Shown piece after piece: positions 1-64,000 of a stretch of DNA of 64,000 nucleotides. A program made the translations under genes and the position numbers. Numbering within the stretch: position 1 is the first letter of the stretch; every line of letters begins with the position of its first letter. The notes beneath the pieces are model-generated. The model saw only the letters and a program-made list of their open reading frames with translations. It was not told the DNA's origin and did no database searches. The stretch is from positions 148,218-212,217 of the forward strand of contig JACPSZ010000007.1 of NCBI GenBank assembly GCA_024860875.1, written 5' to 3'. This DNA is from Nitrososphaerota archaeon (GTDB taxonomy: Archaea > Thermoproteota > Nitrososphaeria > Nitrososphaerales > UBA57).

Positions 1-49
1 GCTCTGCTGCTCTTGAAGGAAAAGCTGAGTTTTACCCTTGTATTGCCCC

Positions 50-1447
50 TCATAGTTTTGAGTTAACCTGCTTGACAAACGTTTCAAGTTTTGATATTGG
101 TATCTTGGCTCCAGCAGAGGATCTGGTGCCTCCTCCCCTTCCATTGCACATCTTGGAAGCTTCCTGAAAAATTATGCCAAGGTTGGAGAGCTCCCCGCTT
201 CCTAGCGTCTTCCTAGCTGAAATCTTGAACTGTCCGCTCTCCGTTGCAGTTTTTATTATTAGAACTCTGCCGTGAAACCTTGATATCGAACTCAAGATCG
301 TGGCAAGAGGGCTGAGCATGCTTTCATTTACTATACCATCTCCGGACAGGAGTATTGATTTTGAATATTCAGTAACCCTCTCGTCATCACCCAAGAGAGA
401 TCTTACGCATCTGTTAAGAACACGCCTGTAACTTGCTAGAAGTTCCTCTCCTTCGTGCAGTGATTGATCCCTGTCACCCATGCATATTGCTACTGCAACG
501 CCAGCCTGGCCCATTCTCGAACACGCGTCAAGCAAGATTCCAAACTCTCTCGCGTCATGGAGAGGAGAGTGTTCATCCTCTTTGAGTAGCGTATAGACGG
601 TGCCTATGAGCTGCCCGAGGGCGCTTTCTGCAGTTGAAGAAGTCGTAAGATATGGAAGCAATGCGTCAACAAGTTTCTTCTTTTCATCGGCGGTTAGATC
701 AGCAAGCGTTCTCCAAGTATCCTCCTTTTTTGGAGGTATCCCGCATGACACCAGAGTTGCCAGGCAAGCATCTTTACTTCCCGTAAGGCCGACGATGTAC
801 GGGTACATTGTTGTCGCTATTCCTTCGTAAACAGGCTTTGCATCCCTCCCGTAGAACATCAGGTCTATTGTTGATGCTACTCTTTGGGTTAGCACGTTTT
901 CCAGCGACGCTTTGTTCAAGCCTAGCAGCGAATGGTTTTCTCCTTGATCCTGATGATCTGCCAAGGATGCGACTACCGTGAACCATTCGTTTTCAGATAC
1001 AGAGCGATCTATTTCGCATGCTAGCAGGTATGCCATGGATGTTGTGGTTGCGTCTGCCCCTCCATCAAAGCCGTGCTGGAACGGGTTGAAGACATTTCGG
1101 GACGTAAGTTCGTCATCACTTGTGGAATGATGGTCTATCATGATCCATTTGTCTCCAAGCGTGCTTTTAGTTTCGCTGACCATGCCAGCTCCAATGTCGC
1201 AGAACAGATGTAAATCGTAGTTATCCTCCTTGAGCTGCTGTACGAGATCAGAGCTTGCCTCCGAAACTACCCTGACGACGATCTTGCCCTTTTTGCTCTG
1301 TATTGCCTTTGCAAGGAGTGTTGCTGCGCAGATGCCATCTGCATCATAATTGCAGACTATGATTATCGACTTAGCATCGTTGATTGACTGGAGAACTATA
1401 GTCCCTAGTTCTCTGGCTCTTTGAACGAGGGCCTGCAAGTCTCCCAT
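50..1447 (-). CDS. DHH-family phosphoesterase, RecJ/Cdc45-like (archaeal GAN-type) nuclease
   Basis: 465-aa ORF with DHH-domain motifs (NYDADGICAA, FCDIGAG, IDHH). The C-terminal half is DHHA1-like and contains GRGGGTRSSAG. Confidence 0.7.
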   Translation of the reverse strand: MGDLQALVQRARELGTIVLQSINDAKSIIIVCNYDADGICAATLLAKAIQSKKGKIVVRVVSEASSDLVQQLKEDNYDLHLFCDIGAGMVSETKSTLGDKWIMIDHHSTSDDELTSRNVFNPFQHGFDGGADATTTSMAYLLACEIDRSVSENEWFTVVASLADHQDQGENHSLLGLNKASLENVLTQRVASTIDLMFYGRDAKPVYEGIATTMYPYIVGLTGSKDACLATLVSCGIPPKKEDTWRTLADLTADEKKKLVDALLPYLTTSSTAESALGQLIGTVYTLLKEDEHSPLHDAREFGILLDACSRMGQAGVAVAICMGDRDQSLHEGEELLASYRRVLNRCVRSLLGDDERVTEYSKSILLSGDGIVNESMLSPLATILSSISRFHGRVLIIKTATESGQFKISARKTLGSGELSNLGIIFQEASKMCNGRGGGTRSSAGAKIPISKLETFVKQVNSKL

Positions 1448-1462
1448 CGCATAGGTCTCTTC

Positions 1463-1912
1463 CTACGCAAGTTGGGCAACGACGGCGGAATACTTCCAGT
1501 TCTGCGGAATCGTGCCTTTGCTCTTGTAATATTTGGCCAGTCTGTGAACCTTAGCTTCCAAGAGCTCCAACGATCTAACGTTCTTCCTGTCGCCTTTGTG
1601 AGCCTTCAGATGGCCCTGCAGGTGCTGCGCCCTTCTAAGGAGCCTCTCCAAATCTTCGGGCATGGAGGGGTTCATCTTCTTCTCCTGCAGAACTTCCGCA
1701 ATTGACTTGCCAAGAACGGTCTTTACCAGAGGTACATTGTGTTCGTCGCGTAGCCTCTGCCCTATCTGGCTCGGACCCGTTCCCTCTTTAGCCATCTTGA
1801 CAATCGTGCTCTCGAGCTCGTCAGAGCTCATGCTAACCCAATTCGGAGTCCTTTTTGACGTTGGCCTAGTCGAATGTGACTTGCCGTGTCTGTGAGAATG
1901 CATTCTAGCCAT
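1463..1912 (-). CDS. rps15: 30S ribosomal protein uS15 (S15P/S13e)
   Basis: The ORF track gives 1463..1987. The conserved uS15 sequence starts at the internal Met (MARMHSHRHGKSHSTRP...), which is the ATG at 1912. The C-terminus LEAKVHRLAKYYK is typical of the family. Confidence 0.9.
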   Translation of the reverse strand: MARMHSHRHGKSHSTRPTSKRTPNWVSMSSDELESTIVKMAKEGTGPSQIGQRLRDEHNVPLVKTVLGKSIAEVLQEKKMNPSMPEDLERLLRRAQHLQGHLKAHKGDRKNVRSLELLEAKVHRLAKYYKSKGTIPQNWKYSAVVAQLA

Positions 1913-2220
1913 ACTATTCGCTCTTTGCAGGGCTGATGTTTGCAACATAAAGCTTGCGATTTCTGCAATGCACGTGTCCCTGCACAAAAGATAAGGAGGG
2001 GGTTACAACATAAACCACAATCATAGTAACTAGGGTTACTAACAAACCAGGCCCCCATATTAAACTATAGATGGGGGAGCGATGAAGTGAAAGATAGAAA
2101 CTGATGTTGATAAAGTTGTGTTAATTGTGTGTTAACTTAGCCTCTCATTAATTCCAGTTTCACTGTATTTTCTGAATCTTTCCTTTGCACCCGTGCTGTG
2201 TAAATATAAATGATGATAGA

Positions 2221-3204
2221 TTATTCCTTGCCGTACAGTTTCTTTACTTCTCTGGTTAAGGCTGGGATAACTTCGAACAAGTCTCCGACAATTCCGTAGT
2301 CAGCAAACTTGAAGATAGGAGCTTCAGGGTCTTTGTTTATTGCCACAATTACCTTCGAATTAGCCATGCCGACTTGATGTTGCACAGCTCCGGATATTCC
2401 GCAGGCTACGTACAAATTTGGAGAAACTATCTTCCCGGTCTGTCCTACCTGTTCTGCATGCGGCCTCCAGCCTGCATCGACTGCAGCCCTAGACGCTCCA
2501 ACCGTACCTCCAAGTGCAGTGGCAAGGTCCTCAAGAATTTTGTATCCTTCAGGCCCTTTCATTCCTCTCCCTCCAGAGACTATTACCGAAGCTTCTGAAA
2601 CGTCCTGCTTTTTGGCTTCTGGCTCTTGAATGCCCCTCAGAACCGCTCTCCACTTGCTAGGGTCGATTTGAGGAGTGATTTTTTTGATGGATGGTGCTTT
2701 TGTGCTGACTTCCTCTGTTCTGAAAGTATTTGGCTTCAGGGTTGCAATCTTGGTAGAGCTTGTTATCTTCAATTTCTGCAGGACTTTTCCCGCAAAGACG
2801 GGCCTAGTGGCAATTATCGCATCATCAGTAATTTCTATTGCAAGGCAGTCTGTAGCTAAACCTGCATCGATCTTTGCAGCTATTCTCGGAGCAATGTCTT
2901 TCCCCATGGCAGTCCCTGCAACAAGTATAACCTTGGGCTGCTCCTGCTTAACAACTTCCAAAAACGCATCTCTATAGCCATCAGGAGAATAGTTGGCAAG
3001 TGCATTATGCTGAACCAATATTACGAAATCGGGGCCGAACTTTGAAATTTCATTTACAAGCGAATCTATCTGATTTCCAATTACAAGCGCAGAAACCGTT
3101 GAACCAATTTTCTTTGCCAGCCTTCTGCCTTCGCTTAAGGCTTCCAGCGACGACTGTTTAATTCTACCCTGCCTCTGCTCTACAAATACAAGAACCGAAT
3201 TCAT
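2221..3204 (-). CDS. etfA: Electron transfer flavoprotein alpha subunit
   Basis: 327 aa with ETF-alpha FAD-binding C-terminal signatures (LYVACGISGAVQHQVGM, IVAINKDPEAPIF). It starts 3 nt after etfB. Confidence 0.85.
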   Translation of the reverse strand: MNSVLVFVEQRQGRIKQSSLEALSEGRRLAKKIGSTVSALVIGNQIDSLVNEISKFGPDFVILVQHNALANYSPDGYRDAFLEVVKQEQPKVILVAGTAMGKDIAPRIAAKIDAGLATDCLAIEITDDAIIATRPVFAGKVLQKLKITSSTKIATLKPNTFRTEEVSTKAPSIKKITPQIDPSKWRAVLRGIQEPEAKKQDVSEASVIVSGGRGMKGPEGYKILEDLATALGGTVGASRAAVDAGWRPHAEQVGQTGKIVSPNLYVACGISGAVQHQVGMANSKVIVAINKDPEAPIFKFADYGIVGDLFEVIPALTREVKKLYGKE

Positions 3205-3206
3205 TG

Positions 3207-3959
3207 CTAGATCACCTTTGCCTCTTCCCTAAGCAGTCTGACTAACTCTGGAACTGCTTCCACGCCCTTTCCCACAATCTTGCCCGCCGGCCTTGGAGGT
3301 GGATAGCTTAGCTCAACTGTCTGCATTATCGGAGCAGAGAAATTAGGCTGCTTCGTCGCTATGGGCTTCTTCCTCGCAGCCATAAGCTCTCTCAATTGAG
3401 GATAGCGGACTTCGTGAGGGCCCTTCTCTTGCGTAAATACCACAGGAGGAACGACTTCGTAGACCTCCACTCCTCCCTCTATCTCTCTGTATGCTGTAAT
3501 CTTCCCTCCAGAATATTCATAGTGTGTACATCCTGTTATGCATGGCAGATTTAGAATCTCTGCGACTATAGCTCCAACTTGATGGTTGTCATAATCAACA
3601 GCTTTCTTGCCAAAAAATATCATGTCATAGCTCCCAAGTTTCAGCTCCTCTGCAAGCACTTTTGCAACTGCCAAGCTGTCATTTGGAACATTGTCAGCCT
3701 TGATGTGAACTGCCTTGTCCGCCCCTATCGCAAGAGCCTTGAGCACTATCTGTTGAGCCTTGTCTGGTACCAAAGAAACTAAGGTTATCTCGCTGCCAGC
3801 AACCTGCTCCTTCAGCCTTACGGCTTCTTCGAGCGCATATTCATCGTAGGGGTTTATTACATGCTCTACCCCTGCTGCGTCAATGCTTTTTCCGTCGGGT
3901 GCGATCTTTACCCTGACTGAAGTATCGGGAACTTGCTTTATGCAGACAGCGATCTTCAT
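3207..3959 (-). CDS. etfB: Electron transfer flavoprotein beta subunit
   Basis: 250 aa. The N-terminus MKIAVCIKQVPD and the overall pattern are typical of ETF-beta/FixA. Confidence 0.85.
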   Translation of the reverse strand: MKIAVCIKQVPDTSVRVKIAPDGKSIDAAGVEHVINPYDEYALEEAVRLKEQVAGSEITLVSLVPDKAQQIVLKALAIGADKAVHIKADNVPNDSLAVAKVLAEELKLGSYDMIFFGKKAVDYDNHQVGAIVAEILNLPCITGCTHYEYSGGKITAYREIEGGVEVYEVVPPVVFTQEKGPHEVRYPQLRELMAARKKPIATKQPNFSAPIMQTVELSYPPPRPAGKIVGKGVEAVPELVRLLREEAKVI

Positions 3960-4015
3960 TGTTTAGCCAATTCCCCTAACGTTTGCAAATATAGTATTAA
4001 TCTGCATCGAACTTT

Positions 4016-4183
4016 GGTTCTGTTAACTCCTCAGGAGATCCGAGAATTGACTTCTGATAGACCTAAGGACCCAAAGTGTCAAGCATGTCTGTAGGGCCCC
4101 TATCGTTTTGACTAGGGCACCCCCCTCCTAGGGGGTATAAAAAGCGGATAAACGGGATCCCGAAGAGTTACCCGGGTCCGAAC
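4016..4183. repeat. MITE-like repeat element, copy 1 (imperfect terminal inverted repeats, GC-rich internal palindromes, internal TATA-like box)
   Basis: Aligns along its whole length with 14041..14195: ggttctgNtaactc...gagatccga...gacttctgata...gggcccctatcgtt...tagggc...gggggtataaaaagcg...gagttaNc. The left end ggttctgttaactcctcaggagatcc is inverted at the right end, gggatcccgaagagttacccgggtccgaac. Confidence 0.6.
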
Positions 4184-4231
4184 TTTTTGCACATATATAT
4201 TGCAATGGGGGTCGTCGCATTGCACAAAGAT

Positions 4232-4615
4232 ATGCCTAAAATCAAGATAGAGTTTGAGGGTGTAGGCTCTCTAAACGGAGAGATAGATGAGTCTCTAAAT
4301 CCGAGGACTGCAAATGGGATTATAGATGCACTTCCCATTCAAGGAAAAGCTATGACTTGGGGTGAGGAGATTTACATGATGGTGCCCTTTAAAGTTCCAA
4401 CTGAGATGGCTTCGATAAATGTGAATGTTGGAGACATTGCATACTGGCCTGATAGTCCTGCCATATGTTTCTTTTACGGCAAAACGCTTAGCAGCAAAAG
4501 CGATGCTCCTGAAGCTTTCAGCGCCGTCAATGTCGTTGGCAAGTTCGATGTCAAAAAAGATGTACTGAATGCAGTAAAGAATGGGACAAAAATCACGATA
4601 AAGAAGATTCGCTGA
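4232..4615 (+). CDS. Cyclophilin-like superfamily protein (TM1367-like small domain)
   Basis: The ORF is 4187..4615, with a likely start at MPKIKIEFEG (4232). The pattern ...NPRTANGIIDALPI.G.A..WGEEIYM.VP...GDIAYWPDSPAICFFYG matches this family as I remember it. Confidence 0.5.
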   Translation: MPKIKIEFEGVGSLNGEIDESLNPRTANGIIDALPIQGKAMTWGEEIYMMVPFKVPTEMASINVNVGDIAYWPDSPAICFFYGKTLSSKSDAPEAFSAVNVVGKFDVKKDVLNAVKNGTKITIKKIR

Positions 4616-5864
4616 GGTTTCTGTAGCTCATGTCAAGCAGCTCCGCGATGTGATATACTTTCATAGATTTATTCTTTGCAGTTGAATATTGGATGTAGCA
4701 GGGAGGGTTTGAAGCCACTATTGCTGATGCCCCTGTCTCTGTAATTTCCAGCATTCTTGTATCAAGAATTCTCTCCGCAACATCAGGATGTGTCATCGAA
4801 TAAATCCCCGCAGCTCCGCAGCATTGATCGGGGCTCTTCATCTCTACAAGTTTCAGCCCCGGTATCATCTGGAGAATCTTTCTAGGCTGCTGTTCGATCC
4901 TCTGCCCATGGGCTAGATGGCAGGGGTCTTGATACGTCACCGTTATCTTAACCTCTCCAAGCTCGTCATTAATTGGAATTTCGGCCAAAAACTCGGAAAG
5001 GTCTCTCACTTTGCCGCTAAATTCTTGGGCTTGTTCACTCCAATTCGGATCTTTGGCAAGCAACTTTCCGTATTCTTTCATTGTTGCTCCGCACCCAGCA
5101 GAATTGACGACTAGAGCGTCAAAATCGTGTTTTGAAAATGCCTTGATGTTCTTCTTTGCGAGTTCAAGAGTCCTGTCGAGTGCACCTTCATGTTGATGCA
5201 AAGCTCCGCAACATACTTGCTGTGTTGGAAGAATAACATCACAACCGTTTTTGTTCAGTACCCTTATCGTTGCCCTGTCAATCTCTGCCAATGCTGTGCT
5301 CATTATACATCCAGCTAGCATTGCAACTTTGTATCGTGTATTCCCTTCTGCACGATAAGTCTTCTTTTTGCGATCGAGGTATTCTCCCTGATTTGGCAGG
5401 CTTTGCATTGGCTTTACGAAGTTGGCAAGCCCGAGCTTTTTCATTGCATAATTAGCGCCGGGGAGTTTTGACAGTTTCAACGCTAACCTTACCCTGGCCA
5501 AACTCGAAAACGTAAAGGAAAGCAGGAGCCATCTGGCAATTCTCTCCGATATGCTTCGCTTTGTATTCCTCTCAATCTCCTGTCGTGTAGCATCCATTGC
5601 CAAGCCAAATTCCACGCCAGATGGACAGACGGTTTCGCAGTTCCTGCAGACTAAGCAGAGGGAGAGATGTTCAACTAATCCCTCTGTAATCCCAATCTCG
5701 CCATCCGCGTACGCCTTCATCAGCCTGATTCTTCCTCGGGGAGAATCTGCTTCGATCCCGAGCAACCTGTAAGTCGGACAATTTGGAAGACAGAAACCGC
5801 AATGGACGCATTCCTGCAGTTCGGCATATGCTTCTGCGCTAATCTTCTTTTCCAACTTAATCAC
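4593..5864 (-). CDS. glcF: Glycolate/lactate oxidase iron-sulfur subunit (GlcF-like, 2x[4Fe-4S] plus two CCG domains)
   Basis: 423 aa with ferredoxin-type motifs CVHCGFCLPNCP and CLVCRNCETVCP, and Cys-rich CCG regions (QVCCGA, DQCCGAAG). Confidence 0.8.
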   Translation of the reverse strand: MIKLEKKISAEAYAELQECVHCGFCLPNCPTYRLLGIEADSPRGRIRLMKAYADGEIGITEGLVEHLSLCLVCRNCETVCPSGVEFGLAMDATRQEIERNTKRSISERIARWLLLSFTFSSLARVRLALKLSKLPGANYAMKKLGLANFVKPMQSLPNQGEYLDRKKKTYRAEGNTRYKVAMLAGCIMSTALAEIDRATIRVLNKNGCDVILPTQQVCCGALHQHEGALDRTLELAKKNIKAFSKHDFDALVVNSAGCGATMKEYGKLLAKDPNWSEQAQEFSGKVRDLSEFLAEIPINDELGEVKITVTYQDPCHLAHGQRIEQQPRKILQMIPGLKLVEMKSPDQCCGAAGIYSMTHPDVAERILDTRMLEITETGASAIVASNPPCYIQYSTAKNKSMKVYHIAELLDMSYRNLSESSLS

Positions 5865-5888
5865 TCGGGCAAGAATTAGCTCTATAAA

Positions 5889-7202
5889 CTAAAGGCCGCC
5901 AACAAATCTGCCAGATGAAAGAATTGAATTGGGATCAAACTTATGCTTTATGCTCTTCATCAAGAAAAATGCAGGAGGCACAGTTCCCCATGCCTCGAAA
6001 TGTTCCTTCAGCGCCTTTGGTGCAGTTTCGATAGTAAGGTTTCCTCCGACCTCCTCGCAGTGCTTCCTTAAGTCAAGGAGTTTCTTGGCAAGAAGCTGGT
6101 AATCTGGATGTTGCAGGTCTCTCTGGAGGGAAAAGTGCAATAGCCCGACAGATAGTTCTGCATGTATTTTTGGCACATAAAACGGCATAGCCTCTTCCAC
6201 TTTCCCTATGGCCTCAAAGATCGTGTTTCTTGGCACGCTGACCTTGAATGAAACTGTCCTCTTCTCTGAAACTTTTTCAATGAAACTCTCCCAGAACCCA
6301 GAACTCCCCTCCCGCAGCAGAACTTCTGTTTTGTGCCCAAAAGCCAGTTTCTCTGCCTCTCTAGCTTGATTGGTAACCGAAGGGTGAGAACCGAAGAACC
6401 TTAACGCTATGCAATACGAATATTCTACGACTTCTCTGGGAACGTATTTCGATAAAGCAGTGAAAACCTCCCCGTTGAGTAATTCGAATGCCACTGGAGA
6501 AGTCCCTACAGAGAGCAATTTTTTCGTATACTGCTGTATTCCATCAATTTCGTTGACAAAGATCAAAAGTGTACTCTCGCTTTCTGGAACAGGGTAGACT
6601 TTCAGATTCGCTTCAAGTATGCACCCAAGAGTTCCAATTGCTCCTATGTAGAGCTTCGTCAGATCATAACCAGCGACATTCTTTACAACCTTGCCGCCAG
6701 CTTTTGAAATTCTCCCATCTGCATGCGCAACCTTTACGCCGAGAAGGAAGTTTTTCACTGATCCATAACTTGCTGCCAACGGGCCTGTAGAATTTGTTGA
6801 AATAATACCTCCGACTGTCGCTTCGAGAAACAGAGGGTCTAGCGGTATGAACTGGTTTTTCTTTGCAAGTATTTTTTTGAGATCCTTGAGCTTTATTCCT
6901 GCCTGCACCGAGACTGTAAGGTCTTCTGGGACATAGTCGAGACATTTGGGAAAATATTTCGCAAGTATTATTGCAGCCAATTTTGTGAGAACATTTCCCA
7001 TAGAAATTTTTGTGCCTGAACCTTGAAAGCAGACTGCAACCTTGTTGCTATCTGCAATCTGCAAAGCGTTAGTCATGGATTCATAGTCTTTAGGCGCAAG
7101 AACCGAATGTGGCTTCAAGCCGTCTATGGAATACTTCTTTGTGTCTACGCTTTCGCAGTTTGGAACATGTGAAAACATTTCTGCAATGGCATCTGCTTTC
7201 AA
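5889..7202 (-). CDS. glcE: FAD-binding oxidoreductase, GlcE-like subunit
   Basis: 437 aa with a PCMH-type FAD-binding domain pattern (GSGTK..., VVKNVAGYDLTKL). It lies between the glcD-like and glcF-like genes. Confidence 0.65.
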   Translation of the reverse strand: MKADAIAEMFSHVPNCESVDTKKYSIDGLKPHSVLAPKDYESMTNALQIADSNKVAVCFQGSGTKISMGNVLTKLAAIILAKYFPKCLDYVPEDLTVSVQAGIKLKDLKKILAKKNQFIPLDPLFLEATVGGIISTNSTGPLAASYGSVKNFLLGVKVAHADGRISKAGGKVVKNVAGYDLTKLYIGAIGTLGCILEANLKVYPVPESESTLLIFVNEIDGIQQYTKKLLSVGTSPVAFELLNGEVFTALSKYVPREVVEYSYCIALRFFGSHPSVTNQAREAEKLAFGHKTEVLLREGSSGFWESFIEKVSEKRTVSFKVSVPRNTIFEAIGKVEEAMPFYVPKIHAELSVGLLHFSLQRDLQHPDYQLLAKKLLDLRKHCEEVGGNLTIETAPKALKEHFEAWGTVPPAFFLMKSIKHKFDPNSILSSGRFVGGL

Positions 7203-7206
7203 AATA

Positions 7207-8637
7207 TCATTTCTCTATCTTTGGACTCGGAAATAGCTCAGCACATCTGCTCCCGAATGGGAGCGTCTTGCATGGGTTGCACAGTCTTTCTGGATCAAAC
7301 GTTTCCTTAACCTTCATCATCATATCAAGGTCAACTCCATTGAAGATCATTGGCATCAGATCCCTCTTTTCTATGCCGATGCCATGCTCCCCAGTTATCG
7401 TCCCTCCTACATCGACACAAATCTTCAGGGTTTCTCCGCTTGCTCTTACTGCCTTTTCAGTTTCGCCCTTTGCGGCATCGTAAATTATCAGAGGGTGCAG
7501 ATTGCCATCTCCAGCGTGGAATACGTTAGCAATTTTCAGTGAATAGTGGTTGCTTATCTGGTAAATCTTTGCAAGTATTTCGGGAAGTTTCGTCCTCGGT
7601 ATTACTCCATCTTGCACAATGTAGTTTGGCCCAAGCCTCCCCATAGACGCAAAGGCACCTTTTCTCCCCGCCCATAGCTTCTTCCTCTCATGTTCATCTG
7701 CAGCAACTTTTACCTGCTTTGCACTATTTGCCCTGCATATCTTGAGAACCTTGCCAATCCCATCTTCAACATCTTCTATTCTTCCATCGACTTCGACAAG
7801 CAAAACCGCACCAGCGTCCCTCGGGTATCCAGCAGCATGAATCGAATCTTCGACGGCACCAATTACCAAGTCGTCCATCATTTCTACTGCTGAAGGGAGA
7901 ACTCCTGCTGCTATGATGTTGGAAACTGTTCTACTCGCATCTTCTGGAGTTTCGAAAGATGCCATCATAGTACGAACATCTTGCGGCTTTGGAATAATCT
8001 TCAGCAGAGCTTTTGTTACTATGGCTAGAGTTCCATCAGAACCAGCCAATAAGGAAAGAAGGTCGTAGCCGATTCTGTCAGGTGCTTTGCTCCCCAGCCA
8101 GAAAATTTCTCCATTAGCAAGGATAATTTCTGCTGCAACAAGGTTGTGTGTCGTTACTCCATACTTCAGCGTATGGGGCCCTCCCGAATTGTGTGAGATA
8201 TTGCCTCCGATCGTGCAGACTAGCTGACTGGAAGGATCTGGAGCATAGAAATAACCTGAAGCAGCTACTTTTTCACTGATAGACAAGTTTGCAGTTCCCG
8301 CTTCAACAAGTACCAGTCCATTCTCCAAATCTACTTCAAGAATGTGATTCATCAGGGCAAATTCGATTATTACCCCTCCTTCTGTGGGTATAGTGCCTCC
8401 GCTAAGGCTCGTCCCCGCCCCTCTGGCAATGAAAGGAACCTTATGCTTGTTACATAGGGCAACGATCTTTGCAACTTGCTCCGTCGTTCTAGGAAGAACT
8501 GCTGCAGAAGCCCTTCCCTTGTATATCGTCAGCCCATCCTGGTCGTAGACGAGCAGCTCCTCAGGCCTTGTGAGCAGCGAAGTTGGTTCTACTATTGCTT
8601 TGAGCTCCTGCAGAAATTCGGGCGAGAGTTCTTTCAT
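7207..8637 (-). CDS. glcD: FAD-linked oxidase, GlcD / D-lactate dehydrogenase family
   Basis: 476 aa. The N-terminus is FAD_binding_4-like (ARGAGTSLSGG, GGNISHNSGGP) and the C-terminus is the FAD-oxidase domain (GTITGEHGIGIEK). Confidence 0.85.
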   Translation of the reverse strand: MKELSPEFLQELKAIVEPTSLLTRPEELLVYDQDGLTIYKGRASAAVLPRTTEQVAKIVALCNKHKVPFIARGAGTSLSGGTIPTEGGVIIEFALMNHILEVDLENGLVLVEAGTANLSISEKVAASGYFYAPDPSSQLVCTIGGNISHNSGGPHTLKYGVTTHNLVAAEIILANGEIFWLGSKAPDRIGYDLLSLLAGSDGTLAIVTKALLKIIPKPQDVRTMMASFETPEDASRTVSNIIAAGVLPSAVEMMDDLVIGAVEDSIHAAGYPRDAGAVLLVEVDGRIEDVEDGIGKVLKICRANSAKQVKVAADEHERKKLWAGRKGAFASMGRLGPNYIVQDGVIPRTKLPEILAKIYQISNHYSLKIANVFHAGDGNLHPLIIYDAAKGETEKAVRASGETLKICVDVGGTITGEHGIGIEKRDLMPMIFNGVDLDMMMKVKETFDPERLCNPCKTLPFGSRCAELFPSPKIEK

Positions 8638-8646
8638 TGCCGAAAC

Positions 8647-9363
8647 CTACACTATGGCATCAAGAGTCATACTCCGCAACTTATGCAGTCGTTGGACATC
8701 AGATTCGTCGCAGACATCCAAGTATTTGCTTAACATCCTCAAAAGCACCCCTGCCTCTTCATCAGTAAGAATAATTTCAGGCAAATCGAGCTGGCTTGCG
8801 GAAAGTACCTTGCTTGCCAAATTGGCAGAGTCTTCCTTGCTGCTATGCTCGACAACCTTCTCGAGCAGTTCCATATCTTTGCCTAATTGGAGCGTGATAG
8901 GCTCTTCTTCGAAATCCCCTTCCTGTATAGGCTTTCTGCCCGTGAATCCAGATTCTAGAGTGTGCCAGTAAGCTACCTTGCGCTCTCCTAGCTTCCAGCA
9001 CAGAAGTACTTGCTTTCCATCTCTTATTGCGGGAAAGTCTATCAGTCCGTGTTCAAGGCTCTTCACTTGGCATCCAATACTTTCGATTTCTTCGAGAACA
9101 TGTTTTGATGCATCTATGATCTTTGCACGCTCCGCACCCTCAACTTCTGCAGCCTTGGAACTATGCTGAATAACTTTCGTGAGGAGTTCTTCTATCCTTC
9201 CGACCGCTCTGTTGGCCTTCCTCGGCGTAAAAAACTCCAAGATTCCTCGTCCCAAGGTTCCATGCTCATTCTTTTTTACGTTGCTCATCAGGTATAACTC
9301 GTTCAAAATACACATATGCGAGAAGAGATGCGACTGCAATTGCTGAACCGATAACGAATTCAT
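8647..9363 (-). CDS. Hypothetical protein with DUF2203-like N-terminal domain
   Basis: The segment FTPRKANRAVGRIEELL...GCQVKSLEHGLIDFPAIRDGKQVLLCWKLGERKVAYWHTLESGFTGRKPI resembles DUF2203. The true start may be the internal Met at 9288. Confidence 0.5.
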   Translation of the reverse strand: MNSLSVQQLQSHLFSHMCILNELYLMSNVKKNEHGTLGRGILEFFTPRKANRAVGRIEELLTKVIQHSSKAAEVEGAERAKIIDASKHVLEEIESIGCQVKSLEHGLIDFPAIRDGKQVLLCWKLGERKVAYWHTLESGFTGRKPIQEGDFEEEPITLQLGKDMELLEKVVEHSSKEDSANLASKVLSASQLDLPEIILTDEEAGVLLRMLSKYLDVCDESDVQRLHKLRSMTLDAIV

Positions 9364-9383
9364 CTGAAAGCTCTACCATACAT

Positions 9384-9620
9384 CTAGCCTAACTCTTTTA
9401 CCTTCCCAAACACTCTCTTGCCTTTATCGGTTATCAAGAACACTTTTGCCATCCTGACATTCGGAGTCATACACACAATTAGTTCTTTAGATTCTAGCTC
9501 ACGTAATCCTCTGCTAACATGCGAGCGACTTATCTTCAGCTCGCTAGCTAGGACACTCGGTATCTTGGGCTGGAATGCTTGCTGGAGGGGCGTCGTGGAT
9601 TTTTGGAGAAGATGTAGATG
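9384..9620 (-). pseudogene. Winged-helix DNA-binding protein frame with no usable start codon (possible frameshifted gene)
   Basis: A 78-codon open frame encodes ...PLQQAFQPKIPSVLASELKISRSHVSRGLRELESKELIVCMTPNVRMAKVFLITDKGKRVFGKVKELG*. There is no ATG, GTG or TTG upstream of the HTH in this frame. Two TAGs lie just upstream, and ATGs exist only in other arrangements (9699 in another frame). Confidence 0.35.
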
Positions 9621-9805
9621 CTACGGAGACTAGATGCGTAGCCGATGGAAAGGTCTCGTGCGAGTGCGTAGTAGAAAGGAGATAATACAGATCAGCCATC
9701 CGTATTTTTTAAGCATTAATGAAGTTAGTATTTTCACAATACTGATATATAGGGCATTGTGGTTTTGTAAAATCCGGAGTTATCAATGCGCATTTTTGCA
9801 GAGGG

Positions 9806-11212
9806 ATGGCTTTCATGAGCCTAGATGAACTAAAGTTTCTTAGCGATATGAGAATGATCGAAGGCCTGCAAGCTGAAGAACTGCGGCGCAAGATGGATAG
9901 CCTTAGGAGCACTTCGATCGGTCGCAAACTAAAGCTAGGAGGTAAGACGCAAATCGTGGATATCAAACCTACCTCTTACGACTTTTACGCAGAATTCTTT
10001 CACAACAAAATCTCTGATGCACTAATGTTCCCGCTCGATCAGTACGAGGAATGCATGACCACAGGAACATTGGGAATCCCCAAACGATTCTTAGTATCAA
10101 AAGCCTTCATCATGGACGCAATGCGAACCTTCAAAGCAATATTGATGGCGGCAAACTTGCAGGAAGGAAAAACTGCCTTCCAGCGTGGAGACACATTTTA
10201 CCTCAATGCGGCACCTAAGCCCTTCGTTACAGGCGTGTTGGCAGATTATGTTGCTCGCGAAATGGCATCGTTTGTCAGGGTCGTCCCTCCAGACCAGAGC
10301 AGACCGTTTCATGAAAAGGTTCAGTATTTCATTGATCATCACAAGGAGATACATTATGCCTTAATGCCTCTAGTCATGCTCTTTCACCAAGTCTACCCGA
10401 AGATTAGACAAACATTAGACCTCAAGGGCTTCTTCCCCTTTGACACCGCTGCTGAAGCACATATGAAGCGAATTAGGGAGATTGTTAATTGTAGAGTCTC
10501 TGGCGTTTACGCCTCCACTGAAACCTGTTTGTCCACAATACCTTCAGCAGAGCATGAGCTCGGTTTCGTCTTTGACCCACGAAGTATGTATTGTGAGTTT
10601 CTACTCATGAACCAAACTAAGCCTGATACATCTAGTATCACTGAAAACATCGAGCCTAAGGATCTAGTGCCGATGAGCGGAGTCAAGAAAGGAGTTAGAT
10701 ATCTGCTCTTCATAACCCCGTTCAAAAGCGAACTGATGCGGTATAATACTGGCGACATACTTGAGGTCATGGATGATGGAGATTCATTTATCGGAACCGA
10801 ACTCCCCGTATTCAAGTTCTTTTCAAGAGCGGCCAAGGTCATATCCCTTGTAAATTTTACAACAATAAATGAAAGCGAACTTCTGCTGGCCCTGACAAGG
10901 TCCCAAATACCATATGTGGATTTCACAGCCCGCCTGGAGATTGAAGATGGCAAACACTACTTGGCTCTTTACCTGGAGCCGGCGACCGAGGTTGTCGACA
11001 AAAACGAACTAGAGCAGAAGATTCACCAAAGTTTGGGTGCGTTGGATCCTGACTATGCCAACGTGAACAAGTTTTACCAATATTCTCCACTCAAACTGAC
11101 GATTATTCCGAAGGGGTCTTTTTCCCGATTACTGGCAACAAAGCAAGGGTTTCCAAAAGTGGATAGGATCAACATGGCTGAAAAGGATTTGAGGATTCTG
11201 CTGTTATCTTAG
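9806..11212 (+). CDS. GH3-like / ANL-superfamily adenylate-forming enzyme
   Basis: 468 aa with three adenylation-type motifs in order: TTGTLGIPKRF (P-loop-like), GVYASTETC (YxSSE-like) and MRYNTGDILEV (YRxGD-like). Confidence 0.6.
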   Translation: MAFMSLDELKFLSDMRMIEGLQAEELRRKMDSLRSTSIGRKLKLGGKTQIVDIKPTSYDFYAEFFHNKISDALMFPLDQYEECMTTGTLGIPKRFLVSKAFIMDAMRTFKAILMAANLQEGKTAFQRGDTFYLNAAPKPFVTGVLADYVAREMASFVRVVPPDQSRPFHEKVQYFIDHHKEIHYALMPLVMLFHQVYPKIRQTLDLKGFFPFDTAAEAHMKRIREIVNCRVSGVYASTETCLSTIPSAEHELGFVFDPRSMYCEFLLMNQTKPDTSSITENIEPKDLVPMSGVKKGVRYLLFITPFKSELMRYNTGDILEVMDDGDSFIGTELPVFKFFSRAAKVISLVNFTTINESELLLALTRSQIPYVDFTARLEIEDGKHYLALYLEPATEVVDKNELEQKIHQSLGALDPDYANVNKFYQYSPLKLTIIPKGSFSRLLATKQGFPKVDRINMAEKDLRILLLS

Positions 11213-11240
11213 AGACTAATCGAGAAGAAGATGAAGTGTC

Positions 11241-12443
11241 ATGATGACAGATGCGGATAGTCTAGCACTTCTCTTCAATGGCTTGATTACATTTGGGGCA
11301 GGATTGCCTCTTGGCTACGTTTATTTCAAGAAGGGAATACATTTGCGTGCATTTGCCCTCTGGATTACAGGTTTCATGGTCTATGGACTACAGCTCTTTG
11401 CCCGGTTCTTTCTCGCAATACCGTTGTCCGACATAACTGTGGTGCTGGCGAATATCGTTGCGTTTGCTTTCTTCGTCCTCGGTACTTCTATACTTCTTGA
11501 GCAGCTCAGGAAATTCATGATTTTGTTCATGCCTTTTGTTGGAGTTGCGTTGATTTTCTATGTGCTGGGCTTTCCAACGTTATCTGCAGCGCTAGGCGTA
11601 GTAGGACTCTACGGGTCTATGGCCTACGGATCGTTTATCATAGCTCGAAGACTGGGGAAGCTGGCAGTTAGGTTCTTCGCAGGCTGGACTCTATTGTTCG
11701 TATCTAATCTTCTCATTGCCGTCCCTGTTCCTCTTGCTGCAGTAAACTTACTGGCCGGGGCATCAAAAGTGGTAATTGCTCTTGGGATGCTCGAACAGAA
11801 GTTCACGACCTCTCTACTTCGATTATCGAGGTACCATACAGGCCTGGTGAAGCCTGATGTTTCCCAAAAAGGGGAGCTAATGTTCGTTATAGGCAGTAGC
11901 CATGAGGGTGATAAGAAGAAAAACATGGCCAAACTGGCTGAAAAGGAGATAGACTGGGTGAACAAACATCTCAGAGACCTGGCAACCGAGAGACTCCTGA
12001 CCCATGTGATAGTCAGACATGGCAGCGATGATAAGACCGAAAGCAAGGATTTGGCTCTCGCATCTGCACTAGAGGATCTGGCTTCAATCTATGGAATGGT
12101 GTTGATCAAACTTGTTCCTCATCCGAAGAGCACTGGAGAAAAAGAGCCAAAGAAGCCTCTTACGGTGGAGATAGGAGACGATCCTGTAGACTTCATAGGC
12201 TTCCTTTCCAACCTTTTTCGTGCCTGTCACCGTGCCGAGATATCTACCGAGATAATCATCCCTGATCTTTCGTGGCTCACCGCTGGTTTAGGTGAAGAGG
12301 AAGTTCTCTCCTACCTGATTGCACAGACTACAACTCTACAAACATCTAATATCGTTCTTACCTGCCTCCTGCATCCAGGACTTGATTCAGACCAATTTAT
12401 AGAGTCATGCAAAAGGTTTGGTAACCAAACGATAGAACTCTAG
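11241..12443 (+). CDS. Multi-pass membrane protein with soluble C-terminal domain (tentatively DUF835-like architecture)
   Basis: 400 aa. The first ~185 aa contain several hydrophobic helices and the C-terminal ~200 aa are polar. The family assignment is from memory only. Confidence 0.45.
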   Translation: MMTDADSLALLFNGLITFGAGLPLGYVYFKKGIHLRAFALWITGFMVYGLQLFARFFLAIPLSDITVVLANIVAFAFFVLGTSILLEQLRKFMILFMPFVGVALIFYVLGFPTLSAALGVVGLYGSMAYGSFIIARRLGKLAVRFFAGWTLLFVSNLLIAVPVPLAAVNLLAGASKVVIALGMLEQKFTTSLLRLSRYHTGLVKPDVSQKGELMFVIGSSHEGDKKKNMAKLAEKEIDWVNKHLRDLATERLLTHVIVRHGSDDKTESKDLALASALEDLASIYGMVLIKLVPHPKSTGEKEPKKPLTVEIGDDPVDFIGFLSNLFRACHRAEISTEIIIPDLSWLTAGLGEEEVLSYLIAQTTTLQTSNIVLTCLLHPGLDSDQFIESCKRFGNQTIEL

Positions 12444-12451
12444 TTGAGGTC

Positions 12452-12531
12452 TCACTTCTTTTTCGGTTTCTTAGCAGGTTTCTTCTTAGCCATTCAGTGC
12501 GTACCTATTTTCTTGGTTTATTAGCATGATG
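12452..12531 (-). repeat. Direct repeat copy A containing the 13-codon Lys-rich micro-ORF (12452..12493, MAKKKPAKKPKKK*) and its upstream AT-rich promoter-like region
   Basis: Roughly four-fifths identical by eye to 14664..14744 in the same orientation. An ATG at 12493 is preceded ~25-35 nt upstream (minus strand) by ctaataaaccaagaaaatagg. Confidence 0.6.
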
Positions 12532-12633
12532 AATTACAAATCTACCTATCCTGCTGTTGGGATTGCGATAGTGGCTGTGGTAGTGGCTGCGGTTGAGGCA
12601 GTGAGAAAGATGGGTAGTTGATTCCCGAAGAGG

Positions 12634-12984
12634 CTATCTGGACTTTACTGCAATGGGTTTCTGATATTCCTGTACGGCTTTCTCCATTCCTTTTCTTGCC
12701 AGTGCCATGTCGAGCTTGATTAACTGCTTGACCACATCGTTTCCTTTGTCCAGCTGATACATAGTAGCTCGTCCTACCTGTCTTGTAGGTTTCACGGCGC
12801 CTGACCGCTCAAGCCCCTTCCAGTACTTGAAAAAAGTCACACGTCCCATTTCGAGGTTCTTCACAATTTCGTTCTTTGAATAATCCGAAAGAGGGTTGTC
12901 TAGGAAAAAGTCTATGATTCTCAAAGTTGGACTTGCGCCGAGATATCTCAGCAACAGAGTCTCGTTCGGCTTGTACGTCATCAC
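12634..12984 (-). CDS. Winged helix-turn-helix DNA-binding protein
   Basis: 116 aa. The pattern RIIDFFLDNPLSDYSKNEIVKNLEMGRVTFFKYWKGLERSGAVKPTRQVGRATMYQL is typical of archaeal wHTH regulators. Confidence 0.6.
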   Translation of the reverse strand: MMTYKPNETLLLRYLGASPTLRIIDFFLDNPLSDYSKNEIVKNLEMGRVTFFKYWKGLERSGAVKPTRQVGRATMYQLDKGNDVVKQLIKLDMALARKGMEKAVQEYQKPIAVKSR

Positions 12985-13043
12985 AAAATCATTAACGCTT
13001 AAAGTATTTAAATATAAACTCTCAAAGTCCTATAAGTGAACTC

Positions 13044-13325
13044 ATGCTTACAGACGAGCAAATCAAGGCAGCCATCCTGTTCAAGCTCCACAAGAGAGGT
13101 AATTGGGGAGGCAGTCATACGGCTTTTGACAATCTCAAGAAGGGATGGAAGGATGAGAATTTTGGAAAGCATGGTGTCAAGCTTGTAGATAAGATGGCCA
13201 AAGACTTGATTCGTCAGGGCATGATTGTTCCGAAGCCTACAAGTTACGGCCTCCAAGTATCACACAATCCAAGAAAGAACGGGGAGATAATTGAGTTTAT
13301 GAAAAAATTCTTCCCGGAGGTTTAA
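13044..13325 (+). CDS. Small hypothetical protein (possibly wHTH-like), upstream partner of the exonuclease
   Basis: 93-aa ORF that ends 3 nt before the exonuclease start. I recognise no family. Confidence 0.4.
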   Translation: MLTDEQIKAAILFKLHKRGNWGGSHTAFDNLKKGWKDENFGKHGVKLVDKMAKDLIRQGMIVPKPTSYGLQVSHNPRKNGEIIEFMKKFFPEV

Positions 13326-13328
13326 GCT

Positions 13329-13883
13329 ATGCATTCAAAGCACCCATACGAGGTCTATATTTCGGTTGATGTAGAAACTTCAGGACCAATACCGGGAGAG
13401 TACAGCATGCTGTCTGTTGGTGCGTGTGTTGTTGGCGATGTATCCAAAACATTTTACAGAGAGCTCAAGCCAATTACTGACAAATTTGTTCCAGAAGCAA
13501 TCGAGGTCAGCGGGCTGTCGTTGGAAAAGTTGAAGGAAACTGCAAGTGAACCTGCAGTTGCAATGCAGGATTTTGAGAGCTGGATAAATTCAATTTCGAA
13601 CGGTAGGCGAGCGGTTTTCACAGCTTTTAATGCAACATTTGACTGGATGTTCGTTGCATATTACTTCCACCGATTCTTGGGCAGGAATCCCTTCGGGATA
13701 AGCGGTCTGGACATCAAGGCATACTACATGGGAAAGCTTGATACGGGTTGGAGTGAAACCGCAAAGAAGAGGTTAGATAAGCGATTCCTCTCAAACAAAT
13801 ACAAACACACGCACAATGCGTTGGACGATGCAATAGAGCAAGCCGAAATCTTTAGGAAGATTTTAGAATATAAGAATGAATAG
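13329..13883 (+). CDS. DEDDh-type 3'-5' exonuclease (DnaQ/epsilon-like)
   Basis: 184 aa with Exo I SVDVETSG, Exo II AFNATFDWMF and Exo III HNALDDAIEQA (H-x4-D). Confidence 0.8.
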   Translation: MHSKHPYEVYISVDVETSGPIPGEYSMLSVGACVVGDVSKTFYRELKPITDKFVPEAIEVSGLSLEKLKETASEPAVAMQDFESWINSISNGRRAVFTAFNATFDWMFVAYYFHRFLGRNPFGISGLDIKAYYMGKLDTGWSETAKKRLDKRFLSNKYKHTHNALDDAIEQAEIFRKILEYKNE

Positions 13884-14040
13884 GTTGGCTCATTCCTTGC
13901 GACTGAATGCCTTTCACCCTATATTCAGCCATCCTTACGTATCCAGCATTAATGTCGCATCCAAGAAATCTTCTGCTATTTCATTGGCTTATTAGGAGAA
14001 CGAATGCAAAATCCATACCAGTTCGAAGGTTCAAAAGAAT

Positions 14041-14195
14041 GGTTCTGATAACTCTTCGGGAGATCCGAAAGTCGACTTCTGATAAACCGAAAGACCCACC
14101 AATTATCTGTCTATAGGGGCCCCTATCGTTATCTAGGGCCCTAGAGGGGGGTATAAAAAGCGAATAATTGGATAACCCGGAGAGTTATCAGAGCC
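14041..14195. repeat. MITE-like repeat element, copy 2
   Basis: The ~26-bp terminal inverted repeats are ggttctgataactcttcgggagatcc (14041-14066) and the reverse complement of 14170-14195, ggctctgataactctccgggttatcc. Internal perfect palindromes are ataggggcccctat (14113-14126) and ctagggccctag (14133-14144). A TATA-like tataaaaag lies at 14152-14160. Confidence 0.65.
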
Positions 14196-14663
14196 AAAAG
14201 AATCATCGAACTAGGACAAGTTCGTAATACGATCTGTCTGCAAAAGATGCGTAGGCATGAATCACAAACGCGCTGACATTGCGGGCAAGTGTTGCAACCG
14301 CATGTTTTGCATTGACCAAGAACTCTTTCCTTTTCAGTCGTCGCATTGCAAACTGCCTAGGATGAATCTATCTCTCCTCTGTATTCTTCAGTAATGTCCG
14401 TACAGTTCTTCAGGTGTTCTTGCATTATCTCCTTGGCGGATTTTGGGTATTGTTCGTCGAACCTCCTTCCGCAGCGTGGACAAAAGGATACGCCAGTGAA
14501 GTCAGTCAATTGCCATCATCGCCGAAATGTGATTGAATGGCTTTTAGGTTTTGGCTTAATCGGTGCCGTTTTGATTCCTGTTAATTTGTGATAAATTCAT
14601 CTAAAAAGTCGTAGAGGAAAAATCCTATACAGTCAAAGCACTCGTTGCTCTTGGAATGAGAAT

Positions 14664-14744
14664 TTACTTCTTTGCGGGTTTCTTTGGAGCTTTCTTCTTA
14701 GCCATTCCACATAGGACCTATTTTCTTAGTTTATTAAAATGATG
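14664..14744 (-). repeat. Direct repeat copy B containing the 13-codon Lys-rich micro-ORF (14664..14705, MAKKKAPKKPAKK*)
   Basis: Same orientation and architecture as 12452..12531. The ORF length, the start context gg/aATGGCTAAGAAGAAA and the upstream ttaataaactaagaaaatagg are conserved. Confidence 0.6.
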
Positions 14745-14953
14745 GGTGAAAATGCTAGCTAGTTTGATGGCTTTCCGAGTTCCATACCCCCTCGCGCGGG
14801 CTATTCGTTTGTTAGTCAGATAGGGCGTGCTGATTACTCGGCCTTTGGCCTCCTCCAGTATGATCGATTCTAAAAGTTTTCATGCTTTTCAAATTCCATG
14901 CAACATATTGTCGGAGATTCTTGAATTAGTTTCTCATCTGCTAGATCTTTAGG

Positions 14954-15208
14954 CTATTCGTTAAATTCTTTGACCATCTCGGGCTCGAACTTCGCCAGTT
15001 TTACTGCGCTTGCCTTGCTACGCAGGAAGGGCGGAACTACCAGTAACGCCTGGGACTGATCTTCCGCTTCAATTACAATCCATCCCTTATGAACCTCGTC
15101 CCTGCAACCCCAATCAAAGTTTTTCAAATATCCCATGGTAAAGACCAGTTTCACGGCTCGCCTGCAGTCTTCCACCGTGTGAGGCGACTCGATTAAGAAT
15201 CTATCCAT
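14954..15208 (-). CDS. Hypothetical small protein
   Basis: 84-aa ORF with balanced composition. No family recognised. Confidence 0.4.
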   Translation of the reverse strand: MDRFLIESPHTVEDCRRAVKLVFTMGYLKNFDWGCRDEVHKGWIVIEAEDQSQALLVVPPFLRSKASAVKLAKFEPEMVKEFNE

Positions 15209-15513
15209 AGTTCGTCTCTAAGCGGCGATTATATCGATATTGCCACCTGTAGCGCTATGTGTTGGATACCAGTTAGCTCATTTCCCGAACCGCTTCAGGA
15301 TGTTCAAAAAGCAGAGGGAGGGAAATTCAGTGAACTCATTCTATTACACTGGAATTTTCTTCTCACATCTTTATTGGCTATTCGTGGGAATCGTATCCTT
15401 TGCATTACTTGAGATATTGTTGGATAGGAGAGTGTCACCGCGTATCGAAAGATTCCTAATGGATATGATTGCGGGCCGTTGACCTTGCGGCAGCATTTTG
15501 AACGGTCATAAGA

Positions 15514-16545
15514 TTATCTTCGCCGTTGCGTCGTTCGCTTGATTCTCTTGCCGCCATACCTCACGAGCAGCTCTTCAATCTTGTCGATGTCGAAGAAATG
15601 GACATTTCTTACTCGTACCTCTTCCAAAATCTTCTCTTTAGCCTTGTCTGTAAAGTGACCAGATATTGCGATGATTAGATCAGAGATGAATCTTCTTTCA
15701 CGACTTGATGTATCAATGTACTCGTGCGGAAATGCCTCATTGGCTTGATCTATCACTCCGTTCAAATCGGATCGTGCTCTCCCGGATATGTCTCCGGCTT
15801 TTACTTGCACACCGTAATTCCTCCTCTGACCGAACTTGTCTATTTCAGAAAAAGTGATGTCTTTCCCGAATTCTCTTTGTCCATGATTGTAGTGAACGTC
15901 AAGAAAATTCATTCTTCTAAATAGCGGTAGCAGGACTTCAAGAGTGAATCTTTCTTCATCCTTCAAAGTCTCCTGTGAAATATCCTCCCTTTGAAGGATT
16001 CTCTCCGTATCCCCATCGATCTCCTTCACTACATTCGCAAAATGCCGAACGGCTTTATCCGCCGTAAGATCTTGTTCTAGGAAAATCATATAATCAAAAC
16101 GGACGAAAAAATCGTTAGATTCCACATCATCAAATTCGACATCATATTCACTCTCTTTTCGAGCTTCTAGCGCTTGTTTCATCGCACCGAAATATTTTTC
16201 CATACTAAAATCATGATACCAGTACATCCTTTCTACTTCGAAGTAAATGCTCGCGACGGCGGAGAAGGGCTCATTGCCGCCCGCGCTATAAATCATCCCA
16301 TCAAAAATGTCGGAATCCTTTCCAACTGGAACAATTGCAAAGTCTTTTGGAATCGAACCGATCTTGAATCCTGTTAAGTCTTCTATTCGTGCATCAATTA
16401 TTAGCAAGTCGGGGCTGCAACGGAATTCCTTTCCATTCACACTGAATCCAACAATCTTGGCGTTGTCTTTTAGGATCGCTACTTTATCTATCAACGACCT
16501 AATCGCTTCCATGCTCCAGCATTCAAATATTGTGGTTCGGGCCAA
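15514..16545 (-). CDS. Restriction-endonuclease-like (Mrr_cat / PD-(D/E)xK) domain protein with an unassigned N-terminal domain
   Basis: 343 aa. The C-terminal third contains GQREFGKDITFSE...(22 aa)...YGVQVKAG, which fits the Mrr-type D...(E/Q)xK nuclease core. I cannot assign the N-terminal ~190 aa. Confidence 0.6.
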   Translation of the reverse strand: MARTTIFECWSMEAIRSLIDKVAILKDNAKIVGFSVNGKEFRCSPDLLIIDARIEDLTGFKIGSIPKDFAIVPVGKDSDIFDGMIYSAGGNEPFSAVASIYFEVERMYWYHDFSMEKYFGAMKQALEARKESEYDVEFDDVESNDFFVRFDYMIFLEQDLTADKAVRHFANVVKEIDGDTERILQREDISQETLKDEERFTLEVLLPLFRRMNFLDVHYNHGQREFGKDITFSEIDKFGQRRNYGVQVKAGDISGRARSDLNGVIDQANEAFPHEYIDTSSRERRFISDLIIAISGHFTDKAKEKILEEVRVRNVHFFDIDKIEELLVRYGGKRIKRTTQRRR

Positions 16546-16691
16546 ATCGGTATAAAATCAAAATTGGTGTTTGATCAATTCCGAAAGTGTCACCATGCAA
16601 TGAGCCCGCGTTATGCACTTGTCAATCCTTCTGTGAAATTTTCATAATTTTCTTTAAGCTTGGACTGTTTCGACGGTAGCGCGCGCCCTTA

Positions 16692-17126
16692 CTAGACGAC
16701 TTTGGTAGCACCATTCTCCGCAGCCTTCTTTAGAGGTTCCAGCGATAACGTCTCCAACCTCTTCTTGATGTAACCCTGCACAAACGGTTCTAACAGCGTG
16801 TACAAGCCTTTTAGCTTAACATTCAGGGTGAGGGTGACACGAGTACCTTCGGGCAAATCTTCGAGCGTGTAGATAGACTGACCATACACCCCTCGCCTTC
16901 TTATGTCTGTCACGATTTTCTTCGGTGCTCCTGCCCTCTGAATGAGTGTCACGATACCTCCCGAATCATAATCAACCTCTAACACAATCTCTCCATAGGC
17001 TTGACGCACTAGTCGTACTGATTTCATGTCGGGGAAGATCGTTGGCCAGTTCTCGTACTCGGTAGCTAGCACAAAGACCTTATCGAGAGGTGCTCTAATA
17101 ATGCTGGAAATCTCAAGATGGACCAA
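16692..17126 (-). CDS. SRPBCC (START/polyketide-cyclase-like) family protein
   Basis: 144 aa. The N-terminal pattern ISSIIRAPLDKVFVLATEYENWPTIFP is typical of the family. Confidence 0.7.
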   Translation of the reverse strand: MVHLEISSIIRAPLDKVFVLATEYENWPTIFPDMKSVRLVRQAYGEIVLEVDYDSGGIVTLIQRAGAPKKIVTDIRRRGVYGQSIYTLEDLPEGTRVTLTLNVKLKGLYTLLEPFVQGYIKKRLETLSLEPLKKAAENGATKVV

Positions 17127-17302
17127 AGATTATCGCATCGATGACTTTTTTTTGCTTCTTAATCCTTTATGAATCCGCAATTCAGATTTCAATTCTAGGG
17201 CGCGCGCTTAGGCGTAGTTCGTCTAAGTTGGCTTAAAGTCAAATGATTGAAAAATGAGAGGCCGCCACGTTTTTATTCGCGATACTCGAAATTGGATTTC
17301 AA

Positions 17303-17911
17303 ATGATGTCTGATCGACTAAATTTAATGCTCTTGGATAAAGTTCTGCCTACGTATCACTTTTATGTAAGACGTCAGATCGAAATTCAATCTACTCCGGG
17401 TCACGTTTTTGAAATTTTCAAAACTTTGAAACCAGCCGAGATTCCACTTTTTAATACTCTTTTTTGGATTCGGTCGATTCCGGGGCGATTGCTGGGTCAA
17501 GGCAACAAATATTTTGTGAATGACGATTCGTCGTTGGTGGAACAAGGTCTTCGGCTCGGATTTGTTATTTTGGATGAAGTCCCTGATAAGGAGATTGTCT
17601 TTGGAGCGATTGGGCAATGGTGGAAGCCGACCGGTGCTACCTTTTATCGGTTTTCGAGTTTGAAAGAATTCAGAGAGTTTGACCAGCCGGGATATGCACG
17701 GGTATGCGGGAATTTCTATGTCGACACTCAGACCCGTTCAGACGGATTAGTGCTTCTCACACATGAGACGCGTGTCGAAGCAGCAGATTCGACTGCCCAT
17801 GCCAAGTTCAAATTGTATTGGAGAGTGATATATCCCGGTGTTGCCTTGCTTCGAAGGATGTTGCTTGAGGCCATTAAAGTAAGAGCGGAAGCACTATCAT
17901 CCCGATTTTGA
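17303..17911 (+). CDS. Hypothetical protein, possibly a divergent SRPBCC-like fold
   Basis: 202-aa ORF lying between two SRPBCC genes. Only weak pattern similarity. Confidence 0.4.
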   Translation: MMSDRLNLMLLDKVLPTYHFYVRRQIEIQSTPGHVFEIFKTLKPAEIPLFNTLFWIRSIPGRLLGQGNKYFVNDDSSLVEQGLRLGFVILDEVPDKEIVFGAIGQWWKPTGATFYRFSSLKEFREFDQPGYARVCGNFYVDTQTRSDGLVLLTHETRVEAADSTAHAKFKLYWRVIYPGVALLRRMLLEAIKVRAEALSSRF

Positions 17912-17951
17912 CGTCTTATGGTTCTTAACGCTAGTTGATCGAGGCACTGGG

Positions 17952-18446
17952 ATGATAAAAATAGACCTTAACAGCGCAATCAACCGCCCGGTTGACGAGG
18001 TCTGGAAGTCTCTGACTAACCCTTCTGTTGCAAAGCAGTGGATGTCAGGGCTTCTCCAGGTGAGTTCGATTTCTGAGGGCCCTTGGAATGTTGGTACGAA
18101 AATCCTGAAGGTGCAGCGGTTCGTGGGCTTACGGACTGAGATGGTCTATGACACCACAGTATATGAACCCAACAGAAAGTTAGCATACAAGACCGTGTCG
18201 GGGACTCTGTCGGGACCCTTGTCCTATGAGGCGTCCATAACCCTCGAGTCAATAGAAAGTGGCACTAAGCTGATCTATACGGGCCGGGGAGAGCTACGTG
18301 GTTTCTTCAAGCTAGTCGAGCCGGTCTTCACTCGCTGGGCAAGAAGACGCTTCAAGAACGATTTCAATACCTTCAAGGTGCTCCTGAAAGCCCAAGGTTA
18401 TAGCGCGTATTTGCATCACTCTCGAAGTCAAATAGGCGCGCGCTGA
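17952..18446 (+). CDS. SRPBCC (AHSA1/START-like) family protein
   Basis: 164 aa with the pattern INRPVDEVWKSLTNPSVAKQWM. Confidence 0.7.
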   Translation: MIKIDLNSAINRPVDEVWKSLTNPSVAKQWMSGLLQVSSISEGPWNVGTKILKVQRFVGLRTEMVYDTTVYEPNRKLAYKTVSGTLSGPLSYEASITLESIESGTKLIYTGRGELRGFFKLVEPVFTRWARRRFKNDFNTFKVLLKAQGYSAYLHHSRSQIGAR

Positions 18447-19057
18447 TTTCCCGGAAACTACCAACTTTTTGGAAGCAGGATTCCTAGTGCGCCTGAGCCT
18501 AAATAGGAAAGATGCGGCCCGGTAAGAAATCCATGAAAAATCTTCGTAAAATGCACTTATTTGAGTCGAACTCGCAGGGCATGCGGATCGGCTCGTTCAA
18601 CTCCATCTACAATATGAGTGATAGGAGCGATGGCCTGAAGCACCCCATCTTCCCGTCTTGTTCGACCCGTATCACGCCTACCCCAGGTGTGTTGCCTACG
18701 GCGTTGTTAACGCCTGCCACATTCGCAGTCAGCGGACTCACAGTCTACATTCAGCCATAGCCCAACGAAATGCGATTGGAGCAGGTAGGCACCTAGCGTT
18801 GATCATGACTCCCATCCTCGATCTAGTTTTTAGTGAGCGCGCGCTCTGTGTAAGGGATCGTCCCTCTACCGATAGCTCCAGCTCTTGCGGCCGCTTCCTG
18901 ATTATTATCTTCAGATTTGTGATCTGGCTATTGCGATTGGTGTTTTGTATCGTTCGCTGGGTTCTCTGCGCGCTCTCTCTCTGAAGTTCTGTTTCTGTGG
19001 TAAGCTGTGATTTGTGATACCGATCAATTCTTGAATTACTTGTATTGGCCGAAATTG

Positions 19058-20149
19058 TCATTTAAGGTCTGATGTAGCAGTCAGTATGGCAATTTCTCTT
19101 GACGCAAGACGATCTGTCAGTTTGATGCTTGACATCCCTGCAATAAGACCAGCAATCAGCATTGGAGCGAGCAGAATTAGGACCATCTGGTTTGCACCCA
19201 TCCATAAATTAAATGCGTACCAGCCATCAAGGTACGATGCAAAGGGTGCGATAAAACCCGAAGCGAGCAATGTCTTCCATTTTGCATTTCTATTGCCTAT
19301 CCACAAGTCGAAGAGGAATACAGGAATTATGAAGGTAAGGTATAGCGGAATAAAAGAAACTAGTTGTGGGCCAGGGTCTTTAGCACCAAGGATCATAGCG
19401 CGAAAGCCAAGGTTTGCAGTTGCAGACACAAATGCAGAAAGTAATGCAATGACCGTAAGGGCTCCTCTCCATGCAAAGACTCTTTTCGTAATGAAGAATA
19501 CTAGAGTCCCTGTCGCAGAAACTAGTGTTGCACCTATAGCAAAAGCTATCTGCGTTGTCTGCTTTACGAAATTATCGCCAAGATGGAACGTGTATGCGAT
19601 GCCGTTAACATCCAAGACAAGATAGACCGCTGTGTTCAGGTCTAGCCAGAGGGTCGTTAATGCTATAATTGCAAGTAGTTGGAGCCACTTTTGCGATAGT
19701 AGAACCTTCGCAGAGATTCTTGTGCCGTAAAGCTGAAGAAGACGGATATTGCCGACTGCCATCCCGATGCCGTTCAGAATAATTCCTCCTATCAGCAATG
19801 TATGAGACGGAGTGAAGAGGAATGGGTCAAAGCCAAAATTAGTGTGCCACCAAAAGTCTGCAGGCCCTGCTATGATTTGCATACCACCTCCTACAAGTGC
19901 AATATTAAGCCCAGCCAGCAATGACTTTTGAGAACTCTTGCCTCTAGAGGACAATCGAATTACAATGCCCAAAAAAGCTGCCATAAGGATTAATACAATT
20001 CCTGCATAGAGCAGGACATGGTTTGGGCCGAAGAAAGTTTCTACCAAGCCAAGCGTATGCCATGAAACATCCCAATAACCTCCCGCAATCTGTAGGAATG
20101 CGCCTACAGTACCTATGGTATAAGCTATGAGCAGCAGATTCTGCAGCAC
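19058..20149 (-). CDS. Integral membrane protein (about 10 TM helices), unknown function
   Basis: 363 aa and strongly hydrophobic throughout. W-x-x-W-H-type motifs recur (YWDVSWHTLG, FWWHTNFGFDP). Confidence 0.65.
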   Translation of the reverse strand: MLQNLLLIAYTIGTVGAFLQIAGGYWDVSWHTLGLVETFFGPNHVLLYAGIVLILMAAFLGIVIRLSSRGKSSQKSLLAGLNIALVGGGMQIIAGPADFWWHTNFGFDPFLFTPSHTLLIGGIILNGIGMAVGNIRLLQLYGTRISAKVLLSQKWLQLLAIIALTTLWLDLNTAVYLVLDVNGIAYTFHLGDNFVKQTTQIAFAIGATLVSATGTLVFFITKRVFAWRGALTVIALLSAFVSATANLGFRAMILGAKDPGPQLVSFIPLYLTFIIPVFLFDLWIGNRNAKWKTLLASGFIAPFASYLDGWYAFNLWMGANQMVLILLAPMLIAGLIAGMSSIKLTDRLASREIAILTATSDLK

Positions 20150-20348
20150 AATCTAATTATGATGCCAGATGCTTTTAACCGCTACGATGCTGGTACTTTG
20201 CTTGGAAATCTTCTTACTGGCTATCGATAGGATATAGCTCCTATCTTGCGCGCTAAACCGTCACAGAAGAACCGCTTAAAGTTTGATTGCGACACAAGGA
20301 ACCATTGCGACCTAGTTCTTTTAAAGGGAGGGCCTTTGGGGGGATAGC

Positions 20349-20585
20349 ATGGCCTCAATTAGAGTAAAGGATGACGGTTCGGCGCCGATCGTAGCGAAAG
20401 GTCGCGAACCGCCGTTCAAGCAGGGTGAATACTACGTGTTCGAGGTCACCGACGATGAGGCGAAGTACTGGAACAAGCTTCCTCCTGGGAGAAAGGACGA
20501 GATCTGGAGGCAATCAAGGAAAGAAGCCAGAGACGTCCGGCTCCTTGTGGAAGCATTCGTCTACAAGCCACGCCACGTGAAATGA
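20349..20585 (+). CDS. Hypothetical small protein
   Basis: 78-aa ORF with no recognised family. Confidence 0.35.
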   Translation: MASIRVKDDGSAPIVAKGREPPFKQGEYYVFEVTDDEAKYWNKLPPGRKDEIWRQSRKEARDVRLLVEAFVYKPRHVK

Positions 20586-20840
20586 ACCCTAGGCTCGTGC
20601 AGACGACCCCCGAACCTCAAATCGAGATTCCCTGCTTCTAAATGTAGGGTTCCTTCCGGCCCATTTTTAGCCTGGTTTACACCACTCTTGCTTCTTATCC
20701 AAAGAACTCTTTGAGGCTCTGATCAAGAACTTTATGAGGAAAATGGCCATAGGCATGAAGAGGATACTGAAGTAGCTAAGTTTCTAGCGGCTCCACGAAA
20801 GCCTAACGCGGAAGATAGATGGGTTTCAGATGATGCTCAG

Positions 20841-21158
20841 ATGTTATCGGACTCATTACTAAGAGGAAAGGTCGTTTCAAGAAACCTTCGCGGTTTGCTG
20901 AAAAAAGGAGGTATCTGTGTCCGCGTCGAATATGCAAAGGCTGAGAGAGAAAGGTTGACCGAACTTGAACAATGCCGTCTAGCTTTCGAGGAGGGGTCGT
21001 TGAAAACATCTGTGAATGGAAGAAAGGCAGAAAAATTATTCGACTTCATTAGTTCCACTTACTTCCAATCGAAAGTCATGGAAGATGTGTATTATCAGAC
21101 AAAAGATGAAACCGATAGAAAGGGAGGTTACTCGATAACTATGGTGGAAGCAGTGTGA
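20841..21158 (+). CDS. Hypothetical protein
   Basis: 105-aa ORF with no recognised family. Competing antisense ORFs are present. Confidence 0.3.
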   Translation: MLSDSLLRGKVVSRNLRGLLKKGGICVRVEYAKAERERLTELEQCRLAFEEGSLKTSVNGRKAEKLFDFISSTYFQSKVMEDVYYQTKDETDRKGGYSITMVEAV

Positions 21159-21292
21159 TGAACCTTGGTTCTTCAAGCACAGAAATATGTGAGAAGATCC
21201 ATTTACACTCTTTTGCATGGGGGAAATGTCCCACCGTCCCTATCTCCCTCCTGCGACACTACCAATAACTGCTAGACTTGAGCCCGTTTGCA

Positions 21293-21310
21293 TTCAAATC
21301 CCACCAGGCC
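21293..21310 (+). other. tRNA 3'-end fragment (T-loop, T-stem 3' strand and part of the acceptor 3' strand), identical to tRNA-Arg 45129..45146
   Basis: ttcaaatcccaccaggcc is an 18/18 match on the same strand. No T-stem 5' strand or other tRNA parts lie upstream, so it is a fragment and not a gene. Confidence 0.65.
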
Positions 21311-21440
21311 TGCACCCTATAATCGCGATTTGCAAAAAGAGGGGAAGGGCAGGTCGGGCAAGTCAACCTAACCATGTAGAATTAGTTATTCCCGAGCGAC
21401 GAACTATTCTTTTTTAGCTTGTGTTGCATGGCATTGACGG

Positions 21441-22526
21441 ATGAAGGCAAGGCGAATCTTTGGAGATTTCGAGCCGTACGGCTGGGAACCCTCCAACGAG
21501 CAGATAGCTAAAGAGTTTGGACTCAAAACTGACAGAATACTCAGGTTTGATACCAACACATCACCTTACATCCCTTCATCTCTTCTGCAAGAGCTCAAGA
21601 AGGGCTTGGAAGACCTTCCAGTAAATAGGTATCCAGACACGTCTTATTCCATTTTGAGGAGAAAACTGGCATCGTACAACAAGTGCAACCCAGACAACAT
21701 CATGGTTTCGAATGGTGCTGATGAGTCGCTCGACATAATTGTAAAGACCTTCGTAGACGAAAATAGGGAAGTCATATTATCTGTCCCTACATACTCCTAT
21801 TATCCTGTGCTGGTACGCTTAATGGCTGGGAAGGTAAAACAGGTCAAACGGAACAAGGACTTTTCTGATAACTTTGCTGCTATAAAGAATGCGATAGGAA
21901 AGAATACTTGCATGGTAATGCTCTGCAGCCCCAATAACCCTACGGGCAACTTGGTAAATCCTGAAGGTCTGAGGAGCCTGCTTGAAACGAGCTGTGCCGT
22001 TATGATCGACGAAGCCTACTATGAGTTTTCCGGCAAGAGCCTCGCACACCTTACAAAATCATATGACAATCTAGTAATAGTCAGGACATTCTCGAAGGCA
22101 TTTTCGCTTGCGGGTTTGAGAGTGGGCTATACACTAGCTTCTGAAAAAACAACCTCGCTTCTAAACATGGTCAGGCCTCCTAACAGTGTCGGGGTAATCT
22201 CGCTTAGGCTTGCGGAGATAGCCCTAGACAATACAAAATTGGTAAGAGAAAACGTTTCTAGGATACTTGGCGAGAGAAATCGCTGTACGGCAGAGCTCTC
22301 TAAAATCAGAGGGATCAGAGTTATTCCTACAAATGCTAACTTTATGCTCATTCGATTTGGAAAATATACAGGCTCGGAAGTCTACAAGAAACTAGCTAAG
22401 AGAGGGCTTGTCGTAAGAGATGTTAGCAAGTTACCTGCCCTGAAGCACTGCGTAAGGTTCAGTGTTGGAAAGCCAGAAGAGGATGATGTACTTCTAAAAA
22501 CGATCCGTGAAATAGCCAAGGGCTGA
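21441..22526 (+). CDS. hisC: Histidinol-phosphate aminotransferase
   Basis: 361 aa. Class-II aminotransferase pattern: NRYPD, SNGADESLD, CSPNNPTGN, DEAYYEF, and the PLP-Lys motif RTFSKAFSLAGLRVGY. Confidence 0.85.
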   Translation: MKARRIFGDFEPYGWEPSNEQIAKEFGLKTDRILRFDTNTSPYIPSSLLQELKKGLEDLPVNRYPDTSYSILRRKLASYNKCNPDNIMVSNGADESLDIIVKTFVDENREVILSVPTYSYYPVLVRLMAGKVKQVKRNKDFSDNFAAIKNAIGKNTCMVMLCSPNNPTGNLVNPEGLRSLLETSCAVMIDEAYYEFSGKSLAHLTKSYDNLVIVRTFSKAFSLAGLRVGYTLASEKTTSLLNMVRPPNSVGVISLRLAEIALDNTKLVRENVSRILGERNRCTAELSKIRGIRVIPTNANFMLIRFGKYTGSEVYKKLAKRGLVVRDVSKLPALKHCVRFSVGKPEEDDVLLKTIREIAKG

Positions 22527-22528
22527 CC

Positions 22529-23509
22529 ATGGTACTAGTGCTCTCTCGCGAAGACATCGCTTCAGTCCTCGAAATGGATGATGTCATTGATGCGGTGGAG
22601 AGGGCATTCGTCGATTTTGCTAAAGGAAAGGCAAAGATGCCTCCGAGAAGCATAATGGATTTCCCAGAAAATGATGGATGGGTAGGGATAATGTCTGCAG
22701 CCATTGAAACTGCAGGCAGCATAGGGACAAAGGTTGTGACTGTATTCAAGAACAATGCAGGAAAGTCTATGCCGACTACCATGGCCACGATTCTGCTCAA
22801 CGACGCAAGCACAGGAGAACCTCTTGCAATAATGGAAGCTGGCCTGATAACTGCTATGAGGACTGGAGCAGCAAGTGCGATAGCTACAAAATATCTAGCA
22901 CGGAAAGACTCGCATGTTGTTGGCCTGTTTGGAGCTGGAATACAGGCAAAGTATCAGCTGTTTGGAGTGAGCAGGGTAAGAAAAGTCGGTAACGTCAAAC
23001 AGTACACCCCTACCAAAGCAAGGCAAAAGAAATTCGCAGAGGAGATGGAAAAGGAAATCGGTGCAAAAATTCAGATCGTTGGAAATCCAAAAGAATCGGT
23101 GCAAAATTCGGACATCGTGATAACTGCAACAACATCTCCAACTCCAGTCTTCAATGGTAAATGGGTTTCAGATGGTACGCATATCAACGCAATTGGTGCA
23201 CACACAAAGGACACAAGGGAACTTGATACGACACTAATTGAAAAGGCAAAGATTGTCGTGGACCTCCGAGAGGCTGCTCTCAAAGAAGCTGGAGAGATTG
23301 TGATTCCCAAGGCGGAAGGCAAGAAGTTAAACATCTACGCGGAACTGTCAGAACTTGTTTCTGGCAAAAAGAAAGGAAGAACATCGGATTCAGAAGTCAC
23401 TGTTTACAAGGGATGCGGTATAGCACTTGAAGACCTAGCAGTGGCAAAACTTGCTTATGATTTAGCAACAAAGAAGGCTCTAGGGAAGAATATCTACCTG
23501 CAGAACTAG
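22529..23509 (+). CDS. Ornithine cyclodeaminase / mu-crystallin family protein (archaeal alanine dehydrogenase type)
   Basis: 326 aa. Has the family N-terminus (LSREDIASVLEMDDVIDAVERAF), the Rossmann motif VGLFGAGIQA, and HINAIGA. Confidence 0.8.
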   Translation: MVLVLSREDIASVLEMDDVIDAVERAFVDFAKGKAKMPPRSIMDFPENDGWVGIMSAAIETAGSIGTKVVTVFKNNAGKSMPTTMATILLNDASTGEPLAIMEAGLITAMRTGAASAIATKYLARKDSHVVGLFGAGIQAKYQLFGVSRVRKVGNVKQYTPTKARQKKFAEEMEKEIGAKIQIVGNPKESVQNSDIVITATTSPTPVFNGKWVSDGTHINAIGAHTKDTRELDTTLIEKAKIVVDLREAALKEAGEIVIPKAEGKKLNIYAELSELVSGKKKGRTSDSEVTVYKGCGIALEDLAVAKLAYDLATKKALGKNIYLQN

Positions 23510-24792
23510 GTCTCGAATACCAGTATGTACTCGTGAGGATAGGCAAGGATCTTGTTCAATGACCTTGCAGAAACGAACTTTCCTGTTGCTGGGTCTCTTG
23601 TTGAAGGCAAATACTTTGAAGGGACTTCCCTCGAAATTACTTTCTTGAGCGACAAACCCATGTTGACAAACATCTCGACGAAGACCTGCGCGTTACATAT
23701 TTCAACGCCCCTAAGCTTAGTATTACCAATGACTATGGCTATCCTTCCAGAAGGTTCGAGCACTCTAAGCATTTCTTTAAAGCATTCCTGCATGTCTGAG
23801 AAGTAAGCAGAAACAGACCTTCCCAGTCCTTCGTCGTTCTTTGAAAGGTTCGTTATGACATCATGGGCCATGTAGCTCAACAATTCTGAGCGTGTTTCCT
23901 TTCTCGACATTGACCCAATGAATATTCTCCTTATTTGTTCTGATGGGAAAAGATTGCCGAGCCACATCAGCGTAAGCTGATGGATGTCAGCATATTCGTA
24001 GCTTGTAACGTAAGGAGGAGAGGTTGCTACGAGCGAAATCGTTTTGTCCTTTATGGGGAGCCTTTTCGCATCGGAGATTTCAATGCTCTTTCTAGAATTG
24101 AAACCTTCTATGTCGAGGAGAATGTTATAAAGCTCTTCATTTCTAGCCTGCATCTTCAACACATGTCTGCGGAATATCTCTATGGGCTTTGGCTCAGTTT
24201 TGGCAAATTTGTCGGGCTCTCTATATGGTTTTATCGAGTACATGCTCCAGTAGCTGCATGCCTTTAGTATCTGTGAGAAAGCGCACAGAAAGAATGTCTT
24301 GACATCATTGTCGTCGAAATTAATTGCACGCAAAATTGTATTCAGTTCGGGAATTACCCTTTCCGGGAACCAGCTGTGAATTCCTTTAGGCAGATTATCT
24401 GTCGATGCTTTTCGATAGTACTTCAAGCTGCTGAATAGGTACTCTATCGATTTTTCCAGAACGCTTGGATTGATTGGGGTCGTCTTGGCTTTTGTTATTA
24501 GGTAGCCGAGCGGGTTTATGTCGGAGCCATATGCAACTCTTCCCGATAGCAGGCCTTCGAGCACAGCCGAGCCGGAACCGCAGAATGGGTCAAGAACAAC
24601 ATCATCAATAGAAGTGTTTTCCTCTATGACCCGCCTTGCAAGCTGCGGTATGAACTTCGCAGGATAGCGATGGTAACAGTGCGTAAGGTAGTTAGTATCC
24701 TTCTGCGTCAACCCTCTGAAAGACCAAGATTCGTCATTTCTTAATTCGGTAAATAGGGAAAGGTCAAGCCTGTAGCCTAGCGACGGTTGCAC
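23506..24792 (-). CDS. DNA methyltransferase (N6-adenine or N4-cytosine), motif I before motif IV
   Basis: 428 aa with the AdoMet motif DPFCGSGSAVLEG near the N-terminus and the catalytic SPPY (VATSPPYVTSYEY) in the C-terminal half. Confidence 0.8.
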   Translation of the reverse strand: MQPSLGYRLDLSLFTELRNDESWSFRGLTQKDTNYLTHCYHRYPAKFIPQLARRVIEENTSIDDVVLDPFCGSGSAVLEGLLSGRVAYGSDINPLGYLITKAKTTPINPSVLEKSIEYLFSSLKYYRKASTDNLPKGIHSWFPERVIPELNTILRAINFDDNDVKTFFLCAFSQILKACSYWSMYSIKPYREPDKFAKTEPKPIEIFRRHVLKMQARNEELYNILLDIEGFNSRKSIEISDAKRLPIKDKTISLVATSPPYVTSYEYADIHQLTLMWLGNLFPSEQIRRIFIGSMSRKETRSELLSYMAHDVITNLSKNDEGLGRSVSAYFSDMQECFKEMLRVLEPSGRIAIVIGNTKLRGVEICNAQVFVEMFVNMGLSLKKVISREVPSKYLPSTRDPATGKFVSARSLNKILAYPHEYILVFET

Positions 24793-24924
24793 TCATTGTG
24801 CAACTCCTCCCATTCAATTCCAGAGAACGACATCTGCGATACATATGGGACAAAGGCGTCCCTTACTCAGTTGAATAGTATCCGGCTAAAAACTTTAAGA
24901 TAATTATGTGAAAAATTTGTAACT

Positions 24925-25071
24925 CTAGCCTTGACGCTCTATCTCTATTTTTCCGCTAACGTTTCTTAATACGAGAATTTTGTTTTCCTCAAAGGTTACT
25001 TTGAGGTAATTGTCCTTCTCCTCTATTGCAACTACCTTGGCAAATTCGAGACCTTCAGTTGGGTCAGCCAT
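24925..25071 (-). CDS. 48-aa hypothetical protein, paralogue of 25077..25223
   Basis: MADPTEGLEFAKVVAIEEKDNYLKVTFEENKILVLRNVSGKIEIERQG. It is below the ORF-track cutoff and I translated it by hand. It aligns with its neighbour (IE..DN....F..N.......K.E.). Confidence 0.35.
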   Translation of the reverse strand: MADPTEGLEFAKVVAIEEKDNYLKVTFEENKILVLRNVSGKIEIERQG

Positions 25072-25076
25072 CTAGA

Positions 25077-25223
25077 TCACTCTGGTACGCTTGTAACTTC
25101 TAGTTTCTCGTTTGCAGCATTGACAAACATGAATCTGTTGTCTTGAAATACAAAGACAACTTCATTGTCGCTTCTTTCGATGGTCATCAGCAATTGCCCT
25201 ATAACTCCATCAAACTTTGCCAT
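25077..25223 (-). CDS. 48-aa hypothetical protein, paralogue of 24925..25071
   Basis: MAKFDGVIGQLLMTIERSDNEVVFVFQDNRFMFVNAANEKLEVTSVPE. It lies in tandem, with a 5-nt gap to the next small ORF. Confidence 0.35.
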   Translation of the reverse strand: MAKFDGVIGQLLMTIERSDNEVVFVFQDNRFMFVNAANEKLEVTSVPE

Positions 25224-25308
25224 GTCTAGCTGCAAGTTTTTTTGAAGATGATATTAGCGTTTCCATAGGGTTAATCTTTAGGCTCTTTTATGGTGCTACA
25301 GAGCAGAG

Positions 25309-26631
25309 TTGGGAGAACTAACAGGATACAGAGGAGCCTCGTTGAAGGTGCTCTCGCAATACGAGATTTCTGTTGGAGACCTCATACTTGTCAAGGCCAA
25401 GGGAACTGAGTTTAGGGGTTCTCTGCTACCTCGCTATGAACATGCGGATGATAGGCATGTTGTTTTGAAACTCGATAACGGCTACAATATCGGGATTGAA
25501 GTTTCTAGTATAGAATCGATAAAGAAACTTGCAGGGGGCCAAAAGCCGAGTTTCGTCGCTCCTCCTCTTCCAAAGCTCGACCCTAAACTGCCTAAAGTTT
25601 CAATACTCGGAACAGGCGGCACGATTGCAAGCAGGATAGACTACAAGACTGGTGCTGTACATCCAGCCTTTTCTGCAGAGGAACTCTATTCGGTAATACC
25701 AGAACTGGCAAGGTGCGCCCAGATAGAAACTGAAGCAGTATTCAACATCTACAGCGAAAATATGACTCCCTCGCATTGGACAAAACTTGCTGATGCCTGT
25801 ACAAAAAAGGCTCGGAGTGCAGACGGGATAGTTATTGGTCATGGGACAGATACCATGGCCTACACCTCAGCAGCTCTAAGCTTTGCACTACAAGGAATTG
25901 GAATTCCTGTAGTGTTTGTCGGCTCCCAGAGATCTACTGATAGACCCTCTTCGGATGCCGCGATAAACATGGTTTCTGCTGTGACATTTGCAGCTAGGGC
26001 TCCAGTTGCAGGCGTGTACGTTGCCATGCATGCTAAGACTGATGATGCTAGTGTTGCCGTGCATTTGGGCACGAAGGTGCGCAAGAACCACACCAGCAGG
26101 AGAGATGCTTTCGAATCGGTAAACACTTCACCAGTTTCGTACGTTATAGACGAAAAAATCGAGATAAAGGCAAGAAACCTTCCCCCTAGAAAGCATAGCA
26201 TCTTGGAGTCTAGAAGCAAGTTTGAAGAGAAGGTCGCACTCGTAAAGTTCTACCCGGGTTTTGATAAACTACTGATTGAAACTTTGGTGAAGAATGGCTC
26301 CAAAGGGATAGTTCTTGAGGGTACGGGGCTGGGACATGTCAGCACAAACTGCTACGTTGCAATAAAGAAGGCAGTAGATGACGGGGTGCTTGTTGGAATG
26401 ACTTCGCAGTGCATTTGGGGGAGGGTCAGGATGACTGTCTATTCTACGGGAAGAGAACTACTGAACCTTGGTGTCATACCTCTTGGCGGCATGCTTCCAG
26501 AAACTGCCTTGGTCAAGATGATGTGGGTTCTTGGTAACTTTGCTAATGCTGAAGAGCAGAAAAAATTGCTGCAAAACAATTTGGTTGGAGAAATAAACGA
26601 ACGCTCTCCGCTTGAGAGGCGCTCCAAATGA
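25309..26631 (+). CDS. gatD: Glutamyl-tRNA(Gln) amidotransferase subunit D
   Basis: 440 aa with a TTG start. Asparaginase-type motifs are present (LGTGGTIAS, GHGTDTM). It overlaps gatE by 4 nt. Confidence 0.9.
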   Translation: MGELTGYRGASLKVLSQYEISVGDLILVKAKGTEFRGSLLPRYEHADDRHVVLKLDNGYNIGIEVSSIESIKKLAGGQKPSFVAPPLPKLDPKLPKVSILGTGGTIASRIDYKTGAVHPAFSAEELYSVIPELARCAQIETEAVFNIYSENMTPSHWTKLADACTKKARSADGIVIGHGTDTMAYTSAALSFALQGIGIPVVFVGSQRSTDRPSSDAAINMVSAVTFAARAPVAGVYVAMHAKTDDASVAVHLGTKVRKNHTSRRDAFESVNTSPVSYVIDEKIEIKARNLPPRKHSILESRSKFEEKVALVKFYPGFDKLLIETLVKNGSKGIVLEGTGLGHVSTNCYVAIKKAVDDGVLVGMTSQCIWGRVRMTVYSTGRELLNLGVIPLGGMLPETALVKMMWVLGNFANAEEQKKLLQNNLVGEINERSPLERRSK

Positions 26632-28526
26632 TGTCCATAGACCCCACAAAGATAAACCTCAAAGTTGGACTTGAAATCCACCAGCAGGTAGCCAGTAGCA
26701 CGAAGCTTTTCTGCAGCTGCAGCAACTTTGAATCCAAAGAATTCCCTTCCGAATTTGTCAGAAAGTTGAGGCCGACGCAAAGTGAGTTAGGGCAGATTGA
26801 CCCTGCTGCGTTATTCGAATTTCAGAAGGCTAGGACAATAAGATACAAAGCAAATAATGAATCTGCTTGCTTGGTAGAGACTGACGAAGAGCCTCCTCAC
26901 GATGTCAGTAGCGATGCGCTTGAAATTGCTCTTACAATTTCTACGCTCTTAAAGTCAAAAATTCTCGATGAAGTTCATGTAATGCGAAAGATAGTCATCG
27001 ATGGATCGAATACTACGGGCTTCCAACGCACGATGATCGTTGCCCTTGGCGGGGAACTCTCTGCTGGCTCGTTGAAGGTCGGGGTTCAGGGAATAAGCTT
27101 GGAGGAGGATGCTGCAAGGCTTCTTGGAGAGGTTGAAGGCATAAGAGAATACGGCCTTGATAGATTATGCGTCCCTCTGGTTGAAGTTGCACTTGCACCT
27201 ATATCTAGCTCCCCGAAGGACGTTCAGGAAGTTGCTTTAGCGCTTGGCAGATTGATGCGCTCAACAAAGAGAGTGGCTAGAGGGCTGGGCACGATAAGGC
27301 AGGATGTGAATGTTTCAATCATGGGAGGCAAGGTTGTGGAAGTAAAGGGCGTGCAGAAGCTTGATCTGATTGGAAAGGTTGTCGAGTTTGAGGCTCAAAG
27401 GCAGCTGGCACTCGTAAAGATAAGCGAAGAACTTCAAAAAAGAGGAGTCAAAGAAGCAGATTTCGATGTTGAACCGCTGGATCTTACCGAAATGCTTGCA
27501 TCTTCGAAAAGCACCGTCATAAATAAGGCTCTTGCATCCAATGGCTGCGTTTACGGTGTGAAGCTTAAAGGCTTTGGAGGTTTGCTTGGCTATGAGCCTC
27601 ACGAAGGGATAAGGCTCGGAAGGGAACTTGCAGACCTTGTAAGGTTCTACGGCCTTGGAGGTTTGTTCCACTCCGACGAACTGCCTGCATACGGAATTAC
27701 TGAAGGTGAAGTTAGTGCAGTGAAAAAGCACTTGCAAATCAACAATAACGATGCTTTCATCCTTCTGTCTGGTCCTCGAAGCAACGTTTCAGTTGCTATG
27801 AATGCCCTGATAGAGAGAGCTAAGTATGCTCTTGCAGGAGTGCCAGCAGAAACGAGAGGGCCGACGCCAGACGGGAAGACCAGATTCATCAGGCCAAGGC
27901 CGGGCTCGGCAAGGATGTATCCAGAGACCGATATTCCCCCCATTGTAATAACTAAAGAAACGCTTGCAAGGATTCAAAACTCTCTCCCTCAGAGCTGGGA
28001 AGCACAGATTGACTATTATGCGAAGAAATATCAGTTAAGCACAAAACTTGCAGTGCAGGTCTACGATTCTGACTATGCTGACCTTTTCGAAGAAATAACG
28101 TCCGCGACAAGAATTCAGCCGAGTTTCACAGCAGCGACGCTCACAGAGACTATTGTTGGGATCGCAAGAGAAGGCTTTGACATATCCAGAATTTCGAACG
28201 AGCAGATTAAGGAAATTTTCATTAAAGTAGAGAAAGCGGAATTTGCAAAAGAATCTTTGCAGCCTATACTTGAAAGCTTGGCTAAAGGAGAGGTTTCGTC
28301 TGTGAGCGACGCTGTCAGCAAACTGTCCATAAAGGGCATCTCAAGTGAAGAACTTGGCAGGATAATCTCAAAGATTCTTGAGGACAATTCTGCACTGATA
28401 AAACAAAAAGGCGAAGGTGCATTCAGCGCTCTTATGGGCACTGTCATGGCACAGGCAAGAGGCAGAGCTGACGGCCAGTTGATCAGCAAAACATTAAGAG
28501 ATAAACTAAAAGAAGCACTCCGTTAA
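26628..28526 (+). CDS. gatE: Glutamyl-tRNA(Gln) amidotransferase subunit E
   Basis: 632 aa. Has the GatB/E N-terminus (GLEIHQQ...LFC.C), the ETD..PP motif, and a GatB_Yqey-like tail. Confidence 0.9.
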   Translation: MMSIDPTKINLKVGLEIHQQVASSTKLFCSCSNFESKEFPSEFVRKLRPTQSELGQIDPAALFEFQKARTIRYKANNESACLVETDEEPPHDVSSDALEIALTISTLLKSKILDEVHVMRKIVIDGSNTTGFQRTMIVALGGELSAGSLKVGVQGISLEEDAARLLGEVEGIREYGLDRLCVPLVEVALAPISSSPKDVQEVALALGRLMRSTKRVARGLGTIRQDVNVSIMGGKVVEVKGVQKLDLIGKVVEFEAQRQLALVKISEELQKRGVKEADFDVEPLDLTEMLASSKSTVINKALASNGCVYGVKLKGFGGLLGYEPHEGIRLGRELADLVRFYGLGGLFHSDELPAYGITEGEVSAVKKHLQINNNDAFILLSGPRSNVSVAMNALIERAKYALAGVPAETRGPTPDGKTRFIRPRPGSARMYPETDIPPIVITKETLARIQNSLPQSWEAQIDYYAKKYQLSTKLAVQVYDSDYADLFEEITSATRIQPSFTAATLTETIVGIAREGFDISRISNEQIKEIFIKVEKAEFAKESLQPILESLAKGEVSSVSDAVSKLSIKGISSEELGRIISKILEDNSALIKQKGEGAFSALMGTVMAQARGRADGQLISKTLRDKLKEALR

Positions 28527-28631
28527 ATTTACGGGAAACCGAGAAGGCTCGATCCTTGCCATCAGGAAGGTACGATAAAATTTACGGTAATCCAACTAGT
28601 TTTTAGATAACTTCTCCATGAGCTAAGCGGA

Positions 28632-28865
28632 ATGGCAAAAGCGTATATTATGATAAATTGCGACAAGGGGTTTGGTGAAGAGACGCTGAAGGAGTTGAGA
28701 CGAGTGAAACATGTTACTGCCGCTGATGTCGTTTATGGGGTGTACGACATTGTCGCTGTGGTTCAGGCTCCTACCATGTCAGCAGTAGAAGAAACAATAA
28801 TCAATAAAATCAGGAAGGTCAAGGGAGTAAGTTCTACACTTACTATGCTGGTCGCAAAGACCTAG
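28632..28865 (+). CDS. Stand-alone Lrp/AsnC ligand-binding (RAM) domain protein
   Basis: 77 aa. MAKAYIMINCD...VYGVYDIVAVVQAP......I.KIRKV.GV..T.T fits the RAM domain pattern. Confidence 0.7.
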   Translation: MAKAYIMINCDKGFGEETLKELRRVKHVTAADVVYGVYDIVAVVQAPTMSAVEETIINKIRKVKGVSSTLTMLVAKT

Positions 28866-28871
28866 TGTAAT

Positions 28872-29222
28872 TTATTTGGCTGGCTCCTTTCGGACTGGCT
28901 TGCCCGCTTCTGAAGTGATTATTTCCTCAACCTTCTGGAAGTACAGTCTTGTTGCAAATGGCATCTGCGAAATGTTGCTCTCTATTGCATCTACAACATA
29001 GGTGATAGCCCTTCGGGAGCATTTTATGTTGAACTTCATCCACAGAACATCGTCCTGCACGACATAGATAGAACCCTTGAGATGCTCTGGCGCCATCCCC
29101 TTTGCTTGGTCAACTATGATTTTGTACCAGCCGGCAAGCATATCAGGCTCTAATCCAACGCTGATGTCGTGTATTGTTGCCGCTAGGTTTTCAAGAACCT
29201 TTAGCTCTACGTTATCAGACAT
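28872..29222 (-). CDS. Hypothetical protein
   Basis: 116-aa ORF with no recognised family. Confidence 0.4.
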   Translation of the reverse strand: MSDNVELKVLENLAATIHDISVGLEPDMLAGWYKIIVDQAKGMAPEHLKGSIYVVQDDVLWMKFNIKCSRRAITYVVDAIESNISQMPFATRLYFQKVEEIITSEAGKPVRKEPAK

Positions 29223-29296
29223 TGGCTTGTTAGTATTGCTAAAGATTCTAAAGTCCTAAAGTCATCTTTTGCTAACTTGCTTGTCTAACAAGAAGT

Positions 29297-29473
29297 TTAC
29301 TTGATCCAATCAGCCACGGTCACATCCGGAGGTCTTTCCATGACCTTTTCAAACCTGCAGTTCGGGCATTTGAGATGATGCCGAATCACATTTCTAATTC
29401 GGTTTAGTTCTGATTCAACCGTCGCCCTTTTGCCGCAATTTGGGCATTTAGTATAGGATATCTCCTTGGTCAT
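29297..29473 (-). CDS. Small zinc-ribbon protein (58 aa)
   Basis: Hand translation: MTKEISYTKCPNCGKRATVESELNRIRNVIRHHLKCPNCRFEKVMERPPDVTVADWIK*. There are two CPNC knuckles. It is below the ORF-track cutoff. Confidence 0.5.
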   Translation of the reverse strand: MTKEISYTKCPNCGKRATVESELNRIRNVIRHHLKCPNCRFEKVMERPPDVTVADWIK

Positions 29474-29544
29474 ACAACATTATTAATAGATATACTGCTA
29501 AATTAATTTGCCTAACGGCACGCTTCGAGTTCGGGAATTCTGAA

Positions 29545-29988
29545 TCATTTCTTTCTTGAGAACTTTTCTGGAGGCCCGAAATCCATGTGCTCTGGAGGCT
29601 TCGAGGGAATTACGAACCTGATGTACGAATAGTTGTATTTGTCGTGGTAAAAGTCAGAACCTTCGACCGCCTTCTTGTACGTTAGTTCGAATTCTTTCCA
29701 GTCTTTGTGCTCAATTGCAACAAGTATTGGTGAGAGATGATGCTTTTCAAAAGTCTCCATATCCTGCGTGTATTTCGGTCTGGTGACCTTTACAATGTTC
29801 AGTACGGCTGTCGTTTCATTATACTGATGTTTTGCCATGGGCCAGTTGCCACCTTTGGCAGCGTAGTACAAATAGTAAAAGCGTCTTGAAATTTCATCCA
29901 TTAACCTTGCCATGCCAGGCTGAATCTGGGCTAATTGATCAATTGTGATCTCGCCGTGCTTAGTCTTGCCTGCAATTCTTTCTTCCAT
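29545..29988 (-). CDS. Hypothetical protein
   Basis: 147-aa ORF with balanced composition. No family recognised. Confidence 0.45.
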   Translation of the reverse strand: MEERIAGKTKHGEITIDQLAQIQPGMARLMDEISRRFYYLYYAAKGGNWPMAKHQYNETTAVLNIVKVTRPKYTQDMETFEKHHLSPILVAIEHKDWKEFELTYKKAVEGSDFYHDKYNYSYIRFVIPSKPPEHMDFGPPEKFSRKK

Positions 29989-30002
29989 GCCATTTAACCT
30001 CC

Positions 30003-30458
30003 TTAACGCCTGCTATAAAGGCCGATTATTTCTGCTTCTGCAAGAATATGGCCTTGAATGGCTCGGAGAACCTGTTGTTTGGTTGATCCTGGAAGAAGAC
30101 CAAGAGTAGTATCTAAAGCATAGAGGTGAAACCTATAGCGATGAGTTCCTGAAGGAGGGCAGGGCCCTCCGTAGCCAATTCTTCCAAAGTCTGTCTTTCC
30201 TTGAATACTCCCGTCTTGCAGGGTCGGTTTAGTTTCTATGCCTTCCTTCAGACCGTTCTGAGATGGAGGCATGTTGAAAATAACCCAGTGTGTGTATACT
30301 CCCACAGGTGCGTCTGGATCATCTGAAATAAGGGTAAAAGACTTGGTATTCTTTGGTGCATCTTTCCATTTGATTTCTGGAGAAATATCATCGCCATCGC
30401 ATGTATACTTAGACGGTATTCTTTCACCATTCTTGAAAGCTGGACTTTCGATTATCAT
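30003..30458 (-). CDS. PEBP (YbhB/YbcL) family protein
   Basis: 151 aa with the motifs LISDDPDAP, HWVIFNMP and GYGGPCPPSGTHRYRFHLYALD. Confidence 0.85.
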   Translation of the reverse strand: MIIESPAFKNGERIPSKYTCDGDDISPEIKWKDAPKNTKSFTLISDDPDAPVGVYTHWVIFNMPPSQNGLKEGIETKPTLQDGSIQGKTDFGRIGYGGPCPPSGTHRYRFHLYALDTTLGLLPGSTKQQVLRAIQGHILAEAEIIGLYSRR

Positions 30459-30739
30459 CTTCCAATCCCCTATACCGCATTTGATTAATAATGACTTCCT
30501 AGCTTATATACAAAGCATAGAAAATTTCTGATCTATGAAGTGATTTGGCTTTATATATAATCCCCTGTCATTTTTTTCACACAGGGGCGCGTTTGTTAGT
30601 AACTACAGCTAGGCAGATGTGCAACTACCCCCGGGGAGTATGGACACACGCAATGGTGCCATAGGTACCCTAATGGAGGAGTCATGCGTGCGTTAATACA
30701 GAACATATTTTATCTCCCCAGCAGTTAGGCAAATAGTTC

Positions 30740-32143
30740 ATGGCCTTAACGTTCTTTAATACTCTCGGAAGAAAGTTAGAAGAGTTCAAGCCTCTTCAGG
30801 ACAACCATGTAAGAATGTACACTTGTGGCCCTACAGTATATGATTACCCTCACATAGGAAACCACAGAACATTCGTCTTTGAAGACATCCTCCGAAAGTA
30901 CCTAAAGTTCAAGGGCTACAAGGTCACTCAAGTGATGAACCTTACAGATGTTGACGACAAGACGATTACAGGATCACAAAAAGATGCGATCCCTCTAAAT
31001 GAATATACAGCAAAGTATTCTAAAGCCTTCTTTGAAGATTTGGAGAAACTCCGCATAGAAAGGGCAGAGTTCTACCCTAAAGCTACGGATTTCATAGACG
31101 ACATGGTTACATTCATCAAAAAGTTAATCGAAAAGCATTATGCGTACACAAGCGAAGGTTCAGTATATTTTGACATTACCAAGTTCAAAAATTACGGAAA
31201 ATTATCTGGTCTAATAATAGAGCAGCTAAAATCTGGGGCCAGAGTCAAAGTTGATGAATACAAGAAAGAGGATGCGCAGGATTTTGCCCTCTGGAAGGCG
31301 TGGGATTCTGCAGACAAGGATGTATTTTGGCAGACCAATCTCGGAAAAGGAAGGCCAGGATGGCACATAGAATGCTCAGTAATGTCGACTAAATTGCTAG
31401 GCGAAACCTTCGACATACATGCTGGAGGCGTCGATCTGATATTTCCTCATCACGAAAACGAAATTGCACAGTCGGAAGCATTGACAGGCAAGAAGTTCGT
31501 CAAATACTGGCTGCATTCAGAACATCTGATAGTTGAAGGACAGAAGATGTCAAAGTCTCTCGGAAACTTCTACACGCTAAGGCAATTAATTGAAATGGGC
31601 CATGATCCGATAGCAATACGATACCTTCTGATTTCAGCGCACTATAGAGCACCATTGAACTTCACCTTTGAAGGATTGAAACAGGCTACAGCTTCTTTGA
31701 AGAGGTTGCAAGCGGTTTACGAAAGGCTGGAGAGCATTAAAGGAACAAGCAATGACAACAAAGAATTTCAAGATTTAACAAGTTCTACACTCAAAAAGTT
31801 TGAAGAAGCTATGGATGCCGATCTTAATACTCCTCTCGCACTGGCAGCATTATTTGACTATGTCAGGGACGCCAATAGGCTACTAGATGCTGGCAAGTTC
31901 TCCGAAAAGGACAGGAAAAAAGCATTGGAAGTTCTGCAGAAGATAGATTCCATATTCTCGGTAATGCAAGTTTCTAAAGATGAAATTGACAAAGAAATCG
32001 AAGAGCTCATAGCTAAGAGAAATGAAGCTAGGGCAAAGAAGGACTGGGCTTTAGCAGACAAAATAAGAACTAAGATTTACCAAAAAGGTTTCATCCTCGA
32101 AGATACACCTGCAGGCACTAAAGGGAAAAAAGTCAGCTCTTGA
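30740..32143 (+). CDS. cysS: Cysteine--tRNA ligase
   Basis: 467 aa with the class-I signatures HIGN and KMSKS. The CGPTVYDY N-terminus is present. Confidence 0.95.
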   Translation: MALTFFNTLGRKLEEFKPLQDNHVRMYTCGPTVYDYPHIGNHRTFVFEDILRKYLKFKGYKVTQVMNLTDVDDKTITGSQKDAIPLNEYTAKYSKAFFEDLEKLRIERAEFYPKATDFIDDMVTFIKKLIEKHYAYTSEGSVYFDITKFKNYGKLSGLIIEQLKSGARVKVDEYKKEDAQDFALWKAWDSADKDVFWQTNLGKGRPGWHIECSVMSTKLLGETFDIHAGGVDLIFPHHENEIAQSEALTGKKFVKYWLHSEHLIVEGQKMSKSLGNFYTLRQLIEMGHDPIAIRYLLISAHYRAPLNFTFEGLKQATASLKRLQAVYERLESIKGTSNDNKEFQDLTSSTLKKFEEAMDADLNTPLALAALFDYVRDANRLLDAGKFSEKDRKKALEVLQKIDSIFSVMQVSKDEIDKEIEELIAKRNEARAKKDWALADKIRTKIYQKGFILEDTPAGTKGKKVSS

Positions 32144-32792
32144 CTTTCTGCATGAACCACGACTGCCTTATGATCGGGTTTATCTTTGCTATCGCGATAG
32201 TAGGTACTACTGAAAGAATGACATGAAGGGCATTGTAGACTCCGCTAAACACTAACATTAACGTGATGAACTGTCCCTGCGATGCAAGTGTTATCCCTGC
32301 AACCTTCAAAGCTTTTGATGCTGTATTATAGTAAAAGTCGCTTGCGAAGAGCACTCCAACCACAACATAGTTAATCGGGGTCATCAGCAGAACTCTGAGG
32401 ACAAGGCCCATAGCGATTCCCGATGCAAAGGTCTTCGATGTTCCGAAACCCATTTTCTTAGCAAGAATAAACCCAAGCCACATTCCTACTTGCATGGCAA
32501 CTATCGCTGCGAGTTTCATGTAAGGGCCGGGAGGGAAGGAACTCCCTCTAATCACCATAATCAGCCATAATATGGTCGATGATAAGAAGCCCCACGCAGG
32601 TCCGAACAGAAGAAATGCAACGACAGTAGGTATCTCTGAGAAATCGAAGACGAGCCAAGGAAGAAGAGGGAAGGGGAACTTTACAAAGAGCTGCAGCAAG
32701 AACGCCATCGCACCGAGAATTGCCGCGCCTGCAATCTTTACGGAACGATTATCTAACCGTCGAGAAACACTAACTTCCTGCTGCACAATCAT
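32133..32792 (-). CDS. Membrane protein, ECF-transporter S-component-like
   Basis: 219 aa with about 6 TM helices. The resemblance to S components is by pattern only. Confidence 0.45.
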   Translation of the reverse strand: MIVQQEVSVSRRLDNRSVKIAGAAILGAMAFLLQLFVKFPFPLLPWLVFDFSEIPTVVAFLLFGPAWGFLSSTILWLIMVIRGSSFPPGPYMKLAAIVAMQVGMWLGFILAKKMGFGTSKTFASGIAMGLVLRVLLMTPINYVVVGVLFASDFYYNTASKALKVAGITLASQGQFITLMLVFSGVYNALHVILSVVPTIAIAKINPIIRQSWFMQKVKS

Positions 32793-32859
32793 TGCAGATG
32801 TATGTTAGTTTATAATTGTTTCCTTCATAATCTATTATGACATACATGACATACTATCA

Positions 32860-33153
32860 CTACGTGGAAACCATGATATTTATCGATTCGAGAACTTTAT
32901 TCACCAGTTCTTGATTCCTAGGAGAAACTACCCTTGACCTGCCTACTTCGAAAACCTCCACAAGCTTTGCCTTCTTTAGAACAGAAACATGCCTGTACGT
33001 TGATCCATAGTCTATCTTCAGCTGATCAGAAATTGCCTTTATGTGCAGAGGTCTCTTAGTACCTATAATCATCTCCAGAATCTGCAGCCGAACAGGACTT
33101 GCAAGGGCATCGAAGAACTTTGCAAGATCATCCAATTTAGTACTTTGAGGCAA
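32860..33153 (-). CDS. ArsR-family winged-helix transcriptional regulator
   Basis: 97 aa. FDALASPVRLQILEMI....PLHIKAISDQLKIDYGSTYRHVSVLKKAKLV is the ArsR pattern. Confidence 0.75.
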   Translation of the reverse strand: MPQSTKLDDLAKFFDALASPVRLQILEMIIGTKRPLHIKAISDQLKIDYGSTYRHVSVLKKAKLVEVFEVGRSRVVSPRNQELVNKVLESINIMVST

Positions 33154-33195
33154 GCTCTACAGGAATCGCCTCTGAATCATATTTAACGGTTTGTT

Positions 33196-34413
33196 CTACT
33201 TCTTTCTTGACGCAGAAACTATGGAAAGGATATCTCTATCTTTTAGTTGATAGTCTGCAGGAAGTCTCAGCCCAGACCTTGAATCGATGGCGTAAAGTAG
33301 GCCCTTTGCAAGCTCTGTATGCACCGATCTAGCAAGATCAACGACAGTTGATCCTGAAGGGAGCAGGTAAACGTCTGGGAGAACATTTCCGTCTTTGTCC
33401 GCAAACTTTTCAGGATTAGAAACTGGATAGACCGTGTTCATTCTGAGCATCTTGAAAACTGCAGTATTGATGGCAAATTGCACCCCCGTCCTCATGTACT
33501 CCCCAAGTATTGCTTTGCGTATGAATCCCAAAGCTTCCAACTGTTTTTTATTTAATAAGGCCTTTTCTAGTATCTCGAACCTCTCCTGGCCAGGAATGTA
33601 TCTTATGACGCCCTTCTGCTGAGCCCTTCTGAGCGTCAGTTCAGCCTCCCCGCTTACAGGTACAACTATTAGGTCTGAATAATATTCTCTCAATCTCTTG
33701 AAGTTCTCTGCAGCATGCGGCAGGTCCATCTTGTTGGCAACTATTAGAGTGGGCTTAGATTCCTCCCTTAACGCCCATGCAAAATTGCGCGTATCCTGAT
33801 CAGACCAATTGTCAAAGGCTTTCTTGACCAAGCTTGTTTTTTCCACAGCAGTTACTACGTGGTTGAGCTTGATACCCATTCCTGCAAGAATTTCTGAAAC
33901 TGCCAGGCCGATTTCCTTCCCTAATCTAATCTCCTTCGATATTTTGTCCCTGTTGGACTCTATGAGCTTGAGGTACCACATCACAAGCTCTTCTTCTATG
34001 TCGCCAATGTCTGCAACAGGGTCTCCCTCGCCAGCCTCGGTAATCTTGCCTTCAGAATCAACGCTTCCTGAAGCGTCTACAACATGCAGCAGTGCATCAG
34101 ATTGAGTGGCAACAGAAAGGAACTGGTTGCCAAGGCCTTTTCCCATCGACGCTCCCTTTATCAGTCCGGGTAAATCAACAAGCTCTACAGGAATGTAACG
34201 CCACCCATCTACACACCTTGAATTCTTTGGACTGTCATTGATGTTGAACTCTCTATGGACGCACAGAGTCAGAGCATTAGTAATCCCAATGTTAGGCGTC
34301 TTTGTAGTGAATGGGTAAGAAGAGACTTCTGCAGACTGAAGGGTAGCAGCGTTGTAAAAGGTTGTTTTACCCGTGTTTGTTTTGCCTATAAGACCGATTT
34401 TAATTGCAGGCAC
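33196..34413 (-). CDS. OBG-type GTPase (YchF/DRG-like) with C-terminal TGS domain
   Basis: 405 aa with G1 GKTNTGKTT, G3 DLPGL and G4 NKMD. The TGS-like tail is LRLPADYQLKDRDILSIV. Confidence 0.8.
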   Translation of the reverse strand: MPAIKIGLIGKTNTGKTTFYNAATLQSAEVSSYPFTTKTPNIGITNALTLCVHREFNINDSPKNSRCVDGWRYIPVELVDLPGLIKGASMGKGLGNQFLSVATQSDALLHVVDASGSVDSEGKITEAGEGDPVADIGDIEEELVMWYLKLIESNRDKISKEIRLGKEIGLAVSEILAGMGIKLNHVVTAVEKTSLVKKAFDNWSDQDTRNFAWALREESKPTLIVANKMDLPHAAENFKRLREYYSDLIVVPVSGEAELTLRRAQQKGVIRYIPGQERFEILEKALLNKKQLEALGFIRKAILGEYMRTGVQFAINTAVFKMLRMNTVYPVSNPEKFADKDGNVLPDVYLLPSGSTVVDLARSVHTELAKGLLYAIDSRSGLRLPADYQLKDRDILSIVSASRKK

Positions 34414-34483
34414 TTCTATCGCTGGAAAGAACTATTCAATCAGATTTAAATCTACATCTTGGGCGTGCTACTTTGCTGGAGCA

Positions 34484-35497
34484 ATGACACTTTTGCGAGA
34501 TATTTCAATAACAAACTCAAACGGGATAATTCTATCGACAAAGAAAAGAAAGGTCTTTCTCGACCCAGAGAAGCCTCCAGACTCTGGCCTGTCGTTTGTT
34601 TCGCACGCCCATTTAGATCACATACATTCATCGTTTGACGGAAAGCGTGTCATAGCCTCTGCTGAAACTGTCCGGTTGGCCAAGGAGAGAGGATTCAACA
34701 TAAACAACTACAGCGAAGAGGATGAAGATATAGAGACTTTCGATGCGGGACACATACTAGGCTCTCGCGCAATTCTAATCGATAATAGCATATTCTACAC
34801 TGGGGACTTTGCCCTGCGCCCAAGAGCGTTTCTTGGAAGCGGGAAGGCGACAAAATGCGATGTATTAATAATGGAAACTACGTTCGGAAGCCCAGAGTAC
34901 GTATTCCCTCCAGTAGCAAAGGTGTTAGAGCAGACCAATAGGCTCATTGCTGAAATGTTTTCGAAAGGCGTGCCCGTAGTATTGATGGGCTATCCGCTAG
35001 GAAAGTCGCAAATTCTGTCGCATTATTTTTCATTCTGGGATCCTGTTTATGTCTGTGAATCGATAGCAAAGATGAACAGTGCGCATACGGAACTTGGGGT
35101 AAGCCTCGGAACCAATTTCAAGAAGTACGAAGAAGCTAAAGAAAAAGGACTGCTGAACCGCAAACCATGGGTTCTATTATCTCCGTTAATGAGCGGAAGG
35201 AGCAGATTTGTAAAGGAGCTTAAAGAGGAATATGGTGCAGTTTCTGTTGCTTTTTCAGGCTGGGCCTGCAGGCCGGGCTACAAGAATGCCATGAATGTTG
35301 ATTACGCTTTCCCTATAAGCGACCACTGCGACTTTAATGAGCTGCTGCAACTGGTGAAACAATGTTCGCCCAAAAAAGTGATCACCGTTCACGGCCAAAA
35401 TGAAACCTTTGCAACATTCCTCCAAAAGCAGGGCTATGACGCTCAGTCGTCTTCAGCCCTCCATACATCGATGACCGACTTCATACACGAAGATTAA
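34484..35497 (+). CDS. Metallo-beta-lactamase / beta-CASP family RNA-processing nuclease (short form)
   Basis: The ORF track starts at 34373 inside the GTPase gene, so I prefer the Met at 34484 (MTLLRDISI). Motifs are SHAHLDH, ETTFG and the terminal ISDHCDFNEL...VITVHG. Confidence 0.7.
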   Translation: MTLLRDISITNSNGIILSTKKRKVFLDPEKPPDSGLSFVSHAHLDHIHSSFDGKRVIASAETVRLAKERGFNINNYSEEDEDIETFDAGHILGSRAILIDNSIFYTGDFALRPRAFLGSGKATKCDVLIMETTFGSPEYVFPPVAKVLEQTNRLIAEMFSKGVPVVLMGYPLGKSQILSHYFSFWDPVYVCESIAKMNSAHTELGVSLGTNFKKYEEAKEKGLLNRKPWVLLSPLMSGRSRFVKELKEEYGAVSVAFSGWACRPGYKNAMNVDYAFPISDHCDFNELLQLVKQCSPKKVITVHGQNETFATFLQKQGYDAQSSSALHTSMTDFIHED

Positions 35498-35552
35498 GCA
35501 CCGTAATCACAATTTCTATATAGCATGTGTCGCATCTTACTGACAGTCAGGT

Positions 35553-35975
35553 GTGCAGATGTCATCTATAATGTTTAGGAAATTTGGAGAAGAATTGATC
35601 GGAATGGTGGGCAAGAAAATAATCGCATTGACTTCTGACGGCAAGGTATACCAAGGCGTCCTCCTTGGGATAGACGAAAAGCTCAATGTTATAATTGACA
35701 ACCCAACAGGCGGAGAGAACGCCTACAAAGTAATTCTTAACGGAGCGTACTTGAAAGAGATAAAACTTGTAGAGAAGCTTTTTGACCTTAAAGCACTTTC
35801 AGATAGGCTGTCTAGAGTATTCCCAGGATTGGTAAGGCTCAGAGATGACATAGGTGCCATTGTTGTCATGGACAAGATCAAGGTTACAGAGCAGGGAGTT
35901 GCAGAGGGCGTAGGACTTGCAGCAGACCGCGTCAAAGCAGTTTACGACGAATTCGTCAAAGAGACAAAGAAGTAA
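35553..35975 (+). CDS. Sm-like (LSm) domain protein with C-terminal extension
   Basis: 140 aa. The Sm1/Sm2-like segment is KKIIALTSDGKVYQGVLLGIDEKLNVIIDN...VILNGAYLKEIKLV. Confidence 0.6.
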   Translation: MQMSSIMFRKFGEELIGMVGKKIIALTSDGKVYQGVLLGIDEKLNVIIDNPTGGENAYKVILNGAYLKEIKLVEKLFDLKALSDRLSRVFPGLVRLRDDIGAIVVMDKIKVTEQGVAEGVGLAADRVKAVYDEFVKETKK

Positions 35976-35978
35976 CCA

Positions 35979-37538
35979 ATGCGGGACATATTCCAAGTCG
36001 ATGAGCTAGACCTAGCTGGGCGTATCGGCAGGATAAGGACTCGACACGGAGAAATACAGACGCCGGCACTATTGCCCGTAATACATCCATACAACCAGAA
36101 ACTTCCCGTCAGCGAAATAAAGAAGCTAGGCTTCCAAGCAATTATGACGAATGCTTACATTACGATGAAGAAGTTTGGAGATGGAGCTCTCAAAAAAGGG
36201 ATCCATGAAATAATAGGCTTCGACGGCCCGATAATGACAGATTCTGGAGGGTATCAGGTTCTCAAATATGGAGAAGTAGAAACCAATCCGTTGGAAATGG
36301 CTAAGTTTGAAGAGGGCATTGGGACAGACCTTGCCATAATACTCGATACGCCAACGGGGAGAAGAGACGCATATGACGATGCAGAGGAAACTGTCGATCT
36401 GACTTTAGCAGCATGCAAGGAAACTCTTGCTGGCTTGAAGGAGAGGAATTCGCTGTGGATAGGGCCCGTGCAGGGCGGAAAGTTCCTTGATCTTGTCAAT
36501 ATCTCAGCAAAATCGATATCCAAAATGGACTTTGACATGTTCGCCCTCGGCAGCCCCACGGTAGTAATGGAGTCATACAATTTTATCTTACTTGCAAAGA
36601 TGGTTTTAGCAGCTAAGAAAGTTCTCCCTTCTGGCAAGCCGTTCCACTTATTTGGCTTGGGACACCCTCTTCCTCTCTCGTTAGCGGTAGCACTGGGTTG
36701 CGATACTTTCGATTCCGCGTCTTACTGGCTCTACGCCAAAGACGGGAGATACATCACTGATCTAGGGACAAGGCACATTGAAGAAATAACATATTTATCC
36801 TGCAACTGCCCCGTCTGCTACAATTATACCGCACCTGAAATTCAAGAATCTGAAGAAAAGGTCATTCTTCTTGCAAGGCACAACATTCATGTTCTTTGGA
36901 GGGAGATACAGTCTACAAGGCAGGCGATAAGGGAAGGCAGATTATGGGAATATGTTGGCTCAAAAGCAAGATCACACCCTAATCTATGGAGTGCCTTCAA
37001 CTACATAGCAAAGAACTGGGACTATCTGGAGAAGTTCAGTCCCTTCACTAAAGAGAGAGGTATTTTCATTTCAGGTTCTCCCGACGATCTAAGGCCAGAA
37101 ATTCAGAGGTACAATGCACGATTTGAACTGATAAAGCCAAAAAAGAATGTCGTTGTCCTTCCTAACAACACTGAAAAGCCTTTCCTGTTTTCTCCACTTT
37201 ATCTCAAAATTGATGCCAAGGCGGATGCACTGTTCTGCACCCTAAAGATTCCCTTCGGGCTGATCCCTGCAGAGATTTCAGACATCTACCCGTTTTCGCA
37301 AGCTGTGGTTTCCGAAGACATTCCCGAAGATGTCATGTTAATGAAGAGGGTCCAGGAGAGGGTAAAGAATCAGCTGAAGATGCTAAAGCCCAATAGATTG
37401 CTGCTCATAATAGACAACAGAGATTCAAAGGTGAACAGGTTTCTGCAGAGAATCTTGAAGCCCTCTAAGACCATCAAGCTGCTAGAATTAAAAGACAATT
37501 TCCTGCTGGAGACAAAGAAGGACATTAGAAAGCAATAG
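35979..37538 (+). CDS. tgtA: Archaeosine tRNA-guanine transglycosylase (ArcTGT family)
   Basis: 519 aa with TGT barrel motifs (TPALLPV, IMTDSGGYQ, FALGSP) and the zinc site CNCPVC...H. Confidence 0.85.
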   Translation: MRDIFQVDELDLAGRIGRIRTRHGEIQTPALLPVIHPYNQKLPVSEIKKLGFQAIMTNAYITMKKFGDGALKKGIHEIIGFDGPIMTDSGGYQVLKYGEVETNPLEMAKFEEGIGTDLAIILDTPTGRRDAYDDAEETVDLTLAACKETLAGLKERNSLWIGPVQGGKFLDLVNISAKSISKMDFDMFALGSPTVVMESYNFILLAKMVLAAKKVLPSGKPFHLFGLGHPLPLSLAVALGCDTFDSASYWLYAKDGRYITDLGTRHIEEITYLSCNCPVCYNYTAPEIQESEEKVILLARHNIHVLWREIQSTRQAIREGRLWEYVGSKARSHPNLWSAFNYIAKNWDYLEKFSPFTKERGIFISGSPDDLRPEIQRYNARFELIKPKKNVVVLPNNTEKPFLFSPLYLKIDAKADALFCTLKIPFGLIPAEISDIYPFSQAVVSEDIPEDVMLMKRVQERVKNQLKMLKPNRLLLIIDNRDSKVNRFLQRILKPSKTIKLLELKDNFLLETKKDIRKQ

Positions 37539-37564
37539 ACATTTTACCCTCTGCGAAATTTTCA

Positions 37565-38890
37565 GTGACATTGACTTCAGTCACTTTTTACGGCGGGGTC
37601 GGGGAGATAGGCGGTAACAAGATACTTGTCGAGGACAAGGGCACCAGAATATTTCTCGATTTTGGTATGTCGTTCAAGGCCGAAAAGACATTCTATTCCC
37701 CGCCATTTCTGTCGCCTAAAAGTGGAAATGCACTGATAGAGCTAGGCATACTTCCAAAAGTCGATGGCCTCTATGAATTCGATGATAGCAAGGCAAGCGT
37801 GGATGCAGTCTTCATTTCTCATGCTCATTTAGACCATTATGGCCATGTTTCAATGCTGAAAAGGGAAATCCCAATTTATTGCGGAGAAACTACTCGCACC
37901 ATAATCGAAGCATCTGCGATGACAAGGCAATCTAACTTCGAGTCAGACCTTGAAGGTATACAATGGAAGACCTTTAGGACTGGCAAAAAAATGAACGTAG
38001 ATTCTATTCAGGTTGAACCAATACACGTAGACCATTCAGTACCTGGAGCATACGGCTTCCTAGTTCACACTTCTTCTGGCACGATAGTCTATACTGGAGA
38101 CTTCAGGATGCATGGCCCCCGCAAAGACATGTCCGAAGAGTTCGTCGAAAAGGCTGCTGAAACTGATCCCATAGCGATATTGACGGAGGGTACAAACCTT
38201 ACTGGTGCAGAAATTTCGTCCGAAGCAGAAGTTTCTGATAAATTATCAAGGCTTGTAAAGGCTACAAAAGGAATAGTCCTTGCAGAATTTTCAAAGAGCG
38301 ACACTGATAGATTAACTTCGTTTTACAGCGCTGTAAAGAGCGGCTCAAGGTCATTGGCAATATCTATGCGGCAAGCGTACGTACTCAAAGCACTCGAAAA
38401 AGATCCCAAGCTTAAGCTTCCAAGGTTATCAGACAAAAATCTGCTGGTCTTCAGGAGGGCGAAGAAGAAGTACTATCCGTGGGAAAAGGAAGTTATGAAT
38501 GAGGCTAACGTTATCGATTCGGTAAAACTTTCGAAACTACAAAATGAAACGGTCCTTGTGACATCTCTTGCAGATTTTGAGGAACTGATAGAGATTAAGC
38601 CAGCATCAGGCAGTTGCTACGTTTTATCAGCATCGGAGCCCTTCAACGAAGAGATGGAGATAGATTTCGACAAACTCATGTCTTGGCTCGCCCATTACGG
38701 AATAGTTCAATATCACATTCACGTTTCTGGGCACATAATGCCCCTGCAGTTAAGAGAGGCGTTGCAGAAGATTGAAGCCAAAAAGATATACCCCATCCAT
38801 AACGAGCATCCAGAGCTCTTTGCAAAATTCGTTTCTGGCATGAAGAGCGAGGTCGTAGTGGCGGAGAAGGGAATGAATTACAAATTATAA
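37565..38890 (+). CDS. Archaeal RNase J-like beta-CASP ribonuclease
   Basis: 441 aa with a GTG start. Has GGVGEIGGNKILVE, ISHAHLDHYG, and the beta-CASP C-terminal motif HVSGH. Confidence 0.75.
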   Translation: MTLTSVTFYGGVGEIGGNKILVEDKGTRIFLDFGMSFKAEKTFYSPPFLSPKSGNALIELGILPKVDGLYEFDDSKASVDAVFISHAHLDHYGHVSMLKREIPIYCGETTRTIIEASAMTRQSNFESDLEGIQWKTFRTGKKMNVDSIQVEPIHVDHSVPGAYGFLVHTSSGTIVYTGDFRMHGPRKDMSEEFVEKAAETDPIAILTEGTNLTGAEISSEAEVSDKLSRLVKATKGIVLAEFSKSDTDRLTSFYSAVKSGSRSLAISMRQAYVLKALEKDPKLKLPRLSDKNLLVFRRAKKKYYPWEKEVMNEANVIDSVKLSKLQNETVLVTSLADFEELIEIKPASGSCYVLSASEPFNEEMEIDFDKLMSWLAHYGIVQYHIHVSGHIMPLQLREALQKIEAKKIYPIHNEHPELFAKFVSGMKSEVVVAEKGMNYKL

Positions 38891-38933
38891 GAAAAGTTAA
38901 CTAACCCCGAGCACTAGTTTTTGGTTTGCAGAA

Positions 38934-40079
38934 ATGAAGAAACTGATCATGCTTCCTGGGCCGACTAACGTTCCCGAGCCCGTCATGAGGGCCATGCTAG
39001 AGCCGATGATAAACCATCGGAGCACATCTTTCAGCAAACTGCTAAAGAGGATAATGGAGAAGGGTCAGAAAATATTCCAGACCTCTGGTGACATAATCGG
39101 GCTTACGACTTCTGGCACTGGAGGGGTGGAAGCTTCTGTAACTAATTTAGTCAAGAAGGGAGACAAGGTAATTGTTACCGTGTTTGGAGAATTCGGAACC
39201 AGACTTTCTGAGGAAATTGAGGACATGGGCGCACATGCTATCAAGATCACCGCACCGTTTGGCGACGCTCCTTCAATCTCTGCAGTTGAAGAGGCATTCC
39301 AAAAGAATGGGAAGGTAAAGGCGCTTTATGTTGTCGCCAACGAAACTTCTACGGGAGTAGCGGTAAGGTGGCTGAAGCAGGCTGGAGATTTGTGCTCTAA
39401 ACATGGGGCCTTCTTTGTCGCTGATGCCGTGTCCAATTTTGGGGGAGATGATATTCCAGTCGATGCTTACAACATAGATGTTTGTGTTACTGCCAGCCAG
39501 AAGTGTATCGCTGCACCTCCGGGTTTAGCAATACTCTCGGTGGGCAAGAGGGCCAAACAATACATGCTTGACAATCCTCCGCCGATGCAGTATCTTAACC
39601 TCCCAAGGTACTTCAAATATGCAGAAAGAGGGGAAACTCCGTTCACGCCTGTTCTTCCATTGTATTGGGCACTTGATGCCGCTTTCGATATCATGCTCGA
39701 GGAGGGCATGGAGAAGAGAATTCAAAGGCATAAAATATGTGCAGATGCGTTTTATTCTGCCTTCAAGGCTGCAGGCTTGGAAACTTTTGCAAACCCTCAG
39801 AATAGGTCGAACACTGTAGTTGCCTTAGAGTATCCTCAGGGCTTCAACGACAAGCAGTTCAGAGGAGCAGTTGAAGACAATTACGGAGTAGTCCTTGCTG
39901 GAGGCTTTGGCGAATACAGTGGAAAGTTGTTCAGAGTTGGGAGCATGGGCGAAGTTCATAGGTATCACGTAATGACTACCGTGGCTGCAGTAGTCAATAC
40001 AATGAAGCAGATGGGTACGCATGTTAATGTTGAAGCTGGATTGTCTGCAGCCGTAAGTGGATTAAAGAGCCTGTCATGA
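38934..40079 (+). CDS. Class-V aminotransferase (serine/alanine--glyoxylate aminotransferase family)
   Basis: 381 aa. The PLP-Lys context is VCVTASQKCIAAPPGLA and the N-terminus is LMLPGPTNVP. Confidence 0.8.
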   Translation: MKKLIMLPGPTNVPEPVMRAMLEPMINHRSTSFSKLLKRIMEKGQKIFQTSGDIIGLTTSGTGGVEASVTNLVKKGDKVIVTVFGEFGTRLSEEIEDMGAHAIKITAPFGDAPSISAVEEAFQKNGKVKALYVVANETSTGVAVRWLKQAGDLCSKHGAFFVADAVSNFGGDDIPVDAYNIDVCVTASQKCIAAPPGLAILSVGKRAKQYMLDNPPPMQYLNLPRYFKYAERGETPFTPVLPLYWALDAAFDIMLEEGMEKRIQRHKICADAFYSAFKAAGLETFANPQNRSNTVVALEYPQGFNDKQFRGAVEDNYGVVLAGGFGEYSGKLFRVGSMGEVHRYHVMTTVAAVVNTMKQMGTHVNVEAGLSAAVSGLKSLS

Positions 40080-40586
40080 TTTCGGAATATTTCTAACTCT
40101 GTTGATTCCGTCTATATCCTCGATTATCTTTGCAACTGCCTTCGGGACAAGATGCTTCCAAGGTTTTCCTTTTTCCATTCTTTCCCTTATTCCAGTACCC
40201 TTGTAGTTCCCTCTATCTTCTAAAGGAACCGGTAGGACTTTTACGCCTCTTTCCTTGAAGAGCTGGGTCGTTAAAGCCTCGTTTGTAAATACGATACTGT
40301 AATCTAGCACTAGAGCATCTACATAAGAGACCCAGACCGAGTGCTGCACTGCGTCTGGCACGGGGACGACGATGATCTTCTTGCAGTCCATCCCTGCTTC
40401 ATCTATAGCCATCTTTATCATTTTGATTCGTTCCCCAGCAGTGAAAGGGTTTCTGGGTTCGTGGCTTTTTTGCGAAGAGCCTACAGCTATGTACAGAAGG
40501 TCTACCTGCTTTAGTGCAAAACGCACGGCCTTTAGATGCCCATTATGGAAAGGCTGGAACCTGCCTACAAGTACCCCTACCCTCAT
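40074..40586 (-). CDS. Nicotinamide-nucleotide adenylyltransferase (archaeal NMNAT)
   Basis: 170 aa with the nucleotidyltransferase motif GRFQPFHNGHL. Confidence 0.85.
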   Translation of the reverse strand: MRVGVLVGRFQPFHNGHLKAVRFALKQVDLLYIAVGSSQKSHEPRNPFTAGERIKMIKMAIDEAGMDCKKIIVVPVPDAVQHSVWVSYVDALVLDYSIVFTNEALTTQLFKERGVKVLPVPLEDRGNYKGTGIRERMEKGKPWKHLVPKAVAKIIEDIDGINRVRNIPKS

Positions 40587-40638
40587 CGACTATACTCACA
40601 AAAATCCTATATTTTAAGCCTAAACTGCTCTGGATTCG

Positions 40639-41664
40639 ATGATAGTAATTGATGGCTCTTATGGGGAAGGAGGAGGCCAGATTCTCCGCACAGCAGTAGG
40701 GCTTGCAGTGGCAACTGGACAAAGTATTGAGGTATTCAACATAAGAGCCAACAGACCTACTCCGGGATTGAAAGCTCAGCATTTGTGGGCTGTAAAGAGT
40801 GCCGCTGAACTGTGTGGGGGTAAAGTAGACGGTTTGAAGGAAGGCTCCAAGACGATAAAGTTTCAACCTAGCAAGCCTAAGAAGGAGCATCTGAAATTCG
40901 ACATTGGCACCGCTGGGAGTATAACGCTGTTACTGCAGGCTCTAATTCCTGCTATTTCGCTTCAAAATGGAGATTTCAGGTTCGATGTTAAAGGAGGGAC
41001 TGATGTAAAATGGAGTCCAACTCTCGATTATTTTAGGCGCATTGTAATACCGCTTTATTCGCAGCTGGGAATTGATGTTGCAATAGATGTCAGAAGGAGA
41101 GGATTTTATCCGGTTGGAGGGGGAGATGTTTCCTGCAAGATAACTGCAAGAGGTTCTTTGAACAATATTACATTGAAAGAAAAGGTCAGAGGCAAAACGA
41201 ACATAGCAAGCATCTGTTCAAATCTTCCGAAGAGCATAGCAGAAAGGCAACTCAAGGCTGCAGAGGATTTTCTCATTAAGAATAATATCGATATTGAAAG
41301 CAAGGAAGCAGCAGTTGAACCTGCAGTATCTCCCGGCTCTGCAATTTGCATTTACCATACTAAAGGGTCTTTCATCGGAGGGGACAGCATAGGAGAAAGG
41401 GGGAAACCTTCCGAAAAAGTTGGCCTTGAGGCTGCAAAATTCTTTTTTGACGAATATTCGTCTGACTGTACATTAGATAGCCATGTTGCGGATATGGTAG
41501 TTCCTCTTTTAGCATTGGCGAAGCATGAATCTGTCTTCATAACTTCAAAAAAGACGGAGCACCTTCTGACGAATTTGCATATTGCAAGAACCATAACAGG
41601 ATGCGAATATTCAGCGGAACAGCTCGACGGCGGGTCATTAATCATCCGAATAATCCCGAAATAA
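40639..41664 (+). CDS. rtcA: RNA 3'-terminal phosphate cyclase
   Basis: 341 aa. The pattern IDGSYGEGGGQILRTAVGLA and the overall sequence fit RtcA. Confidence 0.9.
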   Translation: MIVIDGSYGEGGGQILRTAVGLAVATGQSIEVFNIRANRPTPGLKAQHLWAVKSAAELCGGKVDGLKEGSKTIKFQPSKPKKEHLKFDIGTAGSITLLLQALIPAISLQNGDFRFDVKGGTDVKWSPTLDYFRRIVIPLYSQLGIDVAIDVRRRGFYPVGGGDVSCKITARGSLNNITLKEKVRGKTNIASICSNLPKSIAERQLKAAEDFLIKNNIDIESKEAAVEPAVSPGSAICIYHTKGSFIGGDSIGERGKPSEKVGLEAAKFFFDEYSSDCTLDSHVADMVVPLLALAKHESVFITSKKTEHLLTNLHIARTITGCEYSAEQLDGGSLIIRIIPK

Positions 41665-41707
41665 CTGCACAAGCCTAATTAAGCAATAGTAATTGGGGTA
41701 GTTCGAA

Positions 41708-42313
41708 ATGGCGTACCCACAATACATACCCGGTGCTACTGTAGTTGGCATAAGCACCGAGGACGGAGTAATTTTAGGCGCAGAGAAGAGAATATCCTAC
41801 GGAACCTTCGTTGTAAGCAGGACCGGTAAGAAGCTGTTCAAGCTTTCAGATTTCGTCGGGGCAGGGTGCGCAGGCATGATTGCGGACATGCAGGCCCTCA
41901 TGAGGGAAATCGCTGCCAATGTCAAATTGATCGAATTTGATTTGAGAAGGCCGATGCCTCCGAATTCCGTTGCAAAGCTAATGTCGGTGATAATGTTCGA
42001 AAGAAGATATTTCCCTCTTTTAACACAGGTAATCGTAGCAGGAGTCGATGGTGCTCCAAACGTGTACGTCCTAGACCCTCTGGGTTCAGTCATACCTGAT
42101 GAATACGCAGCAGTAGGAAGCGGTGCAGAAATAGCTATAGGAATCATCGAAGCAGGCTATGACAGGAAGATGACTCTCAAAGAAGCGAAGGAGCTTGCTG
42201 TGAAGTCGATAAAGTCTGCAATTCAGAGAGATGCGGCCAGTGGCGACGGCGTAGACATAATCACAATTACTAAGAAAGGCATACAGGAAGAGAGCATGCC
42301 GTTCAAGCAGTAG
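41708..42313 (+). CDS. psmB: Proteasome subunit beta
   Basis: 201 aa. A short propeptide precedes TVVGIS...GVILGAEKR, an Ntn-hydrolase pattern. Confidence 0.9.
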   Translation: MAYPQYIPGATVVGISTEDGVILGAEKRISYGTFVVSRTGKKLFKLSDFVGAGCAGMIADMQALMREIAANVKLIEFDLRRPMPPNSVAKLMSVIMFERRYFPLLTQVIVAGVDGAPNVYVLDPLGSVIPDEYAAVGSGAEIAIGIIEAGYDRKMTLKEAKELAVKSIKSAIQRDAASGDGVDIITITKKGIQEESMPFKQ

Positions 42314-42467
42314 AGTACACTCTACTATTGTAGGCCCTGCAATGCTCGAGCACAAGATTCCAGACTAGATATTCGCTTGGAATTATGCGGACGATATAAT
42401 GAAAAAGACAGGTTCAAGCAGAAAGGCGTAAATTCATAATTCTGATGCCGAGAGTGTCATAGAATAG

Positions 42468-43544
42468 TTAAAGAATCCTCTTCTTCCATCCATTCTCTCT
42501 CCACAGCCATGCTCCGCAGTCTATGTGCCTAAGAAGGTAGATATTTTCAGGGTACAAATTGTGCTTAGGCATTTTACCAACATCCTCTCCCATACCCAGC
42601 TTCACGTACAGATGCGGTATATTTGCCGACCACCGCATACCAAGACCCTTAATTGCTGCGTATCCCCAGAGCGGAGTCGTAGTATGAAACTTTCCAGCAT
42701 CGACTTCTGTAACTCTGGCTTTACCATCGCTATCCTCCTTAAGGTCGACAGAATAGCTCCCATGCGGTTTAGGGTCAAGAGCCTTCACAGCGAGCTCTCC
42801 AGTTTTATCGACCCTTTTATCAGCAATAATCCTTGATACGCTTGGCGTACCGGTAATCCCTGAAACGCTGACATGTTTGAACGGGTAAGCGAGCCTTTCT
42901 CTGCAGAATGACGTGATTAATTCTCCATCGAACCACAGACTGTCCCAAGCGATGTTTCTTCCAGGTAGGAATTCTTGTAGCATAAAGTCGCTCCATTTTG
43001 CCTTCTTCTGTATCACCCAGAGGGTAGTCCAATGCCCAACCTCTTCGCCACTACTGCACGGTAAGGCTAGTCTTCCTCCAGCCCCGCTCTTCGCCCTTAC
43101 CCAGACTGGTTTCGTCCCTAATGACTTGAAGGCTTTTGGAACGTCTTTGGCATTTGAGATAGCCTCTGTCTCTGCAACCGGCACGTTCTTCTTCTTGAGA
43201 ATCTTCTGAGTTTCCAGCTTGTCTCTTGCTATGATCTTCCAATCTGGAAGGTAGCACTTTCCTGAAATCGCTCTTCTATTCTTCGCTATGACTACAGCCT
43301 CCACGGAAGGTTGAGGGTGAACAAAATCAATTTTATGTTTCTCTACCAACGATGACATCAAGGGTACAAAACCAGCATCGTCGTGCCTTGGTGACCTTAC
43401 TCTCACATCGACATCGGGAAACTCGATATTATATTTGTCGTAGTCTGTGCCTACCACAAATATTTTTTCATCCGCGACCCTAAGCGCATTGACAAAGTTG
43501 ACGCCAGCAACTCCTCCAGAGCCTGTAACAAGAACCCTCTTCAT
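42468..43544 (-). CDS. ATP-grasp-type ligase (probable)
   Basis: 358 aa. An N-terminal Rossmann-like MKRVLVTGSGGVAG is followed by an ATP-grasp-like centre (KLETQKILKKKNVPVAET...VWVRAKSGAGGR). It abuts the upstream gene with no gap. Confidence 0.5.
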   Translation of the reverse strand: MKRVLVTGSGGVAGVNFVNALRVADEKIFVVGTDYDKYNIEFPDVDVRVRSPRHDDAGFVPLMSSLVEKHKIDFVHPQPSVEAVVIAKNRRAISGKCYLPDWKIIARDKLETQKILKKKNVPVAETEAISNAKDVPKAFKSLGTKPVWVRAKSGAGGRLALPCSSGEEVGHWTTLWVIQKKAKWSDFMLQEFLPGRNIAWDSLWFDGELITSFCRERLAYPFKHVSVSGITGTPSVSRIIADKRVDKTGELAVKALDPKPHGSYSVDLKEDSDGKARVTEVDAGKFHTTTPLWGYAAIKGLGMRWSANIPHLYVKLGMGEDVGKMPKHNLYPENIYLLRHIDCGAWLWRENGWKKRIL

Positions 43545-44783
43545 TTATGGGACCTCAATTGTTATCTTGCCTTCCCCATTTCCAGCTATCTCTGCTGAAT
43601 TTTCTGACGAAGAAATAACTCTACACTCTCCTTGCACTTTAAGTTTGTACCCTTTTGGGCAATCAGCATCGATTACCAGTCTCTTATCTTTTGGCTGAAC
43701 AGTATAACTGAAAGATTTTCCCCGTTTACTTTCTCGCAACTCCGATCTCTCTCTGCTCAGCCACCATTCTGCTATCTTTTCCGCATTGGATACAAAACAG
43801 TTTTCGCCTGCAAGACGTTTTAAGATACGGGGGTATAACCGTCCGCCCTTCATCTGCAGGGCTTCCTGATGCCATAAGATAGTGAATAATCCATTATGCT
43901 CCTTGACTTTAGAAATTGCCTGCTCAACCTCTGCAAAGCCCTCTTCTTCCTGAAGGTGCATGTACCCCCAGAGCGATGTATCCATCAGTACTAATGGCAG
44001 TTCAAGAATATTCAAAGGCTCAAAATCTGATGATGGCGGGTGGTAAGGGAAGCATACCCCAGCCCTGAAACCTGGCTTCTGGTTGAACCCCCATGTTGTA
44101 TCGTACATGAAACCTAGATCCTCCATTATCTGCCAAGTCTTTGAAGGATCGAATTTCAGGTAATGCTCCCTTATTCCCTTGGGCTTCTCCCCAGTTTCTT
44201 TTTCAAAAACGCTGAAATCTTCCCGCATTCTTTCTGCACTCTCATGAGTCCCAAACGAACCGTGTAATCCTACGTCCCAACCCTTAGCTGCAATTGATTT
44301 GATGTAATCTCTTCTGCCATTTAGGTTGTAGTCGTGCACGAGCAGATAAAACGACGATGTAAAATTCAACCCTGCTTCTAAATTAACCATCTTTTCAATG
44401 TTCCAATATGGGTCATCTAGAGACAGAATTCGTTTTATCATCAGAGATAAAGAAAATCTTTTCCTGACCTTCATGACACGGCTTAGAGGCGCAGTCAATC
44501 TATCCGCATCATGAGTAAGTGCAGATGCAAAATCAACTCCTTCTGGCCATAGAGCCTTCCTTACGAACGGTTTTCCTGAACCCAACCTTTCATCAAGTAT
44601 TTCCGATTTTATGGTATTCAAGACACTGTTGACAGGTGCATCGAACACCCGTTCTGGAGATTTGCTCCCTGAAAGGTACTCAGCTATTGTGTTCATATCG
44701 GATGACGATAAACCGAAATCATAACCAATCGGGAGGCCCAATGTATTTCTGACAAAATTGGAAACGTAATCCTCCCTGCTCAT
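43545..44783 (-). CDS. Polysaccharide-deacetylase-like (CE4-like) protein
   Basis: 412 aa. The segments THDAD...WDVGLHGSF.TH...GIREHYL resemble divergent polysaccharide deacetylases. Confidence 0.45.
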   Translation of the reverse strand: MSREDYVSNFVRNTLGLPIGYDFGLSSSDMNTIAEYLSGSKSPERVFDAPVNSVLNTIKSEILDERLGSGKPFVRKALWPEGVDFASALTHDADRLTAPLSRVMKVRKRFSLSLMIKRILSLDDPYWNIEKMVNLEAGLNFTSSFYLLVHDYNLNGRRDYIKSIAAKGWDVGLHGSFGTHESAERMREDFSVFEKETGEKPKGIREHYLKFDPSKTWQIMEDLGFMYDTTWGFNQKPGFRAGVCFPYHPPSSDFEPLNILELPLVLMDTSLWGYMHLQEEEGFAEVEQAISKVKEHNGLFTILWHQEALQMKGGRLYPRILKRLAGENCFVSNAEKIAEWWLSRERSELRESKRGKSFSYTVQPKDKRLVIDADCPKGYKLKVQGECRVISSSENSAEIAGNGEGKITIEVP

Positions 44784-45029
44784 ACTCTATAGCAGCAACA
44801 TCTGCAGAGTTTAAGCCTTAACTGCCTTGGCAAACTTGAAGACGGGTTTTGCATGTACTAACAATAGTAGATGAGTTGGGGTACTCTGATAGAGTATCTT
44901 AATGCAGTATTATGGTCTTTACACACGTGTTACTCCCCGTATAGGGGACCTGAGTATAGCTACTGCGGGATTGCACTATAAAGAAACGATAGTAAAGGAG
45001 TAGAGTACTTTACCTTAAGAGTGCTCACA

Positions 45030-45037
45030 TTTAATAT
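45030..45037 (+). promoter_or_regulatory. TATA-like box upstream of tRNA-Arg
   Basis: tttaatat lies 23-30 nt upstream of the tRNA 5' end (45060). Confidence 0.4.
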
Positions 45038-45059
45038 CTTAAGCTCTGAAGACTGAATC

Positions 45060-45151
45060 GGGCCTGTAGCCTAGCATGGATAGGGCGTCGATCAAAGAGC
45101 GTAAGCCTTCGGAGCCGGAGGTCGTGGGTTCAAATCCCACCAGGCCCGCCA
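45060..45151 (+). tRNA. tRNA-Arg(UCG) with a 14-nt intron at non-canonical position 29/30; CCA encoded
   Basis: Hand fold: acceptor gggcctg/caggccc, D arm gcct..gggc, T arm gtggg-ttcaaat-cccac. Removing 45091..45104 (atcaaagagcgtaa) gives anticodon arm tcggc-cuucgga-gccgg. BHB geometry: central helix gcgu(45085-88)/gcgu(45099-102), with bulges cg|a and aa|g. Confidence 0.8.
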
Positions 45152-45201
45152 AAATTCAGAACCCATTTAGCCTAGTATGTTCATCTAGCGTGTGCCATTA
45201 A

Positions 45202-45939
45202 ATGCAGAAACTCTTGGCGCTGTCGATAGTAGTAGTTCTTGCTATTACTGTCTTAGCTGGCATTGGTATTGTTAATCTGTCCCAGAACGGAAATACTTTG
45301 GCCGCAGCTGAGCCCAAAGCAAGAAATCAAATTATAGCAAAACCCTCGCAAGAGGCTGATAAGAATAATCAAATTCCGATTCCTGATCAAATACCGGTGC
45401 AGCAGGCAAAACCAGAGCCCAAGGCTGACATTCCAGATGCCGTGAATCCTCAACTTCCTGCTCAAGACCCGGCAAAGGCTGCCCCTCGCGACCTGCTTGG
45501 CGAAACTGTGACATTGGGAGAGGCACGACGCCGGTCTAATTTCACAGTGCTTGTCCCGCCAATTCTCCCTGAGAACAGAACGCTCCAGCAGGTTAGGTTA
45601 GGCTCATGGAGCTCTCCAGACAGAGTTTCGCTCTTCTACTCAGGTGGAATGATGATAATCGAGGAGAAGGCTAACCCGAATGTAGACCCTGCGCTACTAG
45701 CTGAGAATGCGATAAGGGAAAATCGCTTGAGCTCAAGTTTATACAAACCCAAATTGCAACGTTTCATATACGCTGGAGCCGATGGTTTTGGCTACGACCC
45801 ATGGTTATATGGAGAAGGAGACGACAGGGTAGTTTCCCCCGGCGCTATCTCTTTTATATGGCATGGTGCCCATTACGCTATAATAGCTAACCTGTCCTAT
45901 AACGAACTGGTAAAAATTGCCATTTCAATGCTGCAATAG
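45202..45939 (+). CDS. Exported/membrane-anchored hypothetical protein (N-terminal TM, Pro/Gln-rich linker)
   Basis: 245 aa with the signal-anchor LLALSIVVVLAITVLAGIGIV. Confidence 0.45.
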   Translation: MQKLLALSIVVVLAITVLAGIGIVNLSQNGNTLAAAEPKARNQIIAKPSQEADKNNQIPIPDQIPVQQAKPEPKADIPDAVNPQLPAQDPAKAAPRDLLGETVTLGEARRRSNFTVLVPPILPENRTLQQVRLGSWSSPDRVSLFYSGGMMIIEEKANPNVDPALLAENAIRENRLSSSLYKPKLQRFIYAGADGFGYDPWLYGEGDDRVVSPGAISFIWHGAHYAIIANLSYNELVKIAISMLQ

Positions 45940-46023
45940 CAGGTTATGGTTTCTTAAACGCAGAAACCAGACAGATAGACGTCAAAACATACACTAAATG
46001 TGTAGCATGGTTCTTTACAACAT

Positions 46024-46758
46024 CTAGTAACCGATCAAAAAGTTATCAAAATACGTCACAGAATCTGCTTTAGTCCGTAGCCCCACAGATCCTATAAGAA
46101 AAGTCGCATCCCTAGCCTCTATGACTCGTTTGCCGTCAAAGTATCCCTCTATTGATTCGCCTACTGCAACTACTGTCAAAGTATGCCAACTGCCTGCGCT
46201 TACCGCCATACTAATTGAAGCTATGATAGAACTTGTGCCTCCTACATACTTGTACAGAACTACATCATTCTCAGTAGCACTCGCCCTGAGCAGATAGTAA
46301 TTTTTTGCATTGTCAAAGCGAAATATGATGCCTCCAGATTGGTCTATAGTGCCTGACACCGTCTTGAAGGATACGCTAACGTTAAGGTCTTTGTATTTTT
46401 CGCCAGTTAGGATTGCTATCGGAAAGTGCACCTGAACTTTTTCGTCGGAGGTTTGAGCTAGAACGTTTGGAGTGCTGGGGGCTGTAGGGTCGTTTTTAAC
46501 TTGCCATTCGCTCCTTGTACCTCCCCCGGTTTTGTCAGCTTTGAGATAAGGCGGAATTGCACCTAGCTGATCGTTATCGAAATTGATAGATTTTTTCTGT
46601 GAGAATGTTGTTGCAACAGGCTTGGGAGCGTTCTGTTGCGGAGGTGCTGCAACTGGAGCTGCAGCTGGGGTTTGACTTGGGGCAGATAGAAACACGAATC
46701 CTGCAGCAGCTACGATTACAACAATCAGAACCGGCAACAGTTTCAGGCTTGTTTTCAA
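46024..46758 (-). CDS. Membrane-anchored protein with DUF1080/LamG-like jelly-roll domain
   Basis: 244 aa with an N-terminal TM helix. The C-terminal pattern GGIIFRFDNAKNYYLLRAS...WHTLTVVAVG..IEGYFDGKRV...G.VGLRT resembles 3-keto-disaccharide-hydrolase-like domains. Confidence 0.5.
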   Translation of the reverse strand: MKTSLKLLPVLIVVIVAAAGFVFLSAPSQTPAAAPVAAPPQQNAPKPVATTFSQKKSINFDNDQLGAIPPYLKADKTGGGTRSEWQVKNDPTAPSTPNVLAQTSDEKVQVHFPIAILTGEKYKDLNVSVSFKTVSGTIDQSGGIIFRFDNAKNYYLLRASATENDVVLYKYVGGTSSIIASISMAVSAGSWHTLTVVAVGESIEGYFDGKRVIEARDATFLIGSVGLRTKADSVTYFDNFLIGY

Positions 46759-46844
46759 TCTCTTGTCATCTCTAGCTGAAGAGCTAAACTCTCTGCTCTA
46801 TAGGTTAAGTGGCTAAATTTAACAGTTGTTATAACATACTTTTG

Positions 46845-47141
46845 CTAAAGGTTGATAGACTCTGCTACCCTTTCGAAGTCTTTTGCGGTAATTGCAGAGA
46901 GCGTAATCCCAGTTGTCCTGCCCTTCGAGCCCGTTATCGCATTGAGCTGAAGTATTGTATCGAGATTGTGTGCTTCAAGTATTGTAACTAGGTCGTAAGC
47001 CCCGCTCGTCACATATTCAGCAACAACTGATATGCCGAGCTTCTTGCACGTTTCCAAGAACTGTGTTCGTCTTGCTCGAAACTGTTTCAGCTCTTTCAAG
47101 CCCTCTGGTGTGAACCTAACAAGGCGGATAAAGTATGCCAT
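46845..47141 (-). CDS. GYD-domain protein
   Basis: 98 aa. MAYFIRLVRFTPEG...TSGAYDLVTILEA fits the GYD family. Confidence 0.7.
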   Translation of the reverse strand: MAYFIRLVRFTPEGLKELKQFRARRTQFLETCKKLGISVVAEYVTSGAYDLVTILEAHNLDTILQLNAITGSKGRTTGITLSAITAKDFERVAESINL

Positions 47142-47193
47142 GCTCGTATTGTTGATGTTGGGGATTATTGAACCTTATAGCTCGCATGTTAGG

Positions 47194-47664
47194 CTAATAT
47201 TGGATGCGCAGGCACCTTTGTTTCTCGTAATACTGTTGGTGGTACTCTTCAGCCTTGTAGAATTCCAAAGCTGGCTCTATTGCAGTCACAATATCCCTCT
47301 TGGACTTGCCCGAGTTCTGCAGTTTCGTCTTTGAAGCCCTGGCAGCAGCCTCCTGATTCTTGTTGTGTACGAATATGGCTGACCTGTATTGTGTACCAAT
47401 ATCTGGTCCCTGCCTGTTCATCGTAGTCGGGTCATGTATAGACCAGAAGACATCAAGTAGCTCTTCATAGGAAAGCTTTGATGGATCGTATTCAACCTGA
47501 ACCACTTCAGCATGGCCAGTCATGTCGGTGCAGACATCCTTGTAAGTTGGATTCTTCAAAGAGCCACCCATGTAACCTACCTTAGTGGATTTTACTCCAT
47601 TCACCTTCATGAACGCATCTTCAACATGCCAGAAACAACCAGCACCAAAAGTAGCTTTTTCCAT
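47194..47664 (-). CDS. msrA: Peptide-methionine (S)-S-oxide reductase
   Basis: 156 aa with the active-site motif GAGCFWHVE. Confidence 0.9.
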
Positions 47665-47807
47665 TACAGATAATTTCTTCTTTCTGCTAAATTTATGCGT
47701 ATGCCCAAATCATGCTTCGCTAGGTATTATAGGAAATTTTCGACAAGTGGCTATGTTAGTTTCATTCTATAAGAATACTAATATGTATCATATCCCCTTC
47801 TAACATT

Positions 47808-48455
47808 ATGAGGCAGATCATAACTGTCTCAAGGCAGATTGGTACTGATGGCGAGACGGTTGCAAAAAGGGTTGCAGATACCCTCGGTTTTAACTATCTT
47901 GACAGAAGACTTCTGACTGAGCAGGCTCAAAGGCTAGGAATAAATATTTACGAGGCAGAAATCTGCGATATTTCTGAGGACGACTACAGGATAAGAGGGC
48001 TTGCCGAGTCAATATTTTCAGACACAAAAGTGATCACTGTAGTTGAATCTCCATCCATGGGTTCTAGCCTGATTCAGACATCAAGAACTCTTAACGAAGA
48101 AACTTGCATCAACATAGAAGGTACTATTATCAAAGAACTAGCGAAGAGGGGAAGACTGGTTGTAGTCGGAAGAGGTGGACAGGCGTTATTAAAGGACAGA
48201 TCCGACGCACTACACGTAAAAATCATTGCACCAAATGAATACCGGGTCAAGAAATTAATCGCGAGCAGGAAAATTAACGAACAAGAGGCGGCCAGAATCA
48301 TAAAAGATCGAGATACCGCGACGGCTCAATACCTTCGGAGGTTCTATAAGCTAGACTGGGATGACAATGGCTACTATTCTATGATTATCAACATGGCAGG
48401 AGTTTCAGTCGCACAAGCAGTTTCCTGCATCGCTAATTTGGCTCGTTCTGAGTAA
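47808..48455 (+). CDS. Cytidylate-kinase-like family protein
   Basis: 215 aa. The N-terminus IITVSRQIGTDGETVAKRVADTLGFNYLDR is typical of the family. Confidence 0.6.
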   Translation: MRQIITVSRQIGTDGETVAKRVADTLGFNYLDRRLLTEQAQRLGINIYEAEICDISEDDYRIRGLAESIFSDTKVITVVESPSMGSSLIQTSRTLNEETCINIEGTIIKELAKRGRLVVVGRGGQALLKDRSDALHVKIIAPNEYRVKKLIASRKINEQEAARIIKDRDTATAQYLRRFYKLDWDDNGYYSMIINMAGVSVAQAVSCIANLARSE

Positions 48456-48530
48456 AACAGCTATCAAAGAAACGTAGTCGCCATTAGGATAGCGAGAGCC
48501 TTCAACTCTCTTACGCAACAAGCCAAGACT

Positions 48531-49130
48531 CTAAGCTTCTTTAGGCTTTGGTGCTGGCCCCACAAAGATGGCCTCGTTGCTCCAAGCGCCCTTGATGTAG
48601 CCCTTGCTCATGTTGACCATTGGGAGGTAATTGTGGAAGAGCCTTATCGTCTTGCCCAGCCTTATGGTTTGAACTTGCTCTATGCAGCCCTTGCCATGGT
48701 TCTTTTCCATAGCAGGTACTATCTTTGCGTTGAAACCTACGTTAATCTCGTCATCCGTTCTTCCTTCGATTATCATTACTAATGCTGTATGTCCATCGAT
48801 CTCTGCAAGGTGCGATTCGTAGATCATCTCTGTATACACGGTTCTAACATTGGGTTCCTCCTTCACCTCGTTGATTATCTTCTCCTGTGAGATTCCCAGC
48901 TTGAATTTGATGAGATAGACATGCCTTGCAAGCAGCTGCGCCGTGCCTTCGGCGCTCATGTCCAAATTTGTGTAATAGTTTAAAAGACCTTCTTGCTCCA
49001 GTTTCTTCCTCTTCCTGTTGACCGTTCTAACTGATACTCCGGTCTGTTTCCCGATCTGGTTGTCCGAAATTCTAGGATTCCTTATCAGAGTCTTGACAAT
49101 TTTTGCCTCCTGCTCGTCCAATTTGCGCAT
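48531..49130 (-). CDS. Lrp/AsnC-type HTH transcriptional regulator with extended C-terminal domain
   Basis: 199 aa. The N-terminal HTH is LDEQEAKIVKTLIRNPRISDNQIGKQTGVSVRTVNRKRKKLEQEGLL. The gene is divergent from the glutamate synthase genes. Confidence 0.65.
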   Translation of the reverse strand: MRKLDEQEAKIVKTLIRNPRISDNQIGKQTGVSVRTVNRKRKKLEQEGLLNYYTNLDMSAEGTAQLLARHVYLIKFKLGISQEKIINEVKEEPNVRTVYTEMIYESHLAEIDGHTALVMIIEGRTDDEINVGFNAKIVPAMEKNHGKGCIEQVQTIRLGKTIRLFHNYLPMVNMSKGYIKGAWSNEAIFVGPAPKPKEA

Positions 49131-49218
49131 ATGTCAATCACTTTTTGCTATGAATTGGACAGATATAGTGCACAAGGGTTATAAATAGTTAATTCTCGTT
49201 GAGAAACTCCGAAACGAC

Positions 49219-51639
49219 TTGGAAAAGGCAGAAGCAAAGGTCGCTGTCCCCCCTCGTACTGGCCTGATAGCATCATATCAGCGTATCCCAGAACGCCTAG
49301 AAAAAGAGTTCTGGAACAAGGACAGGATAGCCCATATCAGAGAGCTTGCCACTACGGCTCATGCGGTTAGATTATTCTCTGATCATTCTGAAAGCTACAG
49401 GGTTCTCGATAGGGTAGCATTCCACAATGTCAACCCGATTGAAGCTGATGAAGAATTTGCGAGGAATAAGAATAACCTTTCTCTAATAAAGGATATTGAT
49501 AGTTCTTCAAAAATTGCCTACGGTAGGATAGACCTGAATGTCCCTCTATACCTCGGAGACATGTCGTTTGGTGCTCTGAGCGGCATTCCGAACATAGCAC
49601 TTGCGCATGCCGCAGACAATACAGGGGTGCTTACGGGCACTGGAGAAGGAGGGCTAAATCCAGAAGTTGCAAAGTGCAAGAGGATTACGGTGCAGTGGGC
49701 TTCGGCACGCTTTGGCGTCGATATCAATGTTCTCAATACTGGCGTGGGAATCGTAATCAAGATAGGACAGGGGGCAAAGCCAGGTATAGGAGGCCATCTG
49801 CCAGGGCCCAAGGTTACGGAACCAATTTCACTAGCAAGGAGGATTCCATCTGGCAGGGATGCAATATCTCCAGCACCCCACCACGACATCTATTCTATTG
49901 AAGATTTGGGGCAGAGAATCTGGGCACTCAAAGAAGCTACCGGCAAGCCGGTGTTTGTCAAGGTAGGCGTGACCAACTACATTCCGTATATAGCATCTGG
50001 AATTGCCAGGATGGGAGCAGACGGCATAATAATGGATGGCCAAGGAGCAGGGACTGGTGCCGCACCCTCCGTCGTTAAGGACAATGTCGGTCTGCCTATA
50101 GACCTCTGCGTCGCGTCTGTTGATAAAGTGCTCAGAGAGCAAGGACTTAGGAAAGGATTTTCCATAATAGCTGCAGGCATGGTCAGCAGTGCCGAGGATT
50201 CTGCAAAGCTCATGGCTCTTGGCGCTGACGTTGTGAGCATAGGTACTGGGGCCCTAATAGGAATGGGCTGCTTAATGGTTCACAAGTGCCATCTTGGCTT
50301 CTGCCCAGCACTGCTTACAAACAAAATTGATCCTAACGCGTTGAGAAAACTCGATCTTGATACAGCCACGAAATGGGTCTCCAACCTTGTCCTCGGCTGG
50401 AAGGAGGAGTTCCAGTTCATACTCAGAGAGCTTGGTTTGAGCAGGGCGGAAGACCTCGTCGGAAGGAGAGACTTTCTGCGAGGATACAGAATGAACGAGG
50501 AGACTGCTAAGGTGCTTGACATAAAGACGGAGAGGGGGAATTATCCTCTAATCGGAACTGCGCCTCCAAGGAAGCAGTACGACGATGAAACCTACTGGAC
50601 TGAAACGAGAAGGGATAACTTGCAGGAATTGGCAGGTACTCAGGGCAAAGGAGCCTCAGAGGCAGTAATATCTAGCATGGGAACAATATCAGCTCCATTC
50701 ATAGGTGATCCCAAGGCAATTTCCGATTGGCTCAGGACTGACGGCGCACAGGTCACAAGGCCAAGCATAGACCCCTATAGAGAAGAAATAGAAACGTCAT
50801 GCTACTTGGCAAGAGGGAAGATCAGGCTTTCCAACCAGATAGTCTTTGCTAGGCTGCCTATGGAGCCCAAGAACGTGCATACGTTATTTGCACAAGGGGT
50901 TTATGCAATGGGCCTGCTCTTTGATGAAGATGATCCGACAAACGAAATTCTGCAGAAGTATGGGAAGCATTTAATCGTAGACGGAAACGAATACCTTGCA
51001 AGGAGAATAGACAATCCTCCAGCAGCGTTTGTCGTAAACTATCCAGGCACTGAAGGTGATTGGGAAGACACGATGAAGAGGCTGAGGAAGAAACACGAGA
51101 AAGTTCCAATCTATGTCAGAGTTCCCGCATCTGAAGAAATAGTTCCGAAAATCGGCCTGATAGCCAGAAAGCCCATTACTGGCATAATAGTAGACTGGGA
51201 CTTTTCCGTAGATGGCTGGAGAACAGACCTTGAAGTTGCGCTCTCGCAGATCGACATGGTGCTCAGAGAGGACAGAGTCGATGATGAACCATTAAGGGCA
51301 TCTCTAGATCTTTTAGCATTTGGAAGTAGGGTCAGAGGTGCTGACGACATCTTCAAACTCGTCGCACTTGGCGCCGATGCAGTTGGCATCAGCAAAACTG
51401 CACTGATAGCACTTGGCTACGAAAGGAGCATGTCCCAGAAGTTCGACCTTGACAAAGCGCAGACACGATTAGAGAACCTGATCTTTGGGTTGCAGAAAGA
51501 AATCAAACTTCTAGCAGGGGCGGCAGGGGTAAGCAGCATATACACGTCAATGGTAGGCAACAGGGAATTGTTGAGGGCTGTAGATCTAGATCCTGGAGTT
51601 AGAAGGAAACTTCGAGTCAAACCTGGAGGCACTCCATGA
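49219..51639 (+). CDS. Archaeal-type glutamate synthase, FMN-binding (GltB2-like) domain protein with a long C-terminal extension
   Basis: 806 aa with a TTG start. Motifs are GDMSFGALS, GTGEGG, IKIGQGAKPGIGGHLPG and IYSIEDL. The C-terminal ~330 aa look like a second, degenerate barrel. Confidence 0.8.
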   Translation: MEKAEAKVAVPPRTGLIASYQRIPERLEKEFWNKDRIAHIRELATTAHAVRLFSDHSESYRVLDRVAFHNVNPIEADEEFARNKNNLSLIKDIDSSSKIAYGRIDLNVPLYLGDMSFGALSGIPNIALAHAADNTGVLTGTGEGGLNPEVAKCKRITVQWASARFGVDINVLNTGVGIVIKIGQGAKPGIGGHLPGPKVTEPISLARRIPSGRDAISPAPHHDIYSIEDLGQRIWALKEATGKPVFVKVGVTNYIPYIASGIARMGADGIIMDGQGAGTGAAPSVVKDNVGLPIDLCVASVDKVLREQGLRKGFSIIAAGMVSSAEDSAKLMALGADVVSIGTGALIGMGCLMVHKCHLGFCPALLTNKIDPNALRKLDLDTATKWVSNLVLGWKEEFQFILRELGLSRAEDLVGRRDFLRGYRMNEETAKVLDIKTERGNYPLIGTAPPRKQYDDETYWTETRRDNLQELAGTQGKGASEAVISSMGTISAPFIGDPKAISDWLRTDGAQVTRPSIDPYREEIETSCYLARGKIRLSNQIVFARLPMEPKNVHTLFAQGVYAMGLLFDEDDPTNEILQKYGKHLIVDGNEYLARRIDNPPAAFVVNYPGTEGDWEDTMKRLRKKHEKVPIYVRVPASEEIVPKIGLIARKPITGIIVDWDFSVDGWRTDLEVALSQIDMVLREDRVDDEPLRASLDLLAFGSRVRGADDIFKLVALGADAVGISKTALIALGYERSMSQKFDLDKAQTRLENLIFGLQKEIKLLAGAAGVSSIYTSMVGNRELLRAVDLDPGVRRKLRVKPGGTP

Positions 51640-53777
51640 TGCTGGACCTCTTCCCAGACACCGACCCCTATGTAAAGGACGACTGCGGTGTATTCGGAGT
51701 CATAAGGAAGAAAAATGCACCGCAAATTCCAAGCAGCGTTGCAGTAAAGGCGATAGAATGCGTAAGGTTCAGGGGTAGCCCCTTCGGAGCTGGCTTCGCA
51801 AACTTCTACGCAAATGGAGGCAAGAAAAACCAATACACCATCAAAGCGTTCGTCGATGGAAAAGAAACTGCCCAGATGATGAAGAAGAGGCTTGAAAGCT
51901 ACAGAGGAATATCAATAGATTCTGAAGATCGAAGAAGTTTCAGTGAAAAGACGTTTGGGATATGGAACGCAAAAGTCGACAGCGCTTCTGACAGGACACT
52001 CGCTCTAGCAGTCAACACCATCAATGCCGAAGTTCTTGCTGAGGGCACGGTAAAGGGAAGGATATTCTCCTTCGGTAAGCATGTTGAGGTTTACAAGGAA
52101 GTCGGCTATCCGATAGACGTTGCCAAGCAGTATGGACTGCTCGAAAAGGAAGCCTTCGGCGATATGTGGATCGCACATACAAGGCAGCCTACAAACTCCC
52201 CCGGCGCATTCCCAATATGGTCGCACCCCTTCGCATCTTTCGAGACAGCAATAGTGCACAATGGAGACATAAGCTCGTTTGGAGCCAACTTACAGTTCCT
52301 GAAGTCTAGAGGAGTAGGCAGCCTCGTAGGCACGGACAGCGAGGTCATAGCGTACATAATTGATCATCTTGTTAGGGTAAAAGGCCTGACGATGCAGCAA
52401 GTAGGTCTGATACTCTCAAACCCCTACGAGCACTATATCGACATAGTTGGGAACGAGGCTCTTGCTGCTAGCGTCAGGAAACTTGCACTCGCGTATAAAG
52501 GGTCGCAGCTAGACGGGCCTTTCACTGTAATAGCGGGATATTGCGATGGAGATGACAACTACATGCTCGGCCTGATTGACAGGTCGAAGTTCAGGCCAAT
52601 TGTGGTTGGAGAAGATGACGAGAGGATATACATGGCAAGCGAAGAATGCCAGATCAGAAGGTTATCTCCTGATGCAAGAGTGTGGACGCCGGAGCCAGGC
52701 CGATATGTATTAGCATCAATGAAAAATGGCATAATAGAAAGCGGAAGGTCTGACAGGGACTATTTCTTCCCGCATCCGGGCTCTGGTTTAGTTTCCATAT
52801 CACAAGAGAGAACTACAATCTCCGAACTTATAGATGCGAACGGGATAGACTACCACGAGCTCAACGAAATAATTCTCAACAGGTTTAGGTCTGGCGAAAA
52901 AGAAGTTCACGTTGTAAACGTCAGTGGTCAGAGATACATGGGAGTCAATATGCCAGTTGGAAGCAAATTGATAATTTACGGAACACCAGGAAACTGCTTG
53001 GGGAATTTCAACAACGGAGGGGAGATTGTAGTCCACGGAAATGGAGAGGATGACATAGGAGATGCAATGTACTCTGGCAGGATTGTGATACACGGTGATG
53101 CTAGAGATGTGCTGGGGCAGGCTCTGCAGGGAGGTTCGATACTTGTAAAGGGAAATGCAGGTAACAGGGCTGTGATACAGATGAGGGAATACAGGGACAG
53201 GCAGCCATACGTCATCATAGGAGGAAGGGTCGATGACTACTTTGGAGAGTACATGGCTGGAGGTGTTGCAGTAGTTCTCGGTCTTGGTGCTCTGGACAAG
53301 GACTATGATGGACAGATGGTTGGAAACTTTGTCGCAACCGGTATGCTAGGAGGGAGGATATACATTAGGGGCAAGGTCCGCAAGGATTCGTTGGGCTTGG
53401 CGCCTCCGAAAATTGATGTTCTAAACTATCTTGAATTTCAGATGATAGAGGGGAGGCTTGAGGCAGAGGTTTTCAAGCGGATATCATTGAAAGACGAGCT
53501 GTCAATGGACTATCTGAAGGCAGAATTGCCAGCAGAACTTGTAGCCAAGGTCGCTAGGTTCTATGAAGGAAAGTATACCCTGCCATTGAGCGTCCAATAC
53601 GGAGAATTAGCAAATGATGATATGGAACTGCTTGAGCCAAAGCTCAGAGAATTCTTCAACGAATTCAAACTTTCAGAGGAGATGCTGCAGAAGGTTCTCG
53701 CATCGAAATTTACCAAGATAACACCCAGAGCCAAAACTCCTGCCCCTGAAGCTCCTCCTCCGCAGGCAGAAGAGTAG
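51636..53777 (+). CDS. Glutamate synthase glutamine-amidotransferase (GltB1-like) domain fused to a GXGXG (GltB3-like) domain
   Basis: 713 aa. The class-II GATase Cys sits in DDCGVFGV (residue 17, implying a propeptide). The C-terminus has GXGXG repeats (GTPGNCLGNFNNGGEIVVHGNGEDDIGDAMYSGRIVIHGDA). It overlaps the upstream gene by 4 nt. Confidence 0.8.
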   Translation: MMLDLFPDTDPYVKDDCGVFGVIRKKNAPQIPSSVAVKAIECVRFRGSPFGAGFANFYANGGKKNQYTIKAFVDGKETAQMMKKRLESYRGISIDSEDRRSFSEKTFGIWNAKVDSASDRTLALAVNTINAEVLAEGTVKGRIFSFGKHVEVYKEVGYPIDVAKQYGLLEKEAFGDMWIAHTRQPTNSPGAFPIWSHPFASFETAIVHNGDISSFGANLQFLKSRGVGSLVGTDSEVIAYIIDHLVRVKGLTMQQVGLILSNPYEHYIDIVGNEALAASVRKLALAYKGSQLDGPFTVIAGYCDGDDNYMLGLIDRSKFRPIVVGEDDERIYMASEECQIRRLSPDARVWTPEPGRYVLASMKNGIIESGRSDRDYFFPHPGSGLVSISQERTTISELIDANGIDYHELNEIILNRFRSGEKEVHVVNVSGQRYMGVNMPVGSKLIIYGTPGNCLGNFNNGGEIVVHGNGEDDIGDAMYSGRIVIHGDARDVLGQALQGGSILVKGNAGNRAVIQMREYRDRQPYVIIGGRVDDYFGEYMAGGVAVVLGLGALDKDYDGQMVGNFVATGMLGGRIYIRGKVRKDSLGLAPPKIDVLNYLEFQMIEGRLEAEVFKRISLKDELSMDYLKAELPAELVAKVARFYEGKYTLPLSVQYGELANDDMELLEPKLREFFNEFKLSEEMLQKVLASKFTKITPRAKTPAPEAPPPQAEE

Positions 53778-54140
53778 CTATCTTTCTCTTATTTTGTCCG
53801 CTAAAGAAACTAACTTCCCATGGTCCTCAATTGCAATTCTTGTCGGCACCGAAACTCGAAGACCTAAAGTACGCAGCAGTGCGAGCAATTCCCCTCCTGA
53901 AATGTAGCCTGAAATAACGCCCTTCTCTATTAGCTCGGCAAGCCTTTCGACTATGACTTTCATTTCTTTCGGGTAAGTACTCTCGCCAGCTTCGAGGACC
54001 TCTACGCCTCTATCAACAAGCCTTGAGACTACGATAGCTCTAGGAGTCTTTGCCTTGGGCTCCGCAGCCTTTGCCATCTTCTTCCTTAACTCTATCATCT
54101 TCTTTGCAGTTAATATGTCAAGGTCTTTGTCAGATTCCAT
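53778..54140 (-). CDS. PDCD5-like double-stranded-DNA-binding protein
   Basis: 120 aa. It has a basic N-terminus, then a pattern resembling the archaeal PDCD5/MTH1615 family (...IEKGVISGYISGGELLALLRTL). Confidence 0.55.
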   Translation of the reverse strand: MESDKDLDILTAKKMIELRKKMAKAAEPKAKTPRAIVVSRLVDRGVEVLEAGESTYPKEMKVIVERLAELIEKGVISGYISGGELLALLRTLGLRVSVPTRIAIEDHGKLVSLADKIRER

Positions 54141-54183
54141 TCGACAGATTACCCTCTACGGCAATAGATAACCATTTTTGAAT

Positions 54184-54720
54184 TTAGGCTTGCTGGATAA
54201 AAAGAACCTCTACAGCTGCACCGAGCAGCAAGAGCAGCGCAATCAGTGCTATGACAAAGACCGTTCGTTTTATTTCTCTTTTAATATTCTTCTTTAAGAT
54301 GCCCTGCGTAAGGTACAGGCTCTGTGTGACACCAGCAGCGTACGCAAGAAACTCGAACCAAAAGAACGGTGTTATGGCAACGACGAGCATTAGAAGAGGA
54401 CCGTAGATGTTTATAGTCACTCCGGTGGCTCCAAATACAGCCCCAGTATTGTACAAGATTATCCCTGCTAGGACAATTCCAATACCAGGAATCGTCATTA
54501 ATAGTGAAGCACGGAAGTTGTTCAGGAATATAGCATCAGTAGAGGGTTTCTGGGGAAGAACCTTCTTTACCTCTCCCAACATTTGCTCAGCTTGGCTTTT
54601 ATCCATAGGAGTAGCAGAGCCAATGAATGCTACTCCGAGCAGGCTTACTAGAACAATCACAAAGACCTTCAGCCAGCTCCTTGTGAAGACTTTTGGCTTT
54701 TCTGGTGTTTGATATTCCAA
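54184..54720 (-). CDS. SpoIIM-like integral membrane protein
   Basis: 178 aa with 4-5 TM helices. The patterns FLNNFRASLLMTIPGIG and FWFEFLAYAAG are present. Confidence 0.5.
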   Translation of the reverse strand: MEYQTPEKPKVFTRSWLKVFVIVLVSLLGVAFIGSATPMDKSQAEQMLGEVKKVLPQKPSTDAIFLNNFRASLLMTIPGIGIVLAGIILYNTGAVFGATGVTINIYGPLLMLVVAITPFFWFEFLAYAAGVTQSLYLTQGILKKNIKREIKRTVFVIALIALLLLLGAAVEVLFIQQA

Positions 54721-54763
54721 GCGTTGTTATGAAAACAGATGAAACTAAAATTCGTTTCTGATC

Positions 54764-57169
54764 ATGATTCACAAATTTGCCGGATTTGTGGAAGCGTTTA
54801 AATATAATATCGTACGAATCAAGCCCATGACCAGAACAAAGAGGATACTGAGCCTGCTAACGGCAACAATACTTCTAGCATCATCCGTAGCAATTCTAAC
54901 AACGGCAAAGGTCAGCGCATTCGATCCTGGAGGCCCTCCAGTTGGAGGAGCAGCTCCATCAACACCTACGGGTAACTGGGAATATGTGAACTATCAGCCT
55001 ACTGGCGGTAGCTATAGTCCTCAGACGCAGATCAATCCAAGCAATGTCCAGTATCTTGAGACAAAATGGATTTATCCGTATACTGCGACCCCGATCGTTA
55101 CAACCCTGGGACCGGCGCAGGTAGGTTCTGGAGCACCCGTTATCGTAGTAGACGGGACTGCTTACGTGTTGATGAATGATAGGAGAATTCTAGCTATCGA
55201 CGCAGGTACTGGTAAGCTAATATGGAACAACACATTTGGAACAGCCTTCGATGCTGTCAAGGAAAACGCTAATTATCCATGGCTACAGCGTGTACTGGCC
55301 CATGGACACGCCATAAACTACTATCGCGACAAGGGCTGGCTGATATCCAGTTCTCTTGGTTCATGTAACCTCTATGCAGTAGATGCAAAGACGGGCAAGA
55401 CAGCATGGACTCTGAAGACGGAGCAGATATGCGGTACAAATGCCGAATTCGGCGATCCTACAAAGGGAATCATAGGAAGTCTTGGTGTCCAAGGATACAT
55501 GTCCGCACTTGGAACCCATCCTCCTCAATTCCTTGGAAACATAATGTTCTTCCCTGTAGCTGGTGCCAGTGGTGCTGGAGGTCGAAACTTTGTCACGGCA
55601 TTTGACATGACTGATCCTGCAAATCCGAAGAAACTCTACAAGGAGTTCACTTCACCTCCTGCTCAAGGAGATCCAGACTGGGCGATTAAGCAGTGCAGAG
55701 CTGCAAATGGAAATGGTTGGTACTTTGAATATCCAAAGTTCCTTGAGAGTATAAACTATCCAGCTAGAGACAGAGAACCAACATACCTAGCCACAAAGTG
55801 TACAGATGTTCCTGACGATGTAGTGAAGAATGATGGAATGGATCAAGTTCCAGGATCTCCAACCTTTGGAAAAATACATACTGCTACCAATTTTGGCTCA
55901 GCAGTTTGGGGCAATTATCCAATCGATCAGGAAACTGGTATTGTTGCATTGGGATGGGGAGATCAAGGCCCGTATACAAACCTGACACACAGATATGGTC
56001 CAGCTATACATGGCAGTGGGTTGACAGCCCATGATGTAAGGACTGGCAAAATAGTATGGTGGTTCCAATCAATTCCTCATGACCTATGGGACTACGACTG
56101 CTCGTGGGGAGGAATCATAGCAAACGTTCAGGGCAAGAAAGCCTTCGTAAAAGGATGCAAGGATGGCATTGTCCATGCATTAGATTGGAACACAGGTAAG
56201 CCATTCTGGAATTATGATCCACCAACCATACTCAGAGGAGGAAACAACATCAAGACATACTATGGCGTAGGTGCAAACAACAGGCCGACAGATCCTGAAG
56301 CATGTTGCAGAATGACAAAGGCAGATATGGGCAAGCCATGGATGACATACCCTAGCAAAGACCCGTTTGTACAGAACTGCTATACAGTATGCTTGGAGTC
56401 TGATTTCGCATATGATGGCAAGCGCATCTACGTTGCCACGTTCAACAATATGAATACTCATAGGGTAACGAACGTAATTCCTTTTGGCAATCAAGGCGGA
56501 GCTGCGCTGGGAGCCCGGGGGGCGTTCCCAGGCCAGACGTTCACTGTCGATGCCAACGTGGATGCTGTAGATATCAACACAGGCAAGAAAGTCTGGTCGT
56601 ACAAAGTCCAAGATGTTGCCTTTAGAGGCGGAGTAATGACAACAGGAGGCATAGTCATAGTTTACGCCGCTGACGGAAACCTGAAGTTCCTAGATGCTGA
56701 AACTGGAAAACTACTGCATGAGAAGTTCTTTGGTATTCCAGTAAGCGTAATGCCTACAATTGGAGCTGACAAGAACGGCAAATACAAGATCTTTGTACAC
56801 ATAGGCGGAGGAGGGGGCTTCCTTTCTGGCTCAGGTACTCTGGCAGGTAACCTAGTAGCCTTCGGTCTGCCTGATGTACTGCCACAGCCTCAAGTAATCA
56901 CAAAGGAAGTCATAAAGGAAGTACCTAAAGAAGTAGTGAAAGAAGTCATAAAGGAAGTACCCAAGGAAGTCATTAAGGAAGTACCTAAAGAAGTAGTGAA
57001 AGAAGTCATAAAGGAAGTACCCAAGGAAGTCATTAAGGAAGTACCTAAAGAAGTAGTGAAAGAAGTCACAGTAGAAACAATCAGTCCGATATCCTATGCT
57101 GCTATAGGCATTGGAGTTGTACTGGTAGTAATATCAGGAGTACTGTTCAGCAGAAAGAAGAAGGCATAG
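54764..57169 (+). CDS. PQQ-dependent dehydrogenase (quinoprotein beta-propeller) with a C-terminal KEVx-repeat stalk and TM anchor
   Basis: 801 aa. The likely true start is MTRTKRILSLL at 54827, which gives a signal peptide. The quinoprotein N-terminal pattern is W.YVNY...YSPQTQINPSNVQYLETKW. The C-terminus is (KEVI/P/V)n, then ISYAAIGIGVVLVVISGVLFSRKKKA. Confidence 0.8.
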   Translation: MIHKFAGFVEAFKYNIVRIKPMTRTKRILSLLTATILLASSVAILTTAKVSAFDPGGPPVGGAAPSTPTGNWEYVNYQPTGGSYSPQTQINPSNVQYLETKWIYPYTATPIVTTLGPAQVGSGAPVIVVDGTAYVLMNDRRILAIDAGTGKLIWNNTFGTAFDAVKENANYPWLQRVLAHGHAINYYRDKGWLISSSLGSCNLYAVDAKTGKTAWTLKTEQICGTNAEFGDPTKGIIGSLGVQGYMSALGTHPPQFLGNIMFFPVAGASGAGGRNFVTAFDMTDPANPKKLYKEFTSPPAQGDPDWAIKQCRAANGNGWYFEYPKFLESINYPARDREPTYLATKCTDVPDDVVKNDGMDQVPGSPTFGKIHTATNFGSAVWGNYPIDQETGIVALGWGDQGPYTNLTHRYGPAIHGSGLTAHDVRTGKIVWWFQSIPHDLWDYDCSWGGIIANVQGKKAFVKGCKDGIVHALDWNTGKPFWNYDPPTILRGGNNIKTYYGVGANNRPTDPEACCRMTKADMGKPWMTYPSKDPFVQNCYTVCLESDFAYDGKRIYVATFNNMNTHRVTNVIPFGNQGGAALGARGAFPGQTFTVDANVDAVDINTGKKVWSYKVQDVAFRGGVMTTGGIVIVYAADGNLKFLDAETGKLLHEKFFGIPVSVMPTIGADKNGKYKIFVHIGGGGGFLSGSGTLAGNLVAFGLPDVLPQPQVITKEVIKEVPKEVVKEVIKEVPKEVIKEVPKEVVKEVIKEVPKEVIKEVPKEVVKEVTVETISPISYAAIGIGVVLVVISGVLFSRKKKA
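56903..57068 (+). repeat. Coding tandem repeat: a 60-bp unit present twice perfectly (56941-57000, 57001-57060) plus partial copies; underlying 12-bp (KEVx) period
   Basis: The sequence lines 56941-57000 and 57001-57060 are identical. 56903-56940 matches the last 38 bp of the unit with 1 mismatch. Confidence 0.95.
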
Positions 57170-57180
57170 CATCGAAAGGA

Positions 57181-57232
57181 TGCCTTACCATAGGGGTAAG
57201 GCAATCTACATTTTCCTTTTTTTCATTTTTTA
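57181..57232 (+). terminator. Hairpin plus T-rich tract downstream of the PQQ-dehydrogenase gene
   Basis: tgccttacc (57181-89) pairs with ggtaaggca (57195-203), a 9-bp stem. It is followed by ttttcctttttttcatttttt. Confidence 0.5.
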
Positions 57233-57342
57233 GATTATTCTTTTTCTAGGCGCTTCTACTGTCGCATCTTTGACGCTCTCCGAGCTGGGTAGAAGCCCGC
57301 GGGTGCTTATCTATGACACAGGTAAAGTCCAGCAAAACCTAA

Positions 57343-57449
57343 TGGGGCCGGTGGGATTTGAACCCACGAGCACCACCGTTCTGATCTAGCAGATCCCCAG
57401 GTTCACCGCTTTAGCTGTGGCATCCTGAACCAAGCTAGACGACGGCCCC
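57343..57449 (-). tRNA. tRNA-Pro(GGG) with two introns (15 nt at 30/31; 16 nt at canonical 37/38)
   Basis: Hand fold of the reverse complement: acceptor ggggccg/cggcccc, D arm gucu..ggau, T arm guggg-uucaaau-cccac, discriminator A, no CCA. Removing 57402..57416 (agcuaaagcggugaa) and 57379..57394 (aucugcuagaucagaa) gives anticodon arm ccacc-cuggggc-ggugg. Both introns fit BHB geometry. Confidence 0.8.
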
Positions 57450-57693
57450 TCAAGTCCGCAATCCATGATATGGAACTCAGCGAAGAAGGTATCTTGAAGA
57501 AGATTTTAAAGGTTCAATCTATTAGTATTTGTCAAATGTCCGTATACAAATGATTTGCCTTTTATTGGCCCTGAGCTCTATGGACAAAAGATCGATATTC
57601 TGGGTTCAGAGGACAATTAAAGAATTTTGGAGAGCATTATTTTGGAATTGGTGCTATAAACTCTATAGCCGTCAGATTAGTGCTGAATATATA

Positions 57694-57855
57694 ATGTACA
57701 ATGCAAGCTTCAGCAAACTCAAGTGTGAGTTTTGTGGGGTTATCAAGGCCTTAGGCTTAGAGAAAATGACGGAAGATGATAAGATGGTGATCAGATCTCA
57801 TCTGGCACTAGATCACGGCTGGATTTGCGAGGAAGAGTTCCAATCTAGGCGATAA
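57694..57855 (+). CDS. Possible small C2H2-type zinc-finger protein (53 aa)
   Basis: The C-terminal part of ORF 57529..57855 reads MYNASFSKLKCEFCGVIKALGLEKMTEDDKMVIRSHLALDHGW... (CxxC...HxxxxH). The upstream part of the ORF looks non-coding. Confidence 0.3.
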   Translation: MYNASFSKLKCEFCGVIKALGLEKMTEDDKMVIRSHLALDHGWICEEEFQSRR

Positions 57856-57927
57856 GAGCCATACCAATTAGGATCCTAATAGACAGTGCAGGAAATATAG
57901 CCTGGTTTAGCATTAGTGGAGGGATAG

Positions 57928-58326
57928 ATGACTAGACTATTTAGCAAAAAATCCCTTCTGAGAACGGATAGCAACGATCCAAGAGGAGCCACATTCGTAG
58001 CGGCCTTACCCGGCGGAGATTATGCATTTGTTGAGATTCGAAAGGGAGCTTTAAGAGGAGGTCATCTCCATGATAAAGAAACCGTTCAGATTGTAGTCAA
58101 AGGAAGAATTAGGTTCGAATTTGTAGATCCTGCCACTAGAAGACATGACTATGCCATCGCAGGGCCGATGGATGTTTTGGAAATTCCAGCAGGAATAGCT
58201 CACCTTGCCGAAGGTTTAGAGGACTGTATTTTCATAGAACCTGTTAATGTTGGGAAAACTATTGAGTACGAACCCCAGCGGAAAAGAATCACAAAACTAC
58301 TCAAGTCTTTCAAGACAGTCAAGTAA
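57928..58326 (+). CDS. Cupin-fold protein
   Basis: 132 aa with the beta-barrel pattern LRGGHLHDKETVQIVVKGRIRFEF...LEIPAGIAHLAEG. Confidence 0.5.
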   Translation: MTRLFSKKSLLRTDSNDPRGATFVAALPGGDYAFVEIRKGALRGGHLHDKETVQIVVKGRIRFEFVDPATRRHDYAIAGPMDVLEIPAGIAHLAEGLEDCIFIEPVNVGKTIEYEPQRKRITKLLKSFKTVK

Positions 58327-58525
58327 TCAGAGACTTTTGCCCATATCCCCAAGATACAAGTTGGTCCAATTCGCAATTTCTTCTTTCATCAAATCTCATA
58401 TATCCTCCGAGCACCGCAGAACCTGCGAATAGCCCCAGATGGCTACAGCGGCTAGGCATGCCACATATTCATGATAAACGGTTCAGTACTATATCTCTAT
58501 CATGTATTCTGAATGCTTTGGAAAG

Positions 58526-58534
58526 TTATTTATT
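58526..58534 (+). promoter_or_regulatory. TATA-like box upstream of tRNA-Tyr
   Basis: ttatttatt lies 28-36 nt upstream of the tRNA 5' end (58562). Confidence 0.4.
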
Positions 58535-58561
58535 GTCAATAAAACGGCCTTCTCATCTGGT

Positions 58562-58722
58562 CCCGCGGTAGCTCAGAGGATCCTAAAGTCCGAGAAACTT
58601 GGTAGAGCTTCCGATCTTCCTAAAGAAGAGGAGACGCTGTAGAAGCGGGCTCAGGCTCGTTCCACCAGCCTATCAAGCTAACAGATACCGGAGTGTCGTC
58701 GGTTCAAATCCGACCCGCGGGA
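58562..58722 (+). tRNA. tRNA-Tyr(GUA) with three introns (21 nt in the D-loop, 22 nt at 30/31, 44 nt at 37/38)
   Basis: Hand fold: acceptor cccgcgg/ccgcggg (C1-G72, the archaeal Tyr identity pair) with A73. T arm gucgg-uucaaau-ccgac. Removing 58577..58597, 58614..58635 and 58643..58686 gives a 74-nt tRNA with D arm gcuc-agcuuggua-gagc, anticodon arm uccgg-cuguaga-ccgga and variable loop guguc. Confidence 0.8.
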
Positions 58723-58730
58723 TCTCTAAA

Positions 58731-59081
58731 TCATTCAGAAACTTCTGTGAATTTTTCAGTGTATAGAGGGAAGGCATCTTTCTTGACCATACAGAAATCG
58801 CAGATGCATGCTGGAGAAACGCTCTTCCTGTCACATACAGCGTTATAGACACAGGTTTCGCATGGTGTCGTTTTTCCGCATATGAAGCATTTCAGCACAA
58901 ACGAAACATCTTCTTTGAGAGCCTCTCTGAGCAAAGGGACCAAAATGTCAAGTCTAGTCTTGGGGGTAATCATGAAACCCTCTTTTGAATCATACTTTAG
59001 ACCAACTTCTCTAGTGAGTTTGATGAAGACATCCTTGCCCATGAGAGGCAGCTTAAAGTGCTCTCCAATTGAGATTTTCAT
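58731..59081 (-). CDS. Cys-rich hypothetical protein, translationally coupled to the RFC large subunit gene
   Basis: 116 aa with a C-terminal Cys cluster (CFICGKTTPCETCVYNAVCDRKSVSPACICDFC). It shares an ATGA overlap with the upstream gene. Confidence 0.5.
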   Translation of the reverse strand: MKISIGEHFKLPLMGKDVFIKLTREVGLKYDSKEGFMITPKTRLDILVPLLREALKEDVSFVLKCFICGKTTPCETCVYNAVCDRKSVSPACICDFCMVKKDAFPLYTEKFTEVSE

Positions 59082-60295
59082 TTCAGAGCCTCCAGAATCT
59101 TCTTCCCTTCCTTCAGGAGAACCTTTCTAACCGATTCATCGATTCCTATACGTTCAAGTTTCTGATCTCCATCTTTTGTCGCTGTAATTATCATGGCAAA
59201 ATAAGGCAGAAACACTGCTGAAAACTGCTTCCTCGACGTTCCAAACATTGAGCCAAAAGTTCTACCTATCTGTGCAAAATATTTAGCCTCGTTCCATAAC
59301 CTTAACTTCAAATCCCATGGTATGGCATCATCATTGAACTGAACCTTGCACCCTTTGATCGCGTAGAACAGGCCCATCGCAAGCATTACATCGAAATATC
59401 TTAATTGGCGCCACTCCTGCGTCCTTTGAATCCTCCCAATTATCTGGTCTGCCCGCGAAACTGTATCCAAAGCATTTGAAAGGTGCTCTACATCGAGCGA
59501 ACTTGTAACCAGACTCGAGAAAACTGTTTCAATCTTGCCTTTGGGATCCATCTCTGCAGAGCTCAGAGCCATGAGCGCATCTGCAGGGTTAGAAGCGTCG
59601 AAGAGCTGTTGAAACGACTGACTGATCGTTGCACTTCTATCTCTTTCAGAAGACTCGAATTCTATCTTGAGCTGTCCAAGCACGGCCGCTTGCAGGTCAT
59701 TTATTGCAGACCTTACATCTCCCTTGGATTGAGCCACTACAGCTTGCATTGTTTTCTCGTCTAACTGCTTGCCTTCCTTGGCAAGAATTCCACGGAGGTA
59801 CAACTCCACAAGCCTTGGAGGTATCCTCTGAAAGCGGAAGGTTTCTGCTTTGTGGGCTATTTTTTTGATTTTAATATTGTCTTGAGCATTTGCTATCATG
59901 ACCAGAGGAACGGAAGTGTTCTCCATCAACTCCATGACGAAATCCATCCCTCCATAATCTGCCCTCCCAAAGATTCCGTCAACTTCGTCCAAGAGTATGA
60001 GCGACTTACCAATGAGAGCTTGATTGTAAACTGAAGGGCCAAGAGCTCTATCGAGTTTATCCTTTGTTCTAATGTCGCTGGCGTTGAGCTCTATGATGCT
60101 GTAAGAAAGCTCTCTTGCAACCGCATGCACAGTTGCTGTCTTTCCTATTCCCGGCGGTCCTACGAGCAGAGCAGCCTTTCCTCCAACCTTCCATGCCTTG
60201 AGCCATTTCAGAAATCCCAGTCTGGCTTCTTCGTTCCCAACAAGCATTGCTAATGACGAAGGTCTGTACTTCTCTGTCCACATCAGGCCCTTCAA
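59078..60295 (-). CDS. rfcL: Replication factor C large subunit
   Basis: 405 aa. Has WTEKYRP, the Walker A motif LLVGPPGIGKT, ELNASD and LLDEVD. Confidence 0.85.
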   Translation of the reverse strand: MKGLMWTEKYRPSSLAMLVGNEEARLGFLKWLKAWKVGGKAALLVGPPGIGKTATVHAVARELSYSIIELNASDIRTKDKLDRALGPSVYNQALIGKSLILLDEVDGIFGRADYGGMDFVMELMENTSVPLVMIANAQDNIKIKKIAHKAETFRFQRIPPRLVELYLRGILAKEGKQLDEKTMQAVVAQSKGDVRSAINDLQAAVLGQLKIEFESSERDRSATISQSFQQLFDASNPADALMALSSAEMDPKGKIETVFSSLVTSSLDVEHLSNALDTVSRADQIIGRIQRTQEWRQLRYFDVMLAMGLFYAIKGCKVQFNDDAIPWDLKLRLWNEAKYFAQIGRTFGSMFGTSRKQFSAVFLPYFAMIITATKDGDQKLERIGIDESVRKVLLKEGKKILEALK

Positions 60296-61143
60296 AATCT
60301 CAGAGCCCCTCCAAAGAGGAATGCAAGCAATCCAAGCATCATGCCCCCAAGAGCAAGTTTCTTCACCTTAATGGCTCCCTCAACCGAATAATTCCTAATT
60401 ATCTTGGCTGAAATGTAAATGAAGAATGCGTCTGTAACTAGCACGAGTACTGCATAAACGATACCCGTGATTCCTAACATCAACGGAAGTAAGCTGGTTG
60501 AAACTGCAGCGAGGAAGAACAGAGCTCCAATTCTTGAGGCCATCTTCTCCCCTTTAGTTATTGCGATTGATCGAACATCTCTTGCTTTATCGCCTTCGAC
60601 ATCAGATATTGTTTTGACTACTTCCCTTCCCGTCCCTGCCAAAAACGATGTCAGAGCAAGAGACCACAGCATGACATCGCTTCCCTTTCCAATTGCGACT
60701 CCGCCAAAAACATATGGGACTGCCATAGATGCTGCAACCATCATGTTTCCTGATAATCCTCGCTTTTTTCCCCAGTAGCTGTAACCCCAAGCTATCAGGC
60801 CGAAGAGAGCTGCAACCGCAATATTTGTTAGACTTATGAGAGATGCTGAAGCGAAACCGATCAGCAGAAGAACAGCTGCAAACATGTTAGCCTGCATCAA
60901 GCTCATAGTTCCGCTTGGAATGGGTCGATTAGGACTGTTAATCCTGTCAATCTCAATATCGTAAACATCATTGATGACCATAGAATAAGATGACACAAAG
61001 AATCCCGTGAAGAAGCCTAGCATTGACTCCAAAGACAATATCTTTGATGGTTCAACGACAGCAACCCCAACTATGACAGCGAAGCCAATCATGACGGAGT
61101 TTACAGGTCTTATCAGCGAAATCAGCGCTGACGCTTTTGCCAT
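60292..61143 (-). CDS. UbiA-family prenyltransferase, digeranylgeranylglyceryl phosphate synthase-like
   Basis: 283 aa with about 8 TM helices and the motif NDVYDIEIDRINSPNRPIPSG. Confidence 0.8.
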   Translation of the reverse strand: MAKASALISLIRPVNSVMIGFAVIVGVAVVEPSKILSLESMLGFFTGFFVSSYSMVINDVYDIEIDRINSPNRPIPSGTMSLMQANMFAAVLLLIGFASASLISLTNIAVAALFGLIAWGYSYWGKKRGLSGNMMVAASMAVPYVFGGVAIGKGSDVMLWSLALTSFLAGTGREVVKTISDVEGDKARDVRSIAITKGEKMASRIGALFFLAAVSTSLLPLMLGITGIVYAVLVLVTDAFFIYISAKIIRNYSVEGAIKVKKLALGGMMLGLLAFLFGGALRF

Positions 61144-61701
61144 TTAGGTCGGTCCCTGAAACCTTTCCTTGGCAACCTTGTAGTAGATTATCTCTCCCCT
61201 TCTCTCGACTACAGCAATTATAGGCGTCTTCCCCATTCTGGTTATCTGCGCAATGGATTTTGACAATGCAGTGATAGGAACTTCTGTACCTTCGTTCAAA
61301 CCAAAGATGACAAACTTTGCTGATTTAGTACCATGCTCTCCTCTATCGTAAACTCTGAAATCAACGCCAAAGCCAAAGCCCTCCTTTGGGACATATCCTC
61401 TAGAGCGTAAATCTCTGTAAAGCAGAAACCTAGTCCATGCATTAGCATCATTCTTCAAAGATCTTTCAACAAGATAATGAAAATCAAGTTTCTTCGCATC
61501 TTCCTTGATCTCAAGTTTAGCAATGTAAGCAAGGTAGAGCATTTCATAGTCCGCAAGTAATAATGAGGAATCTTCCTTCTTGCCATATCCTTTTGACTCC
61601 AGCAGAGCTACAATATTTTCATCTTCCACAAGAGCGCCTTTTGCTGTAAGTTTAGCAGAGATTACTTGCTCTATCTCTTCAGACATAGAACTTGCATTCA
61701 A
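61144..61701 (-). CDS. endA: tRNA-splicing endonuclease (catalytic subunit)
   Basis: 185 aa. Has LYRDLRSRGYVPKEGFGFGVDFRVYDRGEHG.KSAKF and a downstream Lys (RMGKTPIIAVV). This fits the Tyr/His/Lys catalytic pattern of EndA. Confidence 0.85.
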   Translation of the reverse strand: MNASSMSEEIEQVISAKLTAKGALVEDENIVALLESKGYGKKEDSSLLLADYEMLYLAYIAKLEIKEDAKKLDFHYLVERSLKNDANAWTRFLLYRDLRSRGYVPKEGFGFGVDFRVYDRGEHGTKSAKFVIFGLNEGTEVPITALSKSIAQITRMGKTPIIAVVERRGEIIYYKVAKERFQGPT

Positions 61702-61767
61702 ACATATCTTGCGATTTAAGGATTCTATGGTTAGGATTATTATAGGGAGTTAAGATCGTCAGATGCT

Positions 61768-62841
61768 ATGCCTAACTTCTTCGAAGAGAGGACAGTAAAA
61801 TGGGAAAAAGACAGAGTTGTAATGATAGACCAGTTGAAACTTCCAACACAGTTCCGCTATCTTCAATGTACAAACCATAACCAAGTTGCAGACGCTATAA
61901 AGAAGATGATCATAAGAGGGGCTCCAGCGATAGGCGTTGCAGCCGCTATGGCGCTGGCTCTGGCAGCTAAAAACAGCATGGCCAAGACTAAAGACGATTT
62001 TATCAATGACCTTAACGCTGCTGCAGAGGTAATTAGAGCTACCAGGCCTACGGGAGTCAACCTGTTCTGGGGCGTTAAGCAGATTCTGCAGAAGGCCCAA
62101 GCCTCTACATCGAACATCGAAACTCTGAAGGAGGAGATAGTTGCAGAGGCGAACAGGCTTGCCGATGAAGACGTGGGGTTCAATCGAAAAATAGGGTTCT
62201 ACGGCGCATCACTTCTAGAAGACGGCGACACAGTGCTGACCCACTGCAAATAGCCCAAAGGCTAGCAGAGTGCGGGCGCGCTGGCAACCGTCGGATACGG
62301 GACTGCCCTCGGAGTAGTTAGAGGGGCACGAGAGCAGGGAAAATGCATCAAGGTCATTGCAACGGAGACTAGGCCACATCTTCAGGGTGCAAGATTGACA
62401 GCGTATGAGTTGAAGGAAGATGGTTTTGATGTCACGCTAATAGCGGACACCATGGTCGGCTATGTAATGAAGAAAGGGCTTGTCGATAAGGTGATTACAG
62501 GCGCTGACAGGATTACGAGGGATGGCTATGTCTTTAATAAAATAGGAACCTATCAATTAAGCATACTTGCCAAGAGGCACGAAATACCGTTCTTCTGCGC
62601 TGCTCCAATATCATCCTTTGATCCTGAAAGGACTTTTGATCAAGTTGTTATAGAGGAGAGAAATGTTAAGGAGATTACCCATATAGGCGGGAAGAGGATA
62701 GCGCCAAAGGGCATTGCCATTTTTAATCCTGCATTTGATGCTACTCCTCCAGATTTGATTTCTGCGATAATTGCAAACTTTGGGATAATCGAGTCTCCTA
62801 TAGGCGAGAACTTGAGTAAGAAACTTCGTTTGGGTAAATGA
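61768..62841 (+). CDS. mtnA: Methylthioribose-1-phosphate / ribose-1,5-bisphosphate isomerase (eIF-2B alpha/beta/delta family), interrupted by a putative 21-nt BHB intron: join(61768..62249,62271..62841)
   Basis: ORFs 61768..62253 and 62395..62841 are in the same frame. The whole 62272-62394 stretch also reads as family sequence ([47 protein letters not shown]). N-terminal motifs are DQLKLP, RGAPAIGVAAA and RPTGVNLFW. Confidence 0.85.
62250..62270 (+). other. Putative bulge-helix-bulge intron within the mtnA-like mRNA
   Basis: The insert is atagcccaaaggctagcagag. The central helix is ctgc(62244-47)/gcag(62265-68), with 3-nt bulges aaa and agt and an inner hairpin tagcc-caaa-ggcta. Excision restores [10 protein letters not shown]. 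Confidence 0.65.
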
Positions 62842-63051
62842 GCTATTCTATACCAAGATTAGAACGCACACGCGCATGACTCCCCTGTATAGGGATACTA
62901 GACGCCCCTGCATGCAAAACTAGGACGGGGGGGACATATTGCCTCTTGATCTGCAAACTCTGGAGAAGTTCTATTAAGCTCTTTGCGTCAGAAAATTAGA
63001 GAAGCCTAACCGCCCAATAGGCAAGTTAGGCTACTGATGCACTATTATTCG

Positions 63052-63672
63052 TTAGTTATTTGCTTTACAGTCCTTGCCGAAGCGGAATGTAAAATCATAC
63101 GATGATGGGCCAATTCCTGAAGGTCTTGTACCAGTTCCACCACCACAGATGCCTTCGAATCCACCCGTACCCGTACCTTCTACCACAACTAACCTATACT
63201 CGAAGGGAATTAGGCCGGGTGGGCAAGGACATGCTGATCTATCGGTAACGATGTGGATAATGTATGCGAAGCTACCTGACTTGCCATTGAATGTTCCCCA
63301 AAAGGAAGCTGTATTAGTTTGGAACGCCTTCTTTTCAACTACGTCGTCTCTAGCTATGTTCTGGACGGAGACGGCCGTCCCAACCAGCGACCCTGTATAG
63401 GTGCTTACTGCGTACCGAGAGCGGATGTCGAGGTCGCCTTGGGTCCGTTGAGCGATGTCAGGGCTTACTATGACAGTTGACTCAGTTCCAGTCGCCCTGA
63501 TTTCTCCGCCGCTGGCAGCTGCCACATTCAGTGAATTCATGGCAGCTAGACTGGCCATCAGCAAGATGACGCCTATACCGATTATGAATGCATTTCGTCC
63601 ATATGGAAGATTTCCTTTCAATTTCATCAATGCTTTTATGAACTTTGAGTTCATAGTAGTGCCAGTGTACAA
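63052..63672 (-). CDS. Exported hypothetical protein (signal anchor; Gly/Thr-rich C-terminus with Cys pairs)
   Basis: 206 aa. An N-terminal hydrophobic segment AFIIGIGVILLMASLAAM is followed by AAASGG. No family recognised. Confidence 0.45.
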   Translation of the reverse strand: MYTGTTMNSKFIKALMKLKGNLPYGRNAFIIGIGVILLMASLAAMNSLNVAAASGGEIRATGTESTVIVSPDIAQRTQGDLDIRSRYAVSTYTGSLVGTAVSVQNIARDDVVEKKAFQTNTASFWGTFNGKSGSFAYIIHIVTDRSACPCPPGLIPFEYRLVVVEGTGTGGFEGICGGGTGTRPSGIGPSSYDFTFRFGKDCKANN

Positions 63673-64000
63673 AAAATTAGATATGTATTTTTCCGATCTG
63701 AAAAAGAAAGAGATAGGCGACTAGTCGGCTAGTTATCCTCGTAGGTAGTCCAATTCGCGTACATGTGTGGATTTGCTCCTCTTTTGCCTTTTGTGGTTAG
63801 ATTCAGATTAGACGTAGACTTTTGCCTTCATATTTGAATTGCATGATTTTCTAGAGCCTGAATAATGGCCTCCCGAAGTCTTGCATGTTGTAACAATTTT
63901 TCCTACCCTTGACTGAAACTGTAGTCCTTGTCTTTGATTTCGCGTAAATTAAGGCGCTAGAAAGCAGCTTAGGTTGGGAGATCTAGATATTTTCCGGTCA

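Follow-up and report, generated by a model that had tools for sequence, protein, structure and literature searches.

The locus at 58562-58722 on the plus strand of the window, i.e. of the whole 64,000-nt stretch of DNA that was analysed, most probably represents (we put the probability at about 0.9) a functional gene for tRNA-Tyr(GUA) in a deep-branching member of the Nitrososphaerota, the precursor of which would carry three protein-spliced BHB introns. As far as the sequences compared here tell, the three-intron tRNA is a known architecture found in a new lineage, the Nitrososphaerota, with visible intron turnover.

Read from the sequence, the 161-nt locus consists of four exons (15 + 16 + 7 + 36 = 74 nt) and three introns of 21, 22 and 44 nt. 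The introns make up 87 of the 161 nt (54%), in line with an earlier reading of the DNA, made from the sequence only, that more than half of the gene is intron. The parts of the gene and the element upstream of it are the following:

58522-58535, plus strand: putative BRE/TATA-like promoter box AAAGTTATTTATTG, ~27-40 nt upstream of the mature 5′ end
58562-58576, plus strand: exon 1, acceptor 5′ strand CCCGCGG, U8, A9, D-stem 5′ strand GCUC, A14 and G15
58577-58597, plus strand: intron 1, 21 nt, in the D-loop at 15/16, relaxed BHB of the HBh′ type
58598-58613, plus strand: exon 2, 16 nt, remaining D-loop, D-stem 3′ strand, U26 and anticodon-stem positions 27-30
58614-58635, plus strand: intron 2, 22 nt, in the anticodon stem at 30/31, strict hBHBh′
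58636-58642, plus strand: exon 3, 7 nt, G31, C32, U33, anticodon G34 U35 A36, and G37
58643-58686, plus strand: intron 3, 44 nt, canonical position 37/38, hBH type
58687-58722, plus strand: exon 4, 36 nt, A38, anticodon-stem 3′ strand, variable loop GUGUC, T arm GUCGG-UUCAAAU-CCGAC, acceptor 3′ strand and A73

The spliced product is CCCGCGGTAGCTCAGCTTGGTAGAGCTTCCGGCTGTAGACCGGAGTGTCGTCGGTTCAAATCCGACCCGCGGGA (74 nt). Its cloverleaf has acceptor, D, anticodon and T stems of 7, 4, 5 and 5 bp, with all stem positions paired; the single U·G wobble lies within the anticodon stem as extended by ARAGORN. The anticodon loop is the 7-nt CUGUAGA (C32 U33 G34 U35 A36 G37 A38), with a purine at 37, the variable loop has 5 nt (GUGUC) and the T loop is UUCAAAU. 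Exon 4 ends at A73, hence CCA is not encoded by the gene. The C at 58562 pairs with the G at 58721 (C1-G72) and the A at 58722 is the discriminator A73, so that these features of the sequence-only reading could be read directly from the DNA; C1-G72 and A73 are identity elements of archaeal/eukaryal TyrRS.

The isotype and anticodon proposed earlier were likewise borne out, by the loop CUGUAGA and by ARAGORN, which returned tRNA-Tyr(gta) on the spliced 74-mer. On the unspliced locus no tRNA was returned by default ARAGORN, by ARAGORN -i or by Rfam in gathering and E-value modes. The check with ARAGORN that had been suggested for this gene succeeded, then, on the spliced product, called as Tyr, and failed on the gene as it stands in the genome.

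A BHB consists of a 4-bp central helix between two 3-nt bulges, each cut after the second bulge base (PMC5829648), and relaxed forms, HBh′ and hBH, have been described (PMC5829648; PMC4090602; PMC8450103). We compared the splice sites with this register against shuffles, keeping the boundaries as fixed beforehand by the mature tRNA, so that there were no free parameters. All three introns fit the archaeal BHB cleavage register, one in the strict form and two in relaxed forms. Precisely, intron 1 has the central helix CUC/GAG (3 of 4 pairs), the 5′ bulge AG↓A (the arrow marks the splice site), the 3′ site AA↓C, an inner helix GGAU/GUCC (h′ 4) and an outer helix of just 1 bp. Intron 2 has the central helix CUUC/GGAG (H 4/4), bulges CG↓A and AC↓G, h of 2, an inner helix UCUUC/GAAGA (h′ 5) and the loop CUAAA. 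In intron 3 the central helix is CUGU/ACAG (H 4/4), with bulges AG↓A and AU↓A; a hairpin lies inside it at 58645-58660, followed by an invariant block at 58664-58685. In the shuffles, the chance of a register match was 1.8e-3, 6.9e-5 and 1.6e-2 per site, with a product of ~2e-9.

This joint probability bears on the possibility that the cloverleaf is the chance result of picking three deletions in non-coding DNA. Such a result is easier to obtain than it may seem, since ARAGORN takes many arbitrary excision products of tRNA-like sequence; in a brute-force run on another tRNA gene of the window it accepted hundreds of them, and brute-force excision scoring was for this reason dropped as evidence. 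Loose BHB-like pairings are also as frequent in shuffles as in the real sequence: a naive BHB scan gave 148 candidates in 161 nt, with counts of BHB-like sites equal to those of the shuffles, and a stricter mini-intron scan across the window gave 15 matches versus 2-13 in shuffles, so that we considered as credible only those sites with exon-context support. The T arm, the acceptor pairing and the U33/G37 anticodon loop are nevertheless not obtainable by choosing deletions, and the relatives described below, with their invariant exons and a natural intron-less D arm, effectively refute a chance origin, to which we leave a next to negligible probability.

Introns 1 and 2 share the 8-mer TCCTAAAG, at 58581-58588 and 58618-58625, which is the common core that the sequence-only reading had pointed out; a shared 8-mer occurred in 0.7% of composition-matched shuffles (p ~0.007). 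In the MFE fold of the precursor (z = -2.83), the hairpins of introns 1 and 2 are already present, and their 5′ splice sites are bulged. Once introns 1 and 2 are taken out, the fold of the intermediate that contains the BHB has -43.7 kcal/mol versus -52.6 kcal/mol for the MFE, and the central-helix pairs of intron 3 have an ensemble probability of about zero. Being 8.9 kcal/mol above the MFE, the BHB fold of intron 3 would need protein, tertiary help or refolding.

Two other roles were considered for intron 3. Its invariant half pairs with exons 2 and 3 in MFE folds, as a splint would, and this candidate was rejected, the duplex energy having p ~0.07 versus shuffled introns. No RUGAUGA or CUGA boxes of a C/D-box guide were seen by eye in the intron.

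In the known archaeal pathway, EndA cleaves at the BHB and an RtcB-type ligase joins the ends (PMC5829648), and closely spaced introns have been described in which one must go before the neighbouring BHB can form (PMC8450103). On this model, transcription of the gene would give a precursor of ~170 nt with three BHB introns, and the 4-nt stretch near the 3′ end of each intron would pair with the four exon bases located 3-6 nt ahead of the 5′ splice site. This would place each cut behind the second of the three bases of a bulge, the geometry of an EndA substrate; after cleavage by EndA the exon ends would be joined by an RtcB-type ligase, the transcript ends would be trimmed by RNase P and by 3′ processing, and CCA would be added, because the gene does not encode it. 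Introns 1 (15/16) and 2 (30/31) would be self-contained hairpins, able to fold already in the unspliced transcript. Since the anticodon-stem bases 27-28 are taken up by the central helix of intron 2, the outer helix of intron 3, formed by the anticodon stem, would be blocked until intron 2 is gone; upon its removal this helix goes from 1 bp to 6 bp. The predicted folds thus imply ordered splicing, in which intron 2 is probably removed before intron 3.

Relaxed motifs outside the anticodon arm need endonucleases of the (αβ)2 or ε2 type (PMC4090602; PMC5829648), and the EndA of Thaumarchaeota has been reported as (αβ)2 (PMC4090602). By analogy with its phylum (PMC4090602), the host would possess a heterotetrameric EndA of broad specificity. 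One gene of this family lies in the window:

61144-61701, minus strand: EndA-family gene (tRNA-splicing endonuclease), 2.4 kb from the tRNA-Tyr gene, in the same conserved cluster

Its protein matched Pfam PF01974 at 9.8e-23, as well as PF02778, and scored 67.6 bits with TIGR00324 against a cut-off of 59.6. As regards the catalytic triad, Tyr and Lys align, and the position of the His (H125 in M. jannaschii and H303 in M. kandleri, used as references) aligns to a gap or to Ser127. The best PDB match was the EndA-like unit of M. kandleri 5X89. Because the catalytic His is unaligned and the best match is that EndA-like unit, the protein is probably a structural (beta-like) EndA subunit. No EndA paralogue or catalytic subunit was found within the 64-kb window, and no RtcB was seen there.

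Relatives of the locus were found by means of the neighbouring gene for the replication factor C large subunit (RFC-L), and their loci were then fetched. The RFC-L clade is formed by proteins 67-98% identical to that of the window, after which there is a gap to ~45%, where Nitrososphaerales, Methylarchaceae and Conexivisphaerales MAGs are found. An exact 25-mer of exon 4 occurred in one species-representative genome (L001, a groundwater Thaumarchaeota MAG) and in three metagenome contigs, all of this clade, and a metagenome scan with the 3′ exon returned no variant beyond those already recovered. Gene order is kept in the clade, namely IF-2B-family gene, EndA-family gene, UbiA, RFC-L, a 116-aa ORF and tRNA-Tyr.

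The 8 distinct variants of the tRNA-Tyr gene do not differ at any of the 74 exon positions. Their 80-nt flanks have 60-79% identity to those of the window, with the exception of the near-identical strain L012 (95-96%). An A/T box is equally spaced upstream of the gene in all relatives, amid the diverging flank, and AAAGTTATTTATTG at 58522-58535 is a putative archaeal promoter element, its function being suggested by this position and conservation. Introns 30/31 and 37/38 are common to the whole clade. Substitutions among the variants are either in loops or pairing-preserving: intron 2, present in 8 of 8, has a single variable column, in the loop (U/G/A), and intron 3 varies at 9 positions, with some changes that keep the pairing of the hairpin (C-to-U opposite G, U-to-C opposite G).

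These data also bear on whether the locus is a decaying relic, in which the insertions are unremoved and the working tRNA-Tyr lies elsewhere. Such a view would agree with the failure of the standard tRNA finders and Rfam, with the canonical intron 3, the BHB fold of which is not the thermodynamic optimum, and with relative L010, which keeps just a 13-nt 3′ remnant at the tRNA-Tyr position. Decay is contradicted by the 74 exon positions without a substitution in 8 variants next to flanks of 60-79% identity (the one near-identical strain apart), by the BHB register obeyed at 6 of 6 splice sites, by the conserved promoter-like box and by the intron design, which both other tRNA genes in the window share. 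We consider a relic very improbable and retain the reading as a functional tRNA-Tyr gene.

The first intron is the one that differs among the relatives. The window and the relatives at 79-98% RFC-L identity carry the D-loop intron (type A); within this group, in L002-L005, a G-to-A change in intron 1 converts a U·G pair of the inner helix to U-A. The type B genes (L007/8, L001 and L009) have no intron 1, their uninterrupted D arm GCTCAGCTTGGTAGAGC being equal to the predicted spliced product, and have their third intron at 9/10 instead. In L007 this reads CCCGCGGTA↓AGATTCCAAAAGAATCCCGTAT↓GCTCAG, with H GCGG/CCGT and h′ GATTC/GAATC. An intron in the acceptor stem (6/7) was tried for type B and rejected, since one base too many would remain ahead of the D stem and a BHB is missing; position 9/10 fits.

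The type B genes also inform the boundaries of intron 1. If both cuts of the D-loop intron lay one base further inside it (58578-58596), the D-loop would have 11 nt, AGAACUUGGUA; in this register, too, 3 of the 4 pairs of the central helix form, next to an outer helix of 2 bp and an inner one of 3 bp. In the relatives without the D-loop intron, however, the D-loop has 9 nt, AGCUUGGUA, all other exon bases being identical, and in a gapped alignment to the tRNA-Tyr of M. jannaschii (taken as a lead only) the first gap falls exactly on 58577-58597. The natural intron-less D arm of type B decides for 58577-58597, and the shifted cut is very improbable. All three pairs of boundaries of the sequence-only reading (58577-58597, 58614-58635 and 58643-58686) were therefore exact, as they give the 74-nt cloverleaf and are in agreement with both the BHB register and the relatives. 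With these boundaries, the predicted D-loop junction of the mature tRNA is GCUCAGCUUGG; predicted exon-junction k-mers for tRNA-Tyr are TTCCGGCTGTAG and CTGTAGACCGGAG, and GCTCAGCTTGG, which is specific solely where no type B genome co-occurs.

The comparison indicates that one intron has been replaced or relocated between 9/10 and 15/16 with the exons unchanged, and that the D-loop intron marks a sub-clade inside this Nitrososphaerota group. An NJ tree of RFC-L groups the type A genes as a monophyletic clade, below which type B is paraphyletic; on this one tree of one protein, the 9/10 state is probably ancestral and the 15/16 intron derived. A search for outgroup tRNA-Tyr genes by RFC-L synteny found none within 10 kb in L018 and L019. 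With identical exons on both sides, 9/10 versus 15/16 offers an unusually clean case for gain, loss or movement of BHB introns.

The earlier statement that triple-intron tRNAs are known mainly from Thermoproteales agrees with a tRNAscan-SE 2.0 survey of 217 genomes, in which they are catalogued there alone: 16 of 16 three-intron tRNAs were in Thermoproteales, and among the intron-bearing tRNAs of 11 Thaumarchaeota genomes, 122 had a single intron, 39 had two and none had three (PMC8450103 Table S7). In the literature searched, we found no report of a three-intron tRNA in Thaumarchaeota/Nitrososphaerota. The survey (PMC8450103 Table S7) would by itself point to a Thermoproteales-type crenarchaeon as the source of the window. 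Against such an origin, a Thaumarchaeota MAG is the sole species-representative genome in which the 3′ exon occurs, the members of the RFC-L clade are named Thaumarchaeota or Nitrososphaerota archaeon in NCBI, and the next named RFC-L homologues are from Nitrososphaerales, Methylarchaceae and Conexivisphaerales. The nearest named relatives being Thaumarchaeota/Nitrososphaerota MAGs, the host did not fall in Thermoproteales, and we regard that source as highly improbable. Used as a lineage marker, as the sequence-only reading had recommended, the triple-intron gene would indicate the wrong phylum, the RFC-L clade of the window being Thaumarchaeota/Nitrososphaerota.

The Thermoproteales genes with three introns, such as tRNA-Glu(UUC) of Pyrobaculum calidifontis and tRNA-Pro(UGG) of P. 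islandicum (PMC4390854; PMC8450103 Table S7), resemble the present gene in having three BHB introns (one canonical and two non-canonical), an ordered removal of neighbours (here predicted) and an intron-rich genome. They differ from it in host, here Nitrososphaerota, and in isotype, here Tyr, and the non-canonical introns are here hairpin mini-introns of 21-22 nt with A-rich loops. Thaumarchaeal tRNA introns have a BHB covariance model of their own in tRNAscan-SE 2.0 (PMC8450103); with them the gene shares the phylum and the non-canonical positions, often two per gene there (PMC8450103); unlike in the 11 surveyed Thaumarchaeota, three introns per tRNA-Tyr are conserved here clade-wide. A wider TACK-group relative also has multiple and non-canonical tRNA introns, D-arm positions included; the paper on it gives multiple introns for 3 of 13 intron-containing tRNAs (Leu, Glu, Thr), and tRNA-Tyr is not mentioned there. 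Given three introns per gene in Nitrososphaerota, extreme tRNA fragmentation would not be peculiar to Thermoproteales, and it would instead follow the distribution of the endonuclease of broad specificity across the TACK archaea.

Introns also interrupt both remaining tRNA genes of the window:

45060-45151, plus strand: tRNA-Arg(TCG), with a 14-nt intron at 29/30 (45091-45104)
57449-57343, minus strand: tRNA-Pro(GGG), with introns at 30/31 (57416-57402) and 37/38 (57394-57379)

In total, the window holds six introns in three tRNA genes, each gene with a non-canonical intron. This corresponds to 2.0 introns per gene, compared with an average of 0.84 in Thermoproteales. The tRNA-Arg gene is uninterrupted in an outgroup, and in L010 its intron site is occupied by another intron, of 16 nt, the 4-nt strand of which still pairs with the exon; the tRNA-Pro introns of L006 show pair-preserving changes. 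At the Rfam gathering threshold 3 of 3 tRNA genes of the window were missed, default ARAGORN found one of the three, without an isotype, and ARAGORN -i took the two-intron tRNA-Pro for a tRNA-Leu having a single intron of 29 nt. In consequence, MAGs from this lineage will seem deficient in tRNAs. Multi-intron tRNA genes are the hardest ones for archaeal annotation.

All six introns share one design, i.e. an A, a hairpin, a 4-nt complement of the exon and A-N, which may reflect the requirements of the enzyme. Translocatable or transposed tRNA introns are known from Thermoproteales (Fujishima et al. 2010, as summarised in PMC4033280 and PMC4090602). To judge from those summaries, they resemble the present ones in that similar introns occur at different positions and in different tRNAs, as TCCTAAAG does in introns 1 and 2; the mini-intron design of tRNA-Pro, tRNA-Arg and a protein-coding gene also recalls them, the introns being too short to prove homology. 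Unlike the translocatable introns so summarised, the position differs here (9/10 versus 15/16) between orthologous genes with identical exons, which makes a closer before-and-after pair. It is conceivable, and we advance it tentatively as a rather doubtful reading, that the introns of tRNA-Tyr are members of a single family of BHB mini-introns with an A-rich hairpin loop, mobile in the clade now or until recently. Such a family would have given rise to the first three-intron tRNAs outside Thermoproteales, changed place between 9/10 and 15/16 of an orthologous gene with 100% identical exons, and occupied the other tRNA genes of the window as well as a protein-coding gene (the element at 62250-62270). 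If this were true, the clade would be a natural before-and-after system for the gain of archaeal BHB introns.

The element at 62250-62270 was observed in the IF-2B/MtnA-family gene that adjoins the EndA-family gene and for which two ORFs are called, in all clade members as well as in the window. The two halves of the gene are separated by ATAGCCCAAAGGCTAGCAGAG (21 nt), which forms a hairpin TAGCC/GGCTA, with GCAG pairing the exon CTGC and bulges AA↓A and AG↓T. Its removal gives one ORF of 350 aa, 57% identical end to end to an uninterrupted outgroup orthologue; the junction in this ORF is seamless, and its predicted spliced sequence is CACTGCAATGCGGGCGC. In the relatives the element has 21, 22 or 23 nt and contains an in-frame stop, hence it cannot be translated through. 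Documented BHB introns in mRNAs are only those of crenarchaeal cbf5 and one in a Haloferax 5′ UTR (PMC7714728; PMC2738675); the element is probably more novel than the tRNA-Tyr gene itself and suggests that the substrate range of the splicing enzyme in this clade reaches mRNAs.

A candidate for splicing outside the tRNAs was a short insertion in a protein-coding gene, situated as follows:

61768-62841 (+): IF-2B/MtnA-family gene with the mini-intron
62250-62270 (+): BHB-type (bulge-helix-bulge) mini-intron, 21 nt (ATAGCCCAAAGGCTAGCAGAG), inside this gene

With the insertion left in, the gene is called as two ORFs, while its excision gives a 350-aa ORF that has 57% end-to-end identity to the intact orthologue of the outgroup locus (L018 7455-8513). 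The mini-intron must be removed from the RNA, because its counterparts in the clade members are 21, 22 or 23 nt in length and carry an in-frame TAG. The documented BHB introns of mRNAs are only those of cbf5 and of one Haloferax 5′ UTR (PMC7714728). Probably, this mini-intron is more novel than the three-intron tRNA-Tyr gene.

A gene of the splicing endonuclease family was also found:

61144-61701 (-): EndA-family protein gene

Of the catalytic triad, Tyr and Lys are aligned and kept in its product, and the position of the catalytic His is occupied in the alignment by either a gap or Ser127. The best PDB match was the non-catalytic unit of the M. kandleri EndA, and the part of the two-repeat NCBIfam models matched by the protein was the N-terminal repeat. 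Judged from these comparisons, the enzyme is likely a heterotetramer in which this protein is the beta subunit, with a structural role. No catalytic EndA subunit was found in the 64-kb window.

Two further tRNA genes of the window are interrupted:

45060-45151 (+): tRNA-Arg(TCG), CCA encoded
45091-45104 (+): its non-canonical intron at 29/30, 14 nt
57449-57343 (-): tRNA-Pro(GGG), two introns
57416-57402 (-): its intron at 30/31, 15 nt
57394-57379 (-): its intron at 37/38, 16 nt

For the tRNA-Arg locus, ARAGORN with default options returned only a tRNA-???. The gene is uninterrupted in the outgroup L018, and in the relative's locus L010 a different intron, 16 nt in length, occupies the same 29/30 site, its 4-nt strand (ACGC vs GCGT) keeping the pairing with the exon GCGT. 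The tRNA-Pro locus had no match by Rfam and was miscalled by ARAGORN -i as a tRNA-Leu with a single 29-nt intron; its orthologue in L006, another relative's locus, shows pair-preserving changes (G26 to A opposite U and A to G opposite U33).

In the tRNA-Tyr gene, the 37/38 intron (intron 3) contains an invariant block:

58664-58685 (+): 22-nt block CACCAGCCTATCAAGCTAACAG, identical in 8/8 gene variants

All 9 variable columns of the intron among these variants fell in 58643-58663 or at 58686, a clustering with a hypergeometric probability, estimated by hand, of ~7e-4. In the MFE folds the block pairs with both exon 3 (GCUG/CAGC) and exon 2 (CUUGGUAG/CUAUCAAG), and its complementarity to the exons was not significant against shuffles (p ~0.07).

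Among the relatives, a duplicate CCCGCG plus ATT(ACC) lies directly upstream of the true 5′ end of tRNA-Tyr in L001 (~2575-2600, -) and at the equivalent sites of L009 and L007/L008. The relatives with this duplicated leader are those with the 9/10 intron, and CCA is encoded in the 9/10-intron genes and not in the D-loop-intron ones. Since CCGCGG is self-complementary, the leader copy could pair with the real 5′ strand, or the two could compete for pairing with the 3′ acceptor strand.

The locus L014 (JGI 3300025289, Ga0209002_10043737), whose RFC-L protein is identical to P0001 (98% to the window), is L001-like (9/10 intron type) in the 5′ part of tRNA-Tyr and the upstream DNA, and window-like in the 3′ part. 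This mosaic is either an assembly chimera across identical exons or the product of recombination at the tRNA gene. At L010 5566-5585 (-), tRNA-Tyr is reduced to its last 13 nt (AATCCGACCCGCG), adjoining the 116-aa ORF, and the DNA ahead of them is unrelated. This piece has the look of a remnant of the attachment-site type, or of a rearrangement at the 3′ end of the tRNA.

A G/C-rich palindromic motif of ~45 nt (GGGGCCCCTATCGTT..TAGGGCCCTAGAGGGGGGTATAAAAA) is common to the window (14110-14160, +) and L001 (2700-2750, -), with one copy in each, the former within the ORF-poor stretch 14116-14954 and the latter ~130 nt upstream of tRNA-Tyr; for a 17-mer of the motif, 0.01 occurrences were expected by chance. 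Lastly, one protein gene carries a repeat tract:

54764-57169 (+): PQQ-dependent dehydrogenase-like beta-propeller protein, 801 aa

At the C-terminus of this protein, a tandem KEV(I/V)KEVP repeat tract precedes a hydrophobic anchor.

Follow-up and report, generated by a model that had tools for sequence, protein, structure and literature searches.

In the window, meaning the whole stretch of 64,000 nucleotides that was analysed (contig JACPSZ010000007.1 of a Nitrososphaerota archaeon), the Asn161 codon of mtnA is very probably split by a 21-nt archaeal intron of the bulge-helix-bulge (BHB) type. The intron would be excised by the tRNA-intron endonuclease EndA and the exons rejoined. Taking the lines of evidence below together, this reading is given a probability of roughly 0.88.

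The proposed mechanism starts with the pre-mRNA, in which CUGC at the end of exon 1 would pair with GCAG in the 3' part of the intron. The resulting 4-bp central helix would have a 3-nt bulge on either side, one in each strand. The 5' bulge would be closed by an intronic hairpin, and the 3' bulge loosely closed by exon-exon pairing. EndA would cut each bulge after its second nucleotide. Next, an RNA ligase (RtcB in known archaea) would join the exons to give ...CAC UGC AAU GCG GGC..., and the same ligase would probably form a circle from the intron. Full-length MtnA would come from the spliced mRNA only; translation of the unspliced mRNA would stop one codon into the intron. That the RNA is cut and rejoined, and by which ligase, is inferred from the sequence. 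The features of the locus are collected in Table 1.

Table 1. Features of the interrupted mtnA locus, in window coordinates. A slash marks a predicted cut or junction.
Feature	Position	Strand	Remarks
endA, tRNA-intron endonuclease	61144..61686	-	Divergent from mtnA; profile matches
mtnA exon 1	61768..62249	+	Codons 1-160 and AA of Asn161; ends ...V-L-T-H-C-aa
Outer pairing, 5' half	62231..62242	+	CAGUGC 62231-36 with 62278-83, CCC 62240-42 with 62274-76; BHB-constrained fold
Central helix, 5' strand CUGC	62244..62247	+	His wobble base and Cys codon; pairs with 62265-62268
5' 3-nt bulge AA/A	62248..62250	+	Predicted cut after 62249
Predicted 21-nt BHB intron AUAGCCCAAAGGCUAGCAGAG	62250..62270	+	Two in-frame TAG; direct sequence reading
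Intronic hairpin h' UAGCC-CAAA-GGCUA	62251..62264	+	62251-55 with 62260-64, loop CAAA; 5 Watson-Crick pairs
Central helix, 3' strand GCAG	62265..62268	+	Intronic
3' 3-nt bulge AG/U	62269..62271	+	Predicted cut after 62270; U62271 is the last base of the Asn codon
mtnA exon 2	62271..62841	+	Third base of Asn161, then A-G-A-L-A-T...; 189 codons; stop 62839-41
Outer pairing, 3' half (GGG, C, GCGCUG)	62274..62283	+	BHB-constrained fold
Predicted spliced exon junction			...CACTGCAA/TGCGGGCGCG...
Junction k-mers			Spliced GTGCTGACCCACTGCAATGCGGGCGCGCTGGC; unspliced CCACTGCAAATAGCCCAAAGGCTAGCAGAGTGCGG

As it stands, the uninterrupted reading frame (61768..62253) encodes 161 amino acids and ends ...LTHCK*, with the stop codon TAG at 62251-53. 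A second TAG follows in the same frame at 62263-65. Removing 62250-62270 (21 nt) in silico gives cac tgc aa/t gcg ggc, that is H-C-N-A-G-A-L-A-T, and a single 350-codon reading frame that ends at 62841. The boundaries are unique: shifting them by one base in either direction turns the Asn into Ser or Lys. The insert was first described in a sequence-only reading, in which the two TAG codons broke the mtnA frame and the deletion yielded a 350-codon MtnA. All of its coordinates held when the sequence was reread, and translation and end-to-end model matches agree with the product that it proposed.

On its profile matches, the interrupted gene is mtnA, which encodes S-methyl-5-thioribose-1-phosphate isomerase. 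The spliced protein scores 395.5 bits against TIGR00512 salvage_mtnA (cutoff 279), 423.6 bits against PRK05720 (cutoff 271) and 307.6 bits against Pfam IF-2B; with the archaeal equivalog PRK06036 it reaches 444 bits, which is under the cutoff of 528. The NCBIfam MtnA models cover residues 8-344 of the spliced protein. Its alignment with the solved MtnA-family structures 1t5o, 1t9k and 2yvk is free of gaps over the junction. The active-site segment T-H-C-N-A-G is near-invariant, being present in almost all of 72 intronless homologues, and here it becomes contiguous solely once the intron is removed. The conserved Cys160 beside the insertion is taken to be catalytic, as reported for the B. subtilis enzyme.

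An assembly or sequencing artefact would mean that the 21 nt are absent from the real genome. This is next to impossible. The 61-nt region around the insert is identical, the 21 nt included, in four independent assemblies (SRR12113431, SRR12113425, SRR12113419 and SRR12113385), and homologous inserts occur in many unrelated metagenomes.

All nine pairs of the central helix and inner hairpin (9/9) are Watson-Crick. With the register preset by the protein alignment, the chance of nine such pairs is about 0.25^9, or ~4e-6, from base composition. The sequence-only reading had called the structure a textbook BHB. Its central helix, bulges and inner hairpin are present as claimed; the exonic helix departs from the textbook form in being offset by an unpaired A. 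Motifs of this kind are common by chance, for a relaxed H-B-h' scan of the window gave 2152 matches as against 2280 +/- 58 in dinucleotide shuffles. For this reason the BHB motif alone is not used as evidence here, and the original inference from a single sequence was fragile. The unconstrained minimum free energy (MFE) fold of 62225-62295 chooses a competing pairing over the BHB (z = -0.8) and is likewise left out of the evidence; the BHB-constrained fold of the insert region is 1.1 kcal/mol worse than the MFE. Among homologues, the constrained fold lies within 1 kcal/mol of the MFE in just 25 of 65.

The pairing between the exons is looser. A62243 (position -7) is unpaired opposite the 3' bulge, and the closing pair -7:+2 is present in 0 of 65 sequences, so that a canonical outer helix directly at the 3' bulge is absent. 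Since the outer helix is offset from the central helix, the motif is best described as relaxed or near-canonical and not as a strict hBHBh'. Beyond the A at -7, the exon-exon pairing consists of 3 bp plus 6-8 bp. Pairing of the V-L codons with the G-A-L codons is 78.7% complete in intron-bearing genes. Out of 8 outer pairs, intron-bearing genes form 6.29 on average, intronless homologues 4.56 and intronless archaeal homologues 2.92. The support for the outer pairing is mostly a matter of column composition, and its covariation is weak.

Homologous interruptions are found in many relatives. In a tree set of 240 N-terminal proteins, 110 are fragments that end THCK*, THCN* or THCKW..*, and fragments ending at the insertion codon make up most of the best 120 matches, at 47-100% identity. 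Several of these homologous fragments are labelled 'hypothetical protein' by NCBI. Among related Nitrososphaerota, over 100 protein clusters are interrupted in the same codon phase, and the site is identical in carrier loci that have diverged down to ~50% amino-acid identity. At the DNA level, the AG[AS]LAT frame is regained 19-44 nt downstream in 85 of 91 metagenomic loci. The introns have 16 different lengths within this range, most of them not multiples of 3; the frame-shifting lengths include 19, 22, 23, 28, 29, 31, 38, 40, 43 and 44 nt. A contig scan with the N-terminal alignment served as an intronless control only, the matches listed being mostly bacterial and all uninterrupted. Judged by these comparisons, the mtnA insert is old and widespread over the clade and is not peculiar to this genome. 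Its distribution among the relatives is patchy, implying gain and loss.

The splice structure is kept along with the site. In all 63 distinct homologues the central helix YUGY/GCRG has 4/4 pairs (100% paired), the 5' bulge is AA/A or AA/U and the 3' bulge is A[AGU]/Y. Of the 63, 62 form four or more pairs in the inner helix h' and one forms two. Pairs 2-5 of this helix exchange GC, AU, UA and CG, and compensatory changes are seen in 4 of the first 5 pairs; the DNA search pattern fixed intron bases 2-4 as TRR, which biases positions 1-3 of the 5' strand of this helix. Helix cells are paired in 99.1% of cases as against 88.2% in shuffles, and 61 cells have changed on both sides as against 17.8. 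Controls with a slid register are 20-66% paired. A cut after the second bulge base gives an Asn codon (AAU or AAC) and the THCNAG motif in 85 of 85 loci in silico. Aligning the orthologues, as the sequence-only reading had proposed, thus finds the insert at the same site with its BHB pairing kept by compensatory changes, in the same register in 63/63.

The downstream exon is also preserved. An intact equivalent of exon 2, 185-198 codons long, is present in 68 of 69 complete loci, and comparison of exon 2 with relatives gives a dN/dS of 0.08-0.09, which points to strong purifying selection and to expression of the exon as protein. At the first position of exon 2 there is a strong preference for U, which is found in 82 of 86 loci with the intron versus 26 of 72 intronless homologues.

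These data bear on the proposal that mtnA is a pseudogene, inactivated by a stop-carrying 21-nt insertion whose BHB-like fold is coincidental. The equal frequency of BHB-like motifs in shuffled sequence and in the window would fit such a coincidence, and so would the 'hypothetical protein' labels. A chance inactivation would however not be expected to recur in identical codon phase across over 100 protein clusters and in 85 loci, with divergence down to ~50% amino-acid identity, nor to leave exon 2 intact at a dN/dS of ~0.09 with compensatory changes in the helices. Relatives with unrelated disruptions would have spoken for decay; the interrupted relatives examined share the codon, with the downstream exon intact in 68 of 69 complete loci. 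The pseudogene proposal is very improbable, and the comparative data effectively refute it.

The two reading frames may also be taken at face value, as a split gene. Gene callers give two ORFs, of 161 and 148 amino acids, in every assembly, and these could be translated separately into halves that form an active enzyme. Exon 2, however, does not begin with a start codon. One first occurs in frame at 62395, 41 codons downstream, and initiation there would lose a strictly conserved 10-residue segment that is kept in all loci. A conserved BHB with covariation would also be left without a reason. A split gene is therefore most unlikely.

Another way to obtain a full-length protein is recoding, in which TAG is read through or reassigned (for example to pyrrolysine) and MtnA carries a 7-residue insertion. 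The length of the window insert, 21 nt and thus in frame, is compatible with this. Against it, the 37 long ORFs of the window end more often in TAG than in either other stop codon (14 TAG, 13 TGA, 10 TAA), the ten homologous insert lengths listed above break the frame, and the insertion would split the near-invariant THCNAG. Recoding is extremely improbable.

The BHB intron requires a splicing endonuclease, and one is encoded beside mtnA. The endA ORF scores 67.6 bits against TIGR00324 (cutoff 59.6) and matches both Pfam tRNA_int_endo_N and tRNA_int_endo; the closest solved relatives of its product are 1a79 and 5x89. This neighbouring EndA presumably cuts the mtnA intron. Of 60 intron-bearing loci with enough upstream sequence, 51 have a divergent endA neighbour. 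The RFC-UbiA-EndA<->MtnA synteny is also present in one intronless relative (P0070/L178), while in two further intronless relatives mtnA lies in a different gene context. Because the intronless relative shares the synteny, adjacency is not evidence for a link with the intron, and it was rejected as a functional link.

The host's own tRNAs show the same architecture. The window has three tRNA genes, all interrupted by introns of the geometry seen in mtnA. When each bulge is cut behind its second base, tRNA-Arg(TCG), with one intron, and tRNA-Pro(GGG), with two, regain their cloverleaf; manual reading of the third gene gives a tRNA-Tyr(GUA) with three. Rfam and default ARAGORN gave essentially no matches on the window, and the tRNAs emerged with intron-aware or intron-removal runs. 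The six tRNA introns of the sequence-only reading are thereby accounted for, and its rule for the cuts restores tRNA-Arg, tRNA-Pro and the Asn codon alike in silico. Its interpretation of the insert as a BHB intron finds comparative support in the site, the register, the covariation, the selection on exon 2, the use of TAG and EndA. Within the window, 17 other BHB-bridged split-ORF matches look like boundaries between neighbouring genes and were rejected as candidates; in all three such ORF pairs that were inspected closely, a Met lies 1-4 residues past the junction.

Programmed translational bypass would restore MtnA without RNA splicing, the ribosome hopping over the insert as it does in phage T4 gene 60. 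A stop codon directly after the take-off region and a stable hairpin within the gap are features that such a hop might use. Yet no matched pair of take-off and landing codons restores the frame, and the sole downstream UGC (62271-73) is out of frame. The conserved features are exactly those of EndA substrates, namely two 3-nt bulges around a 4-bp helix, each bulge being cut behind its second base. They are kept over 16 gap lengths, and the host plainly uses the BHB system for its own tRNAs. Bypass is highly unlikely, and splicing by EndA is the preferred reading.

A spliced or uninterrupted product was sought among known proteins. In a search of protein clusters, no near-identical full-length protein was found for the lineage of the window or for the abundant lineage with THCKWF. 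The top two matches of the latter were rejected as spliced products, one being a duplication artefact and the other an intronless homologue of 63% identity. Among 5.8 billion clusters, no uninterrupted protein more than 62-63% identical was found for two intron-bearing lineages, and the spliced translations had no match above 67% identity among the full-length proteins collected. These searches brought up neither a spliced transcript nor a protein spanning the junction. The lack of a close uninterrupted relative speaks for the intron.

Archaeal tRNA and rRNA are well-known carriers of introns that EndA removes. BHB introns of archaeal tRNAs, including non-canonical and multiple ones, were reportedly surveyed by Marck and Grosjean in 2003. 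The mtnA intron resembles them in geometry and cut rule, as judged by tRNA-Arg and tRNA-Pro of the window. Its size is comparable (21 nt, compared with 14-16 nt in these two genes), and it shares intronic hairpins with A-rich loops (..AAAG..). It differs in lying in an mRNA substrate without a tRNA body. Its exonic helix is made of codons (V-L with G-A-L), and a single unpaired A stands between it and the central helix.

The closest known system is the BHB intron in the cbf5 pre-mRNA of Crenarchaeota, which is said to go back to Watanabe and colleagues in 2002 and Yoshinari and colleagues in 2006. Like the mtnA intron, it is a short intron that breaks a coding sequence, has BHB-type boundaries and is presumed to be removed by EndA. 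Both occur in TACK lineages, are patchy among relatives and cause trouble in annotation. The host genes differ, mtnA encoding a metabolic enzyme and cbf5 an RNA pseudouridine synthase, and so do the phyla, the mtnA intron being found in Nitrososphaerota (Thaumarchaeota). The mtnA intron, unlike that of cbf5, splits a codon next to the conserved Cys160. For cbf5, splicing has been confirmed experimentally, whereas for mtnA it is predicted.

The patchy distribution of the cbf5 intron has likewise been taken to imply gain and loss, and the intron is reported to be absent in Cenarchaeum and Nitrosopumilus (Yokobori et al. 2009, PMC2738675). Genome annotation has routinely missed it or called the gene frameshifted (PMC2738675). 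According to a paper from 2020, cbf5 holds the only additional BHB intron reported in archaeal mRNA (PMC7714728). Within the literature searched, this agrees with the statement of the sequence-only reading that such mRNA introns are established essentially only for cbf5. No report of an mtnA intron was found in the open-access literature searched. Within that literature, mtnA would be the second coding-sequence host of an EndA-type intron, beyond cbf5.

In Haloferax volcanii, the HVO_1309 mRNA contains a BHB intron in its 5' UTR, for which processing in vitro and an endA knock-down have been described (Schwarz et al. 2020, PMC7714728). Like mtnA, it represents an mRNA substrate of the splicing endonuclease besides tRNA and rRNA. 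Unlike the mtnA intron, it lies in an untranslated leader of a euryarchaeon and leaves the reading frame unbroken.

A more distant parallel is the non-conventional cytoplasmic splicing of HAC1/XBP1 mRNA in eukaryotes by Ire1 and a tRNA ligase (RtcB or Trl1). There, as proposed for mtnA, a short coding intron is removed by a protein endonuclease acting on stem-loops, a tRNA ligase joins the exons and the protein is altered. The endonuclease is however Ire1, the RNA motif is another one, and splicing is regulated by stress.

A second host gene in another phylum, with at least 100 sequence clusters and clear covariation, suggests that EndA-type mRNA splicing is not a one-gene curiosity. The mtnA intron might further be more than a tolerated passenger, namely an ancient, clade-wide checkpoint that makes MtnA synthesis depend on EndA activity. 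This extension is doubtful. It would be in keeping with the divergent promoter region that endA and mtnA have in common in most carriers, and with the termination of the unspliced mRNA a few codons from the conserved Cys160. The synonymous sites of both exons also appear to be shaped to hold the splice structure. If the checkpoint were real, splicing efficiency would couple methionine and SAM salvage to the state of the tRNA-processing machinery, and a major archaeal phylum would routinely use EndA-dependent mRNA splicing as one layer of gene expression.

TACK lineages use an EndA of the broad-specificity (alpha-beta)2 type (Kaneta et al. 2018, PMC5829648). With 55 distinct introns, 19-44 nt long and all at one site, mtnA offers a ready series of substrates for studying how such an enzyme may recognize RNAs other than tRNA.

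Annotation pipelines cut mtnA in half, take it for a pseudogene or give it the label hypothetical, and the capacity for methionine salvage is therefore probably under-called in these uncultured Nitrososphaerota. For one carrier lineage, a cluster look-up gives a hint of occurrence in Tara ocean data.

The mtnA reading frame begins with exon 1 and breaks off at a TAG codon, where the tail reads ...DGDTVLTHCK in the ORF listing and in a direct reading of 61300-63000. A second TAG follows in the same frame, and the open stretch restarts past it, at 62266. The sequence-only reading had reported both stops and taken the 21 nt that hold them for a bulge-helix-bulge (BHB) intron; its observation is confirmed, and its interpretation is supported. 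The insert is, with a probability of roughly 0.88, an EndA-type intron spliced from the mtnA mRNA.

In-silico removal of the insert gives CAC UGC AA/U GCG GGC (the slash marks the cut), which restores H-C-N-A-G and, as had been proposed, one ORF of 350 codons. Over nearly its full length, the spliced protein matches the MtnA models TIGR00512 (395.5 bits, cutoff 279) and PRK05720 (423.6, cutoff 271). It matches Pfam IF-2B with 307.6 bits, and the junction aligns without a gap to the solved MtnA-family structures 1t5o, 1t9k, 6a34, and 2yvk. The intron boundaries are unique: a shift of both cuts by one base turns the Asn into Ser or Lys.

Positions in the window of mtnA, its putative intron, and other features
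Feature	Position	Strand	Remarks
mtnA exon 1	61768-62249	+	ORF start at 61768
Insert	62250-62270	+	21 nt
First in-frame TAG	62251-62253	+	ends exon-1 ORF
Second in-frame TAG	62263-62265	+
mtnA exon 2	62271-62841	+
endA	61144-61686	-	divergent from mtnA
UbiA gene	60292-61143	-	RFC-like AAA gene upstream
tRNA-Arg(TCG)	45060-45151	+	1 intron, 45091-45104
tRNA-Pro(GGG)	57343-57449	-	2 introns, 57416-57402 and 57394-57379
Probable tRNA-Tyr(GUA)	~58562-58729	+	3 introns; read by hand
Repeated element, copy 1	4080-4155	+
Repeated element, copy 2	14100-14165	+

All nine proposed pairs are Watson-Crick (CUGC with GCAG in the central helix, UAGCC with GGCUA in the inner hairpin), and of the two 3-nt bulges, AAA is on one strand and AGU on the other. 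Taken alone, this motif is no more than chance. A relaxed BHB scan of the window (a 4-bp helix with 3-nt bulges and an adjacent inner helix of 4 bp or more; G-U permitted) showed no enrichment, with 2152 matches against 2280 +/- 58 in dinucleotide shuffles, and an unconstrained MFE fold of the insert region preferred a competing pairing over the BHB (z = -0.8). At a pre-specified register, nine Watson-Crick pairs have a chance probability of about 4e-6, and a chance motif in the sole register set by the protein alignment would be unlikely.

It is the comparative evidence that decides the case. Protein searches with the spliced MtnA returned only uninterrupted homologues, at most 62% identical, from Nitrososphaerales/Nitrososphaerota MAGs. 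An assembled spliced transcript, if any, would be expected to yield a near-identical full-length protein; none was found in protein searches for the lineage of the window or for the abundant THCKWF lineage. Searches with the 161-aa exon 1 fragment returned many proteins of 161-167 aa, at 47-100% identity. Nearly all of them terminate directly past THC, after K, N, KWF, KWL, or KWSSFH, and thus the frame is broken at one shared point in many diverged lineages.

The JGI metagenome collection was then scanned at the DNA level with the degenerate pattern G-D-x-[VI]-L-T-H-C, then AAN, then TRR. This pattern preset intron bases 2-4 as TRR, and left their 3' partners and all other positions free. In 85 of 91 loci, AG[AS]LAT... 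picks up 19-44 nt downstream, with the insert at the same codon. Insert lengths are 19, 21, 22, 23, 24, 26, 27, 28, 29, 31, 33, 38, 39, 40, 43, and 44 nt. Since the majority of these shift the frame, the protein is not rescued by read-through. Recoding of TAG as a sense codon is excluded or unlikely for this reason, and also because TAG terminates 14 of the 37 long ORFs in the window.

Laid out in register, all 63 distinct sequences have 4/4 pairs in the central helix (YUGY/GCRG), a 5' bulge of AA/A or AA/U, and a 3' bulge of A[AGU]/Y. The inner hairpin, too, is present in all 63, with 2-9 stacked pairs and a highly variable sequence (UAGCC, UGGCU, UGACC, UGAGAG, UGAAUU, UAAUCUCC, and others). 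Pairs were counted for 52 distinct sequences in a trimmed alignment free of gaps. Paired cells came to 99.1% (88.2% in shuffles), cells changed on both sides to 61 (17.8), and the covariation score to 0.494 (0.261); none of 500 shuffles attained the observed figures. With the partner strand slid by 1-3 columns, pairing fell to 20-66%. Compensatory exchanges occur at four of the five inner-helix pairs, and hold the BHB pairing. Variation in the central helix is limited to C-G/U-G and U-A/U-G, a restriction to be expected of a helix whose 5' strand consists of the His wobble base and the Cys codon.

One part of the earlier description did not hold. The BHB had been called “textbook”, which is true of the central helix, the bulges, and the inner hairpin, but none of the sequences has a closing pair directly beside the 3' bulge. 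Opposite that bulge, in exon 1, the A at -7 (A62243), the second base of the His codon, stays unpaired. Past it, pairing continues between the Thr codon region and Ala/Gly codons (CGC/GCG or CCC/GGG) and, farther out, between V-L and G-A-L codons. This 8-bp outer helix has 78.7% of its cells paired, compared with 32-68% for a slid partner. Its mean is 6.29/8 pairs in intron-bearing genes (carriers), 4.56/8 in 72 intronless homologues, and 2.92/8 in 12 intronless archaeal ones. Column shuffles give 76.4%, close to the observed value, and the signal is therefore one of conserved codon choice and not of covariation. Exon 2 opens with a U (62271; third base of both the Asn codon and the 3' bulge) in 82 of 86 carriers, compared with 26 of 72 intronless genes. 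This bias suggests a splice-site constraint or, possibly, a pair between the U and the unpaired A at -7. We read the motif as a relaxed or near-canonical BHB whose synonymous sites are under selection, a weaker claim than the rest.

Exon 2 is functional coding sequence. It reaches a stop after 185-198 codons in 68 of the 69 loci with sufficiently long contigs, and its dN/dS is 0.08-0.09 between the window and three relatives. A pseudogene or assembly artefact is excluded by this intact exon under selection, by the site and structure shared across lineages, and by exact agreement of four independently assembled sequencing runs. The four share the 161-aa ORF and an identical 61 nt around the insert, on contigs that match the window at 99.9-100% identity.

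Exon 2 does not open with a start codon; in the window, an in-frame start first occurs 41 codons into it, so the conserved segment ahead of it can be made only by joining the exons. If the two halves instead served as a split protein, that segment would be lost and the conserved structure would be left without a reason, making this alternative excluded or unlikely. Alternatively, ribosomes might bypass the insert. This is unlikely, since the frame is restored by no take-off/landing codon pair, and what is conserved corresponds exactly to the features of an EndA substrate.

The gene divergent from mtnA is endA: it scores above the TIGR00324 cutoff, and both Pfam domains match. The nearest structures are those of M. 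jannaschii (1a79) and M. kandleri (5x89). Thaumarchaeota carry (alpha-beta)2 EndA, one of only two types that cut relaxed BHB motifs (Kaneta et al. 2018, PMC5829648).

An example of the same cut can be found in the three tRNA genes of the window. Each contains one or more short BHB introns, and several of these introns lie at non-canonical positions; the count of six introns of like geometry in the sequence-only reading agrees with ours. When the cuts are placed behind the second bulge base, a standard tRNA-Arg results, and the same rule also gives tRNA-Pro; the rule is therefore calibrated within the genome. Rfam at its gathering threshold found zero tRNAs in the window, and default ARAGORN gave one odd match only. 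The A-rich loops of tRNA-intron and mtnA-intron hairpins (45092-45098, 57415-57408, 58615-58629, and 62251-62264) are alike: UCAAAGA, GCUAAAGC, UCUUCCUAAAGAAGA, and UAGCCCAAAGGCUA. The likeness might stem from a common origin or from a feature shared for recognition or stability.

Among carriers with room upstream, endA is the divergent upstream neighbour of mtnA in 51 of 60, even where EndA proteins are just 27-30% identical. The RFC(AAA)-UbiA-EndA block, divergent from mtnA, is conserved in those 51 carriers and is also found in an intronless relative (P0070/L178). The linkage thus predates the intron or is independent of it, and was rejected as intron evidence. In an intronless Bathyarchaeia locus (L006), endA lies immediately 3' of mtnA on the same strand, and in two further intronless relatives mtnA lies beside SBDS and exosome genes.

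In a rough neighbour-joining tree of the N-terminal 160 residues (110 interrupted proteins, 129 uninterrupted), the interrupted genes mostly group in a few large neighbouring clades, and there is also one large uninterrupted clade. Separately, in the protein searches, the Nitrososphaera and Nitrosothermus matches are uninterrupted. At least five state changes are required, as when intronless P0001 and P0002 nest among carriers. The pattern resembles the gain-and-loss history of cbf5 (PMC2738675). Named carriers are labelled Nitrososphaerales archaeon, Candidatus Methylarchaceae archaeon, or archaeon. One member of an intron-bearing lineage, P0379 in the cluster of P0221 (THCKWF lineage; loci L085, L096, L143, and others), appears to derive from Tara ocean data, which would take carriers beyond the habitat of the window.

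Among known cases, the cbf5 intron of Crenarchaeota comes closest; the mechanism is the same, but the host gene and phylum differ. In line with the sequence-only reading, Schwarz et al. (2020, PMC7714728) name cbf5 as the sole further BHB intron to have been reported from an archaeal mRNA, and add a 5'-UTR intron in Haloferax. As of 2009, introns had been predicted in other genes but none confirmed (Yokobori et al. 2009, PMC2738675). The open-access full-text papers searched held no report of an mtnA intron. What would be new here is the host gene and the phylum, with unusually deep comparative support for an already known mechanism.

Elsewhere in the window are BHB-like motifs whose removal would fuse two long ORFs, among them 17879-17924, 38876-38928, and 41650-41701 (+), and 59124-59065, 43584-43525, 7247-7169, 6732-6663, 5907-5875, 3249-3191, and 1484-1440 (-). 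They appear to lie at boundaries of neighbouring genes, with a Met a few residues past the junction in 38889, 41650, and 59124, and are probably chance matches. A separate repeated element of about 65-75 nt occurs in two copies, 84% identical, with the palindrome UAGGGGCCCCUA and a conserved, TATA box-like tail, GGGGGTATAAAAAGCG. The two may be promoter repeats or copies of a small mobile element.
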